Positions 1 through 62,059 of a stretch of DNA of 62,059 nt are shown here, in pieces. The position numbers were made by a program, and so were the translations under genes. How positions within the stretch are numbered: position 1 is the stretch's first letter; the number at the start of each line of letters is the position of its first letter. The notes beneath the pieces are model-generated. The model was not told the DNA's origin and searched no databases. It saw only the letters and a list, made by a program, of their open reading frames with translations. This stretch comes from Myxococcota bacterium (GTDB taxonomy: Bacteria; Myxococcota_A; Polyangia; Nannocystales; Nannocystaceae). Location: NCBI GenBank assembly GCA_039028615.1, contig JBCCHT010000059.1, positions 1 through 62,059 of the forward strand, written 5' to 3'.

Positions 1-75
1 CGCCTCTCCGTCCACCCCAACCCCTCCCCGCTCGGGCCTGCCCTGCGCGCCGACGGGGTCCCGGCACCAACAAAC

Positions 76-108
76 ACGACTCGCTGCATGCGCGGCGAGT
101 CGTTTTTT
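76..108. terminator. Intrinsic terminator hairpin, probably bidirectional
   Basis: Stem ACGACTCGCTGC (76-87) / GCGGCGAGTCGT (92-103) with a T-run on + and GTTTGTT on -, just downstream of the sigma gene stop. Confidence 0.7.
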
Positions 109-137
109 CGTTGTGGGGTGCGGGTGAGCGCGGCGGC

Positions 138-1460
<1,323 letters not shown>

Positions 1461-1574
1461 GTCAGTTCGGCGGCCCAAAGGATAACCCACCGCGTGACAC
1501 CCGGGGAGCGGGCCAAGGGGTCGGCGATGATGTTCGTGCGTGCATGCCCGACGCTGGGGTATCGTTGTCGCCCC

Positions 1575-2129
1575 ATGGTCGGACCGGCTGTCGCACCCCG
1601 CCCCTCATGGAGTGGGGCTCACTTGATGAAGGGCCTGCTGGTCGGTAGCTGGCTCGTCGCCTGCGACGCCTGGGTGAAGATCACCGCCAAGGTCGCCGCG
1701 TGTCCCACAACTCGCACTGTTCGTGACGCAGCGGACCAAGTTTGGGCCGTACCGCAGGGCTGCGGCGAAGCGGACTTCTGGGGATTTGCGCACCTTTCAC
1801 CCGTTGTACGCGACGGGGGACCGTTGGGCCTGGCCGCGGGCGCGCTCGGTGGAGACGCCGGGCGGTTTTGGGCCTATGGACTGCTCGCGGTTGCCGCACT
1901 CGTGTCGATCCTGGTGTGGCGATGGCGATGGCGCACCACGGGCGACGCCACGGCCCTCGGCGCCACCTGGGGCGCGGCCGTGATCCTCGCCCTGCCCCGC
2001 TTGATGGGCGACGGCAGCGGGATGGCGGAGCTGCACTTCGGCGGCATGGCGACGGGCCTGGGCGACTTTGCCCTGCTGTGGGTCGCGCTGTGGCTGGGCT
2101 GGCGAGCGATCGCCGAAGCCCGGGCCTGA
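1575..2129 (+). CDS. Membrane protein, degenerate signal peptidase II (LspA)-like
   Basis: Four hydrophobic segments; DAWVK matches the LspA DxxxK motif; R-L...MAEL...GLGDFA occupies the positions of DR...VVDF...FNxAD. ATG 1575 follows TATCGT at 1560-1565. Confidence 0.55.
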   Translation: MVGPAVAPRPSWSGAHLMKGLLVGSWLVACDAWVKITAKVAACPTTRTVRDAADQVWAVPQGCGEADFWGFAHLSPVVRDGGPLGLAAGALGGDAGRFWAYGLLAVAALVSILVWRWRWRTTGDATALGATWGAAVILALPRLMGDGSGMAELHFGGMATGLGDFALLWVALWLGWRAIAEARA

Positions 2130-2137
2130 TCTCGGGC

Positions 2138-5100
2138 TCAGCGATCTCCGAAAGACAGCGAGCGACCGTAGATCGGCAGCTGGCGCAGCGGCGGATCGTG
2201 GCGGGCGTCGTCGCGGCACGCGTCGTAGATCGCCCGATCGCCCGGGGTCTTCGCGTCGATGAAGGCACAGGTCTCGCACCCCTCGTCACGCGCGGTGGGA
2301 TTGCGGGTGCCGAAGATGCACGTGTCGTCGCGACGCCGCCGGCCACGGGCGAACTCTTCTTTCAGCGCGTCGTTGAAGCGATGCAGGGCGTCCTCGAACT
2401 TCACGTCCGAGCCGAGCGCGTCCCGAAACACCCGCCACTCGAGCGCGACTCGGGTGCGGCGGCACCCCGCGGCCAGCAGCTTGTGCTGCTTCGAAACCTT
2501 GAAGCCGAGCACGGGCTTGAACGCGAACGCATGCCGGTACTCGAAGCGAACCGGCTCGATGAGATCGAAGTCGACCTCCATCGCTTGCTCCTCCCCTGCT
2601 TCTCGAAACAGGGGGTTGGCGTGGTGAGCGAGGTGAGCAATGTGCTGCTGCGTCACCCAGGTGCGATAGACCTTGTCGTCACGGCCACCGTCACGGGCCC
2701 GCACCGCGTTCATCAGGGCGCGACGGTCCCGGCTGGCGATGGCATGCCCCTGGCCGGGTGGGTCGAGGCTGAGCAGCAAGACCCGGTGTCGAACCTCCCC
2801 GAGCCACTCGTAACCGTCGTAGCGAGTCAGGCTACGCAGGAACGCGAACGCGATGTCGCTGGGGAAGTTGTTGAACACGCCACCGTCCACGTAGGTCCCG
2901 CCGCGAGGCTCGCCGAGGCGCTCGCGGTCGGTTGTCCGGGGCGGGAACAGCGTCTCGTGCGAGCGACGGCGAAAGGCGACCGGGAACGAAGACGCGGCCA
3001 GAGCCGCCTCGATGGCCAGAGGGTCGTCGTCCCAGGGCAGGCCGAAGACCACGGGCATGCCGCGTTCGAACTGCGCGCCGCTGAACAAAAAGCGCACCTT
3101 GGTCTGCTCACACCACGGGTGAAACCGCAGGTCGGGGGCGTCGCGCTGGCCCAAGACCACCGACCGTAGCTCCGGGGCGATCGACTGGAAGCCGATGAGC
3201 TCGCCTTCGGCCTCCTTGCCCGGCTCGAAGATCCCCCACGCGGCCAAGATGCGATCGAGGATCTTCATGCCCGGCTGGTGTTCGCCGTTGAGCGCGGCAA
3301 ACACGGCGTCGATGATCCGCGCCTGGTCGATGGCGGGACCGTGAGACGGCCTCTTGTGCACCGGGGCGAGCAGCAACTGCCGCGCCCCCGCGAGCGCCCC
3401 CGGCCAGCGCTCGTGGGCCGGGTCGAGCACCAGCTCGACCAAGTGTCTCGGGCGCAGCGCGTGCACGTGCGGCACTTCCGTCACGTCTTCGTCGGTCCCG
3501 CGCCAGCGCCGGCCCAGCTCGGTGAACAGCGCATCCACGCGGCCCGGCGCCCCATCGGGCTGCGCGTCGACCCACTGCGGGATGTCCTGCATCAGGGCCA
3601 CCACGTCGCGCAGCCGCTGCGTGCCGCCCTCGGGGCGCGCCATCGCCTCCATCAGGTAGGAGAACAGCGTGCCCACCGAGGCGCCCGCGAACAGGTCGGG
3701 CCGGATCTCGTAGCGGCGCAGCGCCGCGATGGCGCCCACCTGGAACACGCCACGAAACACCCCGCCCGCGGGCACGGCCACCGTCAGCGCTCGTTTCTCG
3801 TCCGGCTTCAGGCTCGGCAGCGGCACGCTGCGCAGCGGCGGCGCGTCCGTGTTCGGGATCGACGACGACTGCGTCACCGTGGAGTCCGAGTCTCGGGCGG
3901 AGTCGGGGACGCGCAGCATCTTCGTGCACCCGTCGCACGCCATGGGGCGCCCTTCGAAATAGTCCGCCGCCTCGGCCTCCGAGTAGCGCCGAGCCAGCGC
4001 GGCTCGGAGGGCCGAGCACTTCACCTGCTCTGCTGGGGCACCGAGCGTGTGCAAGACCTCGCCGTGCAGGGCCGTCATCGCGCTACGGCAGCCCTGGGCG
4101 ATCCCGTCGGAGAGTTCCTTGGCGCTCCAGATCGCCAGAGCGCCGGGCAACGCTCCGGGCGGAGCGATGGGGGTCGGCTCGACCTCGACGTAACGCTCGT
4201 CGGACCGCCGCGGCGGCGCAGGGACCTCCTTGCCCGCCTCGCGAAGCACTCGCACCTGCGAGCTGATGAGCCGCGTCACTCGCTCGCTGAACTGGGCGTC
4301 CTTTTGCTCGGCGAGCTGGATGCTGCGCCGCACGGAGTCGGCGAAGCCCTCCGACTCGTAGCGCACGCGGCCGTCTTGCAGGGGGGTGTGCTGCACGAAA
4401 AACAGCTGACGCGGCCTCGCGATCGATCCCGGCTGCCCGCGCCAGTGCTTCACCACGACCGCCAGCGGCGACTTGCCCGCCGCGGCCGCATCCACCAGCA
4501 CATCGTCGGGGTTCAACGACGATGGCGTGGAGTCGAAGAGTTCTTCCGCCCGCACTGGCGCGTAGATCGGAGCCGCCGCCACGGCGGCGCGCAGCGTGGG
4601 CTCGAGCTTGGCCCCCAGCGGGACCGTCACCACCGGAGCGACGCCCGACTCGATCGAGCGCTCCGCCGAGATGTTGGCCACCTGCACGAGCAAGTCGATG
4701 TGCCGTTGGCGATCGATGCGACCCAGGTCCTCGAGGGTCACGTGGCGCCCGGGCAGCCACGCCGTCATCCGGTTGTAGAAGCGCTCGAAGGCCCACCCCG
4801 GCAAGATCCGACGGGTCATGCCGTAGCTGCTGAGCACGGCTTGGAGGGCGCGGACGCCCAAATGACCGCGACGCCAGGCCCCCGCCCACGCCGCTGCCAC
4901 CAGGCCGCGCGCCAACGCCCACGACATCCGTGGCCGCCAGATTGGCAACGCGAACACCACGCGGACGAACATCCCGAGCCGCCGGGGCCACGAGGCCTCC
5001 GGCCACGCGCGGATCAAATCCACCACCGTGCCCAGATCCATGCGCAGCGCGAGCAGGTCGTCGGCCAGGCGACGCGCGTCACCGTCGGCGTCGGCCAGCT

Positions 5101-5383
5101 GCTCCGCCACCCGGCGGCTGGGGTTGTCGTGCCACTCGTGCAGCATGCGGTCGACCAGTGTCAGTCGATCCGCCTGCGACGACAGGCGCCCCGCCGCGAC
5201 CATCATCGCGGCGCTCAGCGATCCCACGCTGGTGCCCGCCACCGTCCCCGGGACGACCCCGGAGATCACGAACGCATGCACCACACCCATCTGAAACGCA
5301 CCGCGCATGCCGCCCTTGCCGAACGCCAGCCCGGTGTCGGGCCGATGGTCGGGAAGCGCGGGCCGTGAGGCGTTCGGGGGCAC
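2138..5383 (-). CDS. Tandem (two-domain) patatin-like phospholipase
   Basis: Two sets of patatin motifs: GKGGMRG/GTSVG/LVDAA and AGGVFRG/GASVG/YVDGG. GTG 5383 lies 7 nt after TAATTT; ORF extends to 5494. Confidence 0.85.
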   Translation of the reverse strand: MPPNASRPALPDHRPDTGLAFGKGGMRGAFQMGVVHAFVISGVVPGTVAGTSVGSLSAAMMVAAGRLSSQADRLTLVDRMLHEWHDNPSRRVAEQLADADGDARRLADDLLALRMDLGTVVDLIRAWPEASWPRRLGMFVRVVFALPIWRPRMSWALARGLVAAAWAGAWRRGHLGVRALQAVLSSYGMTRRILPGWAFERFYNRMTAWLPGRHVTLEDLGRIDRQRHIDLLVQVANISAERSIESGVAPVVTVPLGAKLEPTLRAAVAAAPIYAPVRAEELFDSTPSSLNPDDVLVDAAAAGKSPLAVVVKHWRGQPGSIARPRQLFFVQHTPLQDGRVRYESEGFADSVRRSIQLAEQKDAQFSERVTRLISSQVRVLREAGKEVPAPPRRSDERYVEVEPTPIAPPGALPGALAIWSAKELSDGIAQGCRSAMTALHGEVLHTLGAPAEQVKCSALRAALARRYSEAEAADYFEGRPMACDGCTKMLRVPDSARDSDSTVTQSSSIPNTDAPPLRSVPLPSLKPDEKRALTVAVPAGGVFRGVFQVGAIAALRRYEIRPDLFAGASVGTLFSYLMEAMARPEGGTQRLRDVVALMQDIPQWVDAQPDGAPGRVDALFTELGRRWRGTDEDVTEVPHVHALRPRHLVELVLDPAHERWPGALAGARQLLLAPVHKRPSHGPAIDQARIIDAVFAALNGEHQPGMKILDRILAAWGIFEPGKEAEGELIGFQSIAPELRSVVLGQRDAPDLRFHPWCEQTKVRFLFSGAQFERGMPVVFGLPWDDDPLAIEAALAASSFPVAFRRRSHETLFPPRTTDRERLGEPRGGTYVDGGVFNNFPSDIAFAFLRSLTRYDGYEWLGEVRHRVLLLSLDPPGQGHAIASRDRRALMNAVRARDGGRDDKVYRTWVTQQHIAHLAHHANPLFREAGEEQAMEVDFDLIEPVRFEYRHAFAFKPVLGFKVSKQHKLLAAGCRRTRVALEWRVFRDALGSDVKFEDALHRFNDALKEEFARGRRRRDDTCIFGTRNPTARDEGCETCAFIDAKTPGDRAIYDACRDDARHDPPLRQLPIYGRSLSFGDR

Positions 5384-5486
5384 CCTCGTCAAATTAGACG
5401 AGGTGCACCGACCGACGCGAGCCCCCGATGCGCCTTGTCGCGTTCGGGCCGGGCCGCTATCAACGAGCCCTCGGTCCCCGTGTCCC

Positions 5487-6083
5487 ATGGCCAAGACCCT
5501 CCGACAGTCGCTGCGTCACGAGATCGAGCCCATCAAGGGCTCACGCTTCCTCGCGACGGTCGGACCGGTGAGCACCGAGGCCGAGGCCCGCGCGTTCGTG
5601 CAGGGCATCGCGGCCGAGATGCCCGATGCCACCCATCACTGCTGGGCGCTGCGGCTGGCTCGGCCCTCGGTCGAGCGGGCGGTGGACGACGGCGAGCCCG
5701 GAGGCTCCGCCGGCCGCCCCATCCTGGCCGCGCTGACCGGGCGCGACGTCGTCGATGCCTGCGTGGTGGTGACCCGCTACTACGGCGGGACGAAGCTGGG
5801 CGTCGGGGGCCTGGTCCGTGCCTACGGCGGCGCCGCGGCGGCGGCCCTCGATGCGGCCGAGCTCGTCGAGCGCGTGGAGACCGAGACCTGGCGGCTGCGC
5901 TGCACCTACGAGGATGGACCCGGGGTCGAGCGGGCGCTTGCCCGGCTGAGCATCACGCCCGGCGACGCCGAGTACGGTGAAGCGATCCGCCGCACCATCG
6001 AGGTCCCGGTCGCCACGGCCGACGCGGTCCTCACCGCGCTGCGCGACGCCACCTCGGGTCGCATCGAGATCGAGCGCCCCTAA
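5487..6083 (+). CDS. yigZ: YigZ / IMPACT family protein
   Basis: IKGSRF, DATHHCWA, DDGEPGGSAGRPIL and VTRYYGGTKLGVGGLVRAY motifs. Confidence 0.92.
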   Translation: MAKTLRQSLRHEIEPIKGSRFLATVGPVSTEAEARAFVQGIAAEMPDATHHCWALRLARPSVERAVDDGEPGGSAGRPILAALTGRDVVDACVVVTRYYGGTKLGVGGLVRAYGGAAAAALDAAELVERVETETWRLRCTYEDGPGVERALARLSITPGDAEYGEAIRRTIEVPVATADAVLTALRDATSGRIEIERP

Positions 6084-6093
6084 ACCAACGAAG

Positions 6094-6134
6094 ACGGCCG
6101 CCCCGTCGCTCGATGCCTCGAGCGGGGCGGCCGT
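6094..6134. terminator. GC-rich hairpin between convergent yigZ and serS
   Basis: ACGGCCGCCCC (6094-6104) / GGGGCGGCCGT (6124-6134) plus inner GCTCGA/TCGAGC. Confidence 0.6.
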
Positions 6135-6149
6135 GCCTCGACCCTTCGG

Positions 6150-7505
6150 CTAGCGAGGGCCGATCGAGTCGAACCCGAGGTAGGGCCGCAACGCCTGCGG
6201 CACGTTCACCGTGCCGTCGGCCTGCTGGTGGTTTTCGAGGATCGCCACCATCGCCCGGCTCGTGGCCACCGCGGTGCCGTTGAGCATGTGCACGAAGCGG
6301 TTCTTGCCCTTCTTGCCGTTGGCATCGACGGTGCGGTGCCGAATGCGAAGGCGCCGGGCCTGGTAGTCGGTGCAGTTCGAGGTCGAGGTGACCTCGCCGT
6401 ACTCACCGCGACCGGGCATCCACGCCTCGATGTCGAACTTGCGCAGCGCGGGGCCGCCGAGGTCCCCCGACGCGATGTCGAGCACCCGGTAGGGCAGCTC
6501 CAGGCCCTGGAACACCTCTTCTTCGATGGCGAGCAGGCGCTTGTGCATGGCCTCCGAGGCCTCGAAGTCGCCCACCGTGAACGCGAACAGCTCGACCTTG
6601 GTGAACTGGTGCACGCGGTACAGGCCCCGTGACTCCTGGCCCGACGCGCCCGCTTCGGTGCGGAAGCAGTGCGACAAGCCGGCGAGCAACAAGGGCAGCT
6701 CGTCGGGGTCGATGATGGTGTCGGCCAGCATGCCGCCCAGGGTGATCTCGGCCGTGCCCACCAGGCACAGATCGGAGTCGGCGATGCTGTAGACCTGGGT
6801 CGACTCGCCGCGCGGGTTGAAGCCCAGGCCGTCGAGGATCTCGCTGCGCGCGAGGTCGGGCGTAATGTGCAGCACGAAGCCGTGCTTGCGCGCGATGTCG
6901 AGGGCATAGCGCTGCAGCGCCATGTCCAGCAGCACCCCGTCGTTCTTGAGGTAGTAGAACTTCTGCCCGGCGACCTTGGCCCCCGACGCGAAGTCCACCA
7001 GGTCGAGGCTCTCCGCGACGGTGAGGTGGTCCTTGGGCGTGAAGCCCTCGGCCTCGAAGTCGCGACGGTCACCCCAGGTCTTCAGCTCGCGGTGATCGTC
7101 GTCGCCTCCGCGCGGCGTCTCGGCGTGGGTCAGGTTGGGCAACCGACGCCACGCGTCGTCGCGCGCCTTCTGAGCCGCCTCGGCATCGACGGTCAGCTGT
7201 CGCTCGCGCTCGCGGAGTGCTCGGCCCTCTTCGACCAGAGGAGTGCGCGCCGCGGCTTGCTCGTCCCTGGGCAGCTTGCCCACCGCGCGCATCGCCTGCG
7301 AGTTCGCGTTCTGCTTGTGCCGCAGCTGCTCCTGCTCTTGCAGCAGGTCGCGGTAACGCTGATCGAGCTCCTTCAGCCGCGCGACGGATTGCGACGACCA
7401 CTCCGAAGATCCAGACGGCAGGTCGTCGAAGACCTGGGTCTGGCGATCTTGGAGGTTGCGTTCCAGCTCGTCCGGCTGGTCCCGAAGCAGCTTGATGTCC
7501 AGCAT
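6150..7505 (-). CDS. serS: Serine--tRNA ligase
   Basis: MLDIKLLR start, coiled-coil arm, GTAE, FRTEAG, GLYRVHQFTKVE, EVTSTSNCTDYQARRL, HMLNGT. Confidence 0.98.
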   Translation of the reverse strand: MLDIKLLRDQPDELERNLQDRQTQVFDDLPSGSSEWSSQSVARLKELDQRYRDLLQEQEQLRHKQNANSQAMRAVGKLPRDEQAAARTPLVEEGRALRERERQLTVDAEAAQKARDDAWRRLPNLTHAETPRGGDDDHRELKTWGDRRDFEAEGFTPKDHLTVAESLDLVDFASGAKVAGQKFYYLKNDGVLLDMALQRYALDIARKHGFVLHITPDLARSEILDGLGFNPRGESTQVYSIADSDLCLVGTAEITLGGMLADTIIDPDELPLLLAGLSHCFRTEAGASGQESRGLYRVHQFTKVELFAFTVGDFEASEAMHKRLLAIEEEVFQGLELPYRVLDIASGDLGGPALRKFDIEAWMPGRGEYGEVTSTSNCTDYQARRLRIRHRTVDANGKKGKNRFVHMLNGTAVATSRAMVAILENHQQADGTVNVPQALRPYLGFDSIGPR

Positions 7506-7651
7506 GGGCCGCGAACGATAGCTTTTTTGGCGATTGGCGACCGCCGTGCTAGGCGTAACCAAAGGTCGTACTAAGACCTACATCACGCCCTCGGGTCGTG
7601 CACGGCGAACGGTTCGCGTGCATTTCCCGCGGACGAAGGGGGATTTTCGCC

Positions 7652-9244
7652 ATGCTTCGTCGCCACGCCGCCATTGCCTTCCTTGCCCTGGCCACGGTCT
7701 TTGGGACCGGGCAAAAGGCCGCCGAAGCCAGCGCGCATGCCCCCCGGGACGAGTTCTACCGGGCGACCGAGCCGGCCGAGACCGCGGCCCCGGCCCTGCC
7801 CGCCGACGCGCCCGCGGTGGCGCCCGACGAGTCCGAACTCACCTGGGCGGATCGCATCGATGCCCGCCTGGCCGATCTTCAGCGGCAGGCGGAGGCCCGC
7901 CGCACGCTCCCCGCCTCGCCCACGGCCACCGACGCCGAGCTCCAGCAGCGCCTCGAGGCCCTCGCCCGCGGGGTGCACGAGGACGCCACCGTCGGCATCG
8001 CGATCCGCGAGCTGGAGACCGGCGCCTCGGTGTTCGAGTGGGACGCGGAGCGCAGCCTCAACCCCGCGAGCAACCACAAGCTGCTCACCGCCGCCGCTGC
8101 GCTCGAGCTGCTCGGCGACGACTATCGCTTCGAGACCCAGGTGCTGCGAGACGGCGACGCGCTGGTGCTCGTGGGAGAGGGCGACCCGAGCCTGCAGCTG
8201 CACGACCTCGAGGCGCTGGCCGAGCGGGTCGCCGCCTCCGTCGACCTGTCCGAGATTCGTCGCATCGTCGTCGACGACACCGCCTTCTCCGACCGCCGCT
8301 TCGGTCCCGGCTACGATCCCGAGGGCCCCGGCGTCAGCTACATGGCCCCCAGCGGCGCGCTCTCGCTGCAGTTCAACACCGTCGAGATCGAGGTCCGCGG
8401 GGCCAAGGCCGGCCGCGCCGTGCGGGTGAGCGTCTCGCCGCCCAGCGCCCACCTCGACGTGCGCAGCACCGCGTCGGGGGGCAAGGGAGGCCTGTCGGTG
8501 CAGACCTGGGCCGATGGCGATCGCACCGTCGTCGACGTCCGCGGTCACCTGCCCGCCGGGTCGCGCTACGAGAAGCGCCGCCGCATCACCGACCCCGGGA
8601 TGTTCACGGGCAACGCCTTCGCCGAGCTGCTGCGCAGCCGCGGCGCCACCGGGCTCAGCGTCGGCCGGGGCACGGCGCAGGACACCGCGACCACCGTCAC
8701 CACCCACCGCTCCGAGCCTCTGCCGCTGGTGCTCGAGTCGGCGCTGGCCTACTCCAACAACTTCACCACCGAGCAGCTTCTGCGCACGCTGGGCTGGCGC
8801 GCCACCGGGCAGCCCGGCAGCTGGGACAACGGTCGCCCCGTGCTCGAGCGCTACTGGGCCGCGGCCGGCCTGCCCGTGGACGATCTCGTGTTCGAGAACG
8901 CCTCGGGCCTGTCCTCCCGCGGGCGGATCACCGCCGCCGCCCTGGCCGATCTACTCGCGTTTGCCACCCGCCCCGATTCCCCCGCCGCCGCGCTGGTCGA
9001 CGCCCTGCCCATCGCCGGCCGCCAGGGCACGCTGCGCGGCCGCCTGCGTCACTCCCGGGGCCGCGTGCGGGCCAAGACCGGCACCCTGCGGGGCGCCAGC
9101 GCTCTGTCCGGGATCATCGAGGCCGAGGGCGGCCAGCACCTGGGCTTTTCCATCCTCGTCAACGGACCCGTCTCGCCCACCCTCAGCCGCCGCATGCAGG
9201 ACCGGGTCGTGATGGCCTTGGTGGAACACGGCGCGGCCCACTGA
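7652..9244 (+). CDS. dacB: D-alanyl-D-alanine carboxypeptidase/endopeptidase (PBP4, peptidase S13)
   Basis: Signal peptide; PASNHK (SxxK), YSNN (SxN), NASGLS, AKTGTL (KTG). Confidence 0.93.
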   Translation: MLRRHAAIAFLALATVFGTGQKAAEASAHAPRDEFYRATEPAETAAPALPADAPAVAPDESELTWADRIDARLADLQRQAEARRTLPASPTATDAELQQRLEALARGVHEDATVGIAIRELETGASVFEWDAERSLNPASNHKLLTAAAALELLGDDYRFETQVLRDGDALVLVGEGDPSLQLHDLEALAERVAASVDLSEIRRIVVDDTAFSDRRFGPGYDPEGPGVSYMAPSGALSLQFNTVEIEVRGAKAGRAVRVSVSPPSAHLDVRSTASGGKGGLSVQTWADGDRTVVDVRGHLPAGSRYEKRRRITDPGMFTGNAFAELLRSRGATGLSVGRGTAQDTATTVTTHRSEPLPLVLESALAYSNNFTTEQLLRTLGWRATGQPGSWDNGRPVLERYWAAAGLPVDDLVFENASGLSSRGRITAAALADLLAFATRPDSPAAALVDALPIAGRQGTLRGRLRHSRGRVRAKTGTLRGASALSGIIEAEGGQHLGFSILVNGPVSPTLSRRMQDRVVMALVEHGAAH

Positions 9245-9259
9245 CGTAGACTTCGCGCC

Positions 9260-10333
9260 ATGCCGCGGACCCGCTTGCTCGTCGCCTTCGGTGGTGCTTC
9301 CTCGGAGCACGAGATTTCCCTGCGCAGCGCGTGCTCGGTGCTCGGCGCCGTCGATCGCGAGCGCTTCGAGGTCGTCCCGCTGGGCATCGCTCGCGACGGA
9401 ACGTGGCGCACGGGCGAGCTGTCGGACGAGCCCACCCCGCCGCAGCTGGCCGCGCTCATCGCCGAGGGGCAGGCCGTCGTCGACTTGCGCGCGCTGTTGG
9501 CCGAGCTGGTGTTCCCCGTGCTGCACGGCCCCAACGGCGAAGACGGCACGATCCAGGGCCTGTTCGAGATCATGGGCCTGCCCTACGTCGGCTCGGGTGT
9601 GCTCGCGTCGTCGCTGTGCATGGACAAGGTCGCGCAGAAGCACCTGGTGGCCTCGGCCGCGCCCGACGTGCCGCTGGTGCCCTGGTACGAGACCACCGCC
9701 GACGCCGTCTCCACCCCCGAGGGCCGCGAACAAGCAGCGGCCGCCATCGTCGAGCGCCTCGGGTTTCCGTGCTTCGTCAAGCCGGTCAACCTCGGCTCTT
9801 CGGTCGGCGTCAGCCGGGTCGCTCGCCGCGAAGACATCGGCCCCGCCCTGCAACACGCCGCCCGCTTCGACCACGCCATCGTGGTGGAAAAGGGCGTCGA
9901 CGCCCGCGAGATCGAGATCGCCGTGCTCGGCAACGGCGGCCCCGAGACCCAGGTGAGCCAGCCCGGCGAGATCGGCCTGCCCGAGGGCACCTGGTACGAC
10001 TACGACACCAAGTACGTCGACGACGTGGCCACCCTGCACATCCCCGCCGAGCTGCCCGCCGACATCGTGAAGGCGATCCAGGCCACCGCCCTGCGGGCCT
10101 TCCAGGTCACCGGGTGCAAGGGCCTGGCCCGCGTCGACTTCCTGCTGTGTCGCGAGACGGGCACCGCGTATCTCAACGAGCTCAACACCATGCCCGGCTT
10201 CACCTCGATCAGCATGTACCCCAAGCTGATGGGGCACGTCGGCGTGGAGTACTCGCAGCTGGTCACGCGGCTGTGCGAGCTGGGGCTGCACAACCACCGG
10301 TCGCGCCGCACGCTGTCGAACGAGCTCGCCTGA
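9260..10333 (+). CDS. ddl: D-alanine--D-alanine ligase
   Basis: FGGASSEHEISL, LHGPNGEDGTIQG, MDK, KPVNLGSSVG, YDYDTKY, NELNTMPGFT. Confidence 0.97.
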   Translation: MPRTRLLVAFGGASSEHEISLRSACSVLGAVDRERFEVVPLGIARDGTWRTGELSDEPTPPQLAALIAEGQAVVDLRALLAELVFPVLHGPNGEDGTIQGLFEIMGLPYVGSGVLASSLCMDKVAQKHLVASAAPDVPLVPWYETTADAVSTPEGREQAAAAIVERLGFPCFVKPVNLGSSVGVSRVARREDIGPALQHAARFDHAIVVEKGVDAREIEIAVLGNGGPETQVSQPGEIGLPEGTWYDYDTKYVDDVATLHIPAELPADIVKAIQATALRAFQVTGCKGLARVDFLLCRETGTAYLNELNTMPGFTSISMYPKLMGHVGVEYSQLVTRLCELGLHNHRSRRTLSNELA

Positions 10334-10352
10334 GCGAGCCCGCCGCAGCCCT

Positions 10353-11432
10353 TCAGTCGAGGGGCTCGTGACCCGGCATCTCTTTGATGTACAGGTCTTG
10401 CTTGGTGTACGGGATCTCGATGTCCGCGGCCTCGAAGGCCTTGTAGACGCGGCAATTGAGCTGATCGATGAGCAGCCCTCGCGCCGAGGGATCGTCGAGG
10501 TACACCAGCAGCTCGAAGGCGAGGCCCGAGCCGCCGAAGCGACGGAAGCGAACGGCCGGGGCGGGCGACTCGGCGACCATGTCGTGGTCCTTGGCGCAGG
10601 CGAGCAACACCCGTCGTACCTCGTCGATGTCGCTGCCGTAGGCCACGTCCACGGGCACCCGCACCCGCTGCTTGGGCTCGGGGCCACCCATCTCGTTGAT
10701 GAGCTGCGAGTTGGCGATCATCGCGTTGGGCACGGTGATCTCCACGTCGTCGCGGGTCAGGATGCGAGTCGATCGCATGCCGATGTGGGTCACCCGCCCG
10801 CGGAGGTTCCCGCGGATCGTGCCGTCGATGATGATCCAGTCGCCCAGCTGGTAGGGCCCGTCGGCAAGGATGAAGATCCCCGAGAACAGGTTGCCCAGCG
10901 TGTCCTTGGCCGCGAAGCCCAGCGCGATACCCAGGATGCCGGCCGAGGCCAGCCACGCCGTGAGGTCGAGATCCCAGGCCACGAACACGAAGTAGATGGC
11001 CGCCCCGACGACGACCATCTTGAGCAGCATGTCGAACACGGGGACCGTGCGCGGCTGCAGCACCGACTTCGCTCGCGGGTGGCTGCCGATCGAGTGCACC
11101 AGCAGCGAGCCGATCCGCATCAAGGCGATCGCCCACAAGACCACGGCGGTGGTCTTGAGTGCGCCGCTCACCGCGTACTGCACCGACTCCTCCAGCCCGA
11201 AGAAGTGCGAGCCGAGGCCGAGGCCGGTGAGCACCACGCTGAAGAAGATCGGTCGCCGCAGCGCCTCGACGATGTGGTCGTCGACGTCGGTCACCGTGCG
11301 CCGAGCCGCGACGACCAAGGTCCGCCGAATGATGAACTCGATCACGAACGCGAGCGCGACCGAGCCCGCGATCACGGACACGGCTCCGAGCAGCGGCTGC
11401 TCGGCGAAGAACTCTTGGACGAGGGCGACCAT
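10353..11432 (-). CDS. Small-conductance mechanosensitive channel, MscS family
   Basis: Several TM helices; SAGILGIALGFAAKDTLGNLFSG; PYQLGDWI; IGMRSTRI; VPNA. Confidence 0.93.
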   Translation of the reverse strand: MVALVQEFFAEQPLLGAVSVIAGSVALAFVIEFIIRRTLVVAARRTVTDVDDHIVEALRRPIFFSVVLTGLGLGSHFFGLEESVQYAVSGALKTTAVVLWAIALMRIGSLLVHSIGSHPRAKSVLQPRTVPVFDMLLKMVVVGAAIYFVFVAWDLDLTAWLASAGILGIALGFAAKDTLGNLFSGIFILADGPYQLGDWIIIDGTIRGNLRGRVTHIGMRSTRILTRDDVEITVPNAMIANSQLINEMGGPEPKQRVRVPVDVAYGSDIDEVRRVLLACAKDHDMVAESPAPAVRFRRFGGSGLAFELLVYLDDPSARGLLIDQLNCRVYKAFEAADIEIPYTKQDLYIKEMPGHEPLD

Positions 11433-11550
11433 CGAGGCGTGGGGCCCGACTGTAGATCGAGGCCACGGTGCCCTTTCAAGCCCCCAGGGTGCCGGGACCA
11501 GCGCGACGGCCGCTGGGCGAGAGCAAAGCGGCGTGGCAAGCTCGGAGACC

Positions 11551-12453
11551 ATGGCGAATCCGGTCTCCGGGGCCTTTGGCCCGCCCGCGGGACAGCCGCG
11601 CGCCCGCGGCGAGACCGTGCGCATCGTCTCGGCGGCCGAGCTGGGCGGCGCCGCCCGCCTGCAGGGGCTCGCCGAGCAGGTGTTCGGGGCGGGCGACCGT
11701 CCGCGGGGCTGGTTCACCCGCAAGCTCCGTCGGGAGCGCGTCGACGATGCGCTGTCGGTGGTGGCGGTGGATCCCGCACACCCCACCGAGGACCCAGCGG
11801 GCTGGCTCGGCTACGTGCTCGTCGGGGTCCCACCGAGCCTCGGGGATCGAGCGCGAACCTCCGGCACCGCCGTCGTCTCTCAGGCCCGAGGTCGGGGAGT
11901 CGCCACCGAATTATTGAACGCCGCCAGCGGGCGCTGCCGCGACGCCGGCATCCGTCACCTCCAGCTGCTGGCCGAGGCCGCGGTCTTGCCCTTCTATTTG
12001 CAGCGTGGCTTTCGACTCGTACACCCCACGATGACCGCGCTGTCCTTTGGTCGCGCCACCGCGGCCTCACTCACCTCCGCCCCGGCCTGGGACTCGCCCA
12101 CCGAGGCGCAGCACGAGCTCGTCGCGTGGCTTCCCGAAGCGTGGTCCGGCACCGATGCCGAGGCCCGACGCGGCTGCGAGTTCGAGGTCGAAGGCCGGTC
12201 CGTCCAGGCGTGGTTGTCCCGCGAAGGCGTCGCCTGGCTCGTGCAGCGCATCGTCGCCTCCGAAGGCGCACCGCTGCCCTCGATCGCCGGAGGGCTGCTC
12301 GATCGGCTCCCGCACGGGGCGCCCGTGCTCTTGCCTCTATTGAACGCCGACGCTCCGAGTTCGGCCGCGCTGCTCGACGCGGGTTGGGTCGCGGCCCAAC
12401 GCGGGGCGCTGGTGGAACGATCGCTTTACAGCCCGCCCGTCGGGGTTGGATGA
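11551..12453 (+). CDS. GNAT family N-acetyltransferase
   Basis: Acetyl-CoA motif VVSQARGRGVATELL and FYLQRGF; GGAG SD before ATG 11551. Confidence 0.75.
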   Translation: MANPVSGAFGPPAGQPRARGETVRIVSAAELGGAARLQGLAEQVFGAGDRPRGWFTRKLRRERVDDALSVVAVDPAHPTEDPAGWLGYVLVGVPPSLGDRARTSGTAVVSQARGRGVATELLNAASGRCRDAGIRHLQLLAEAAVLPFYLQRGFRLVHPTMTALSFGRATAASLTSAPAWDSPTEAQHELVAWLPEAWSGTDAEARRGCEFEVEGRSVQAWLSREGVAWLVQRIVASEGAPLPSIAGGLLDRLPHGAPVLLPLLNADAPSSAALLDAGWVAAQRGALVERSLYSPPVGVG

Positions 12454-12465
12454 TGCGCCCCGAGT

Positions 12466-13311
12466 ATGGAAAAAGCCTGCCTTCGTTCGTTTGCACTGGT
12501 GTTGCTCGCTGCCGCGAGCGTGGCATGCGGAACCGAGGACCCGCCGCCCCCCGCCGCCGACAGCACGGGCGGTGACTCCTCGGGCGGAGGCGGCACGACC
12601 GGCAGCAGCGTCAGCGCCACCAGCTCGCCCGGCACCGAGGGCCTCGATACCACCGCGGGCCCCGTGTCGAGCTCGGGCATGGCCGACGGCTCGTTCCTCG
12701 ACCCCAGCTCCGACGACGGCTCCGCCCCGCTGCCCAACGGCGGCCAGTGCATGTCCAACGCGGACTGCGAGTCCGAGGCCTGCTTCCAGATCCCCATGCT
12801 CGGCGGGGTGTGCTCGGAGTGCCTGATGGACTCCGACTGCAAGACGGGCACCTGCTCGCTCGACCCCACGTCGCTGTTCGCGGTGTGCACCGACGGCGGC
12901 ATCGGGGTCATGTGCGACAGCGACGAGGGCTGCATGGGCGAGCTGGTCTGCAGCGAGCTCATCAACACGGGCGGACTCTTCCCGCTCGACTTCTGCTCCG
13001 AGTGCAACGACAGCACGCCCTGCGAAAAGCCCCAGGTATGCTCGCCGGTCTACGACCTGGCCAACTTCCAGGGCTACCAGGGCTGCCTCGATCCCATGTC
13101 GGTGCCCAACGGCGGCGGCTGCCCCGTCAACGGCATCACCGGTGACGGCACCGTGTGCCAGTCGGGCCTGTGCGGCGTGACCACTCTGCTCGACCTCATC
13201 CCGCTGGGGGTGTGCGGCGAGTGCCTCACCGACGAGGACTGCCCCAAGGGCAGCACCTGCATGCCGGGCGCCGCCGACATGACCGGCCTCCAGGGCGCCA
13301 CCTGCGTGTAA
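12466..13311 (+). CDS. Cysteine-rich lipoprotein with Ser/Thr/Gly linker
   Basis: Lipobox-like SVAC, low-complexity linker, repeated C-x-E-C-x-x-D-x-x-C units. Confidence 0.8.
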   Translation: MEKACLRSFALVLLAAASVACGTEDPPPPAADSTGGDSSGGGGTTGSSVSATSSPGTEGLDTTAGPVSSSGMADGSFLDPSSDDGSAPLPNGGQCMSNADCESEACFQIPMLGGVCSECLMDSDCKTGTCSLDPTSLFAVCTDGGIGVMCDSDEGCMGELVCSELINTGGLFPLDFCSECNDSTPCEKPQVCSPVYDLANFQGYQGCLDPMSVPNGGGCPVNGITGDGTVCQSGLCGVTTLLDLIPLGVCGECLTDEDCPKGSTCMPGAADMTGLQGATCV

Positions 13312-13326
13312 TCTTGCGGGCGCCAC

Positions 13327-15006
13327 ATGGGCCTGCTCGATCCGGTTCCACTCCCCTATGACCCGCTGGAGTGGGCTCGCCGCCCATTCCACGAGCGGAG
13401 CCGCATGGTCAGCCAGGCGCTGGCCGACCAGGGCTATGGCGCCCCGGTGGCGGTCTATCTCGCGTATGGCCTCAAGGTCGTCGCGTACATCGGGGGGTGG
13501 CTGGCGTTCTGCAGTGCCTCGCCGTCGCTCGGAGGCCTGAGCACCATCGGCGACTGGTGGCTCGAGCCCCTCGCGTTCCAGAAGGCCATCGTCTGGAGCA
13601 TGCTCTTCGAGGTCCTGGGCCTCGGCTGTGGTAGCGGTCCCCTCACCGGTCGCTACCTGCCGCCCATGGGCGGGTTCCTCTACTTCCTGCGCCCCGGCAC
13701 CACCAAGTCCCCGCTGCGCCCCGGTCTGCCCGTCGTGGGCGGTCGCACGCGAACCTGGCTCGACGCGGCGCTGTACCTCGCGCTGTTGGTGAGCCTGGTT
13801 CGCGTCCTGCTCGCGCCCGCGTTCACGGTGGAGCTGCTCGTCCCCATCGCGGTGCTCGTGCCCGTGCTCGGGGTCACCGACAAGACGATCTTCCTGGCCG
13901 CCCGCGCCGAGCACTACTGGATGACGGTGCTGTGCTTCGTGCTCGCCGCCGACTGGCTTCCCGCGGCCAAGGCCATCCAGCTCGCCCTGTGGTGGTGGGC
14001 GGGCGTCTCCAAGCTCAACCATCACTTTCCCTACGTCGTCTGCGTGATGACGAGCAACAGCCCCTTGTTCCGCTTCAAGTGGCTGCGCCGTCGGATGTAC
14101 CGCTCCTTCCCCGACGACCTGCGCCCCTCTCGGCTCGCCGTGCTCATGGGGCACATGGGCACCGCGCTCGAGCTGGGCGTGCCCGTGGTGCTCGTGCTGG
14201 GCGACGGCGGACCGGTCACCATCGTCGGCCTCGTCATGATGTTCGCCCTCCACGGCTACATCACGAGCAACGTGCCCATGGGCGTGCCCATCGAGTGGAA
14301 CTTCATGGTCGTGTACGCGGCGTGCTTCCTGTTCGGGGCCCACGCCGACGTCAGCCCGCTGGCGATCGACTCCATCCCGCTGGCGATCCTGGTGGTGGGC
14401 TCCACCCTCGTCGTGCCCTTCGTCGGCAACATCCTGCCGCGCTTCGTCTCGTTCCTGCCCTCCATGCGCTACTACGCGGGAAACTGGGCCTACGGGGTGT
14501 GGCTGTTTCGCGGGGACAGCCACCGCCGCCTCGACGAAGGCTTGGTCAAGAGCACCCCGTGGATCTTCGACCAGCTCGATCGCTTCTACGATCGCGGCAC
14601 CTCGGTGGGCCTGGTCAGCAAGCTGATCGCCTTCCGCATGCTCCACCTGCACGGTCGCGGCCTCCCCGGCCTGCTCGACCAGGCGGTGGGCGACGACGTC
14701 GACGACTACCAGTGGGTCGATGGCGAGGTCCTGGCCGGCTCGGTGATCGGCTGGAACTTCGGCGACGGACACCTACACCACGAAGACCTGCTCCGCTCCG
14801 TCCAGGCCCAGTGCGGTTTCGAGCCGGGCGAGCTGCGCTGCATCTTCGTGGAGTCCCAACCGCTGTTCCAGCAGACGCTACGCTATCGAATTCACGATGC
14901 CAGCACGGGCCCGATCGCACAGGGTGAGCTCCACGTCGAGGAGCTTCGCAAGGCTCCCCCCTGGGCGCTCGAACCGAGCCGACCGCCCGAACCGAAGATG
15001 GAGTAA
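13327..15006 (+). CDS. DUF3556 family transmembrane protein
   Basis: Recognised motifs LFEVLGLGCGSGPLTGR, DKTIFLAARAEHYW, SKLNHHFPYVV, PMGVPIEWN, SFLPSMRYYAGNW, GWNFGDGHLH. Confidence 0.85.
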   Translation: MGLLDPVPLPYDPLEWARRPFHERSRMVSQALADQGYGAPVAVYLAYGLKVVAYIGGWLAFCSASPSLGGLSTIGDWWLEPLAFQKAIVWSMLFEVLGLGCGSGPLTGRYLPPMGGFLYFLRPGTTKSPLRPGLPVVGGRTRTWLDAALYLALLVSLVRVLLAPAFTVELLVPIAVLVPVLGVTDKTIFLAARAEHYWMTVLCFVLAADWLPAAKAIQLALWWWAGVSKLNHHFPYVVCVMTSNSPLFRFKWLRRRMYRSFPDDLRPSRLAVLMGHMGTALELGVPVVLVLGDGGPVTIVGLVMMFALHGYITSNVPMGVPIEWNFMVVYAACFLFGAHADVSPLAIDSIPLAILVVGSTLVVPFVGNILPRFVSFLPSMRYYAGNWAYGVWLFRGDSHRRLDEGLVKSTPWIFDQLDRFYDRGTSVGLVSKLIAFRMLHLHGRGLPGLLDQAVGDDVDDYQWVDGEVLAGSVIGWNFGDGHLHHEDLLRSVQAQCGFEPGELRCIFVESQPLFQQTLRYRIHDASTGPIAQGELHVEELRKAPPWALEPSRPPEPKME

Positions 15007-15026
15007 AATCGTAGCCCGACGCTTTC

Positions 15027-17270
15027 GTGTGGGCTCTGTGGATAGCTTTCTTCGTCTCCGGGGTCGCCGGACTCAGCTATGAGCTCACGTGGGTCCGCTA
15101 CCTGACCCACGTCTTCGGAGCCACCACCCCGGCCATTGCGGCCACCATCGCGGTGTTCTTCGCCGGCCTCGCCCTGGGCTCGTGGGCGGGCGCCCGATGG
15201 TTCGCCCGACGCGAGCGACCGGCCTTGGCCTACGCGGGCCTCGAGGCGGCCATCGGCGTGGTGGGCATGGCCCTGCCCTTCGTCTTCGACGGCCTCGACG
15301 CGGTCCTCTCCGCCCGCGAAGGCACCCAGTCGATCGGCGAGCTGCTCGTCGCCTCGACGCTCGTCCTGCTGCTGCCCACCGCCCTGCTCGGCGCCACCTT
15401 TCCCGCGATGGTCGCGGTGACTCGCCGCTTCCTCGGGGCCCAACGAGCCACCGCCCTGCCCTACGGTCTCAATACCCTCGGCGCGGTGGTGGGTTGCTTG
15501 CTCGTCTCGCTGTGGTGGCTGCCGAGCCTCGGCCTGCGCGGCACCAGCTTCACCCTCGCCTCCTGCGATCTGGCGGTGGCGGTGGTGGTGGCCGTCGTCT
15601 ACCGAGCGCGCACCTCCGTCCCCGAGCCTCCCGCCACCCGGACCGAGACGACGACGGCCGAGGCCGCGGGGCTCCCCGCGAATCGAGCCGCCGTGCTCGC
15701 GGTGGTGTCCGGGTTCATCGCCATCGCGATCGAGATCCACTGGGTGCGCGCCCTGGCATTGTCGTTCCCCGCCACCGTCTATGTGTTCGCGCTGGTGCTC
15801 TCCGCGTATCTGGTGGGCATCGGGCTCGGCTCGGCCGCCGTCGACCGCTGGCTCGCCCGGCACTCGCCGACCGGACGCGACCTGCTCGCGGCCTACGTCG
15901 CGGCGGGACTCGGCTGTGTGCTCGCCTTGAACCTCATGCCCGAGATCGGCCCCTGGTCGCTGACCATGCTCGCGGGCGGCAGCATCGACAGCTGGAACGC
16001 CTATCTCGCGTGGATCGGGGGCATCGGCATGCTGACCATGCTGCCCGCCACCCTGGCCATGGGCGCCGCGCTTCCCTTGCTCGTCGGCCTGGCCTCGGGA
16101 CCGCAGCAGGCCGTGGCCACCACCGCGGGGCGCATCTACGGGCTCAATACCCTGGGTGGCGTCTTCGGCAGCCTCGCCGGGACGTTTTGGATGATGCCCG
16201 TCATCGGCCTGTCGCGCTCGGCCATGCTGCTCGCGCTCGGCTACGTGGCCCTGGCCGTGCTCGTGCCCGTGGACGACTCGCTGCGCTCGGCCCGACGCGG
16301 CCTGATCGCGCTGGTCGGCATGGGCGTGCTGGTGACGGCGATCGACTTGCAACCCGAGCTCAACGCGCTGCGCCATCGCCCCGACACCGAGCTGCTGCAC
16401 TACCGCGACTCGCCCTCGGCCACCGTGGCCATCTATGAGGACGAGCAAGGCGTCCGAGCGCTGCGCATCGACAACCAGTACACGCTGAGCAACACCGCGC
16501 CGGCCACCGTGGCCATGCAGTATCGCTTGGGGCTCGTGCCCACTGCGCTGCATCCCGCCCCGCGCCGCGCCCTGCTCATCGGCTTTGCCACCGGGACCAC
16601 GCTCGCCGCCATGGCCGTGCACCCCGGCGTCGAGCAGCTCGATTGCGTCGAGCTCCACGACGAGGTGTTCGAGCTCGCGTCGTTCTTCGCCGAAGCCAAC
16701 CACCAGGTCTGGCAGCACCCGCGGGTCGACCTCATCGAAGGCGACGGTCGTCGTTACCTCGCCCGTCCCGGGCCCCGCTACGACCTGATCGTCGCCGACC
16801 TGTTCGTCCCGCGGAACCCCGGCGTCGGGGCGCTATACAGCCTCGATCACTTCGAGGCGGTGAAGCAGCGCTTGGCCCCCGACGGTGTGTTCGTGGTGTG
16901 GCTGCCGCTGTGGCAGCTCGGTCAGCGCGAGCTGGGCTCCATCGCCCGCAGCATGCTCGAGGTCTTTCCCGAGGCCGAGGCCTGGGTCACCGATCACGGC
17001 GAGCAGCGGCCGATCTTGGGCCTGGTCGTCGGCGCGACCGCATCGAGCGTCAGCGTCGATCCCCGCCCCTTGCGTCCCGATGCGCGTGGTCTCGAGCATG
17101 CGCGCCGGGTCATGGACACCGCCGCCCTGCAGACGCTCGCCCACGACGCCCCCGAAAACCGCCTCGACCGGCCCTTCGTCGAGTTCTCGGCCCCGCGCTC
17201 GATGATGGAAGCGAAGATCGAAGGCCGCTCCCTGCTCTCGCAGACCCTCGAGCACCTGCCGCCGCTGTAA
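15027..17270 (+). CDS. Fused MFS-like membrane / spermidine synthase-like protein
   Basis: Duplicated membrane halves (SG..YELTW.R; YGLNTLG twice) and a C-terminal SAM-binding domain (LLIGFATGTT, DCVEL, EGDGRRYL, YDLIVAD). Confidence 0.88.
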   Translation: MWALWIAFFVSGVAGLSYELTWVRYLTHVFGATTPAIAATIAVFFAGLALGSWAGARWFARRERPALAYAGLEAAIGVVGMALPFVFDGLDAVLSAREGTQSIGELLVASTLVLLLPTALLGATFPAMVAVTRRFLGAQRATALPYGLNTLGAVVGCLLVSLWWLPSLGLRGTSFTLASCDLAVAVVVAVVYRARTSVPEPPATRTETTTAEAAGLPANRAAVLAVVSGFIAIAIEIHWVRALALSFPATVYVFALVLSAYLVGIGLGSAAVDRWLARHSPTGRDLLAAYVAAGLGCVLALNLMPEIGPWSLTMLAGGSIDSWNAYLAWIGGIGMLTMLPATLAMGAALPLLVGLASGPQQAVATTAGRIYGLNTLGGVFGSLAGTFWMMPVIGLSRSAMLLALGYVALAVLVPVDDSLRSARRGLIALVGMGVLVTAIDLQPELNALRHRPDTELLHYRDSPSATVAIYEDEQGVRALRIDNQYTLSNTAPATVAMQYRLGLVPTALHPAPRRALLIGFATGTTLAAMAVHPGVEQLDCVELHDEVFELASFFAEANHQVWQHPRVDLIEGDGRRYLARPGPRYDLIVADLFVPRNPGVGALYSLDHFEAVKQRLAPDGVFVVWLPLWQLGQRELGSIARSMLEVFPEAEAWVTDHGEQRPILGLVVGATASSVSVDPRPLRPDARGLEHARRVMDTAALQTLAHDAPENRLDRPFVEFSAPRSMMEAKIEGRSLLSQTLEHLPPL

Positions 17271-17356
17271 GCCGCCCCGGCCTCCCATCTCGGCCCAATC
17301 CCGTGCGTTTCGCCGGTTGCTCGGGCCGGCGACGGACCCGTACGATCCAAGGCAGG

Positions 17357-18046
17357 ATGTGGGGACGATCGACGATCATTGGATTGGGGGTGAGCGTGGG
17401 CATCGTGGGCTGCAGCCCCTCCAGCGGAGGCGGCGGGGCCGAGGCGTCCACCGCGGGTGACTCGGCCGAGACCGAGGCGGCCGCCACGGAAGCGGCCAGC
17501 GGCACCGCGGCCGACAGCGGCCAGGCTGCCTGCACCGACCCCGAGACCACCGTGCTGTGGGCCGAGGATGGCGAGGTCGTGGAGCCCATGGCCATCGCGC
17601 TCGCCCCCGGGCTCGGCAACATCGGCGTCGCCCGCTCCTGGATCGAGGGGATGGGCACGCTCTCCGTGAACTTCACCACCACCTGCGACGGCCCGCTCTA
17701 CGTCTGGATGCTGGCCTGGGATCGCGTGGGCGGCGTGGAGGACAACGCCGACTCGCACTTCGTCACCATCGACGACGGCGAAGAGACGGAGTGGCTATAC
17801 GGCTGCAACACCCCGGTGACCTCGCCCGGCCTGTGGCAGTGGTCGGTCATCGACCGCTGGACCGGAGAGGGCTGCCAGCACGAGCCCCTCGAGCTCGAGC
17901 TGGCCGCGGGTGAGCACACCATCGTCGTCCGCAACCGGGAGGAAGGCGCGGGCCAGGACGTCGCCGCCATCGTCGGATTGGTCGTCAGCCACGACCCCGA
18001 TGCCGATCCGCTGATCTTTCTCGATCCCGCCGACTTTGAGAAGTAG
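17357..18046 (+). CDS. Lipoprotein with possible carbohydrate-binding beta-sandwich domain
   Basis: Lipobox IVGC, Ser/Ala/Glu linker, W-A-E-D, DSHFVTIDD, LELAAGEHTIVVRNRE. Confidence 0.7.
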   Translation: MWGRSTIIGLGVSVGIVGCSPSSGGGGAEASTAGDSAETEAAATEAASGTAADSGQAACTDPETTVLWAEDGEVVEPMAIALAPGLGNIGVARSWIEGMGTLSVNFTTTCDGPLYVWMLAWDRVGGVEDNADSHFVTIDDGEETEWLYGCNTPVTSPGLWQWSVIDRWTGEGCQHEPLELELAAGEHTIVVRNREEGAGQDVAAIVGLVVSHDPDADPLIFLDPADFEK

Positions 18047-18055
18047 CGTCGGGGC

Positions 18056-18907
18056 GTGAAGCCGGACGCTGCACTCGCGATCATCGGGACGGGATACCTG
18101 GGCATGGCCGTGGCGTCGGCGTGGCGGGGCCCCGTGCTCGCGGCCAGCCGCAGCGGAGTGTGGCGCGACGGCACCGCCCCCGACCACGTTCGCATGCTCG
18201 CGCTCGACGTGACCTCGGATGCGTTCGACACGGCGGGACTCGAGGCGGCCGAGGTCGCCGTGCTCTGCTACGCGCCCGGTCGCGTCCAGGACCGCACCGC
18301 GCTCTACGTCGAAGGCACCCGTCGCGTGCTCGAGCGCTGGCCCCGGGGACGGCTGCGTCGCATCGTCTGGGTCGGCTCGACCTCTGCCCTGCCCGACCGC
18401 GACGCATGGCTCGACGAGCGCTGCGAGCAGTGGCCGACCAGCGAGCGCGGCAAGGTCCAGCGCGAGGCAGAGCGCGTCGTGATGGACTTCGGGCAGCAGC
18501 ACCAAATCCCCTGGTTGGTGCTACGACTCGGCGGACTCTACGGCCCGGGGCGAGCGCTCGACCGCCTCTATCGCCGCCGTCGCGAGGGACCGCTGCCCGG
18601 CCACGGCATGGCGCCCACGAATTTGATCCATCGCGACGATGCGATCCAAGCCGTCCTCGCCGCTGCGAGTGCGCCCGCTCGCATCGAAGGAGTCGTGCAC
18701 GGCGTCGACGACGAGCACCCACCCCGACGGCACATGTACGCTCAGATCGCGACACACACGGGGCAGGAGCCCGTGACGTGGGCCGAGCCGATCCCGGCCG
18801 ATGGCGTGGCTCGGGGCAAGCGGGTCTCCAACCTTCGCCTCAAGCAATGGCTGGGCGTACGCCTGCGATACCCCACGCATCGGCTCGCCGAAGATCCAAA
18901 CGGATAG
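18056..18907 (+). CDS. NAD-dependent epimerase/dehydratase (atypical SDR, YeeZ-like)
   Basis: IIGTGYLG Rossmann motif, GSTS, LRLGGLYGPGR, NLIHRDD, GKRVSN. Confidence 0.85.
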   Translation: MKPDAALAIIGTGYLGMAVASAWRGPVLAASRSGVWRDGTAPDHVRMLALDVTSDAFDTAGLEAAEVAVLCYAPGRVQDRTALYVEGTRRVLERWPRGRLRRIVWVGSTSALPDRDAWLDERCEQWPTSERGKVQREAERVVMDFGQQHQIPWLVLRLGGLYGPGRALDRLYRRRREGPLPGHGMAPTNLIHRDDAIQAVLAAASAPARIEGVVHGVDDEHPPRRHMYAQIATHTGQEPVTWAEPIPADGVARGKRVSNLRLKQWLGVRLRYPTHRLAEDPNG

Positions 18908-19099
18908 CCCCATCGCGCCACCGCGAAACGGCACCAACTCACATTCGGCGACGAAACCGCCAACGCACCGCCGCGAAAACCCGACACGAGGACCACGGCC
19001 CCTTCGCGGCCGTACGGGCGTGCCCTCTCGCTTTTTTCGCGGTGTGACTTCCCAGCCCTTGCGCTGCCTTCGATGGTGCTTAAACCGATCGACATCGCC

Positions 19100-20008
19100 A
19101 TGGCCAGCCCCGTCACCACTGCGGTTTCCAATGCTCTCCCCGTGCCCGTGGGGCGAGACCTCGTCGAGATCGGCGATCTCCGCGCCGAGCTCGACGAAGT
19201 GGCCGAGCAGGCCCTCGAAGCCCGTCAGCTGGGGGTTCCCCTGTGCGATGCGGTGGCCGACCCGCGCTTCGACGCCCTGGTCCGCTTCCACCAAGACCTC
19301 CGCGATGCGCTGTTCGTCGAGCTGCCTCGCGACCTGCGGGGTTGGGTCGAGAACGCGGTGTCCGAGCCCTCGCCCGAGGGCCCGCTCGGCTTCGTCGACG
19401 CCCTCGCCGACCTCGCTCGCACCACGGCGAACACCGACGACCCGGCCGCCCCCCTGCAGCGTGCACTAGCAGAGCTGCTGGTGTTCGAGGCATTGCGGCT
19501 GCGCCTGCTCATGGCGGTGTGGCAGAGCGAAGACTTCGAGCGGCTCGGCGGCGAAGAGACCGACATCGACGTCATCGCGTGGGGCGAGGTCGAGTTCCTG
19601 CTCGACGACCCCGCCCTCGATGACGCCCGCGTCCGCCCGGGTGCACTGATGTACGCCGCAGCCCAGGTCTCCGTCGCACGCGAGGCCGCCGAGCGAGCCG
19701 ATGCGCTGCGTCGGTCCGGCGACGACCTGCGCGAGCGCCTGCAGATGCGCGCCCGCCTTCGGTCCGCGCTGCGAGAGCTTCGGCTCCCCGAGTCCGTGCT
19801 GCTGAGCAACGCGCTGTCCAACTTGCTCGACGAGCCCCGCCTCGAGCTGCGCGACCTCCAGCAGGCCCGGCCGGTCGCGCTCGGCGGCATGTCCCGCCAG
19901 GCCATGGACCAGCGGGTCTCCCGAGGTCGCCGAGCGCTGACCCGAGCCCCCGACACCTGGCCCCGCCGCCGCGGCCCCGCGTTGTTCGACCTGCTCCGCA
20001 GCGCCTAA
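19100..20008 (+). CDS. Hypothetical helical protein with C-terminal sigma-region-4-like HTH
   Basis: Good coding bias, followed by a terminator; LRSALREL...ESVLL...MSRQAMDQRVSRGRRAL. Alternative start 19073. Confidence 0.65.
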   Translation: MASPVTTAVSNALPVPVGRDLVEIGDLRAELDEVAEQALEARQLGVPLCDAVADPRFDALVRFHQDLRDALFVELPRDLRGWVENAVSEPSPEGPLGFVDALADLARTTANTDDPAAPLQRALAELLVFEALRLRLLMAVWQSEDFERLGGEETDIDVIAWGEVEFLLDDPALDDARVRPGALMYAAAQVSVAREAAERADALRRSGDDLRERLQMRARLRSALRELRLPESVLLSNALSNLLDEPRLELRDLQQARPVALGGMSRQAMDQRVSRGRRALTRAPDTWPRRRGPALFDLLRSA

Positions 20009-20032
20009 ACACTTCCCCCCTCCTCCCCCCGT

Positions 20033-20075
20033 CGCCGACGCTCCTCGTTCCCCCCGAGGGGTGTCGGCGTTTGTT
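20033..20075 (+). terminator. Intrinsic terminator
   Basis: CGCCGACGCTCCTCG / CGAGGGGTGTCGGCG stem (with G-U pairs) followed by TTTGTT. Confidence 0.75.
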
Positions 20076-20113
20076 CGTCTGGGCTTCGTTCGCGCCACGA
20101 TCGAGCGCGAGCT

Positions 20114-20653
20114 ATGGTCATGGGCAGGCCGATGCCGTCCCCCGCTCACGTCGATCGACTCCGCCGACTCGTCGGCCCCGTCGTCACCGCCGTCCCCGTG
20201 GCGCTGGTCGACCTGCTGAGTAAGGACTGGGCCGTCGAACACCTCGCGGGTCGCGGGCCCGTCGTACTCGTCCCGCAATTCGTCCGCCTCGAGCTCGGCG
20301 TCAACGCGGGCGTCGCGTTCGGCATGATGGAGCACCGACCGAGCCTGTGGCCCATCGTGGCGGGGGCCGCGGTCATCGCCTACTTGCTCTGGCTGGCCCC
20401 CCGTATCCCCGAGCCCAACCGCGCCACCGTGCTGGGCCTGGGCCTCATGCTCGGCGGAGCCTTCGGCAACCTCTACGACCGAATCTGGCGCGTGGTCGAC
20501 GACGGCACCCTGTGGGGCCCCGGCATTCGCCGCGGCGTGGTCGACTTCATCTCCGTCGGGTCCTGGCCCGCCTTCAACGTCGCGGATGTGGCGTTGGTGC
20601 TCGGCGCCGGGCTGCTGCTGCGGAGTCTGTGGACCGCCCTCCGATCGAAGTAG
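20114..20653 (+). CDS. lspA: Lipoprotein signal peptidase II
   Basis: DLLSK, NAGVAFG, GGAFGNLYDR, VVDFI, FNVAD. Start may be 20132. Confidence 0.93.
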   Translation: MVMGRPMPSPAHVDRLRRLVGPVVTAVPVALVDLLSKDWAVEHLAGRGPVVLVPQFVRLELGVNAGVAFGMMEHRPSLWPIVAGAAVIAYLLWLAPRIPEPNRATVLGLGLMLGGAFGNLYDRIWRVVDDGTLWGPGIRRGVVDFISVGSWPAFNVADVALVLGAGLLLRSLWTALRSK

Positions 20654-20671
20654 ACTCGCTCGCGCTCCGCC

Positions 20672-21547
20672 ATGAACCCGGTCCTGTTCGAGATCCCCGG
20701 TTGGGGCCCGATCAACGCCTACGGCACCTTGATCCTCATCGGGGGGCTGCTGGCGATGCCGGGCGCGTACTGGGAGATCCGCAACCGCGGCCTGGGGCAA
20801 GGCCGGCCGGGCACCATGCTGCTCGACCTTTATCTGGTGCTGGTGTTCGGCGCGGCGATCGGCGGGCGGATTCTGCATGTCCTGACCGCCCCCGGCTCCT
20901 ACCTCGACGACCCCGCGCGCCTGTGGTCGGCGGACGGCACCGGCTTCGTGTTCTTCGGCTCGATGCTCGCCATCCTCGGCGGCTTCGCCTGGGTCGCGCG
21001 CCGCTACGGCACCACCTTCGCGGAGATCTGCGACATGGGCGGCACCTGGATGCCGCTGGGTCACGCCCTGGGTCGCACCGGCTGCCTGTTTGCCGGGTGC
21101 TGCTGGGGCGCCCCCACCGATGTGCCATGGGCGATCGAGTTCGGGCCCGAGGCGGTGGCGTTCGGGGCCGGCGAGGTGCCGCACCACGCGGGGCACACCG
21201 TGCCTTTGCATCCCACTCAGCTGTACGAGCTGACCGGCCTGCTCGCGTTGTTCGCCGTGCTCTGGTTCATCCGCCGCCGCAACGGCATCGAAACCCCCTG
21301 GCGCCAAGCCAGCCGCTACGCCATCGGCTACGGCATCCTGCGCTTTTTGGTCGAGGTCTTCCGCGGGGATCCTTCGCGCGGCTTCCTCTTCGAGGGGCAC
21401 GTGCCCACGCTCGCCGAGTGGCTCGGCCTGCCCATGCGTCAGCCCCTGGTGCTGTCGGTCTCGCAAGGCATCGCCCTGGGACTGGTGGCCCTGGGAGCCT
21501 ACGGGCTGCATCGCACCGCCTCACGCGCGGGCGCCGAACCAGCGTGA
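20672..21547 (+). CDS. lgt: Prolipoprotein diacylglyceryl transferase
   Basis: AYG, IGGRILHV, GRTGCLFAGCCWG, HPTQLYE, YGILRFLVEVFRGD. Confidence 0.93.
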   Translation: MNPVLFEIPGWGPINAYGTLILIGGLLAMPGAYWEIRNRGLGQGRPGTMLLDLYLVLVFGAAIGGRILHVLTAPGSYLDDPARLWSADGTGFVFFGSMLAILGGFAWVARRYGTTFAEICDMGGTWMPLGHALGRTGCLFAGCCWGAPTDVPWAIEFGPEAVAFGAGEVPHHAGHTVPLHPTQLYELTGLLALFAVLWFIRRRNGIETPWRQASRYAIGYGILRFLVEVFRGDPSRGFLFEGHVPTLAEWLGLPMRQPLVLSVSQGIALGLVALGAYGLHRTASRAGAEPA

Positions 21548-21596
21548 TCGGCGTGGCACCGGGCCCGCGAGGGGCTGCTATGCTCCGCGGCACCCA

Positions 21597-22358
21597 ATGG
21601 CCGCCGAAGACGACGACCGCCCCGCCCCGGACACCGATTCGCCCGACGCCTCGGCGAACCCGGCCGAAGACCTCGACGCGCCCGAGGCCTCGAACGACGA
21701 CGAGGACGAGGACGAACGCTCCGGCGCCAACGATTTCAGCGAAGACCCGGTGACCGTCGACGACGGACCGCGAGAAGAAGACTCCGCCGACGAGGCCGCG
21801 GCCGCCCCCGAGGGTCCACCGCGCTCGCATCGCTACTGGCTGGTCGCCGCCGTGACCATCGTGCTGCTCGCGGTCGACCTGTGGACCAAGCAGTGGGCCT
21901 GGGACAACCTCCGCGAGGGCGCGGTCGAGACGGTCATCGAGGGCCGCTTCTACCTCGAGTTCGGCTTCAACACCGGCTCGGCCTTCAGCCTGCTGCGCGA
22001 TGCCTCGTGGAGCCGGATGCTCTTCATCGGCATCACCGTGCTCGCCCTGCTCTACATGGGCCACATGGCCCGCAACCTGCCCACGCGCTTCGGCTCGGCC
22101 TTCGTCGCCATCGGCATGGTCTCCTCGGGTGCGCTCGGCAACCTGCACGACCGCTTCGTTCGCACCATGGTCATCGACGGCGTCGAGCGCTACGGCGTGG
22201 TCGACTTCATCAAGGTGCTGTACTGGGAAGGCAAGCCCTGGCCCACCTTCAACGTCGCCGACATCGCATTGGTCGTCGGCGTCATCTTGCTGCTCTATTT
22301 CTTGATCCGGCACGGTGACGTGCTCGATCCCCCCGCCAAGGAAGACACCAGTTCATGA
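21597..22358 (+). CDS. lspA: Lipoprotein signal peptidase II with acidic N-terminal extension
   Basis: DLWTK, NTGSAFS, GALGNLHDR, VVDFI, FNVAD; first ~75 aa are Asp/Glu-rich. Confidence 0.93.
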   Translation: MAAEDDDRPAPDTDSPDASANPAEDLDAPEASNDDEDEDERSGANDFSEDPVTVDDGPREEDSADEAAAAPEGPPRSHRYWLVAAVTIVLLAVDLWTKQWAWDNLREGAVETVIEGRFYLEFGFNTGSAFSLLRDASWSRMLFIGITVLALLYMGHMARNLPTRFGSAFVAIGMVSSGALGNLHDRFVRTMVIDGVERYGVVDFIKVLYWEGKPWPTFNVADIALVVGVILLLYFLIRHGDVLDPPAKEDTSS

Positions 22359-23068
22359 GCGACTTCGTCCGCTACGAGCGTGATGACCACGTGGCCACGC
22401 TCACCATGGATGACGGCAAGGCCAACGCGCTCGGCCCCGACATGATCGCGGCGGTCGACGCCGCGCTCGACCGCGCCGAGAACGAAGACGCCCAGGCCAT
22501 CGTGCTCGCGGGGCGACCGGGCCGCTTCTGCGCCGGCTTCGACCTACGCGTGTTGACCTCGGGCGCCGACAAGGCCCGCCCCCTGGTGATGGCCGGCAGC
22601 GCCTTGTTCACCCGTCTCTACGGCTTTCCGCGCCCCGTGGTGGCCGCGTGCACGGGCCACGCCGTGGCCGGAGGCGCGCTGCTGCTGCTGGGCGCCGACC
22701 ACCGCATCGGCGCTCGCGGGAGCTTCAAGCTCGGGCTCAACGAGGTCGCCATCGGCATCGAGCTGCCCGTGCTGGTGCGGGAGATGGCCGCCGCTCGCCT
22801 CGACAACCGCTACCACACCGAGGCGTTGCTCTTCGGCACGCTGTACGATCCCGACGACGCGGTATCGGTCGGCTACCTCGACGAGTCGGCCGACGACGAC
22901 GAGCTGCGGGCGCGAGCCACCGCCCGCGCCAAGGAGCTCACCAAGCTCCCGCGCCGTGCGTTCGCGGCCAGCAAGGGCAACCTGCGCGGGCCGGCCATCG
23001 AGCGGATCCGGGCGAACATGGAGCAGGACCTCGACCGGATCCTGGCCGCCGAGCCCAAGGTCGGCTGA
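22355..23068 (+). CDS. Crotonase / enoyl-CoA hydratase family protein
   Basis: DDGKANAL, FCAGFDL, GHAVAGG, GLNEVAIG; 4-nt overlap with the lspA stop. Confidence 0.9.
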   Translation: MSDFVRYERDDHVATLTMDDGKANALGPDMIAAVDAALDRAENEDAQAIVLAGRPGRFCAGFDLRVLTSGADKARPLVMAGSALFTRLYGFPRPVVAACTGHAVAGGALLLLGADHRIGARGSFKLGLNEVAIGIELPVLVREMAAARLDNRYHTEALLFGTLYDPDDAVSVGYLDESADDDELRARATARAKELTKLPRRAFAASKGNLRGPAIERIRANMEQDLDRILAAEPKVG

Positions 23069-23082
23069 GCCCGGTCGCGCCG

Positions 23083-24393
23083 CTACTGCTCGGCGAAGGC
23101 CAGCGTCTTGTCGATGGTCTCGAGGCGCTCGGCCTCGGGATCGCTGTCGATGACGATGCCTCCGCCCGCGCACAGGGTGAGGCCGTAGCGATCGAACACC
23201 CCGGTGCGAATCGGGATGCTCATGCGGAGCCCGCCCGGCTCGAGCAACACGATGGCCCCGCAGTAGATCCCGCGCGGATGCTGCTCGAGGCTGTCGATGA
23301 GCTCGACCGTGCGCCGCTTGGGCGCGCCCGTGATGCTCCCGCCGGGAAACACCGCCTCGACCATGGCCCGCAGCGACGTCGCGGCGGGCAGGCTGGCGCG
23401 GACCTCGGTGACCAAGTGGTGCACGGTGGGCAGCGCCAGCGGCCGCGGCTCGCTCTGGGCCTGCACCGTGCCCGGGATCGCGATACGCCCCAGATCGTTG
23501 CGCACGAGGTCGACGATCATGAGGTGCTCGGCGCGGTCTTTGGCGCTGGCCGAGAGCTCCTGCTTCGCCGCTTCGTCCCGCGCCGGATCGGCATGCCGAG
23601 GGCGCGTGCCCTTGATGGGATACGAGCGCGCCAGCGGGCCCCCGCCCTGCCCCTCGCCCCAGCGCACGTCCAGCAGGGTCTCGGGGGAGTTGGACAGAAA
23701 CCAGGTGTCGGAGTCGGCCTCGATGAGCGCGCCCATGGACGCGGGCCGACGAGCGCGGAGGCTCCCGTAGGCGCTGGCGACCCGAATCGGCGTGCCCGGC
23801 GGCGCGTCGACCTTCCAGCGCGAGCCGAAGGGCTGCGACAAGTTGATCTGATAGCTCTCGCCGGCCGCGATGTACTCGAGCGCCTGGCGGGCCTTGGCTC
23901 GATACTCCTGCGGCGTGATGCGAGCCCGCAGCGGCTCGAGCGGCCACGGCGGATTGGGCAGCGCACTCGCGGCCGCTCGATCGAGCACCGCGGCCAGCCG
24001 CGCCCCCGCATCGGGGTTGCCGATCACCCGCCGCGTGCCGGCGGGGCGCTGCTCGATCACCGCGGGATAGCGACGCAAGCACAGGCCTGGCCGTGGACCC
24101 CGCCCCGCCCCGCGACCGAGCAAGTGGTCCACGCCGAGCTCGTAGGTCAGCCACCCCATCCAGACGCGTGAAGGATCTTCGTGCCAGCGCAGCTCCACGT
24201 CGTCGAGCTGCCGCAGGTCGTCGCCTTCGATGACCAGATCGGGCTCGGCCCCGACGAAGCTACGTCCCAAGGCCGCGCCGTCGAGCCAGGCCAGGCCGGG
24301 TAGCTCCCCCTGCGACAGGCCACCCAGCACCGCCGGACCGAGGTCGGCCCCCGGCGGCGAGGTCCCTGAATCGGGGGGAGAGCCCGTCAACAT
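23083..24393 (-). CDS. pabB: Aminodeoxychorismate / anthranilate synthase component I family
   Basis: GESYQINL, SPETL, PIKGT, KDRAEHLMIVDLVRNDL, FPGGSITGAPK, RGIYCG, IPIRT; PIKGT favours PabB over TrpE. Confidence 0.85.
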   Translation of the reverse strand: MLTGSPPDSGTSPPGADLGPAVLGGLSQGELPGLAWLDGAALGRSFVGAEPDLVIEGDDLRQLDDVELRWHEDPSRVWMGWLTYELGVDHLLGRGAGRGPRPGLCLRRYPAVIEQRPAGTRRVIGNPDAGARLAAVLDRAAASALPNPPWPLEPLRARITPQEYRAKARQALEYIAAGESYQINLSQPFGSRWKVDAPPGTPIRVASAYGSLRARRPASMGALIEADSDTWFLSNSPETLLDVRWGEGQGGGPLARSYPIKGTRPRHADPARDEAAKQELSASAKDRAEHLMIVDLVRNDLGRIAIPGTVQAQSEPRPLALPTVHHLVTEVRASLPAATSLRAMVEAVFPGGSITGAPKRRTVELIDSLEQHPRGIYCGAIVLLEPGGLRMSIPIRTGVFDRYGLTLCAGGGIVIDSDPEAERLETIDKTLAFAEQ

Positions 24394-24409
24394 CGTGCGT
24401 GCAGCCCTC

Positions 24410-25024
24410 TCAAGATGCCCCAGAGGGCTCTTCTCGTGATTGCCGGAGCGTGTTGCGAAAGTCGATCGTGTACTGAATCGCGCTCGAGACCGAGAGCGCC
24501 AGCGCGACGTACAGGAAGAACATGCCGATGACGCGGAAGTCGACGAACTCGTCGGTGAGCGGCCAGCGGTAGGTGTAGCGCGCCATCACGCAGCAGATAC
24601 CGATGAGCTGGAAGACCGTCTTTTTCTTGCCGCCAAAGCCGGCCGGGATCACCACGCCCATGCTCGCGGCCACCGAGCGCAGCCCCGAGATGTAGAAATC
24701 GCGACCCATCATCAGGATGACGAGCCACGCGGGCAAGAGCCCCACCGCGACCAGCATGATCATCACCGACATCGCCATGAGCTTGTCGGCGAGCGGGTCC
24801 ATGAACTGCCCGAATACGGTCACCAGGTTCTGGCGGCGGGCGAGGAAGCCGTCGAGGATGTCGAGGGCGGACGCGGCCGCGAACAGCAGGGTCGCGATGA
24901 AGTTGTTGATGGGGTCGGTGGGATCGATGAGGATCAACACCGGCGGGATCAGGAACAGACGCCCGATGGTGATGAGGTTCGGAAGATTGAGGATCTCCCG
25001 TTTAAACGCTTCGTAGCGGCTCAA
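24410..25024 (-). CDS. pgsA: CDP-diacylglycerol--glycerol-3-phosphate 3-phosphatidyltransferase
   Basis: NLPNLITIGR, DILDGFLAR, FGQFMDPLADK, GKKKT; TTG start overlaps the upstream TGA. Confidence 0.92.
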   Translation of the reverse strand: MSRYEAFKREILNLPNLITIGRLFLIPPVLILIDPTDPINNFIATLLFAAASALDILDGFLARRQNLVTVFGQFMDPLADKLMAMSVMIMLVAVGLLPAWLVILMMGRDFYISGLRSVAASMGVVIPAGFGGKKKTVFQLIGICCVMARYTYRWPLTDEFVDFRVIGMFFLYVALALSVSSAIQYTIDFRNTLRQSREEPSGAS

Positions 25025-25680
25025 TGCTGATCGCCCCCGCCCGAAGGCGGCGTGGAAGACGAACCGGGCAGGCTCACGAACACGGCCCCCTCGCCCTCGC
25101 AGTGCAGGTACGGCACGTCGAGCTCCATGCGAGGCACGACATTGCCGACCCAGCCGACGAAGCCCTCGATGTGGACACGGTAGGGCCGATCGAGAGCGAT
25201 CTTGATGGCGACCAGCTCGCCGGGCACGCGCAGCGCGACGAGACCCTCGCCCGCGGCGCGAACCAGGGCGACATCGCGCACGCCTCGGGACCCCGGCAGC
25301 TGACCGACGTCCCACATGAGGGTGGCCTCGAGCGCCCACAGGTAGTGCTCGACGAAGAAGCACAGGTCGCGCTTGAGCTGGAGCGGGTAGAAGCGCTCCT
25401 CCTCGTGGGACAGGACCATGTGGCCCTCGCCCTCGAGCGACACGAGGCGACGGAAGACGTCGGGGACGGCACGCCCCTGCATGCGGCGATTGAGCGGCCT
25501 CGTCTCGAGGTTCTCGCTGCACACCAGCAGGGCATCGGTACGACTCATCATCTCGCCTCGCACCCTCACCATGAGGTGGCCCTCGGCCGTCAGCGACAAT
25601 GGATCGGTCTGCTCCTCGGGGTTGAGCAGCCGCCCGAACGCGAATTCGGTGACACCCGGGATTTCGGCGGAGGTCGTCAC
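25021..25680 (-). CDS. AIM24 family protein
   Basis: EGEGHMVL, GEGLVAL, VGWVGNV, CEGEGAV pattern; GTG 25680 follows TGCTAAGCT. Confidence 0.75.
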   Translation of the reverse strand: MTTSAEIPGVTEFAFGRLLNPEEQTDPLSLTAEGHLMVRVRGEMMSRTDALLVCSENLETRPLNRRMQGRAVPDVFRRLVSLEGEGHMVLSHEEERFYPLQLKRDLCFFVEHYLWALEATLMWDVGQLPGSRGVRDVALVRAAGEGLVALRVPGELVAIKIALDRPYRVHIEGFVGWVGNVVPRMELDVPYLHCEGEGAVFVSLPGSSSTPPSGGGDQH

Positions 25681-25811
25681 GATGCGGCGCGAGCTTAGCA
25701 GTCCCCGGTCGCGCCCGCACGATGGCCGAGCGGGGCCGCCCGGGGCACGACCCCTCAAACCGGCCCCTGTGCAGGCCGCTGCCTGCCCCACGGCACCAGA
25801 CCGGGCCCAGC

Positions 25812-26993
25812 TCACACACATGTGAGATCGAAATCGGGGCAGCAATCGTCGTACAACTCGCAGTCGGAATCGCACCAACAACCGGTAGACGCCTGTTCAC
25901 CACACGATCCCTCGCAGCTCGGCGCCGGGGCCCCACCGCAGGCCTCGTGAACGTCGGAGCAGCAGTCCCCGTGCTCGGTGCACGCCGCATCGCACCAGCA
26001 CCCGGCGGGTGCCTGCCGTTCGCAGTGAGCACGGCAGCCGGCCGCGTCCGCGCTCGCGCCACAGGACTCGACCGTTCCGGTGACCGCCCCGCCACCGCAG
26101 CCCTCGAGCCAAGTCCCCTGCCCCTCGCCAGGCTGGAGGGGAAACCCGATGCAGTCCGGGCCGGGTGCCCATACGCCGTGGGCATCATGACAGGGGGTGA
26201 GGTCGAGGCCGCTGCGAGCCTCGAGCCAGGGCATCGCCGCCGGAAGCAGCGCGTCGTAGCCCCCGGAGCCACACACCCCGCCCCACGAGGTCACGCCGAA
26301 GACCCGCCATGAGCCGTCGGCCAGCGGCACGAACGCGGGGCCACCCGAGTCTCCCTGGCAGGTGTCGACCCCATCGCCGCCGATCTTCACCTCGCCCGCT
26401 TCGGTGAAGCCCACCACGGGTGCCACGACCTGGCGTTTGCGACCCGAGTCCCCCCACTCGTCGTGGCCGAAGCCGACCAGCGTGACCTCGACGCCGGGCA
26501 CGAGCACGTCGAGCTCGCAGCCCATCAGCGGCGGCACGATCGGCACGTCGTCGACGGGCGAACCGAGCCGGCAGAACGCGAAGTCATCGCCGCTGCCCGG
26601 GCCGCCGCCGGGGTAGACCTCGCAGTGCTCGACGGGCACGGCGCGCTGCAGACCAGGACCCTGCAGGCTCTCGCCGAAGCGCACCTGGGCAATGCCATCG
26701 CCGCAGTGCGCCGCATAGACCACCAGCTGCGGATGCAGCAGCGTGCCCGAGCACAGGTCGGTCTCCGACACGACCCCGACGGCGCTCGGCCAGCCGCACT
26801 CCGGTACGGCCGCGCCACCGATGATCGGGGACGAAGCGGGCGGCTCACCCTGCCAGGAGTCGGAGTCGGGCTCGGGGCCCGTGCTGCCGCCATCGACCTC
26901 GGCCCCGATGGAGGGTGAGTCGGGAAGTCGCCCCGATGCGGAGGGACAGCCCCCGAGCAGAAGCAGGACCACGAAGGAAGACTTGCGTCGCAT
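25812..26993 (-). CDS. Trypsin-like (S1) serine protease lipoprotein with two C-terminal somatomedin-B-like domains
   Basis: LLGGC lipobox; CSGTL..AAHC, DFA, GDSGGP triad; two C-x3-C-x7-CWCDxxC-x4-DCCxD-x4-C units. Confidence 0.9.
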   Translation of the reverse strand: MRRKSSFVVLLLLGGCPSASGRLPDSPSIGAEVDGGSTGPEPDSDSWQGEPPASSPIIGGAAVPECGWPSAVGVVSETDLCSGTLLHPQLVVYAAHCGDGIAQVRFGESLQGPGLQRAVPVEHCEVYPGGGPGSGDDFAFCRLGSPVDDVPIVPPLMGCELDVLVPGVEVTLVGFGHDEWGDSGRKRQVVAPVVGFTEAGEVKIGGDGVDTCQGDSGGPAFVPLADGSWRVFGVTSWGGVCGSGGYDALLPAAMPWLEARSGLDLTPCHDAHGVWAPGPDCIGFPLQPGEGQGTWLEGCGGGAVTGTVESCGASADAAGCRAHCERQAPAGCWCDAACTEHGDCCSDVHEACGGAPAPSCEGSCGEQASTGCWCDSDCELYDDCCPDFDLTCV

Positions 26994-27068
26994 GGCCCCG
27001 ATCCATGCGAATGCCGTGCGACGGGTCGGGCCGAGCAAACACGGGCAGTTGCACCGGGCCGACCTCGT

Positions 27069-27112
27069 GGGTGGCCCACCCGTGGGCCGTCAGGGTGGTC
27101 CACCCGCGGGCC
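27069..27112. promoter_or_regulatory. Tandem palindromic operator-like repeat upstream of the protease gene
   Basis: GGGTGGCCCACCCGTGGGCC (27069-27088) and GGGTGGTCCACCCGCGGGCC (27093-27112), 18/20 identical, each with the palindrome GGGTGG-N-CCACCC. Confidence 0.5.
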
Positions 27113-27138
27113 ACCCGAAACTCGCGACACCGCGACGC

Positions 27139-27873
27139 TCAGCGGGCGATGTGCCGCGCGGGACCGGGCCGGTCGTCGCCGCCGAGCTGCTCTTGGCGCT
27201 CGTAGGCGTAGTAGCGCCGCAGCACCGATCGAACATACGAGCGAGTCTCGGCGAAGGGCGGCACGCCGCCATATTTTTCCACGTTGCCCGCCCCCGCGTT
27301 GTAGGCCGCGAGCACCAAGACCATGTCGCCATCGTAGCGATTGGCCAAAAGCCGCAGGTAACGGGCGCCGCCGTGCACGTTCTGGGAGGGATCGGTGGCG
27401 TCGCGAACCCCGAGCGCCTTGGCCGTCTTGGGCATCAGCTGCATGAGCCCGGTGGCCCCCGCCCGCGACACGGCGTGCGAGTAGAAATTGCTCTCGGTGT
27501 GGATCACCGCGCGCAGCAGCGCCTCGGGCAGCTGATAGCGCTGGGCCGCCGCCCGAATGATGCTGTCGTAGCGGTGCAGGCGCTCCGAGCCCAGCCGCAC
27601 GGGCGAACGCCCCGCCCGGGCCGAGGCCTTGCCGCGGGACACGTTGTCGCCGCCGCTGCCCTCGAGGGTCTTGTAGACCGTCCAGGAGCCCTTGGAGCGC
27701 TCGGGCACGTTGGTCACGTGCAGCACCCCCTGCGCATCCGTATATGCGTAGTAGTTGTTGTTGCCCGCCTGAACGTCGGAGTTCAGGCCGAGCCCGGCCC
27801 CCAGCGCCATTCCCAGGGCCCATAGGCCCAGCCGGGAGGACCATCGGGCGGACGGGAGGGCTGCGCGTGCCAT
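27139..27873 (-). CDS. Lytic transglycosylase (SLT domain) with small N-terminal DUF4124-like domain
   Basis: Signal peptide, YAYTDAQGVLHVTNVP, IHTES, GLMQLMP, AYNAG, ETRSYV; ATG 27873 is 7 nt after TATGAT. Confidence 0.92.
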   Translation of the reverse strand: MARAALPSARWSSRLGLWALGMALGAGLGLNSDVQAGNNNYYAYTDAQGVLHVTNVPERSKGSWTVYKTLEGSGGDNVSRGKASARAGRSPVRLGSERLHRYDSIIRAAAQRYQLPEALLRAVIHTESNFYSHAVSRAGATGLMQLMPKTAKALGVRDATDPSQNVHGGARYLRLLANRYDGDMVLVLAAYNAGAGNVEKYGGVPPFAETRSYVRSVLRRYYAYERQEQLGGDDRPGPARHIAR

Positions 27874-28024
27874 GGGGCCCATCATAGCCCGACGCGGCGG
27901 ACCGGGCGAAAATCCCGGTCACACCGCGTCACGGTCGTCCGCGGGCGGGCGGTGCGGACGACGAGAGCCCCGATGGGAGGCGGCAGGCAGGCAACGGCCG
28001 CCCCCCACGGGACTCGCTGGATCG

Positions 28025-29569
28025 TTATTCCTTGTCTTCGCGGAGGGTGACCGAGCCGATGTCGTAGGTCTCGCCCTCCTTCATGTCGGCGCCATACTCG
28101 GAGCCGAAGGTCAGCTGCCACTTCTTGCCGACCTTCACGGCCAGGCCGTAGGCGCCCAGCGGGACGTCGCCGATGTCGAAGTAGCCCTCGGCATCGGTGG
28201 TCGCGGCGCGGCGCGTGGGCGAGTCGGCGCAGGGCGACTTGCGGAAGAACGAGCTCGGCTTGGGGCAAATCTCGACCTCGGCGCCCGCGACTCCAGCGCC
28301 TCCCTTGAGGATCTTGCCCTTGAGGCCGCCGGTCTTGACCGGGCCGACGTCGCCGGGAAGCTCGGGGCCGGAGCCCACCACGCCGATGACCTCGACCTGT
28401 CCGGCCAGCTCGTCGATGCTGCCCGACATCCACTCGACCCGTTCGTCGGCGGGACCGACGATGGCCACGCCTGCGTCGGTGGCGATCCACAGGCGACCGG
28501 AATCGTCGGGGGTCACGTCCTCGATGCGGTCGGCGGCGAAGTCCTTGCCGGCCTTGAAGTTGGTCTTGGTGCCGTCGTCACCCACGCGGGTCACGAGGTC
28601 GGTGCTGGTCTTGAGCCCGGCGATGCCGATGGCGGAAAAGCCCAGCTCGCTGAGCATGGCGAACTTCTTGCCGACCTTGAACGACTCGATGGCATCGGGG
28701 GCCGCGAGCTTGAGCATCTTGCCCGAGCCGATGGCATAGGCCACGCCCTCGGGGCCGACGCCCACGTCCTCGAAGAACGCCTTGCGCTTGAACTGCGCGC
28801 TGGTGTCGACGGTGGTCCAGGTGTCGCCGTCGCGAAGGTGCAGCGCGTTGGCCGAGGTTACCCACACGCGGCCCTGGGCGTCCACGGCGACGGAGCGTAC
28901 GAGCTTGACGTCGGCGCCGAGCACCGATTTCTCCTCGGTGGTCCAGGCTCCGTTGGCGAAGTGGGACACGCCCTTGTAGCCGACGCCCCACAGCTCGCCG
29001 TCCTTGGTCACGGCGAATCCGTCGAGGCTGCCCGTGGACTGACCGAAGCCGGTCTCGGCGAGCAGGGTGATCTTGGCGCCCTCCAGCTTGGAGATGCCGT
29101 CGAAGCCGAGCATGTAGACGCCACCGTCGGCGCCCTGCTTGATGTCGCGGACCAGCTTGTCGGGGCTGTCGGGGATGGCGGTGAACGTGCCGCCGTCGAG
29201 CATCACGATGCCCTTGTCGCGGACCGCGAAGTAGGCGGGGCCGGGGCTGCCGGCGGCGGCGGGCTTGACGGGCGCCTGGGCGGCCGCGTCGGCCGTCTCC
29301 TCGGGCTTGGCCTCTTCGGGCTTGGCCTCTTCGGGCTTGGCGTCGGCTTTGGCGTCCGCCTTCGCGTCGGCCTTGGCATCGGCTTTGGCGTCCGCCTTCG
29401 CGTCGGCCTTGGCGACCTCGTCGCCGCCGTCCTTCTTGGCGTCGGCCTTGTCGGAGTCGGTCTTGGCGGGGGTGGGCTTGGCCTCGACGGCGTCGGAGCC
29501 CTTGTCGCAAGCAGCGAGCAGGCCGGCCATGGCGAGGACCGTGAGAGTGGTGCGGCGAATCTGAGACAT
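28025..29569 (-). CDS. Lipoprotein: Lys/Ala/Asp linker, beta-propeller-like region, C-terminal carboxypeptidase-regulatory-like domain
   Basis: LAAC lipobox; blade-like repeats (VDAQGRVWV, DDSGRLWIAT, KDGELWG); TTDAEGYFDIGDVPLGAY; GGAG SD. Confidence 0.8.
   Translation of the reverse strand: MSQIRRTTLTVLAMAGLLAACDKGSDAVEAKPTPAKTDSDKADAKKDGGDEVAKADAKADAKADAKADAKADAKADAKPEEAKPEEAKPEETADAAAQAPVKPAAAGSPGPAYFAVRDKGIVMLDGGTFTAIPDSPDKLVRDIKQGADGGVYMLGFDGISKLEGAKITLLAETGFGQSTGSLDGFAVTKDGELWGVGYKGVSHFANGAWTTEEKSVLGADVKLVRSVAVDAQGRVWVTSANALHLRDGDTWTTVDTSAQFKRKAFFEDVGVGPEGVAYAIGSGKMLKLAAPDAIESFKVGKKFAMLSELGFSAIGIAGLKTSTDLVTRVGDDGTKTNFKAGKDFAADRIEDVTPDDSGRLWIATDAGVAIVGPADERVEWMSGSIDELAGQVEVIGVVGSGPELPGDVGPVKTGGLKGKILKGGAGVAGAEVEICPKPSSFFRKSPCADSPTRRAATTDAEGYFDIGDVPLGAYGLAVKVGKKWQLTFGSEYGADMKEGETYDIGSVTLREDKE
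29297..29413 (-). repeat. Coding tandem repeats (KADA)x6 and (KPEE)x3
   Basis: 12-nt and 15-nt imperfect tandem units within the lipoprotein gene. Confidence 0.9.
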
Positions 29570-29815
29570 CGGTGGGGTTCTCCGGGGGCGAGCGGCTCCA
29601 GCGCGCGGCGGGGGGCCGCCCGAGAAGACGGGGACTCGTGCGCGAGGTTGCAGCCGACGACTCAACCAGTTCCAGACGACAGGCGTCCTCATCTGCCCCT
29701 CACGCGAGTGCAAGCTCACTTGTCGAGGCCCTACGCCGGGATCTCTGCGCCCACCCGGCGGCAGGATGTCGACCGCGACTCGTGGGTGTGTATTTGTGGG
29801 TGAAGCCAGCGAAAA

Positions 29816-32800
29816 TCAGGGGGTCCCGGAGTTCGCGGCCCGCGACGCTCGCAAGGCCTCCGCCGTCGCTCCGCTGCGCAGCTCGCCCGGCCGTCCCGCG
29901 GCCACCCGACGGCCCCCATGCGGGCCTCCGCCGGGACCGAGATCGACGACCCAATCGGCGGCCCCGATGAGCGAGAGCCGATGCTCGGCCGCGACCACCA
30001 AATCGCCGCGCGCCGCGAGGTGATGAAAGACCTCCACCAAGCGCGCGAGGTCGGCTTCGTGCAGCCCTCGCGCCGGCTCGTCGAGCAGATACAACGACGG
30101 CGTCTTGCCGTGCACGAGCGCCGCAGCCAAGGTCACCCGCTGGCTCTCGCCCCCCGACAGCTGCTCGCGACGTCGACCCAGCGACAGGTGACCGAGTCCC
30201 ACGCGCGCCAGCGCCTCGAGTCCGCGCCGCAGAGCGCCGCGGGGGACTCGGGGCAGCAGCGCGGTCACGGGTTCTTCGAGCGCCTCGGCGATGTCGAGGC
30301 CTTCCCAGCGGACCGCCAGGACTTCGGGTCGATAGCGTCGACCGTCGCAGGCGGGACACGGCACCACGAGGTCGGCGAGCACGTCCATGGCGACGGGCTC
30401 TCGCCCCGAGCCCTGGCACTGCGGACAGCGACCAGCCGGGCTCGCGAACGAGAACGCTTGCCGGGGCAGCCCGCTGTCCTTGGCCACCGCGTGGAAGACC
30501 TTCTGCAGCGGCGTCATGAGGTTCATGGCGGTGATGACCGAGGTGCCCGCCCCCGACGCTCGTGAGGAGCGAACCTCCACGAAGCGCTCGAGGCCTTCGA
30601 CGCGCTCGCAGCCCACTGCCCGACCGGCGCGCGCCGAGGCCTCGAGCACGTCGAAGACCACGCTGCTCTTGCCGCTGCCCGACACACCCGTGACGGTGAC
30701 GAAGCCGGACGCGGGCAGCTCGAGGTCGAGGCTCTGCAGGTTGTGCACGTGCGCGCCGTGGATTCGAATGGGCTCGGAGACGTCGGGGACTTCGCGAGGG
30801 GCCGGTCGGTTGCGCAGCGCGACCGCGGTGGGGGTGGTGGCCTCGGCCCCCATGACCTCGGCCGCCGTGCCCTGGGCGACGACCTGGCCGCCTTCGGCTC
30901 CCGCGGCGGGTCCGAGCTCGATCAGGTGATCGGCCCCCGCCAGCACGGGCGGTCGATGGGCCACCACGACGATGGTGTTGCCTTCGTCCCGCAGCGTCCG
31001 GAGTCGCTCGAGCAGCACGCCGACGTCGCGGGCATGCAGACCCGCACTCGGCTCGTCGAGCACCACCGTGACCCCGCTGAGCCCCGAGCGCATCACCCCG
31101 GCCAAGCGCACGCGCTGCAGCTCGCCATCGGAGAGCGTCCGAGTGGCGCGCGTCAGCTGCAGGTGTCCCAAGCCCAAGCCGCACAGGTCCCGCACCCGCG
31201 CCCGCAGCTCGGGGCCGAGCGCGTCGAGCACCGTGGCCTGGCGGAGCGTGGGATCCAGCGCGTCCAGCACCGATTCCACCCGCTCGAGCGTCATCTCCAT
31301 CAGCTCGGGCAACGACACCGCGCCCAATCGCACCGCCGCCACCTCGGGGCGGAGCCGTCGGCCTTCACAGACCTCGCAAGGCCGATCTTCGAGCGGCTCG
31401 CTCCATGCGGCGGCCCGCTTGCTCTTGGCTCGCCGCCGAGCCTCGCGTTCGACCAAGGCACACAGTCCGTCCCAGGTGCCCTCGAACTGGTGCTCGCCCG
31501 ATCGGGTGCCCCGCTGGAACTTCCATTGGACCGAGAACACCTCGTCCCCCGCCCCGTAGAGCGCCAGCTTCTGCACCTGCGGCGACAGATCCTTCCATGC
31601 TGCACCGAGGTCCGCCTTGCCCACCGCGGCGCGCAAGGTCGCCATGTATTGCCCGTCCGGCTCGCCGAAGAACTTGCCCGGCTGCGTCCCCGCCATCGCG
31701 CCGTCGAGCAGTGAACGCTCGGGGTCGGTGATGAGTCGCTGCGGGCTACACTTGGCCACGCGGCCCAGGCCTTCGCACGCGGGGCAGGCCCCCAGCGGAC
31801 GATCGGGGCTGAAGCGCTCCGCGCTCAACGAGCACGGCTCGCCATCGACCAGGCCCGCCCGCGACCACAAGAGCCGAAGCAGCGGCGACAGCTCGGCGAG
31901 CGTGGCCACGGTGGATCGACGACCCGGGCGAGCGTGTCCCGGCCGCTGCCGCAGCGCGATGGTCGGCGTCAGCCCCCTCGCCTGCTCGAGCGCGGGACGA
32001 GGCAAGCGACGCACGTGTCGCCGCACGGCAAAGGGCAGGCTCTCGGAGAACCGATGCCACGCCTCGCTCGCCAGCGTGTCGAAGGCCAGCGAGGTCTTGC
32101 CGCTGCCCGACACTCCCGCCACCACCGTCATGCGACCGCGGGGCACGTCGACGTCGATGCCCTGCAGCGTATGCGTACGAACGCCCCGCAGCTCGATCGC
32201 CGACGAAGGCGTGCTCGGCTCCCGCGGCGGCCGGACCTCCGACAGCGGCTCGAATGACGGCGTCACCGCCGTGTTCGTACGCCCCTGTCGCACCTCGGTC
32301 AGGTGATCCGCCGCCGCCCAGAGATGACGGTGGTGCGAGATGGCCAGCACGGTGTGTCCGGCTGCGATCAAGGCGTCGATCGCCTTCAGCAGCCGCTGCA
32401 CGTCCTCGGGGTGCAGCCCTCGATCCGGCTCGTCGAGCAGCACCAGCGAGGGCTCGGCCGTGGCCTTGCCGAGCATGGTGGCCAGCTTCACGCGCTGCGA
32501 CTCCCCCCGGCTCAGCGCCCCCGCCGATTGCCCCAGCGGAAGGTGCCCCAACCCGAGGTCGTCCATGGCCTTGCACAGCGCCTGAAGCGGCGGCTCGGGC
32601 TCGAAGAACGCCACCGCCTCGTGCACGGTGAGCGCCAAGACATCGGCGATGGTGCGCCCGCGCAGGGTCACCGCCAGGGTCGACGCGGCATAGCGGCCGC
32701 CGCCGCAGGTCGGGCACACCTGCTCCACGTCTTCGAGCAAGTGCAGGCCGATCCGCTGCACCCCGAGCCCCTCGCAGTCGGGGCAGCGCCCTTCCTTGTT

Positions 32801-34534
32801 GTTGTACGAGAACCGACCCGCCTTGAACCCGAGCGCCTGGGCCTCGGGCGTGGCCGCGAACCGCTTGCGCACCCCCTCGAAGAGCCCCGACCACGTGGCG
32901 GGTGTGCTGCGGGGGGTACGACCGATGGGCCGCGCATCGACGGCCCGCACCTTGCCCGCGGGCACCCCTTCGAGCGCCCGATACGGCCCTGCGGGTTGCT
33001 GCAGCAGCGCGGGCAACAACGTGCCGAACACCAGCGAGCTCTTGCCGGCGCCCGAGGGCCCCATGACCACGTTGAACGCCTGCAGGTGCACGACCAAGTC
33101 GGCCCCCTGGAGGTTGTGCAGGGTCGCCCCGCGCAGCGTCATGGCGGCGGAGGACGGACGCGCGGTGGACCGCGGCGTGGGCGGAGGCCCCAGCGGATCG
33201 GCCGGCAACGGCCCGTCGAAGAGCACCTGCCCGCCCGCGGTGCCTGCCCCCGGCCCCAGCCGCAGCAGGTGGTCGGCGTACCGCACCATGTCCGGGTCGT
33301 GCTCGACGAGCAGCAGCGTATTGCCCAACGCCCGCAGCTGCTCGAGCACCGCAACCATGCCCGCCTGCGCCTCCGGGTGCAGCCCCAGCGTGGGCTCGTC
33401 CAGCGCGACCAGGAGCCCCGAGAGACCCGCGGTCAGCTGTGCCGCCAGCCGAATGCGCTGCGCCTCGCCCCCGGACAGCGTGGTGCTCTCGCGATCGAGG
33501 CTCAGGTGCCCGAGCCCCAGCTGCACCATCCGCTCCAGCCGAGCCTCGACCGAGGGCCGCAAGGCCTCCCACACCGGACTCTCCGGCAGCTGCGCCAGCA
33601 CCTCGGGCAACCCGGCCACCGGTCGGGCCAGCAACGAGGGCAGCGTGGACTCGCCCGCCTTCGCCTCGCGACCCGGCCGTCCCAGGCGCGAGCCCTTGCA
33701 TACCTCGCACGGCACCGATCGCACGAACCGCAGGATGTTGGGGTTGCGGTTGCGCTCGAGCGTCTCGGTGATCACGGGGATGAGCCCCCGGTAGTAGCCC
33801 TCTTCCCGCGGCCTCGCGGTGATGCCCTCCCACTTCATGCGGGATTCGATCGAGTGCTTGCCGAAGGGCACGCGCAGCGCCTTGGTGCCGTACAGCACCA
33901 CGTCTCGCTGCTCGTCGGTCAGCGTCTCCCAGGGCGTATGCACGTCGAACCCGTGCGCCTGGCAGATCTGGTTCATCACCTCGAGGGTGACCTGGCTATA
34001 GACGGTGTAGCCGTTGCGCAGGGTGGGTACGAGCGCCCCGTCGCGGATGCTCTTTTTGGGGTCGGCCACCAGTAGCGCAGGGTCGACTCGGTCTTGCACG
34101 CCCAGCCCCTGGCAGCGCTCGCAGGCCCCCTGGGGGTGATTGAAGCTGAAGTCGCTGCGCGACAGCGCCTGCCCCTCGGGATCCACGGCCACCCGCGCAT
34201 AGAGCAGGCGCAGCAGGTCCAGCACCCCGGTCAGGGTCCCCACCGTCGATCGGGCATTGGCGGTCAGAGCACTCGACCCCACCGCGATGGCCGGCGGCAG
34301 CCCCTTGATCTCGCGGGCCTGCGCTCGCCCCAGCTTGCCGAAATAGTGCCGCGCCCGAACCGACAGCGTGCCCAGGTAGCGCCGCTGCCCCTCGCGCACC
34401 ACGGTGTCGAAGACCAAGGAGGTCTTGCCGGATCCGGAGGGCCCCGTGACCGCGACCCACTGCCCCAGGCGCAGGGCCAGGTCGACGTCGCGAAGGTTGT
34501 GCTCGTGGGCCCCGAGTACGGTCAGCGTGGGCAT
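29816..34534 (-). CDS. Double-length UvrA-like ABC ATPase (four NBDs)
   Basis: Four GAxxHNL-type starts and Walker A motifs (GPSGSGKT, GPSGAGKS, GVSGSGKT, GVSGSGKS), FSFN..GAC..C.G.G Zn motifs, four DEP Walker B motifs. Confidence 0.92.
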   Translation of the reverse strand: MPTLTVLGAHEHNLRDVDLALRLGQWVAVTGPSGSGKTSLVFDTVVREGQRRYLGTLSVRARHYFGKLGRAQAREIKGLPPAIAVGSSALTANARSTVGTLTGVLDLLRLLYARVAVDPEGQALSRSDFSFNHPQGACERCQGLGVQDRVDPALLVADPKKSIRDGALVPTLRNGYTVYSQVTLEVMNQICQAHGFDVHTPWETLTDEQRDVVLYGTKALRVPFGKHSIESRMKWEGITARPREEGYYRGLIPVITETLERNRNPNILRFVRSVPCEVCKGSRLGRPGREAKAGESTLPSLLARPVAGLPEVLAQLPESPVWEALRPSVEARLERMVQLGLGHLSLDRESTTLSGGEAQRIRLAAQLTAGLSGLLVALDEPTLGLHPEAQAGMVAVLEQLRALGNTLLLVEHDPDMVRYADHLLRLGPGAGTAGGQVLFDGPLPADPLGPPPTPRSTARPSSAAMTLRGATLHNLQGADLVVHLQAFNVVMGPSGAGKSSLVFGTLLPALLQQPAGPYRALEGVPAGKVRAVDARPIGRTPRSTPATWSGLFEGVRKRFAATPEAQALGFKAGRFSYNNKEGRCPDCEGLGVQRIGLHLLEDVEQVCPTCGGGRYAASTLAVTLRGRTIADVLALTVHEAVAFFEPEPPLQALCKAMDDLGLGHLPLGQSAGALSRGESQRVKLATMLGKATAEPSLVLLDEPDRGLHPEDVQRLLKAIDALIAAGHTVLAISHHRHLWAAADHLTEVRQGRTNTAVTPSFEPLSEVRPPREPSTPSSAIELRGVRTHTLQGIDVDVPRGRMTVVAGVSGSGKTSLAFDTLASEAWHRFSESLPFAVRRHVRRLPRPALEQARGLTPTIALRQRPGHARPGRRSTVATLAELSPLLRLLWSRAGLVDGEPCSLSAERFSPDRPLGACPACEGLGRVAKCSPQRLITDPERSLLDGAMAGTQPGKFFGEPDGQYMATLRAAVGKADLGAAWKDLSPQVQKLALYGAGDEVFSVQWKFQRGTRSGEHQFEGTWDGLCALVEREARRRAKSKRAAAWSEPLEDRPCEVCEGRRLRPEVAAVRLGAVSLPELMEMTLERVESVLDALDPTLRQATVLDALGPELRARVRDLCGLGLGHLQLTRATRTLSDGELQRVRLAGVMRSGLSGVTVVLDEPSAGLHARDVGVLLERLRTLRDEGNTIVVVAHRPPVLAGADHLIELGPAAGAEGGQVVAQGTAAEVMGAEATTPTAVALRNRPAPREVPDVSEPIRIHGAHVHNLQSLDLELPASGFVTVTGVSGSGKSSVVFDVLEASARAGRAVGCERVEGLERFVEVRSSRASGAGTSVITAMNLMTPLQKVFHAVAKDSGLPRQAFSFASPAGRCPQCQGSGREPVAMDVLADLVVPCPACDGRRYRPEVLAVRWEGLDIAEALEEPVTALLPRVPRGALRRGLEALARVGLGHLSLGRRREQLSGGESQRVTLAAALVHGKTPSLYLLDEPARGLHEADLARLVEVFHHLAARGDLVVAAEHRLSLIGAADWVVDLGPGGGPHGGRRVAAGRPGELRSGATAEALRASRAANSGTP

Positions 34535-34622
34535 GGCGTGGCGTGGCGCACCCTACCCCGAGACCCCCGGCCGTGCTGGCCGGGTGCCGGGCAAAGCCGG
34601 GACTGCTAAGCTCCGGCCACCC

Positions 34623-36233
34623 GTGACGCCCACCCCCGTCCATCGCTCCCGCTACCTGGTGATCGGCAGCGGCCTCGCCGGCCTCTACTTCGCCCTGCAG
34701 GTCGCCGACCGCGGCCCGGTGACGGTGCTGACCAAGAGCCTGCCCCAGACCTCCAATACCCAGTGGGCGCAGGGCGGCATCTCGAGCGTGTTCTCCAAGG
34801 ACGACACGCTCGAGGCTCACGTCAGCGACACCCTCGAGGTCGGCGCGGGGCTGTGCAACGTGAGCATGGTGGAGAACACCGTGTCGCGCGGCCCCGGTCT
34901 CGTCCGCGATCTGGCCGAGACCTACGGCGTCCGATTCGATCGGGAACAAGGCGGCAACGACGGGCCCTTCGCCCTCGGCCGCGAGGGGGGGCACAGCCAT
35001 CGTCGCGTGGTGCATCACCACGACATGACCGGCGCGGAGCTCATCCGAGCCCTGCTGGCCGCCGCCGATGCCCACCCCAACATCACCCTGCTCGCCCACC
35101 AGATGGTGGTCGACCTGCTGTCGTGGACCAAGGTCGACGGCCAGCGCGGCTGCTTCGGCGCCTACGCCCTCGATACGCAGAGCCAGAACGTCAGCGCCTA
35201 CCTGGCGCCGGTCACCGTCCTGGCCGCGGGCGGCGCGGGCAAGGTGTATCGCTACACCTCCAACCCCGACGTGGCCACCGCCGACGGCATCGCCATGGCC
35301 TATCGGCTGGGCACCACCGTCGCCAACCTCGAGTTCATGCAATTCCACCCGACCTGCCTGTATCACCCCAACGCCAAGAGCTTCTTGGTCACGGAGGCGG
35401 TGCGGGGCGAGGGCGGAATCCTCCGTCGCCGCGACGGCAGCGAGCTGATGGCCGGGCGCCACCCCATGGGCAGCCTGGCCCCCCGCGACGTCGTGGCCCG
35501 CGAGATCGATGCCGAGCTCAAGCGCTCGGGCGAGCCCTGCGTCAACCTCGACGTCACCCACTTGAGCGCGGATTTCCTGCGCCGCCGCTTCCCCGGCATT
35601 CACGATCGCTGCCTGAAGCTGGGCCTGGACATCACCACCGAGCCCCTGCCCGTCGTGCCCGCCGCCCACTACATGTGCGGAGGCGTGGCCGCCGATCCCT
35701 TTGGCCGCACCGACGTGCCCGGGCTGCTCGCCATCGGCGAGGTGGCCATGAGCGGCATGCACGGGGCCTGTCGACTCGCGTCCAACAGCCTGCTCGAAGC
35801 GGTGGCCCTGGCCGCGGGCGCAGCCGAGATCGCCGACGACTTCGGCCGCGAGCCCCCGGGTTCGGTCAGCGACTGGAACGAGGGCGACGCGGTCGACTCC
35901 GACGAAGCGATCATGGTCAGCGCCAACTGGGAGGAAGTCCGGGCGCTGATGTGGAACTTCGTGGGCATCGTGCGCTCCGACAAACGCCTCGAGCGAGCGC
36001 GGCGTCGCATCGAGATGCTGCGCCACGAAATCCACGAGTACTACTGGCGGTTCCGGGTCACCCGCGACCTGCTGGAGCTGCGCAACATCGCCCTGGTCGG
36101 CCACCTCATCATCGAGTGCGCCCGCCGACGCAAAGAGAGCCGCGGCCTGCACTACACGCTCGACCACCGCGACAAGAGCCCCGAGTTCGCCTGCGACACC
36201 GTCTTCAACAAGCGCCAGGGGCCCGACGCATGA
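34623..36233 (+). CDS. nadB: L-aspartate oxidase
   Basis: GSGLAGL, WAQGGI, REGGHSHRRVVH, QFHPT, EAVRGEG, PRDVVAR, HYMCGG, HGACRLASNSLLE, ESRGLH. Confidence 0.96.
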   Translation: MTPTPVHRSRYLVIGSGLAGLYFALQVADRGPVTVLTKSLPQTSNTQWAQGGISSVFSKDDTLEAHVSDTLEVGAGLCNVSMVENTVSRGPGLVRDLAETYGVRFDREQGGNDGPFALGREGGHSHRRVVHHHDMTGAELIRALLAAADAHPNITLLAHQMVVDLLSWTKVDGQRGCFGAYALDTQSQNVSAYLAPVTVLAAGGAGKVYRYTSNPDVATADGIAMAYRLGTTVANLEFMQFHPTCLYHPNAKSFLVTEAVRGEGGILRRRDGSELMAGRHPMGSLAPRDVVAREIDAELKRSGEPCVNLDVTHLSADFLRRRFPGIHDRCLKLGLDITTEPLPVVPAAHYMCGGVAADPFGRTDVPGLLAIGEVAMSGMHGACRLASNSLLEAVALAAGAAEIADDFGREPPGSVSDWNEGDAVDSDEAIMVSANWEEVRALMWNFVGIVRSDKRLERARRRIEMLRHEIHEYYWRFRVTRDLLELRNIALVGHLIIECARRRKESRGLHYTLDHRDKSPEFACDTVFNKRQGPDA

Positions 36234-36880
36234 ACGCCAGGACCAAGGGCGCCGTCGTGCTCGTGGCCGTGCTGGGTCTGGCCGCCTGCGGCCCGCGGCA
36301 CGCCCGTTCGCCCGCCCAGCTTCGCGATGCCCACGTGGCCGCGCTCGAGGGCAACGATCCCAAGGCCGCCTACGCGCTGCTCAGCCCCGACGTCCAAGCC
36401 ACGGTCAGCTACGAACAATTCGAGGCGCGCTGGAAGGCCGATGCCGCCGAGCACCAAGCCGCCAGCCAGGCCGCCGATGACCTGCCCGCCGCGCTGAAGA
36501 CCCCCATCGAAGGCGGCACCACCGTGCACTCGGGGGGCCACGTGCTGCGATGGACACGGGTGGGTGACGATCTGCTCGTCAGCGATGGCCTGCCCGGTCG
36601 CCCCGATACCAGCACACCCGCCCAGACGGTCCGGGCCTTCGTGGCCGCGGTTCGCCGCGCCGATCTGGCCGAGCTGCGCGTGGTGCTGGGAGACTCCTTG
36701 CTCGCGGTGATCGACGAAGACTGGAACCAGCGGGTCGATGCCATCGAGCAGGCACTCGAGGAACCGGGCGCGCTCGACCTCAGCGCGGATCTCCGCCGGG
36801 CCGAGCTGCGCTACGACGTCGGTCGCGCGGTAACCCTCGAGCAGACCCCTCAGGGATGGCGCATTACCGGTCTGCGCTAG
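36230..36880 (+). CDS. Hypothetical lipoprotein
   Basis: MNARTKGAVVLVAVLGLAAC lipobox; ATGA overlap with nadB; two NTF2-like halves (SPAQL../TPAQTV.., ending GWRI). Confidence 0.75.
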   Translation: MNARTKGAVVLVAVLGLAACGPRHARSPAQLRDAHVAALEGNDPKAAYALLSPDVQATVSYEQFEARWKADAAEHQAASQAADDLPAALKTPIEGGTTVHSGGHVLRWTRVGDDLLVSDGLPGRPDTSTPAQTVRAFVAAVRRADLAELRVVLGDSLLAVIDEDWNQRVDAIEQALEEPGALDLSADLRRAELRYDVGRAVTLEQTPQGWRITGLR

Positions 36881-37083
36881 TTGCGACTAGCGTCACCTGC
36901 GCAATTCATCAATTCGGGACGCGTGCCCCTATGCGCACATGAGGCGCGCAACTGGCCTACGGCCGGGCCCAAAGGCCTCTACCGACCGTTCAGGAAGTAC
37001 CGCGGCAAAGCGTGGTCTAGCCTACGAGCCATACTGTTGCACCGCCCGCGAGGGCTGGCCGAAGGCACAAGGAGCCGGCACCG

Positions 37084-37581
37084 ATGCAACCGTCTTTCAC
37101 CGTTGGCGACAAGTCCGTCTACCCCGCCCATGGCGTCGCTGACGTCGTCGACCTCGAGAAGAAGGAAATCGCCGGAAGCGAGATCACCTTCTACCACCTC
37201 AAGGTGGTGGGCTCGGGGCTCAAGATCATCGTCCCGGTCCACAAGGCCGAGGAAAACGGCATGCGTTCGGTTGCCACGGCCGAAGAGATCGAAGAGATGT
37301 TCGAGCTGTTGCGGGACCAAGAGATCCCCAACGACCGGCAGACGTGGAACCGACGCTATCGCGGCTTCATGGAGAAGATCCGCACCGGTTCGCTGTTCGA
37401 GGTCGCCGAGGTCTACCGCGACCTTTCGCTGCTCAAGGGCCGCAAGACGCTGTCCCACGGCGAGCGGCAGATGCTCAGAACCGCCCAGGACCTGTTGATC
37501 CGCGAGCTGACGGAAGCGCAATCAGCGCCCGAGGATGAGGTCGTGGCTGCGCTCGAGGCTCCGTTCGAGGCCAAGCACTGA
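37084..37581 (+). CDS. cdnL: CarD/CdnL family RNAP-binding transcription factor
   Basis: FTVGDKSVYPAHGV Tudor RID, WNRRYR, KIRTGSLFEVAEVYRDL, LSHGERQML; AAGGAG SD. Confidence 0.93.
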   Translation: MQPSFTVGDKSVYPAHGVADVVDLEKKEIAGSEITFYHLKVVGSGLKIIVPVHKAEENGMRSVATAEEIEEMFELLRDQEIPNDRQTWNRRYRGFMEKIRTGSLFEVAEVYRDLSLLKGRKTLSHGERQMLRTAQDLLIRELTEAQSAPEDEVVAALEAPFEAKH

Positions 37582-37662
37582 GCCGGCCCGCCCGACGGAA
37601 GCCGGATAACGCTCACAGCCTCGCCCTTTGCCCGGCGCGGCGGTGAGGCTACAACGCGTGCC

Positions 37663-38187
37663 GTGGCGATCGACAACACCGACCAGGTGATCATCCGGAT
37701 CTGCACCGACCCCTGGCATCTCGTCGAGGTCGATGGCTTCGTCTGCCCCACCAACTCCAAGGGGATCATGTCGACGTATCCGGCGTCGAAGCTCAAGGAG
37801 CTCTCCGGCCGTCACGTCGAGGAGCAGGCGATGTCCCACGCTCCGCTGGCGGTCGGCGCTGCGTTCGTGACCGATGCGGGGCCGATGAAGGCCAAGCACC
37901 TGATCCACGTGGCGAACACCGAAAACCCCGGCGGGCGCGTGCTCGTCGAGGACATCCTTCGCGCAACGGCCGCGGTGCTCATCACCTGCGGCGTCAAGAA
38001 CCTGCACAGCATCGCCATTCCGTTGATGGGCGCCTTCAACGAGGGCATCCCGGCCGAAGAGGCGGCTCGGGCGATTCACAGCGAATTCCGTTCGTACCGG
38101 GGTGACCGGCACATGCAGGTGTTGTTGATGGCCAAGGACGCCGACGAGGTCGAGGTGTTCGAGATGGCCATCGAAGGCACGAGCTAG
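37663..38187 (+). CDS. Macro domain protein (degenerate)
   Basis: VDGFVCPTN, GAAFVTDAGPMKAKHLIH, SIAIPLMG macro-fold pattern. Confidence 0.8.
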   Translation: MAIDNTDQVIIRICTDPWHLVEVDGFVCPTNSKGIMSTYPASKLKELSGRHVEEQAMSHAPLAVGAAFVTDAGPMKAKHLIHVANTENPGGRVLVEDILRATAAVLITCGVKNLHSIAIPLMGAFNEGIPAEEAARAIHSEFRSYRGDRHMQVLLMAKDADEVEVFEMAIEGTS

Positions 38188-38429
38188 GCGCTCGGCCACG
38201 GGCCATGCGATCTCGCTAGCCTGTCGAACATCGAATACGCGCACCAATGGACGTCGCTCCCAATGGGAGCGCGCTCTATTCACGTGCTGCGCGGGATGGG
38301 ATGTGCGACCATGCCTTCAGCGGCACCCAGTGACCGCTAGCACCGGATCTGGCCGCTTCGAGTGGCCCCCGTAGGGTCGCCAAGGCACCGACCCCTGTGC
38401 TAGTTCACTCGCCGCACCGGGACTTGCGC

Positions 38430-38837
38430 ATGGCCGAATCGTACCTTCCCGCTTTGTTGTTCGTGATCTTCGCTTTGGGGTTCGCGGCCGTAATGCTGGG
38501 CCTGACGATGATCCTCGGTCCCAAGCGGACCACCACCGTCAAAGACGAGCCCTTCGAGTGTGGCAGTGAGCCGATCGGCAGCCCACGCGTCAAATTCAGC
38601 GTCAAGTTCTATCAAGTCGCGATCCTCTTCTTGGTGTTCGATATCGAGGTCGCGTTCCTCTATCCCTGGGCCTCCTCCTTGTTCCGCGAGCTCAGCTGCA
38701 CCACGCCGCTGACGCCCGAGGGCATCTGCATGGGCGGTAGCTCGCTCTTCGGCCTCGTCGAGATGATGATCTTCCTCGGGATCCTCGTCGTCGGCCTTGC
38801 CTACATCTGGCGTAAGAAGGCCCTCGATTGGGCATGA
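38430..38837 (+). CDS. nuoA: NADH-quinone oxidoreductase subunit A
   Basis: PFECG, KFYQVAILFLVFDIE, YIWRKKALDW. Confidence 0.95.
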   Translation: MAESYLPALLFVIFALGFAAVMLGLTMILGPKRTTTVKDEPFECGSEPIGSPRVKFSVKFYQVAILFLVFDIEVAFLYPWASSLFRELSCTTPLTPEGICMGGSSLFGLVEMMIFLGILVVGLAYIWRKKALDWA

Positions 38838-38856
38838 GCGGAAAAGCAGCTTGTCG

Positions 38857-39447
38857 ATGACTGACGACAATCCGACCTTCATCCCCACCGTCCTCCAGGA
38901 CGCGGTGAACTGGGCCCAGAAGTTCAGCCTGTTCACCTACCCCTTCGCCACCGCCTGTTGCGCGATGGAGTTCATGTCGACCATGGGCTCTCGCTACGAC
39001 ATCTCGCGGTTCGGGGCTGAATTTCCGCGTTTCTCGCCGCGCCAGGCCGACCTGCTGATCGTCATCGGCACCATCACCGAGCGCCAGGCACCGGTCCTGC
39101 GCCGCATCTACGACCAGATGCCGGACCCCAAGTGGGTCATGGCGTTCGGCGTGTGCGCCTCGACCGGCGGCTTCTATCAGAACTACACCGTGATGCCGGG
39201 GGCGGACCAAGTCATCCCCGTCGACGTCTACGTGCCCGGCTGCCCGCCGCGGCCCGAGCAGGTGCTCGACGGCCTCATGGCGCTGCAGAACCGGATCCAA
39301 GAGCACCGAGGTCACGCGCAGGCCGAGTTGGGCAATACCGCCTGCATCGGCTACAGCGATCGACGACACCTCCCCGTACTCACCGACGGCACCAGCATGA
39401 CGCTGGGTCCCGACGAGCGCATGCCCAAGGACGGCCGGGTCCGCTGA
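38857..39447 (+). CDS. nuoB: NADH-quinone oxidoreductase subunit B
   Basis: TACCAME, SPRQADL, GVCASTGG, PGCPPRPE. Confidence 0.96.
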   Translation: MTDDNPTFIPTVLQDAVNWAQKFSLFTYPFATACCAMEFMSTMGSRYDISRFGAEFPRFSPRQADLLIVIGTITERQAPVLRRIYDQMPDPKWVMAFGVCASTGGFYQNYTVMPGADQVIPVDVYVPGCPPRPEQVLDGLMALQNRIQEHRGHAQAELGNTACIGYSDRRHLPVLTDGTSMTLGPDERMPKDGRVR

Positions 39448-39459
39448 GCGAGGTTTTTC

Positions 39460-40011
39460 ATGGCCCAACGCGTCCTCGAACTCCTGCAACAGCGGCTGCC
39501 CGACGCCATCGTCGAGACGGGCAGCTACGTCGGCGACGAGATGGCACTCGTCGAGCGCGAGCACCTGCTCGAGGTCCTCACCCTGCTCAAGGAGGACCCC
39601 GCCCTCGCCTTCAACATGCTGACCGACCTCACCGTGGTCGACTGGATGGGCCAGAAGCCGCGCTTCGAGGTCGTCTATCAGCTGTACAGCATCCAGCACA
39701 AACACCGCGTGCGCCTCAAGGTGGGCGTAGACGAGGGCGACGCCAAGACCTGCTCGGTCCCCTCTGCCACCGGGCTCTGGTACTCGGCCGCATGGGCCGA
39801 GCGCGAGGCCTGGGACCTTTACGGGGTCCACTTCACGGGCCACCCCGACCTGCGTCGCATCCTCATGTACGAAGAGTTCGTCGGCCACCCGTTGCGCAAG
39901 GACTACCCGCAAAACGGCCGGCAGCCGCTCATCCGCCGCCCGGATGCGCCGGCCACCGACGACCAGACCACTCGCCTGTTGGCCAACAGCCACGACCGTC
40001 GCGTCGAGTAG
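39460..40011 (+). CDS. nuoC: NADH-quinone oxidoreductase subunit C
   Basis: RFEVVYQL, EREAWDLYG, GHPDLRRIL, GHPLRKDYP. Confidence 0.95.
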   Translation: MAQRVLELLQQRLPDAIVETGSYVGDEMALVEREHLLEVLTLLKEDPALAFNMLTDLTVVDWMGQKPRFEVVYQLYSIQHKHRVRLKVGVDEGDAKTCSVPSATGLWYSAAWAEREAWDLYGVHFTGHPDLRRILMYEEFVGHPLRKDYPQNGRQPLIRRPDAPATDDQTTRLLANSHDRRVE

Positions 40012-40023
40012 CCGGAGTCCGCC

Positions 40024-41334
40024 GTGTCCGCTGCCAAGCCGCTGTCCCCTCCTCCCATCGCGCAGAACCTCGCCGAGACCTTCGACCCCAGCGGTCGTCA
40101 GGCGGGCGAGAGCCCGCTGTCCCCCTCGATGCAGCAGTTCGCCGAAGAAGCGGCGCGCCTGCCCACCGAGGAGGTCATCGTCAACATGGGCCCGTCCCAC
40201 CCTGCGATGCACGGCACCGTCCGGGTGGTGCTCCGCATCGACGGTGAGCTCATCAAGGACGCCGACGTCCAGATCGGCTACCTGCACCGGGGCTTCGAAA
40301 AAGAGTGCGAGTCCGCCACCTGGTCGCAGGTGTTCCCGTACGTCGACCGCCTCAACTACGTCTCGCCGATGCTCAACAACGTGGGCTTCGCGATGGCGGT
40401 GGAGAAGCTGCTCGGCATCACCGATCGCGTGCCCGAGCGCGCCGAGTACATCCGGGTCATCGCGGGCGAGCTGTCCCGCATCTCCGACCACCTCACCTGC
40501 ATCACCGCCTCGCTCGCCGAGCTGGGCGGGCTCACCACGTTCTTTTGGGGCAACCGCGCCCGCGAGCACGTGTGGGAGCTACTCGAGGACCTCAGCGGCG
40601 CCCGGCTGACCCACAGCTACGCCCGCATCGGCGGCGTGGCCTGGGACCTGACCGAGGGCTTCGAGGACAAGTGCCGCGAGAAGCTCGGCAAGATTCGCTA
40701 CCTCATCGGGGAGATTCGCACGCTCGTCGAGCGCAACCGCATCTTCCTCGATCGCATGGAGAAGGTCGGCTTCATCTCGGCCGAAGACGCGCTGTCCTAC
40801 GGCTTCACCGGCCCCTGCCTGCGCGGCTGCGGCGTGGCCTACGACGTCCGCAAGGACCACCCCTACTCGGTCTACGACCACTTCGACTTCGACATCCCCA
40901 TCGCCGACGGCGGAGACAACCTCGCCCGCTATCTCGTGCGCATCGAAGAGATGGCGCAGTCGATGAGCATCATCGAGCAGGCGCTCATCCAGATCCCGCC
41001 CGGCCCGGTCATCATCGACGACCCCATCGTCGCGCTGCCGGCCAAGCGCGAGGTCTACAACTCCATCGAGGGCATGATCTCGCACTTCAAGCTGATCATG
41101 GACGGGATCAAGGTCCCGCCCGGCGAGGCCTATAGCTACACCGAGGGTGGCAACGGCGAGCTGGGCTTTTACGTGGTCAGCGACGGCTCCGGGCGCCCCT
41201 ACAAGCTCCGCTGCCGTCCTCCCTGCTTCTACATCACGTCCGCGCTGCGCCAGATGATCGTCGGGGCCAACATCGCGGACGTCGTCCCCATCTTCGGCTC
41301 GATCAACATGATCGGCGGCGAGTGTGACCGCTGA
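40024..41334 (+). CDS. nuoD: NADH-quinone oxidoreductase subunit D
   Basis: NMGPSHPAMHG, GYLHRGFEK, DRLNY, GELGFY, GECDR. Confidence 0.96.
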   Translation: MSAAKPLSPPPIAQNLAETFDPSGRQAGESPLSPSMQQFAEEAARLPTEEVIVNMGPSHPAMHGTVRVVLRIDGELIKDADVQIGYLHRGFEKECESATWSQVFPYVDRLNYVSPMLNNVGFAMAVEKLLGITDRVPERAEYIRVIAGELSRISDHLTCITASLAELGGLTTFFWGNRAREHVWELLEDLSGARLTHSYARIGGVAWDLTEGFEDKCREKLGKIRYLIGEIRTLVERNRIFLDRMEKVGFISAEDALSYGFTGPCLRGCGVAYDVRKDHPYSVYDHFDFDIPIADGGDNLARYLVRIEEMAQSMSIIEQALIQIPPGPVIIDDPIVALPAKREVYNSIEGMISHFKLIMDGIKVPPGEAYSYTEGGNGELGFYVVSDGSGRPYKLRCRPPCFYITSALRQMIVGANIADVVPIFGSINMIGGECDR

Positions 41335-41345
41335 ACCAGGGCGCC

Positions 41346-43085
41346 ATGGCCAACCACGATAGCCGCTCCACTTCCACGACCCTCCCGCCCTCCCCGGGTG
41401 CGGTGCCGCCCCCGAGCACCACCCAGGCCCCGCGGGTGGGCGTCGACCTGCGACCCCAGCCCCCCGAGGGCTGGGCCCCGCCCGTCGCCCCCAACCTCCC
41501 CGCCGACGTGGTCGAGGGCGAAGCCACGGTGACCCTGACCATCGACGGTCAGGCGGTCGTCGCACGCGAAGGCACCAACGTCCTCGAAGCCGCCAAGCTC
41601 ATGGGCGAGGACATCTGCCACTTCTGCTACCACCAGGGGCTGTCCATCGCGGCCAGCTGCCGCCAGTGCCTGGTCGAGATCGAGAAGATGGGCAAGCTCC
41701 AGCCCTCCTGCCAGGTGCAGGTGCGCGAGGGCATGGTGGTGCACACCAAGAGCGACACCGTGCTCAAGGCCCGCAAGGACCTGCTCGAGTTCACGCTCAA
41801 AAACCACCCCATCGATTGCCCCATCTGCGACAAGGCCGGCGAGTGCACGCTCCAGCGCCACTACATGGACCACGACCACTCGCTCACCCGCGTGGACGTG
41901 CCCAAGATTCGCAAGGCCAAGCACAAGGACATCGGCCGCGAGATCGTGCTCGACGCCGAGCGCTGCATCCTGTGTAGCCGCTGCGTCCGCTTCTGCGAGG
42001 AAATCCCCGAGACGGCCGAGCTGGCCATGATGTACCGCGGCGACCACGAGTCCCTCGACATCGCCCCCGGCCACCGCCTCGACAACAACTACTCGCTCAA
42101 CACCGTCGACGTGTGCCCCGTGGGCGCGCTGACGGCCAAGGACTTCCGCTTCGCCGTTCGCACCTGGGAGCTGCGCTCCACCGACACCTCCTGCCAGGGC
42201 TGCGCCACCGGTTGCGCCATCGAGCTGCACACCAAGCACGAGTCGGCCTACCGCATCGTGCCCCGCCACGATCCCGAGGTGAACGGGCACTGGATGTGCG
42301 ACCGCGGGCGCTACATGTACAAGCAGCTCGACAGCAGCGAGCGGGTGTTCCACGCCAGCATCGACGGCAAGCCGCGCAGCGTGGCCGAGGTGATCACCGC
42401 CACCGCCAACCGCCTCAAAGAGGCCAAGAAGGTCGCAGTGGTGTTCTCGGCCGCGGCCAGCAACGAAGCCAACGACGCCCTGCGACAGCTGGCCGAGGTG
42501 CTCGTCAACAAGGGCGCCCAGCCCACCCGCTACGTGCTGGGACGACCGCGGGGCGAGGGTGACCACATCCTCAGCGACCCCGACAAGAACCCCAACACCC
42601 ACGGGGCGCTCGATGCCGCGGGCGAGGTCGACAAGCACGAGGCCGAGCTCGCGCTCGAGCTGGCCGGGCGAGCCTACGACGCGGTGGTGTTCCTCGACGA
42701 CGCGGGCGAGCTGTCCGAGGTCGCGCTGGCCGGGCTCAAGGGCATCACCTCGGTGTGCCTCGCCGCTCGGGCCACGCCGCTGGCCGAGGCCTGCACCATC
42801 GTGCTGCCCGCCGCCAGCTGGGCCGAGATCCTCGGCACCACCATCAACCGTCAGCGGCTGCTCCGCATCATGAAGCCCGCGTGGCGACCCGAGCACGACC
42901 GCAAGCACCGGGCCGACCTGCTCCGCGACTTGCTGCTGGCCCTCGGCCTGCGCAACGTCGCCACCGCCAAGGAGCGCACCCGGGCGCTGGCCACCACCCA
43001 CGAGCACGCCGAGCTCACCACCTTGGTGCAAGAGCCCGCCGCGAGCCGCCCCACGCTGCTGCGGTGGGCCAACTCCCGCGGATAG
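41346..43085 (+). CDS. nuoG: NADH-quinone oxidoreductase subunit G (short form)
   Basis: CYH..CRQC..PSC, HPIDCPICDKAGEC, CILCSRC..CPVG, CQGCATGC..MCDRG Fe-S motifs. Confidence 0.9.
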   Translation: MANHDSRSTSTTLPPSPGAVPPPSTTQAPRVGVDLRPQPPEGWAPPVAPNLPADVVEGEATVTLTIDGQAVVAREGTNVLEAAKLMGEDICHFCYHQGLSIAASCRQCLVEIEKMGKLQPSCQVQVREGMVVHTKSDTVLKARKDLLEFTLKNHPIDCPICDKAGECTLQRHYMDHDHSLTRVDVPKIRKAKHKDIGREIVLDAERCILCSRCVRFCEEIPETAELAMMYRGDHESLDIAPGHRLDNNYSLNTVDVCPVGALTAKDFRFAVRTWELRSTDTSCQGCATGCAIELHTKHESAYRIVPRHDPEVNGHWMCDRGRYMYKQLDSSERVFHASIDGKPRSVAEVITATANRLKEAKKVAVVFSAAASNEANDALRQLAEVLVNKGAQPTRYVLGRPRGEGDHILSDPDKNPNTHGALDAAGEVDKHEAELALELAGRAYDAVVFLDDAGELSEVALAGLKGITSVCLAARATPLAEACTIVLPAASWAEILGTTINRQRLLRIMKPAWRPEHDRKHRADLLRDLLLALGLRNVATAKERTRALATTHEHAELTTLVQEPAASRPTLLRWANSRG

Positions 43086-43144
43086 CCCTGCGCCCTTCCG
43101 CTTTGCCGTATCGCGAACCTTCCCGCGTCCCGACCGAGGCCGAG

Positions 43145-45025
43145 ATGAACCACGTCGCCGCGATCTTCTCCCGCTTCGCCGCCCTCCTGCTGGGGCTGCG
43201 CCGCGGTGCCCTGGGGCCCCAACGGCTCGGGGCGCTGGGCCCTGCGCTGTTGCTGGGCCTGCTCACCACCGCCTGCACCGACCCTCCCACCGCCGTCGAA
43301 GACCCGACGCTGGTGCGGCTGGAGCCGGGCGAGATCATCGCCCACCCCAGCACCGATTCGGTCGAGGTATCCGTCGTCAACATCTCCAAGGCCGGGGTCA
43401 CCCTGTCCGGGTATCGCGTGGCGGGCCCCGACTACGCCGGCTTCCAGGTGGCCGAGGACGCCAAGGTCATCACCGTCCCGCCGGGTGAGAGCGCCTCGTT
43501 CCACGTCGGCATCGACTCCGGCTACTTCCTCGGCCCTGGCGACCACGCCCCCGCGGTGCTGCTCGGCGGTGCCGAGCCCGAGCCCGTGGGTCCCGACCAG
43601 TACCGCCCCGGTCAGGCCCAGCTCGTCCTCGACGTCACCCCCGAGCGTGGCGTCGCGGCCGGCATCGAGCCCCAGCAAGCCAGCATCGACGTCCGCTTCG
43701 AGGACCCGCACTGGAGCACGCAGTACCTGCTGCCCGCGCTGGCCAAGATCCTCCTGCTGGTCATGGGCTTCATCATGCCCCTGGCCTCGCTGCTCACGTG
43801 GATGGAGCGCAAGCAGAGCGCGATGATGCAGGACCGGGTCGGCCCCAACATGGCCGCCCTCAAGATCGGTCCGCTGAGCCTCCGGCTCTGGGGCATTCCC
43901 CACTTCATCGCCGACGGCGTGAAGATGCTGTTCAAGGAGGACTTCATCCCCAAGCGCGCCCACCGAGCCCTGTACTCGCTGGCCCCGCTGTTCGCGTTCA
44001 TCCCCGCGCTGGTCGTGTTCGCGATCGTCCCCTTCGGCGACGCCATCTGCTACGACCACCTGCTCGACCCGCTGTCCGACGCCGACGTCGCTCAGTGTGC
44101 CGACGGCCGCGGCGGCACCCCGCTGCAGATCGCCCAGATCGACGTCGGGCTGCTCTACTACTTCGCCATCGCGTCGCTCGCCACCTACGGCACCGCGCTG
44201 GCCGGGTGGTCCAGCTACAACAAGTGGGCCATCCTCGGCGCGCTGCGGGCCTCGGCCCAGATGATCAGCTACGAGGTCGCCATCGGCCTGACCATCGTCG
44301 GCGCGCTGCTGGTCTACGGCACGCTCGAGCCCCACGCGCTGGTGCACGCCCAGCTCGACACCTGGTGGGGCATCGCCCTCCAGCCGGTTGCGTTCATCCT
44401 GTTTTTCACCTCCGCCATGGCGGAGACCAAGCGCGCCCCCTTCGACCTGCCCGAGGGCGAGTCGGAGATCATCGGGTACTTCATCGAGTACTCGGGCATG
44501 CGCTTCGGCCTGTTCTTCCTCGGTGAGTTCATCGAGGTCATCTTCATGTCGGCGATGATCGCCACCCTGTTCCTGGGTGGCTGGAGCCTGCCCTTCGGGA
44601 TGCTCGGCGCGAGCGGCTTCTCCAGCCCGCTGATGGCCCAAGTCTTCCTGACGGCAGTCGGCCTGGGCCTGAGCGTGATGGGCATCGCGGCCTGGCGCAC
44701 GGGCAAGGCGGGCGAGCTGTTCGGCTCGTTCGTCACCCTCGTCGGCGTACTGCACCTGTTCGCCGCGGTGTGGTCGCTGTTCACCGGGTGGGGCGACCAG
44801 GTTCCCCACATCCTGGTGGTCGTGCTCGGCATGGTCATCTGGGGCGGCAAGATCTTCTTGCTCTGCGGCCTCCAGCTCCTCGTCCGCTGGACGCTGCCGC
44901 GCTTCCGCTACGACCAGCTGATGAGTCTGGGGTGGAAGGGCCTGCTGCCGCTGTCCATCGCCAACATCGTCATCACCGCCATCCTGGTGTACCTGCTCAT
45001 GCCGGGGCCGCCCACGGTCCCCTAA
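43145..45025 (+). CDS. nuoH: NADH-quinone oxidoreductase subunit H with N-terminal exported Ig-like extension
   Basis: WMERK..MQDRVGPN, ADGVKMLFKE, LRASAQMISYE, AETKRAPFDLPEGESE, RWTLPRFRYDQLM; about 190 extra in-frame N-terminal residues. Confidence 0.92.
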   Translation: MNHVAAIFSRFAALLLGLRRGALGPQRLGALGPALLLGLLTTACTDPPTAVEDPTLVRLEPGEIIAHPSTDSVEVSVVNISKAGVTLSGYRVAGPDYAGFQVAEDAKVITVPPGESASFHVGIDSGYFLGPGDHAPAVLLGGAEPEPVGPDQYRPGQAQLVLDVTPERGVAAGIEPQQASIDVRFEDPHWSTQYLLPALAKILLLVMGFIMPLASLLTWMERKQSAMMQDRVGPNMAALKIGPLSLRLWGIPHFIADGVKMLFKEDFIPKRAHRALYSLAPLFAFIPALVVFAIVPFGDAICYDHLLDPLSDADVAQCADGRGGTPLQIAQIDVGLLYYFAIASLATYGTALAGWSSYNKWAILGALRASAQMISYEVAIGLTIVGALLVYGTLEPHALVHAQLDTWWGIALQPVAFILFFTSAMAETKRAPFDLPEGESEIIGYFIEYSGMRFGLFFLGEFIEVIFMSAMIATLFLGGWSLPFGMLGASGFSSPLMAQVFLTAVGLGLSVMGIAAWRTGKAGELFGSFVTLVGVLHLFAAVWSLFTGWGDQVPHILVVVLGMVIWGGKIFLLCGLQLLVRWTLPRFRYDQLMSLGWKGLLPLSIANIVITAILVYLLMPGPPTVP

Positions 45026-45052
45026 AGCCGCGTTTCGGAGGTTGCAAGCATC

Positions 45053-45640
45053 ATGACTATCGGCGTCAAGAAGGTCTCTTTGGAGCGCACCAGTCGCGAC
45101 CAGATTTTCCTGCCCGCGATCCTCGAAGGCCTGCTCACCACGGCGCGGCACTTCTTCAAGAACACCTTCACTCCCGGCCACGGTGACGTCGACACGATTC
45201 GCTACGGCGAGCCGGGGGTCGACGTGAAGGACTACTACCCGGAGCGCTTCCGGGGCGTGCACCGCCTCATGCACCGCGAGGACGGCTCCGTCCGCTGCGT
45301 CGCGTGCATGTGCTGCTCGACGGTGTGCCCGGCCAAGTGCATCTACATCGAGGCCGAGGATCGGCACGACGACTCCGAGAAGGCCCCGCAGAGCTTCGTC
45401 ATCGACGAGCTCAAGTGCGTGGTCTGTGGCTTCTGCGTCGAGGCGTGCCCCTGCGATGCGATTCGCATGGACAGCCGCGAGCACATGATCCCCACCGAGA
45501 CCCGCGAAGAGGCCGTGCTCGGCAAGGTCGACTTGATGGCGCGCGGTGGACCGAGCGTGGCCGTGCAAGGTGGCGTGGGCGACAACTATCGCGAGACCGC
45601 GCCCAAGGCCGACCCGCGATTCAGCCACGACCCGCGCTGA
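45053..45640 (+). CDS. nuoI: NADH-quinone oxidoreductase subunit I
   Basis: RFRGVH, CVACMCCSTVCP, CVVCGFCVEACP. Confidence 0.95.
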   Translation: MTIGVKKVSLERTSRDQIFLPAILEGLLTTARHFFKNTFTPGHGDVDTIRYGEPGVDVKDYYPERFRGVHRLMHREDGSVRCVACMCCSTVCPAKCIYIEAEDRHDDSEKAPQSFVIDELKCVVCGFCVEACPCDAIRMDSREHMIPTETREEAVLGKVDLMARGGPSVAVQGGVGDNYRETAPKADPRFSHDPR

Positions 45641-45769
45641 CGCGAGCGTCGATTTTCGGGGTCGTCGACCGAGTCGTTGTCAAGAGATTCGGCCGTGACC
45701 GTCGGCATGTCGCGGGCCCGATTTACCGGGCCCGGTGCAAGCATTTGATGTCGCCGCCGGACCTCGCGG

Positions 45770-45778
45770 TGCTACGCT
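45770..45778 (+). promoter_or_regulatory. Extended -10 promoter element for the 6S RNA
   Basis: TGCTACGCT (TGnTAnnnT) ends 6 nt before the predicted RNA 5' end. Confidence 0.55.
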
Positions 45779-45784
45779 GACTGG

Positions 45785-45954
45785 GCACGGCCGCTGTCCG
45801 AGTCGTAAAGCTCTTCCTACTGACCGTTCAACCAGGGAATCGCCGCTGTCCGTGGGAGCGCAGGCCCGTCCGGCGGGAAGCCCGAAGCGGTTATTCGCGA
45901 TGCCCACCTGCCAGGTGTAGGGGTTGAGCTTGTCATCGCCGGACAGCGGCCTGC
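45785..45954 (+). ncRNA. ssrS: 6S RNA
   Basis: About 170 nt; perfect closing stem GGCCGCTGTCCG (45789-45800) / CGGACAGCGGCC (45940-45951); 6S-typical CCCACCTG...GGGTTGA 3' strand; upstream extended -10 and downstream T-run. Confidence 0.8.
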
Positions 45955-46062
45955 TCCTTTTCTTCCGTTGAACGCCACGCGGCGTTTCGAACGAAAAACG
46001 GGCAGCCGAGGTGCCCCGAAGCACCTCGACTGCCCTGCCCGATTCGTCTCGGAAAAAACCCG

Positions 46063-47163
46063 TCAGGCGCCCCAGAAACGATGCCGGCCGCCTCGACGCA
46101 GCGGACGAACCCGTGCCGTGGACTGCCCGTTGCCGGCCTTGGCCTTGCCGCCGCGAACGGTCACCGCCGGGACGGTCTCGTCGAGGGTGGGCTGCGGACG
46201 GCGCCCTTCGTGCGCATCGCGACCCAGCGCGCCACAAAAGTTGAGATTGACGTAGTGCCCGTCGTCTTCCACGACCCGGCACGTGAGCACGACCGTGTGT
46301 GGACGCCCGTTGCAGACCAGCTCGATGGCCAGCCACAGCACCGAGCTGCTGCGGAGCTTGTGAACGGGACTCAATAGCCGCGCGCCGTCGACCCCGAGCT
46401 CCACGATCGCCACCGGGATCTCCCGGCCGGACGCCGAGCGAAGCCCCGCGGGCACGTAGCAGACGAAGCGCGGAAAGTACCGCGGCTCGTGCCGTGGAAT
46501 CGCCTTGCCGGTGAAGGGCCGACACAACGCATCGTGCAGGCTCGAGATGCGATCGAGCTGCTGCGGGTCGTGAATCTCGCGACGGTCGAGCCGCAGCCGC
46601 AGCCGGCGGTATTCCACGAGATCGTCGACCAGGTTGCCGCGGTAGGTCGAGCCGTCCGCTCGCTTGGCGGTGATCGGGTGGCGGTTGTCGTTGGGCTCCC
46701 CGCTCGGCTCGGCGACGCTTCCCGTCGGCGGCTTCAGTTTGTTCACGTCGTACTCGATGGTCCCCCGCCGACTCCGAGCCCCGTGGTAGCTGACGGCGAA
46801 GACCTCCTCCTCGCACTCGGGGCGAGGCGGCGCGGGCTCGTCCTCGTAGATGAGCGAGGTCTCGAAGATGCGGAAGACGGTGCCCGGTCGCAGGAACTGG
46901 CGACGAATCTGCTCGTTGTCGACGCTCGTGCCGTTGCTGCTGTCGAGATCGACGAGCCAGTGCCCGCCCCGGGGATCCTCGACGAGCTTCGCGTGGTCAC
47001 GCGAGATTCCGTCGTCGAGGATCTGGATGTCTGCATCGACGCGGCGGCCGATGCCCGTCGAGCCCTGCAGGGGATAGGTCGCGCCGCGTAGCGGGCCGTC
47101 GAGCACGCGTACGCGCCGACGGACCTGCACCATGTCGTCGAGGGTCGGTCTGTCCATCATCAT
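46063..47163 (-). CDS. FHA domain + PilZ-like domain protein (paralogue 2)
   Basis: FHA IGR/ISRDHA/DLDSSNGT; PilZ RYFPR and ELGVDG; AGGAGG SD before three in-frame ATGs (47163/47160/47157). Confidence 0.85.
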   Translation of the reverse strand: MMMDRPTLDDMVQVRRRVRVLDGPLRGATYPLQGSTGIGRRVDADIQILDDGISRDHAKLVEDPRGGHWLVDLDSSNGTSVDNEQIRRQFLRPGTVFRIFETSLIYEDEPAPPRPECEEEVFAVSYHGARSRRGTIEYDVNKLKPPTGSVAEPSGEPNDNRHPITAKRADGSTYRGNLVDDLVEYRRLRLRLDRREIHDPQQLDRISSLHDALCRPFTGKAIPRHEPRYFPRFVCYVPAGLRSASGREIPVAIVELGVDGARLLSPVHKLRSSSVLWLAIELVCNGRPHTVVLTCRVVEDDGHYVNLNFCGALGRDAHEGRRPQPTLDETVPAVTVRGGKAKAGNGQSTARVRPLRRGGRHRFWGA

Positions 47164-47570
47164 GTTCCTCCTTCGGCGCCGGTCGAGTCCGCCATGCCGT
47201 GCGTGTCCCCGCCGTCCCCCGACTCGGCGCTCACCCCCGAGGTCGCGACGAGCTCGTGGGGAGGCGGCCCGGACTCCGACGCGGCGCCCGTCGTCGCGCC
47301 GGAATCCGAGCCGTCTCCAGCAGGCCCCGTGGGACGACGCGTCGTCTCGGTGCCGACCTCGGAGCCCCCCGCTCCCGTCTCGGCGTCCTCCCCCGTCCCG
47401 ACCGCCCCGCCGGGCCACGAAGGGCACTGAGGCAGCAGTGGGTCGCCCCCCGGGCACGGCCCACCGCACGCCAGCCCGAACGACGCGGCCAGCCCCAGTC
47501 CCGCCACGAGCCCGCCCCCGACAGACACGGCCCGCGTCCCCCCGACCGATGGAGACCGGTGCACCATCAC
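47160..47570 (-). CDS. Small Gly/Thr/Ser-rich lipoprotein
   Basis: LVAGLGLAASFGLAC lipobox then CGGPC..C and a low-complexity tail; 4-nt overlaps with both neighbours. Confidence 0.65.
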   Translation of the reverse strand: MMVHRSPSVGGTRAVSVGGGLVAGLGLAASFGLACGGPCPGGDPLLPQCPSWPGGAVGTGEDAETGAGGSEVGTETTRRPTGPAGDGSDSGATTGAASESGPPPHELVATSGVSAESGDGGDTHGMADSTGAEGGT

Positions 47571-48676
47571 CTCGGCTCCCCCGGCAGTTCCTCTTCGTCG
47601 ATGACGTGCGTCGGGTACTCGACCTCGGTCTTCATCAGGTGCAGCCGCCGCGACCCCGACTCGTGCGGGCTGCCGTAGGGGCGCATCTCCTGGTTGGTGC
47701 GCTGGGCGATCGGCTCGTGCCGCTTCTGCCCCCGCGGCGACCAGCCCGGCGCCCCCGCGAAGCTCACCCCCAGGTTGCCCCCTCGCACCCAGATGACCCG
47801 CGCGGGGAACACCAGCGTATGCGTGCCGCCCCCTCGGTTGCGCTCCACCGCCAGCCACACCAGGGTGTCGACCATGATCGAGTGTGCCCCCACCTCGATC
47901 TCGGCCCCGTCGACGCCGATCTCCACCACGTCGATGGCGTGCTCCTCCCCCGTGAACATCCGCAGGCTGCCGTCGATGCGGCACGAGAAGCGGTGATAGG
48001 TGCGGATGCCCCCCGCGGTGGGGAACGCGGCCCCGCCCGGTCGCATGCGCTGCTCGAGGTCGCGAAAGCTCGCGCCCTGCGTGGACGACTGCGGCTCACC
48101 CCGCAGCACTCGCGTGCGGAGGGCCCGGTACTCGGCGATGTCTCCGATGACGTCTCCGTGGTACTGGACGCGCCCCGGGTGGTCGGCGGAGGCTGAGCTC
48201 CGCCCCGGCTCCGAGACCCCGGAGGCTGCCTCCTGGCTGCCCTGGAAGGCCGAGTAGGCGATGGTGGTGCGGTGCGCGGGCGGTCCGTCCCCCGTCGTCG
48301 CGACCACGGCCCCTTCCTCGAGTGGTTCGAGCGCGCGGACCTCCTCCTCGTAGACCATCCGATAGCGCATCACCTCGAAGATGGTGCCCACCTCGAGCAC
48401 CGTTCGGTTGACCCGACGCTGCTCGACGAATGTGCCATTGGTGCTCTCGAGATCGATGAGCACGTGGTTGCCATCGATGTCGGTCATGATGCACGCGTGC
48501 TGCCGCGAGACGCCGTCGTGCACGATCTGGATGTCACAATCGATGTCGCGGCCGATGGTCAGCCGCACGCTGGGGTCGAAGGTCGCATCCCGCAGGGGCC
48601 CATTGAGCACCCGAATTCGGCGGTTGCCGGCCGGTGCGTCCGCAATCGCCATGACGCTCACCGGGCCCTCCGACAC
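47567..48676 (-). CDS. FHA domain + PilZ-like domain protein (paralogue 1)
   Basis: FHA IGR/VSRQHA/DLESTNGT; PilZ RTYHR and EIGVDG, ARVIW. Start may be 48661 or 48652. Confidence 0.85.
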   Translation of the reverse strand: MSEGPVSVMAIADAPAGNRRIRVLNGPLRDATFDPSVRLTIGRDIDCDIQIVHDGVSRQHACIMTDIDGNHVLIDLESTNGTFVEQRRVNRTVLEVGTIFEVMRYRMVYEEEVRALEPLEEGAVVATTGDGPPAHRTTIAYSAFQGSQEAASGVSEPGRSSASADHPGRVQYHGDVIGDIAEYRALRTRVLRGEPQSSTQGASFRDLEQRMRPGGAAFPTAGGIRTYHRFSCRIDGSLRMFTGEEHAIDVVEIGVDGAEIEVGAHSIMVDTLVWLAVERNRGGGTHTLVFPARVIWVRGGNLGVSFAGAPGWSPRGQKRHEPIAQRTNQEMRPYGSPHESGSRRLHLMKTEVEYPTHVIDEEELPGEPR

Positions 48677-48870
48677 CGAATGGCGACCGACTCACACCCC
48701 ACACGCTCCTGTTCCACTACGCTGTTCATTGCGAACCCCTTCCCTCACCCAATCCGTTTTTCAACAAACTGCCACCCAATGTGTCCCCCCGAAGAGGCCA
48801 CCGACCAGGTTGCGAGCCGTCCCTCGCGTCTCCCTGGCGTTTGCTGTCAATTGATTTCTAACAGTTCATT

Positions 48871-48896
48871 CCAGTGGATTCACCTGTCAGAAGTAC
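48871..48896 (-). promoter_or_regulatory. Shared regulatory box upstream of the FHA-PilZ operon
   Basis: Minus strand GTACTTCTGACAGGTGAATCCACTGG, 22/26 identical to 54882-54907. Confidence 0.65.
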
Positions 48897-49011
48897 CTGT
48901 TGTCACGTAAACGGTGCGGGGAATATCGCCACGGGATCACCTGCTAGCGACCCGTTGATGACGATTGAGGGCTCTTCGAGCCTCCGCCACGGCTACCGTT
49001 GCTGCCGAACA

Positions 49012-49048
49012 TGAAATACGCCGCGCGGGAGGGGACTCCCGCGCGGCG
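49012..49048 (-). terminator. Intrinsic terminator of the ompA-lipoprotein operon
   Basis: Perfect 13-bp stem 49019-49031 / 49036-49048, 4-nt loop, followed by TATTTCA on the minus strand. Confidence 0.75.
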
Positions 49049-49074
49049 CCGATGAGCCGCTGAAGGTGGACTGT

Positions 49075-52000
49075 CTACAGCAGCGACGTCAGGCCACAGT
49101 CCCCCACCCCGTCGCAACCGGCACAGTCCCAACGGAAGTTGTCGATGAGCACGGCGGTGGTGAAGGCATCGTCGGCCACGTCCGCGAGGAAGAAGCTCAC
49201 GGTGATGGTCTCGCCGGGGATGACCGAGGCGAGCACCGAGCGCCAGCCGGTCGCGCCGTGGTCCTCGAAGCCGGTCCCCACCAGCAGCGGATCGGCGCCC
49301 GTGATCGACATCTCCCCCGCGTTGGCCAGCTCGGTGATGGTGAAGGGCGTGCCGTCCTGCGTGACGGCGACGTTGCCCGTGAAGCTCCCGCTGTCGACCC
49401 ACACGACGAAGATGTCGTTGAACTGAGTGTCGACGTATTCGGGATACTCGCCCGAGAAGTAGGCGAAGTCGAAGCGGAAGCCGTCGACGCCCTCGGGCAC
49501 GGTGAGGGTGACCTCCATGTGCACTTGGTCGTTGAGGCCCAGCCCGGTCAGGCCGAGGCCCGCCAGCGAGTCCGCGCAGTCGTTGACGCCGTCGCAGCCC
49601 TCGAAGGGCGTGCCTCCGGCCCCGCCGTTGCTGCCCTCGGTCTCCGTGATCGGAGCCGGGTACGGGCCGCCGTCGGGGTTGCTGGTGGGATCGCCCCCGG
49701 CCTGGCTCGAGGCCGGCTCCACGACCACGCCGCTGCCGTCGGGCGGGGTGATGGCCCCCGTGCTGAGCAGCAGCATGTTGTTGCCCCCGTTGTGCTGTGC
49801 ATCGGGGTTCTGCGCGTCGGGACGCGGCGACCAGATCCCCACCGCCGGATTGGCGGGATCGGGCGCCGACCCGTACTGATTGATGATCGCCCAGGTCCCC
49901 GCGTCGGTGACGTTGAAGACGCTGTTGTCGAGCACCATCGACTCGTCGTCGTTCCCCGAGCAGCCCAAGCCCACGGCCTGGAACGCGTCCCCGGCCGGAG
50001 CTCCGGCCGTGCCGTCACACTGCAGGTAGGCGATGGGAGCCAGGCACGTGCAGTCGGCGAACCCGGGATCGTCGTCGTCACAGTCGAGCCCGGAGGTGAC
50101 CCCCGAAGGCGGATCGGTGTCGCCGTAGCCGTCACCGTCGTCGTCGTTGAAGCACCCGAGCGGATCCGCCTCGTTGGCTGCCGCCCCCGGGAAGGTGGTC
50201 ACGCTGCCGTCATCGCAGTCCGTGCCCGCGTCCACGCCCGCGGCCACGGCGTCCGAGCCGTAGCCGTCACCATCCGAGTCGAGGGTGCACAGGCCGGGCT
50301 CGGCCGTGGCTGCCCCCGGGAAGGTGGCCGCCGACCCGTCGTCGCAGTCGCTGCCGTCTTGCGCCCCCGTGACCGACCCGGAGATCGAGTCGTCGCCGTA
50401 GCCGTCGTCGTCCGCATCGGCCGTGCACAGCCCCGGCTCGAGGTCGGCCGCCCCCGGGAAGACGAGCGCGCTGCTGTCCCCACAGTCGGTGCCTGCCGTC
50501 ACGCCCGCGGGCGGGCTCGAGTCACCGTAGTCGTCGCCGTCGGCGTCCATCATGCACGCGGCGGGATCGTCGAGGGGCGCCACGCCGGGCCCGGCAAAGG
50601 CCGAGCTGTCGTCGCAGTCCGCCCCCGCGTCGGCCCCCGCGGGCGGCGAGGTCGGGCCATACCCGTCCCCGTCCGCGTCGACCGTGCACGCGCCGGGCTC
50701 GTTGGCTGCCGCCCCCGGATACACCGCAGAGTCGGAATCGACGCAGTCCTGGTCGTTGGTCACCCAGTCCGGCCCCGGAGCGTCGGCCGACAGCTCGCAG
50801 GTCGAGCCACCGAAGCCGTCGCCGTCGGAATCGAGGCACCACTGCCCGCAGATGGTCACCAGCGGGTTGTCGTCCTCGCAGTCCTGCCCGGAGAGGACCC
50901 CGGCGGGTGCGCCCGAGTCACCGTAGCCATCGAGGTCGGCGTCGGCCATGCACGCCGCCGCGTCTTCGATCTCGGCCGCGCCGGGATGGGTCGTGTCGAT
51001 CCCGTCGTCACAGTCCGTGCCCGCGGTCACCTGCGGCGGAGGAGCGTCGTCACCCCAGCCGTCTTCGTCGGCGTCGAGGGTGCATGCGGTGGCCAGGGGC
51101 CCCGCTTCGGCCTCCGCCGCTCCCGGGAACGCCAGCGCCAAGTCGTCGGCACAGTCGGCCCCGTCCTGGGCGCCCGGGTAGGTCGCCGAAGCATTGGCGT
51201 CGCCGTAGCCGTCCCCGTCGGCATCGACCGTGCAAAGCGTCAGCTCGTTGGCCGCGGCGCTCGGGAACACGCCCGGGTTGGAGTCGACGCAGTCCGTACC
51301 GGGATTGACCCCCGGAGCGGGACTCAGGTCGCCCCAGCCGTCGTCGTCGTCGTCGTTCATGCACAGCTCGGCGTCGTCGAGCTCGGCCGCCCCCGGGAAC
51401 GTGGTCAGCGAACCGTCGTCGCAGTCGCTGCCCGGGTCTGCACCCGGCGGCGGCGTGCCGTCGCCGAACCCGTCGCCATCGCCGTCCACCGTGCACAGCG
51501 CGGGCTCGTTGGCGGCCGCGCCCGGGTACACGGTGATGTCGGTGTCGATGCAATCGATGTTGTTGTTCACCCACTGCGGGCCGGGAGACGTCCCGGACAG
51601 GTTGCAGTTGCCCGGGTCGCCAAAGCCGTCCCCGTCGTCGTCGAAGCACCACTGGCCGCAGATGGTCACCAGCGGGTTGCCGTCCTCGCAGTCCTGCCCC
51701 GACGCGACTCCGGCCGGAGGCGCGGCCTCGCCATAGCCGTCGAGGTCTTCGTCGGCCATGCACGCGTCGGCATCGTCCAGCTCCGCCGCCCCCGGGTGGG
51801 TGTTGACCGAGCCGTCGTTGCAGTCTGTGCCGGACAGGATCGCCCCGGGCGGGTCGTCGTCGCCGTAGCCGTCTTCATCGGCATCGAGCAAACACTCGGC
51901 CGCCAGCGGCATGTCCTCGAGCTCGGCCGCCCCCGGGTAGGCCAGGGCCCGCGTATCGTCACAGTCGCCGCCCGCATCGGCACCGGGCGGTGGCGTGGCG

Positions 52001-53145
52001 GATCCGAAGCCGTCGCCGTCCACGTCGATGGTGCACAGGCCCGGCTCGTTGGCGGCCGCTCCGGGGTAGATCGCCGGGTCGGAGTCGATGCAGTCGGTGC
52101 CGTCCTCGATCAGCGGATCGATGATGCTCGCCGAGGCATCGCCCCAGCCGTCGCCGTCGGCGTCCACCGTGCACAGCGTGTCCTCGTTGGTCGCCGCGCC
52201 CGGGAACGCATGCGGGTTGGCATCGGTACAGTCGCTGCCCACGTCGGCGCCGGCCGGCGGGGTGCTCGAGCCCCAGCCATCACCGTCGGCGTCCACCGTG
52301 CACAGAAGCGGCTCGTGAATGGCCGCGCCCGGGTACACGCCCGCGTCGGTGTCGATGCAGTCGTCGTCGTTGTCGACGTGGTCGTCGCTCGGCGGAACGT
52401 CGCCCCCGGGCACACAATCGAGCGGATCGCCGAAGCCATCGCCGTCGGTATCGGTACACCACACGTTGTGGCACCCGAACAGCTCGGGGTCCTGGTCGGC
52501 ACAGTCGTCGCCCGGATCGACCCCCGGCGGCGGCTCGTTGTCCCCCCAGCCATCGTCGTCGTCGTCCTTGGTGCACGCGTCGGCGTCCTCGTTCTCGGCC
52601 GCCCCCGGGTGGGTAGTGTTCGAGTCGTCGTCACAGTCGTGCCCGGCCGTGACCGCCGCGGGTGTGTCGTCATCGCCCCACCCGTCGTCGTCGTCGTCGT
52701 TCATGCAGGCCGCGGCATCGTCCAGTTCGGCTGCCCCCGGGAAGGTGGTGTCCGAGGCGTCGTCGCAGTCGTCGTCGTTGTCGACATAGCCTGGCGGGGG
52801 CATGCCGTCGTCGACCGTGATCGACTCGTTCGGATCACCGAAGCCGTCGGAATCCGCATCGAGGAACCACAGCTCCTCGGGTTCGGGCTCGGGCTCCCCC
52901 GTGCCGGACCCATCGCCGGCCGATTCGGTATCGTCCGCCCCGCCCGTGGAGTCTCCGCCCCCGGATTCGTCCATCGCGCTGCCGTCGTCCGAGCCATCGT
53001 CCTCCGCGGCGGGCTGAGCCACACAATCGGTGCCGATCTGGCCCAAGCCATCGTCCAGGCAAGGGTCGCCACAGCCGACCGCCGTACACACGGGGACGAA
53101 CAGGCCGAAGCTGGTCACCAAACGTCGAATTCGATTCATGTCCAT
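49075..53145 (-). CDS. Large Asp/Cys-repeat lipoprotein (putative metal-binding repeats) with C-terminal choice-of-anchor-L-like domain
   Basis: AVGC lipobox; 21 DxDxDG[FWY]G...DCxD...PGAA units; C-terminal LLLSTG, FSGEYPEYVDTQFNDIF, GATGW, VLIDNFRW; GGAG SD. Confidence 0.88.
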   Translation of the reverse strand: MDMNRIRRLVTSFGLFVPVCTAVGCGDPCLDDGLGQIGTDCVAQPAAEDDGSDDGSAMDESGGGDSTGGADDTESAGDGSGTGEPEPEPEELWFLDADSDGFGDPNESITVDDGMPPPGYVDNDDDCDDASDTTFPGAAELDDAAACMNDDDDDGWGDDDTPAAVTAGHDCDDDSNTTHPGAAENEDADACTKDDDDDGWGDNEPPPGVDPGDDCADQDPELFGCHNVWCTDTDGDGFGDPLDCVPGGDVPPSDDHVDNDDDCIDTDAGVYPGAAIHEPLLCTVDADGDGWGSSTPPAGADVGSDCTDANPHAFPGAATNEDTLCTVDADGDGWGDASASIIDPLIEDGTDCIDSDPAIYPGAAANEPGLCTIDVDGDGFGSATPPPGADAGGDCDDTRALAYPGAAELEDMPLAAECLLDADEDGYGDDDPPGAILSGTDCNDGSVNTHPGAAELDDADACMADEDLDGYGEAAPPAGVASGQDCEDGNPLVTICGQWCFDDDGDGFGDPGNCNLSGTSPGPQWVNNNIDCIDTDITVYPGAAANEPALCTVDGDGDGFGDGTPPPGADPGSDCDDGSLTTFPGAAELDDAELCMNDDDDDGWGDLSPAPGVNPGTDCVDSNPGVFPSAAANELTLCTVDADGDGYGDANASATYPGAQDGADCADDLALAFPGAAEAEAGPLATACTLDADEDGWGDDAPPPQVTAGTDCDDGIDTTHPGAAEIEDAAACMADADLDGYGDSGAPAGVLSGQDCEDDNPLVTICGQWCLDSDGDGFGGSTCELSADAPGPDWVTNDQDCVDSDSAVYPGAAANEPGACTVDADGDGYGPTSPPAGADAGADCDDSSAFAGPGVAPLDDPAACMMDADGDDYGDSSPPAGVTAGTDCGDSSALVFPGAADLEPGLCTADADDDGYGDDSISGSVTGAQDGSDCDDGSAATFPGAATAEPGLCTLDSDGDGYGSDAVAAGVDAGTDCDDGSVTTFPGAAANEADPLGCFNDDDGDGYGDTDPPSGVTSGLDCDDDDPGFADCTCLAPIAYLQCDGTAGAPAGDAFQAVGLGCSGNDDESMVLDNSVFNVTDAGTWAIINQYGSAPDPANPAVGIWSPRPDAQNPDAQHNGGNNMLLLSTGAITPPDGSGVVVEPASSQAGGDPTSNPDGGPYPAPITETEGSNGGAGGTPFEGCDGVNDCADSLAGLGLTGLGLNDQVHMEVTLTVPEGVDGFRFDFAYFSGEYPEYVDTQFNDIFVVWVDSGSFTGNVAVTQDGTPFTITELANAGEMSITGADPLLVGTGFEDHGATGWRSVLASVIPGETITVSFFLADVADDAFTTAVLIDNFRWDCAGCDGVGDCGLTSLL

Positions 53146-53163
53146 GGTCTTCGTCTCCTATTG

Positions 53164-54648
53164 CTATTGCGCGTCACCGCTGACGTTGGTGTTGGTGCCG
53201 AGCACCTTGAATTCGATGCGACGGTTGAGCGACCGTCCGCGCTTGTCGTCGTTGCTGGCGATCGGTCGATCGGGCCCGACCCCGCGCGTCTCGAGGCGGG
53301 AGGCATCGATGCCCTGGGCGACCAAGAAGTCACGCACCGCTTCGGCGCGGCGGCGGCTGAGGTCGAGGTTGTGCTTGCGTCCACCGACGGCGTCGGTGTG
53401 ACCGCTGATCTCCAGCCGAATGTCCGGGAAGTCCTTCATCACCGCCGCCGCCTTCTTCAGCCGGGGCAGCGAGCGCGGCAGGATGCGGGCCTTGTTGGTC
53501 TGGAATCGAATGCCCTCGATCACCCCGCTGAACTCGGCCAGCGCTTCCGGCAGCTCGTCGGGGCAGCCGTCGCCGTCTTCGAACCCATTGGCGGTCTCCG
53601 GCTGCTCGATGCACTGATCGTCGGGATCGAACAGGCCGTCGCCATCCGTATCGAGGACCGGGCACCCGCTCGGCGCGGGGCCGGCCTCGTCCACACACTG
53701 GTCGTCCGGGTCGAACAACCCGTCGCCGTCCGTGTCGACCATCGGGCAGCCATCGGGCGCGACGCCGACCTCGGTGACGCAGCTGTCCTCGGTGTCGAGG
53801 AATCCGTCGCCGTCCGTGTCGCGGACCGGGCACCCGCTCGGGGCGATGCCGGGCTCGTTCACGCACTGGTCATCGGGGTCGAAGAACCCGTCCCCATCGG
53901 TGTCCACGGGCTCGGGTTCGGCCGGGCGCGAGCGGCCCAGGGTCATCGACACGCCGAGCAGCGCCTCGAGGTTGTGGTCCCGAAAGCCGAGCTCCACGCC
54001 CCGCTGATTGCCCACCACGTCGCGCACGTCGAGCCGAATCTGGGTCGTGCGACTCAGGTACATCTTCACGCCGCCGCCGAAGTGAACCGACGGATCGACA
54101 TCGTTGCCCACCGCCGCGCGCGAGCTGCTGACCCCGAAGGCCCCCACGCCCACGAGCGCGAACGGGGTGATGCTCCAGCGTCCGAGCTGCCCCACCACGC
54201 TGCCGCGCACGTTCCACAGGGTGGCCCGCTGGGCATCGGTGGTCTCGGTCGGGACCGCGCCGCCCTCCGCCTCGAAGCCGTAGTAGCGGCCCGGGTAGAA
54301 GCCCGCCCGGCCTCCGATCTCGGGCGCCACGTCGGCGAACTCCTTGAACCCCTGGTCGGGCAGATCCATGCTCGGCTCGAACAGCTCGTGCCGGGATCCG
54401 GTGTAGAAGACCCCGGCAAAGGCCCCCAGCTCCCCCATGTTGCGCTCCGGGGCCCACCGGTGAATCCACCGGTCGTCGTCCCCTCGCGACGGCCGAGCGA
54501 GGCCCTCGTCCGTGGTGGACGACGGCGAAGGCGTCGTCACGGCCACGGCCGGGTCGTCCACGGTCGCACTCTCGGCCTCGGTGTCGTCCCCCTCGGCCAC
54601 GAACCCAGCAATGGGCCAGATCAACAAAAACTCCAGCGGTATCGTCAT
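53164..54648 (-). CDS. OmpA family protein: beta-barrel + TSP3-like repeats + peptidoglycan-binding domain
   Basis: Amphipathic strands (PFALVGVG, HFGGGVK, IRLDVRD), four DTDGDGxxDxxDxC units, ISGHTD, NLDLSRRRAEAV, NRRIEF; GAGGGAGG SD. Confidence 0.92.
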   Translation of the reverse strand: MTIPLEFLLIWPIAGFVAEGDDTEAESATVDDPAVAVTTPSPSSTTDEGLARPSRGDDDRWIHRWAPERNMGELGAFAGVFYTGSRHELFEPSMDLPDQGFKEFADVAPEIGGRAGFYPGRYYGFEAEGGAVPTETTDAQRATLWNVRGSVVGQLGRWSITPFALVGVGAFGVSSSRAAVGNDVDPSVHFGGGVKMYLSRTTQIRLDVRDVVGNQRGVELGFRDHNLEALLGVSMTLGRSRPAEPEPVDTDGDGFFDPDDQCVNEPGIAPSGCPVRDTDGDGFLDTEDSCVTEVGVAPDGCPMVDTDGDGLFDPDDQCVDEAGPAPSGCPVLDTDGDGLFDPDDQCIEQPETANGFEDGDGCPDELPEALAEFSGVIEGIRFQTNKARILPRSLPRLKKAAAVMKDFPDIRLEISGHTDAVGGRKHNLDLSRRRAEAVRDFLVAQGIDASRLETRGVGPDRPIASNDDKRGRSLNRRIEFKVLGTNTNVSGDAQ

Positions 54649-54881
54649 CTCGCTTCCCTCCCTCGGTGCGAATTGCTCCGGCGGTCGGGCCCACATGTCG
54701 CCTCGCCACCGCGCCGCCATCCACCGATGACCGACCCGACGACGGGCGAATGCGAGACCTCGCAGTCCCCATGCGCACGCCAAATAAGCGCCAATGGGCC
54801 AGTGTCACACTGGTCCACGGAGCCCGAACGAACAGGCCCCACCCCCGAATTCTTCGACCAATGTCACGCTATCCCAATCAC

Positions 54882-54907
54882 CCAGGGGCGTCACCTGTCA
54901 GATGTAC
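54882..54907 (-). promoter_or_regulatory. Shared regulatory box upstream of the ompA operon
   Basis: Minus strand GTACATCTGACAGGTGACGCCCCTGG, followed by -10-like TAGCGT at 54871-54866. Confidence 0.65.
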
Positions 54908-54959
54908 TAGTTCTTCTACCTGTGCCCGAGGGGCAAGACGCCCCATCCCCCTCGAGCCC

Positions 54960-55577
54960 TCACTCTTGGTCGTCCAAGCTCATCGAGTGCGCATAGCGAA
55001 TGAGCGCCGCGTTGGACTCGATCCCCAGCACCTCCATCACGCGATACTTGTGGAACGCCACCGTTCTCGCGCTGATGTTCAGCTTCTGGCCGACCTCCGG
55101 CATCGTCAGTCCCTGCCCCAATAGCCGCAGGACTTGAAGCTGCCGGGTGGTCAGCTTGGCCGCCGCCAAGTCCTCGGTGCCCTCGGGCCGCAACCCCGGA
55201 CCTATATACGTTCCGCCCTCCAGGGCCTTTTGCACCGCCACCACGAGCTGCCGCGGTGCCTCGGTCTTGAGCACGTAGCCGCTCGCCCCGATCTGCAGCG
55301 CCTGCCGGGCCATCGCCGGATCGTGCTTCATCGTCACCAGCACGATCTTGGTCTCCGGGGAGATCCGCCGAATCCGCCCCGCCGCCGCGAGGCCGTCGAG
55401 CTGCGGCATGGAGATGTCGCTGACCACCACGTCGGGCTTGGACCGCTCCACCTCTTCGACCAGCGCCAGGCCATCGTCGACCCGCGCGATGATGTCGAAG
55501 TGGGGTAGGAGCACGACCGCCAGCCCCTCGAGCATCAGCCCGTGGTCGTCGGCCAGGACCAGGCGAGCCCGGCTCAT
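54960..55577 (-). CDS. NarL/FixJ family response regulator (REC + LuxR HTH)
   Basis: LADDH, DISMPQLDG, GYVLK, LTTRQLQVL, ISARTVAFHK; ATGA overlap with the kinase stop. Confidence 0.95.
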   Translation of the reverse strand: MSRARLVLADDHGLMLEGLAVVLLPHFDIIARVDDGLALVEEVERSKPDVVVSDISMPQLDGLAAAGRIRRISPETKIVLVTMKHDPAMARQALQIGASGYVLKTEAPRQLVVAVQKALEGGTYIGPGLRPEGTEDLAAAKLTTRQLQVLRLLGQGLTMPEVGQKLNISARTVAFHKYRVMEVLGIESNAALIRYAHSMSLDDQE

Positions 55578-57184
55578 GCGGGCTGCTCCGCCCGTTGTTG
55601 CGTCACCCCGGCCACGATCTGTGTCCCTTCCCCGCGCTCGGTGAGGATCTCGACCGTACCTCCCACCAGTCGCATGCGCTCCTTCATGCCCAAAAGGCCC
55701 AAGCCTCCGTCGCGGTCGAGCTCCTCGAGGCTGAAGCCCATGCCGTCGTCGGTCACGCTGACCCAGGTGCGCCGCCCACTGCTCCCCACCCCCACCTTGA
55801 TGTGGGTGGCCTTGGCGTGGCGGAGCGCATTGCTGAGCGACTCCTGCACCACGCGAAACAGCGCGAGCTCGGCCTGAGGCTCCAGCTCGTCCAGGGGCTC
55901 TTCGGGCTCGCCTTCGAATTCCACGTCGATCTCGGCGAGCATCGAGCATCGTCGACTCAGCGACGCCAGCGAGCTGGCCAGCCCCAGCCGACGCAGATCG
56001 GCCGGATGCAGGGTGTGGCTCAGGTCGCGCACGATGAGGCCCACCTCGGACAGCTGCTCCAGGGCCTCCTCGACCGCCTCGTCGAAGGGAGGGCTCGCCT
56101 CCGCCGCGCGCGCCCGGATGTGGTCCAGGCGCAAGGTGAGCGCGGCCACGCGCTGCCCCAGGTCGTCGTGCAGCTCTCGACCGAGGCGGGCCCGCTCGTC
56201 TTCCTGGGCCTGCACCAGCCGACGGTTGGTCCGCTCGAGGGCATCGTTCGCCAGCTTTCGATCGGTGATGTCGTGGACGACCCCGTGCGCCACGCTCGGC
56301 GCCCCTTGGCGATCGACGGTGACCTCGCCCCAGCATCGATACCAGCGCATGCGGAGGTCTCGGTGCACGACCCGACACTCGATCGGATCGAGCGAAGACC
56401 CGGTCAGCAGGGCATCGACGTGGGCCTGGAAGTCGTCTCGGTCGTCGCCGTGCACCCGCGACACGAGCTGGTCTTCATCCAGCTCCGCGCGGGGGTCGAG
56501 CTGAAACGCCCGCACCAGCTCGGCCGAGCAGTGCATCGAGCGCGTGGCCGAGTCCCGCCGCCAGTGGCCGATGCCCGCAATCCGCTGCGTGTGCTCGTGC
56601 TCGGATCGTTCTCGCTCCAAGCGCTCGCGATCGTGCAGCCGTCGCAGGTTCATGGCCAGCGTGTGCTCGAGCAGCTCGAGGTCGGCGATGAAGCTGCGCG
56701 GCCACGCGAAGTGGCTACGAATTCCATCGAAGACATGGGCACCCACCGTGCTCCCGGCCACGCGCAAGGGCAGCACGAGCAGCGACTTTTGGTGGAAGCT
56801 CCGAATCAGCCGCACGTCCTCGGGCGCCGACTCGTCGCGGGTCTCGATGCGCTCGAGCCGAGTCTGCTGCCCCCGAAGCGTGCGCTCCACCAGCTGCGAG
56901 CGCCCCGACGGCAGCTCGGCCTCGGGCACCCGCGGCACGCCGTCGTCGCTCCAGGTGGCCACCACCCGAAACCCCCGTCGGTTCGGCGTGGTGGAGTAGA
57001 CCGTGGTGCGGTCGACTCCGAGCCGCGTCCCCAGGCTCCCGAGCAGCGCTCGCAATGCGGTGGGAACTTGGCTCTCGATGACGTCATTGAGTCGCGAGGA
57101 GAACCGCGCGGCAAGCTCACATAGCTCGGAACGGCTCCATGTGGGGCGCTTGAGCGCACCACGTTCGGCATCGACACGACTCAT
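55574..57184 (-). CDS. Cytoplasmic sensor histidine kinase (GAF-PAS-HisKA_3-HATPase)
   Basis: GAF (LGVDRTTV, KSLLVLPL), PAS/PAC (IGHW, VHGDDR, HDITDRK), ERARLGRELHDDLGQ, QESLSNALRHA, DDGMGF, GLGLLGMKER; no TM. ORF extends to 57220. Confidence 0.93.
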   Translation of the reverse strand: MSRVDAERGALKRPTWSRSELCELAARFSSRLNDVIESQVPTALRALLGSLGTRLGVDRTTVYSTTPNRRGFRVVATWSDDGVPRVPEAELPSGRSQLVERTLRGQQTRLERIETRDESAPEDVRLIRSFHQKSLLVLPLRVAGSTVGAHVFDGIRSHFAWPRSFIADLELLEHTLAMNLRRLHDRERLERERSEHEHTQRIAGIGHWRRDSATRSMHCSAELVRAFQLDPRAELDEDQLVSRVHGDDRDDFQAHVDALLTGSSLDPIECRVVHRDLRMRWYRCWGEVTVDRQGAPSVAHGVVHDITDRKLANDALERTNRRLVQAQEDERARLGRELHDDLGQRVAALTLRLDHIRARAAEASPPFDEAVEEALEQLSEVGLIVRDLSHTLHPADLRRLGLASSLASLSRRCSMLAEIDVEFEGEPEEPLDELEPQAELALFRVVQESLSNALRHAKATHIKVGVGSSGRRTWVSVTDDGMGFSLEELDRDGGLGLLGMKERMRLVGGTVEILTERGEGTQIVAGVTQQRAEQPA

Positions 57185-57350
57185 CGAAATTGCGGACGCC
57201 GAATCTCGGCGTGGCCGCATATGATCATAGGCGACGTGTACCGCAGCCGTCCTTAACCGCTCACTTCGCGGCAGTGGCCCAATTTGGTGGTAGGCCGTCG
57301 ACCGACATCGGCATCATCGGGTCACTTCATCGAGTGATGGCTCGATGCCG

Positions 57351-57372
57351 CGCATCGTCGGTCGACGATGCG
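57351..57372. terminator. Hairpin just downstream of gltX
   Basis: CGCATCGTCG-GT-CGACGATGCG perfect inverted repeat; no clear U-tract. Confidence 0.4.
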
Positions 57373-57380
57373 TCGCGCAC

Positions 57381-58976
57381 CTACCCCTTCTTGGGGGGGC
57401 CCTGAATCTGCTGCGAGACCTCTTCGACCAATTGTGCGGGGTCGAGGCCGAGTCGCTTCTTCTCTTGGCGAATCTGCCCCGCGTGATGCTTGGCCACCGC
57501 TTCGAGGGTCTGCGGCTGTTCTCGCAGGACCCGCATGAAGTCCCGAATTCGCATGCGGGCACGATCTTTGCCGACCAACGACAGGGTGTCGAACAAGGGC
57601 GGCGCCGCGGTTCGAGCGGTGATCGCCATGCGCAACAAGGTGAAGACCTCGCGAGCCTTCCACTCGTGTCGCTCGCAGAACTCGCGCGTGAAGGTCTCCA
57701 GCGCGTCGGGGTCGAAGCCGCGAGCATCGGCATCGCGCTCGATCTCGTCGGTATAGACGGCCAAGATCTTGGCGCAGTCTTCGAAGCTGCGTTTCTTGAT
57801 CGCGAGCTTCGAGGTGATCGCCGAGTAGTCGAGCGTGCCCCCGAAGAAGAAGCTGACATAGGGGATGAACTCGTCGAGCGTGTTGATGCGCTCGTGGGCC
57901 AACGCCAGCATCGCTCGCAAGCGATCGGGACGCAGCACGTCGCTGTCGATGCGCCCCATCAGCGTCTCGGCGTCCATCGCCCGCACGTCGTCGGCGCTGA
58001 AGGCCTCGAGCTTGCGGACGTCGAACACCGGGCCGCCCACGCTGACCTTGTCCCACTCGAAGGCGTCGACCATCTCCTTCAGGGAGAAGCGCTCGCGGTC
58101 CTCGCCCATCGAGAAGCCGAGCGTGGACAGGAAGTTCAGGAAGGTGCTCGCCGGGACGCCCAGCTCCCGGTAGTGAATGATCGACACCGGGTTCTTGCGC
58201 TTGGACAGCTTGCTCTTGTCGGCGTTGCGCAGCAGGCCCAGGTGATGCCACTGCGGGAGCTCCCACCCGAAGGCTTCGTAGAGCAGCACATGCTTGGGGG
58301 TGGAGCTGATCCACTCCTCGCCGCGAATGACGTGGGTGATGCCCATGAGGTGGTCGTCGACCACGTTGGCGAGGTGGTAGGTGGGATAGCCGTCGGACTT
58401 GAGCAGGACCTGGTCGTCGATCTCCTCGTTGGAGAACTCGATATCGCCCCGCAGCTGGTCGGTGACGATGGTGGTGCCCTGGTCGGGGACCCGCAGCCGG
58501 ACGACGTAGGGCTCCCCTTGCTCGGCCCGCTGGGCCGACTCGGCGGGATCGAGGTCTCGGCAGTGACCGTCGTACCCCAGCCGCGCCTTGGCCTCGGTCT
58601 GCTGCTTGCGCAGCGCGTCCAGCCGCTCGCGGGTGCAGAAGCAGCGGTATGCCTTGCCGCTGGCGATGAGCTGGTCGAGGTACTCCCGGTAGATGGCCAG
58701 GCGCTCCGACTGTCGGTACGGCCCGTGCTCACCGCCCACATCGGGGCCCTCGTCCCAGTCCAGGCCGAGCCACCGCAGCGATTCCATGATCGCCTGCTCG
58801 CTGCCCGCGGTGTAGCGCTGCTGGTCGGTGTCCTCGATGCGGAGCACGAACCGGCCGCCGTGCCGCTTGGCGAAGGCATAGTTGAACAGAGCGATGTATG
58901 CGGTGCCTACGTGGGGGTCACCGGTGGGGCTGGGCGCAATTCGGACCCGAGGGGGCATCCGGCCGGGGGTGGACAT
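57381..58976 (-). CDS. gltX: Glutamate--tRNA ligase
   Basis: RIAPSPTGDPHVG, LRIEDTD, PYRQSER, PTYHLANVVDDH, RGEEW, KLSKR. Confidence 0.97.
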   Translation of the reverse strand: MSTPGRMPPRVRIAPSPTGDPHVGTAYIALFNYAFAKRHGGRFVLRIEDTDQQRYTAGSEQAIMESLRWLGLDWDEGPDVGGEHGPYRQSERLAIYREYLDQLIASGKAYRCFCTRERLDALRKQQTEAKARLGYDGHCRDLDPAESAQRAEQGEPYVVRLRVPDQGTTIVTDQLRGDIEFSNEEIDDQVLLKSDGYPTYHLANVVDDHLMGITHVIRGEEWISSTPKHVLLYEAFGWELPQWHHLGLLRNADKSKLSKRKNPVSIIHYRELGVPASTFLNFLSTLGFSMGEDRERFSLKEMVDAFEWDKVSVGGPVFDVRKLEAFSADDVRAMDAETLMGRIDSDVLRPDRLRAMLALAHERINTLDEFIPYVSFFFGGTLDYSAITSKLAIKKRSFEDCAKILAVYTDEIERDADARGFDPDALETFTREFCERHEWKAREVFTLLRMAITARTAAPPLFDTLSLVGKDRARMRIRDFMRVLREQPQTLEAVAKHHAGQIRQEKKRLGLDPAQLVEEVSQQIQGPPKKG

Positions 58977-59025
58977 GGGCCCCTGCCTACCACAAGGCCG
59001 GCGACCCCAGTTACACTGGGCCACG

Positions 59026-59883
59026 GTGACGCAGGAGCATTCAGACAGCCAGGTCTACGACGCGGTTTGGCACGTGATCACGCGCCGCATGGGTGAGCGG
59101 GCGGCGTCGGCCGTCGAGCTGCTCGACGAGCTGATCCACGGGCACGGCCGACTACGGCGCCACGAGCAAGAGCTGGTCGCGGGCGACCGGGTGCTCAACG
59201 ACGACCGCGATCTGCTGCCCCGCGTGGCTCGGGCCACCAGCCTCGGGCTGAGCCTGTACCTCGGCAACCGGCGCATCGCCTCCGCCAGCGTGCTCGATGC
59301 CGGCGACGTGATGGACGTGGGTGGCTTCGCCGACGCGACGGTGGTGGACGCGGTGCTGCGTCGCCGCGAGATTTTCCGCGGCTCGCTCGACATCGCGGGG
59401 CGCAAGTACCTCGTCGCTGCTCGTCCGCTCTACGCCACCGACAAGCCCGACGATTACGGTCCCGTGGGCATGGTCGAGGCCTACCAGGACGAGCAGGCCT
59501 TCCGCGAGATGCTCATCAACAGCCTCCGCGAGGGCTCGGGACGCGAGGCGCGGAGCGACCTGCAGATCCAGACCGACCGCATGGAATCGGTCATGCACTT
59601 CATCGACGACGTCGCGCGACGCCTGCAGCTGCTGGCGCTCAACGGCAACATCATCGCCGCGCAAGCGGGTGATCATGGCCGTGCCTTCCGCGTCGTGTGC
59701 CGCGAGCTCAGCAGCCTCGCCGAGCAATCGAAGGAAGCGGTCGCCGAGGTTCGCAAGCTGACCCAAGCGATGGGCTTGAGTCAGGAAGAGTCGGAGACGA
59801 CCTTCGGCGATGCCGACTTCACCGACGCCGTGCCGACCTCGTCCGACGACGACGGCTCGGACTCGGCGCCCGCCGCCTCCTGA
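59026..59883 (+). CDS. Soluble Cache-like domain + short methyl-accepting-chemotaxis signalling domain
   Basis: SLYLGNRRIASA, IAGRKYLVAARPL, PVGMV (Cache-like); LLALNGNIIAAQAGDHGRAFRVV (MCP tip); GTG 8 nt after TACACT. Confidence 0.75.
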   Translation: MTQEHSDSQVYDAVWHVITRRMGERAASAVELLDELIHGHGRLRRHEQELVAGDRVLNDDRDLLPRVARATSLGLSLYLGNRRIASASVLDAGDVMDVGGFADATVVDAVLRRREIFRGSLDIAGRKYLVAARPLYATDKPDDYGPVGMVEAYQDEQAFREMLINSLREGSGREARSDLQIQTDRMESVMHFIDDVARRLQLLALNGNIIAAQAGDHGRAFRVVCRELSSLAEQSKEAVAEVRKLTQAMGLSQEESETTFGDADFTDAVPTSSDDDGSDSAPAAS

Positions 59884-60539
59884 GGCCGCCCCCCAACTTC
59901 GCTCACTCGGACGCGCCGATCCCGAAAGCGGCGTGACCGCGGCGACCGGCTGCGCCACGTCGCGCGCGGCCGGGGGCCGATGTATGCCTGGCAACAATGG
60001 CGGGCCAGCGCGGGCGGACCCTCAATTCTTCACGGCGCGAGGCTCGGTCCTGAGACTGCGTCATTTCCGCACTTGACAAACGCGGGTGCGGCCCAGGTTG
60101 GGGCGAGCTCGAAACGAGTCACCGACAATTCCTGCCGCCGAAAAACGTTTGCGACGTTCGTGTTCGATCGACTTGTTCGAGAGTCGACGACGACGCGCCT
60201 GAAAAAAACCGACGGCGATGCTCGCATGATCAGCGCTCGGCCGGTCGTCGAGCACCGACCTTCGCACCGAAGCCCGCCCGGGGATCTCGCGAACCCCCAT
60301 TTTGGTCTCCATGGCGATGCGTGGCCCCCGACTACGAACGCGTTTCGACTGCCATGAAAGAGCGACGACAAGTCCCGATTTTGTCCCGTATTTTCATAAT
60401 CTTGGGGCCTCTGATACAACGCGAATGACCGTGCATTGGACAGCGTGCACGTTCAGTGGACGACCCTTTCGCGTGGGATGGCTCTTGTTGGCCCGAGGTT
60501 CGCGTGATAGGCCGACCGTAGGCCGGAGATAGAAGGCGA

Positions 60540-62059
60540 ATGGATCAGATCTTCGAGAGCCACTTCGGGGGCAACCAGAGCTCCAGCAATGGCGGTGAGG
60601 TACAGGGCTACTGCCCCAAGTGCCGCGCGGACACGCAACACATCATTCTCGAGAGCTACGGCGAGGAGATCAGGCGCGTGCAGTGCGCCGTCTGCGGCGA
60701 CACGCATGCGTACAAGCCGCCGCGCGGAGGCGACGACGAGAACCCCGAGACGAGGGCCGCGGCCAAGCGCCGAGATCTCAAGAAGCCCGACTGGCTCGAC
60801 GGGATGAACCTGTTCGACCACAAGTCGGCCGTCCGCTACTCGCCCCGGGCTCGTGTCACCGAGAACCAGATCGTCGTGCACCCCACCTTCGGCGTCGGCT
60901 ACGTCTCCGAGATCGTCGGCGAGCAGAAGGTCGAGGTGATGTTCCGCAACAACCTCGCCCGCGTGCTGGTCCACGGCCGAGGTGAGAACGAGGCCGAGCT
61001 CAAGGGCGAGGCCGTCGACGAAGAAGAAGTCAAACAGCTGCTCGGCCTGGAGATGGGCCCCTCCCCCGAGGAGATCGCCGCCGAGCGCGAGCGCAAGCTC
61101 GCCGAAGAGGAAGCGGAGCGCCAGCGCATCCTCGAAGAAAAGAGGTTGGCCGCCGAGCGCGAGCGCCAAGCCGCCATCGAGCGCCGCGAAGCCGAGCGCC
61201 GTCGCCGCGAGGAAGAGCGCGAGCGCAAGCGCCAAGAGCGAGAGGCCGAGCGAGAGCGCAAACGCAAAGAGCGCGAGGAAGAACGCAAGCGCAAGGCCGA
61301 GGAGCGCAAGCGCGAGCAAGAGCGTCGCCGGGCCGAAGCCGCCGCCAAGCGCGAGGAAGAGCGCAAGGCTCGAGAGGCCGAGCGCGCCCGCAAGCAGGCC
61401 GAAAAAGAGGCCGAGCGAGAGCGCAAGCGCCAAGAGAAGGAAGCCGAGCGCCTGGCCAAGGCCAAGGAGCGCGAGCGCGAGCGGCAGCAAAAGGCCAAAG
61501 AGCGCGAAAAAGAGCGCCTGGCCAAGGCCAAGGAGCGCGAGCGCGAGAAGGCCCAGCGGGCCAAGGAGCGTGAGCGCGAGAAGGCCGCACGCGCCAAGGA
61601 AGCCGAGCGTGTCGCCGCGGCCAAGGCCAAAGAGCGCCTGAAGGTCCAAAAGGAGCGCGAGAAGGAAAAGGCCGCCAAGAACAAGGAGCGCGAGCGCCTC
61701 AAGAAGATCAAGGAGCGCGAGCGGGAGCTGAAGACCGCCGAGCGCAAGCGCATCGCCGAGGCGAAGGCCAAGGAGCGTGCCGTCGAGGCCGAGCGCAAGC
61801 GGAAGGCCGCTGCCGCCAAGAAGGCCGCCGCCGCCAAGAAGAAGGCTGCCGCCGCCAAGAAGGCCGCCGCCGCCAAGAAGAAGGCCGCTGCTGCCAAGGC
61901 CGCCGCCGCCAAGAAGGCCGCCGCTGCCAAGAAGAAGGCCGCCGCCGCCAAGAAGAAGGCTGCCGCTGCCAAGAAGGCCGCCGCCGCCAAGAAGAAGGCC
62001 GCTGCCGCCAAGAAGAAGGCCGCCGCCGCCAAGAAGGCCGCCGCTGCCAAGAAGAAGGC
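60540..62059 (+). CDS. Partial gene: Zn ribbon + Tudor-like domain + ER/K helix + histone-H1-like tail
   Basis: My translation from ATG 60540 (GGAG upstream) stays open to the window end: YCPKC...QCAVC, VHPTFGVGYV, long E/R/K/A tract, then K2-3AAAA repeats. Absent from the ORF track because there is no stop codon. Confidence 0.88.
   Translation, partial: MDQIFESHFGGNQSSSNGGEVQGYCPKCRADTQHIILESYGEEIRRVQCAVCGDTHAYKPPRGGDDENPETRAAAKRRDLKKPDWLDGMNLFDHKSAVRYSPRARVTENQIVVHPTFGVGYVSEIVGEQKVEVMFRNNLARVLVHGRGENEAELKGEAVDEEEVKQLLGLEMGPSPEEIAAERERKLAEEEAERQRILEEKRLAAERERQAAIERREAERRRREEERERKRQEREAERERKRKEREEERKRKAEERKREQERRRAEAAAKREEERKAREAERARKQAEKEAERERKRQEKEAERLAKAKERERERQQKAKEREKERLAKAKEREREKAQRAKEREREKAARAKEAERVAAAKAKERLKVQKEREKEKAAKNKERERLKKIKERERELKTAERKRIAEAKAKERAVEAERKRKAAAAKKAAAAKKKAAAAKKAAAAKKKAAAAKAAAAKKAAAAKKKAAAAKKKAAAAKKAAAAKKKAAAAKKKAAAAKKAAAAKKK
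61803..62059 (+). repeat. Coding tandem repeat (AAG)1-3(GCY)4 = K1-3AAAA
   Basis: 15/18/21-nt units continuing to the window end. Confidence 0.95.

Follow-up and report, generated by a model that had tools for sequence, protein, structure and literature searches.

What does a protein do in which a Cys4 zinc ribbon, a Tudor domain, a tract composed largely of Glu, Arg, Lys and Ala (hereafter, ER/K) and a Lys/Ala tail follow one another in a single chain? This question is raised by the last gene of the window, that is, the whole stretch of DNA analysed here, which comprises the entire 62,059 nucleotides of contig C59 from a 12.3-Mb Nannocystaceae genome with 68% GC. An initial annotation, made from the letters of the window, had recognized these modules and proposed that the protein links RNA polymerase (RNAP) to the nucleoid. 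In frame +1, the open reading frame (ORF) extends from the ATG at 60540 to the contig end (60540..62057, plus strand), encodes 506 amino acids without a stop codon, and exits the contig inside the Lys/Ala repeat. The motifs that mark its folded part are CPKC (residues 25-28), CAVC (49-52), HPTFGVG (114-120) and KVEVMF (130-135).

The gene is real and conserved, and the signal exceeds chance. A close orthologue was detected in 17 of the 18 genomes of the same family, the remaining one having only a short form of the protein, and a match was found in 29 of the 31 genomes examined. From a scan of the genome collection, the best 80 of 265 loci were retained (these overlap with the loci from the 31 genomes, and the counts are not additive), and 57 of these 80 make up a close, Nannocystaceae-type group, with titles that include Paraliomyxa, Nannocystis, Plesiocystis and Enhygromyxa. 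The 34 of these 57 loci that reach a stop codon encode proteins of 397-714 aa, nearly all with the same layout, and this near-uniformity implies that the tail, too, is a real part of the protein. An assembly artefact is ruled out by these 34 complete orthologues and also by contigs from two sequencing runs: five pieces from run X1, possibly made from the same source DNA, together account for most of 60300-61939 and show zero differences, and those of run X2, from another study, represent a related strain across 60804-61475. As judged from comparison with six orthologues, the frame is under purifying selection, with pN/pS values of 0.10-0.29 for the core (residues 18-150) and 0.15-0.48 for residues 181-270 of the ER/K segment. 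A single 151-nt contig from RNA run X14 matches 60563-60713 with 3 differences, which is too weak to serve as evidence of expression.

The surroundings of the gene are conserved as well. A putative sigma70-type promoter-like motif (TTG, 17-18 nt, TGnTA; 60485..60509, plus strand) was recognized by its match to the consensus; the TTG-N17/18-TGnTA pattern, which was first derived from 14 partly overlapping loci, is present at most 90 nt upstream in 47 of the 56 orthologous loci, compared with 1 of 168 control windows. Among the genes identified with Pfam, the divergent syntenic neighbour gltX, encoding glutamyl-tRNA synthetase (57381..59024, minus strand), is found in 55 of the 57 loci, and the upstream gene for a protein with sCache and MCP-signal domains (58882..59883, plus strand), which provides context only, in all 57. 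A search of 58500-62059 with Rfam gave a single chance snoRNA row (E 0.26). Neither around the 57 close loci nor around 41 distant family loci do the gene neighbours reveal a link to transcription or repair, and the distant loci share no pathway, having only lineage-level neighbours such as kinases, aminopeptidase P, pseudouridine synthase and SRP54.

Directly downstream, all 34 complete orthologues have a gene for a CAAX-protease (Rce1-like), and in the genome analysed here contig C77 ends with a CAAX-protease gene; the frame before it is Lys-rich and finishes in RRARKR, as the two closest complete orthologues do. Given this synteny and the shared ending, the 3' end of the gene is probably on C77. 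At the very end of C77, ~125 nt appear to have been joined wrongly: in run X1, these nucleotides belong to a unitig that runs into a gene for a glyoxalase-fold protein on contig C36, and the unique unitig ends at L049:2454. None of the run contigs searched spans the repeat between C59 and C77.

The folded core of the protein belongs to an unnamed, widespread and uncharacterised family. No Pfam or NCBIfam model matches the window protein above its cut-off. With a profile built from 25 cores, 1,302 cluster representatives were retrieved at an E value of 1e-10 or lower; at E 0.001 the number is 3,452, possibly with UvrD tails among them. Of 201 genomes sampled from the phylum, 121 contain a match to the family profile, in some cases to its Tudor half only. 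The nearest Atlas clusters consist of unnamed proteins of Myxococcota and Bdellovibrionota. A search of BFVD returned nothing at E below 0.001, tblastn detected no match to the window core in phages and none to the short paralogue in plasmids, and among the largely open-access literature searched, no paper on the family was found.

Three tiers of the family can be distinguished. The short form, ~130-160 aa, ends after the Tudor domain and is tail-less; the genome analysed here encodes one such paralogue on contig C13 (141320-141778). The long form of the sister clade extends the core by an acidic motif at the N-terminus and by a basic tail, which is at least 40 aa long in 18 of 22 complete proteins, but has the ER/K tract in none of 23 loci. 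In the Nannocystaceae form, the ER/K tract is inserted and is the sole lineage-specific segment. The basic tail is accordingly older than the ER/K segment, given that the sister clade is tailed and yet has no ER/K. At the N-terminus of the window protein, the short aromatic/acidic motif of the long subfamily (60540..60590, plus strand) is modelled with low confidence, and it is more acidic in the sister clade. Taken as a whole, the protein combines modules of known types in a new way, with an uncharacterised family as its basis.

The zinc ribbon that the initial annotation had read from two Cys pairs (60597..60710, plus strand) is evident in both the alignments and the structural model. Its four cysteines (C25, C28, C49 and C52) and two histidines (H34 and H56) are conserved across the alignment, and the model places strands at residues 20-25, 30-40, 43-49 and 55-57. 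From these conserved residues, we infer that the Cys4 ribbon binds zinc.

The second domain (60837..60980, plus strand) is, by sequence comparison, of the UvrD/PcrA type and not of the CarD type. The discriminating test is the profile-profile comparison: with hhalign, a set of 137 family Tudor domains aligned with 28 UvrD C-terminal domains (CTDs) at 97.5% (E 7.4e-12, 42 columns) and with 29 CarD/Mfd RID domains at 79% over only 23 columns. The domain of the window protein scores 21.4 bits on the UvrD-CTD HMM, the top five hits of the family profile against PDB are all UvrD/PcrA CTDs (E 0.013-0.06), and the best three hits in a second PDB profile search have E values of 0.004-0.007. The AlphaFold model of the core has a mean pLDDT of 84 and a pTM of 0.48, and its residues 93-135 (pLDDT 86-95 by ten-residue block) match 5dma with Z 4.8 and an rmsd of 2.0 over 43 residues; the fold match to 7egs has Z 4.5 and that to CarD (4l5g) Z 3.7. 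Foldseek gave no E value below 0.001, and its highest-probability PDB match (0.99) is 7egs_B, the UvrD CTD on the RNAP lobe. Against solved Tudor domains, these scores, of fold and sequence alike, are weak, as expected for a domain of 45 residues, and in the fold comparison the zinc ribbon scores equally well against unrelated Tudor domains. Likewise, PF21196 gives no hit on the window protein, scores 20.8 against a cut-off of 23.9 on the short paralogue and matches 4 of 25 family members at E 0.1 or better, and DUF3553 is only a weak look-alike (score 0.75).

Thus, the PcrA/UvrD half of the fold assignment in the initial annotation withstood the comparison, whereas the relationship to CarD that it had drawn did not. 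CarD membership is ruled out by the hhalign result together with the PF02559 score of the window protein (14.5 bits against a cut-off of 23, over 21 of 57 positions); only 1 of the 137 family domains exceeds 15 bits with the CarD RID, and the Tudor domain is followed by a short linker and then the ER/K tract, with no Pfam match to the C-terminal helical domain of CarD. A separate PF02559 protein, of 186 aa, is found in the window at 37096-37272. The gene is not a helicase fragment either: none of the 7 PF00580 matches of this genome is on C59, and the complete orthologues have no SF1 helicase core. Nor does it stand in for a missing UvrD Tudor domain, because the otherwise normal UvrD of this genome, encoded on contig C19, has a Tudor domain of its own.

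The identity of the residues on the binding face bears more directly on a possible partner. In PcrA, each of the substitutions H681A, W684A, K712A and L714A lowers RNAP binding (PMC5397179). The aligned residues in the window protein are H114, F117, R142 and L144, where F117 is the residue present in E. coli UvrD and Arg for Lys is a conservative change. Among 156 aligned domains, taken from the 150 best representatives of the family, the ungapped rows have at these positions H in 150/150, F in 147/150, K/R in 144/146 and L in 134/146, the conservation of H and F being partly built in because these HxxFGxG positions were partly selected by the search profile. The PcrA CTD binds a [VIL]DxxTGE[VIL][VILT] hairpin in SI1 of RpoB, an RNAP insertion whose function is called mysterious in the report on this interaction (PMC8318588). 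The strict motif is present in the RpoB of this genome (SI1 on contig C6, 7678-8130, minus strand) and in 19 of the 25 RpoB segments recovered from the 31 genomes, and DxxTGE is present in all 25. The conservation of the four binding residues and the motif in RpoB thus independently support the link to RNAP postulated by the initial annotation. The UvrB of this genome has lost the TGE triad, which leaves RpoB as the best known candidate partner, and, given the Tudor domain in UvrD, UvrD and the window protein would share one site.

The Tudor domain is followed by an acidic helical linker (60990..61079, plus strand) that, by comparison with the orthologues, is Nannocystaceae-specific, is modelled with pLDDT 89-97 and ends in a Gly-Pro-Ser-Pro helix cap. 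The ER/K segment itself (61080..61802, plus strand; residues 181-421, 241 aa) consists of 89% E/R/K/A and 71% E/R/K, with 0 Pro/Gly and 6% hydrophobic residues, and, from one half of the E-rich span to the other, the net charge per residue climbs from +0.05 to +0.20. Compared with shuffled sequences, opposite charges (E-K/R) are enriched at i+3 (z 6.6) and at i+1 but not at i+4 (z -0.7) or i+7 (z -4.5), and an 11-residue repeat dominates (lag-11 autocorrelation z 10.4). A hydrophobic heptad or 3.5-residue hydrophobic signal was sought in this segment and not found, which rules out a coiled coil. An AlphaFold model of 441 residues (pTM 0.42) contains helices at 176-305 and 324-440, with a break at 297-323 where pLDDT is below 50. 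Composition, lack of a heptad and modelled helices all agree with the earlier prediction that the segment is a long single alpha-helix. Re-measurement reproduced the limits that the initial annotation had assigned to this segment and to the tail.

The same annotation had the helix act as a spacer of up to ~36 nm if fully helical, and this part of the claim is not supported. The ER/K tract varies from 148 to 307 aa among 32 complete orthologues (of the 34, two in which the start motif was not matched were left out), and it is absent from all 23 sister-clade loci; such twofold variation is not what a fixed 36-nm ruler would show, and the 36-nm figure is a contour length only.

The Lys/Ala, histone H1-like tail, delineated by composition, comprises at least 85 aa (61803..62057, plus strand) and is cut by the contig end. 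Residues 422-506 are exclusively Lys and Ala, with no acidic residues; in the 32 complete orthologues, the tail is 24-264 aa long; most orthologue tails contain 31-58% Lys, and many orthologues end in KPAA-type repeats. That the tail is not an artefact is clear from the complete orthologues, but its interpretation as the mark of a chromosome organiser is weakened by how common such sequences are in this genome: Lys-rich tracts of at least 30 aa occur on 41 ORFs, and 13 of the 188 contig ends break inside Lys-rich repeats. Of 20 Lys-tract ORFs that were scanned, 13 have a Pfam family, among them TopA, UvrA, HU and a DNA alkylation repair protein, along with a peroxiredoxin, two glyoxalase-fold proteins and several DUFs. 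An H1-like tail by itself is therefore ordinary in this lineage. Lysine repeats have been reported to stabilise protein-DNA complexes in GC-rich bacteria (PMC7398561), and the composition of the tail suggests polyanion binding rather than, specifically, chromosome organisation.

Most plausibly, the protein works like the RNAP tethers of the UvrD-CTD or CarD style, although it is a member of neither family. The specific model that we favour, which on sequence grounds we hold tentatively and with a little less than even confidence, is that of an accessory factor docked on SI1 of RpoB and tethered to DNA by its tail. Such a factor would be non-enzymatic: the UvrD-type Tudor domain would grip the TGE hairpin that the beta subunit carries in its SI1 insertion, a site shared with the cell's own UvrD, and the zinc ribbon would add a second contact. 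The semi-rigid ER/K helix would keep the polycationic tail off the acidic N-terminal domains and off RNAP, and the lysine-rich tail would hold DNA non-specifically, raising the local concentration of the factor on DNA in a role that may resemble that of the HMGA tail of myxobacterial CarD. The ancestral activity, that of the core, would then reside in the short paralogue, which has no tail. The contact between the Tudor domain and SI1, like every other binding step, is an element of the model inferred from conserved residues and composition. Several observations count against this RNAP tether, namely the weak scores to solved Tudor domains, the capacity of the same Tudor face to bind diverse partners (PMC5397179), combined with the low micromolar affinity for DNA of the E. 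coli UvrD CTD (bioRxiv 2020.07.06.189035), the gene neighbours without a link to transcription or repair, the presence of a Tudor domain in the genome's UvrD, the Lys-rich tracts on 41 ORFs, several of which do not encode DNA proteins, and the length variation of the ER/K segment.

The partner of the Tudor face could, in particular, be something other than RNAP. If the domain reads a TGE-like hairpin of another protein, the window protein would be an adaptor or decoy that modulates UvrD recruitment or an unrelated complex, and if it reads the hairpin of its own ribbon, autoinhibition or head-to-tail chains would result; we consider this unlikely. The PcrA Tudor domain does bind the same motif in UvrB, YxaL and YwhK (PMC8318588), the strict motif occurs on ten six-frame ORFs of this genome, with a near-motif in beta-prime, and the ribbon hairpin of the window protein (I-L-E-S-Y-G-E-E-I) is similar to the motif by eye. 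However, that hairpin fails the strict pattern, and its counterpart in the sister clade lacks the Gly (YEDEIR in 20/23); UvrB of this genome, as noted, has no TGE, and the low pTM values of the two models (0.48 and 0.42) give no hint of fixed packing between ribbon and Tudor domain. We are similarly doubtful of a polyanion scaffold that makes no RNAP contact, in which the tail, together with a basic surface of the Tudor domain, would attach to DNA, RNA or polyphosphate and the helix would be a spacer. The KPAA-type repeats of many orthologues recall AlgP, where such repeats are required for polyphosphate granule spacing (PMC9239181), and the DNA affinity of the UvrD CTD and a weak resemblance of the ribbon to ribosomal protein L44e point the same way, but a scaffold does not account for the Lys/Arg and Leu that the tail-less short members retain on the protein-binding face, and the isolated PcrA CTD is reported to bind no DNA (PMC5397179).

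It is rather improbable that only the Zn-Tudor core is functional, with the ER/K and Lys/Ala segments grown by slippage in a lineage that appends tails to many proteins. Such neutral expansion would account for the 41 ORFs with Lys-rich tracts, the contig ends that break inside these repeats, the 11-residue tandem periodicity and the twofold length variation, but the ER/K tract is by far the longest and the only one of its kind in the genome (179 aa, compared with 48 for the next, in a strict window), purifying selection acts on its first 90 residues, Pro/Gly remain scarce in it (0-3) in all 32 complete orthologues measured, and the sister clade has kept the basic tail. More remote still is the notion of a TFIIS-like factor that, docked on SI1 beside the opening of the secondary channel, reaches with the acidic tip of its ribbon toward the active site and stimulates transcript cleavage or alters catalysis. 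The hairpin tip of the ribbon is indeed acidic (Y-G-E-E-I-R, with E42-E43), at least two acidic residues are found there in 45 of the 46 long-subfamily members, and a broad fold search has TFS4 as its best zinc-ribbon row (Z 3.8, rmsd 2.0, 38 residues). But this Z value is at the background level; in 64 of 101 short-subfamily members, the tip has at most one acidic residue, and the genome already encodes two Gre factors. The Pfam family Zn_ribbon_TFIIS (PF01096) has four matches in this genome at E 10 or better, none of them this gene, and is missing from the 25 families shown for 25 family members. TFIIS has a loop of ~24 residues between the Cys pairs, compared with 20 here, and its ribbon carries a QTRSADE-type motif that the window ribbon lacks. 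TFIIS and TFS use two acidic residues at the zinc ribbon's tip in the secondary channel (PMC5715097), and TraR occupies that channel while contacting SI1 (PMC6970531). In the full form of this reading, the family would represent an unrecognised class of bacterial RNAP factors, with a Tudor domain docked on SI1, a TFIIS-like ribbon in the secondary channel, and, in Nannocystaceae, an exceptionally long helix and H1-like tail as the tether to the chromosome, which we regard as highly unlikely but which, if true, would make it the bacterial equivalent of the cleavage factors of archaea and eukaryotes. The gene neighbours support none of these explanations.

Comparison with known systems puts the favoured model of an SI1-docked, DNA-tethered factor in perspective. 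With the PcrA/UvrD Tudor domain (PF21196; 5DMA, 7EGS, 7EGT), the window protein shares the fold, the HxxF/WGxG motif and the four RNAP-binding residues, and the cognate SI1 motif is likewise present in the RpoB of the genome; it differs in having no helicase, a zinc ribbon, Arg for Lys and a shorter beta3-beta4 loop, in being missed by PF21196, and in that its RNAP binding is only predicted. The UvrD-type Tudor domain is known mainly as a recruitment tag on enzymes, namely PcrA/UvrD and, by prediction, mycobacterial DinX, a Y-family polymerase whose conserved residues likewise led to the proposal that it binds RNAP (PMC6511836). Given this precedent, a UvrD-type Tudor domain without a helicase is no novelty as such, but here it is the core of an unnamed, non-enzymatic family that keeps the residues for reading the SI1 hairpin. 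If the predicted binding is true, this would be a new accessory factor that competes with UvrD at a lineage-specific insertion of RNAP.

A similar design, a Tudor-fold RNAP module joined to a basic, low-complexity DNA-binding tail, is found in myxobacterial CarD (PF02559), where the HMGA tail boosts activity but is not essential (PMC4374960). The window protein departs from CarD in the type of its Tudor domain, in its predicted target (SI1, compared with beta-1), in lacking the C-terminal helical domain and in adding a zinc ribbon and an ER/K helix of 150-300 aa. CarD of Anaeromyxobacter has an H1-like tail. H1-like Lys/Ala/Pro tails are also common to AlgP and the actinobacterial proteins TopA, HupS/HupB and Ku, but the folded domains of these proteins are unrelated to the core described here, and the tail of the window protein is set off from that core by the long ER/K segment. 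The ribbon has in common with the zinc ribbon at the C-terminus of TFIIS/TFS (PF01096) the four cysteines and the acidic hairpin tip, but has no PF01096 match and a shorter hairpin. With the single alpha-helices of the myosin type, the ER/K segment shares the richness in E/K/R, the lack of Pro/Gly and of a hydrophobic heptad, and the pairing of charges at i+3, but differs in its alternating ERER and 11-mer pattern and in showing no enrichment at i+4. The longest single alpha-helix reported for myosins is ~200 aa and the average is ~75 (PMC5378345); at ~240 aa, the Nannocystaceae form has an unusually long predicted one.

Lysine-rich tracts of the kind that ends the window gene are a tagging habit across the whole lineage. 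In this genome, G000, H1-like tracts are found on 41 ORFs (for example, in stretches L081-L100), with carriers that include TopA, UvrA, HU, a peroxiredoxin, glyoxalase-fold, YjbR and DUF proteins; an ORF with such a tract, on the minus strand of contig C55 (L096:1-1191), also strongly matches the Pfam family Inhibitor_I10, a serine endopeptidase inhibitor. Of the 188 contig ends, 13 break inside Lys-rich tracts. The final ∼125 nt of contig C77 (L049:2541-2668), the probable source of the 3' end of the window gene, match the tail of a glyoxalase-fold gene on C36, and judging by this match, the end of C77 appears to be an assembly chimera spanning Lys-rich repeats.

The proteins of the long subfamily open with a short, conserved aromatic/acidic motif (window 60540-60590; N-termini of the sister-clade proteins P0024-P0080) that could be a protein-docking tip. 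The 152-aa short paralogue on C13 (G000:C13:141320-141778, plus strand; L031:5320-5778) consists of the zinc ribbon and the Tudor domain only, has a Lys at the position equivalent to PcrA K712, and is the simplest family member for biochemistry. The Tudor module is also found without the zinc ribbon (L278:3389-3892, L281:3357-3917, L282:3473-3961, L280:3727-4830 and L284:2811-3935), where it either follows a strongly acidic N-terminal region or lies in an open frame of ∼370 aa, for which a scan that took in three of these five loci detected no Pfam family; these are additional unnamed relatives. In G000, UvrB (G000:C53:8773-11013) no longer has the TGE triad in its helicase interaction motif, unlike beta-prime (G000:C6:379-4572), which has a near-motif with TGE.

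Within the window, an sCache domain protein with a short MCP-signal domain (58882-59883, plus strand) shows conserved synteny at all 57 of the 57 loci. The true start of this protein is probably later because the 5' end of the frame overlaps gltX on the opposite strand. A CarD/CdnL-family RID match (37096-37272, plus strand), in a 186-aa frame, lies 23 kb upstream of the window gene, and similar genes sit near the orthologue of the latter in two other genomes, G002 and G007. The minus strand encodes an Asp/Gly/Cys-rich repeat protein of 1356 aa (49075-53145) beside an apparently OmpA-like protein with acidic repeats (53164-54783).
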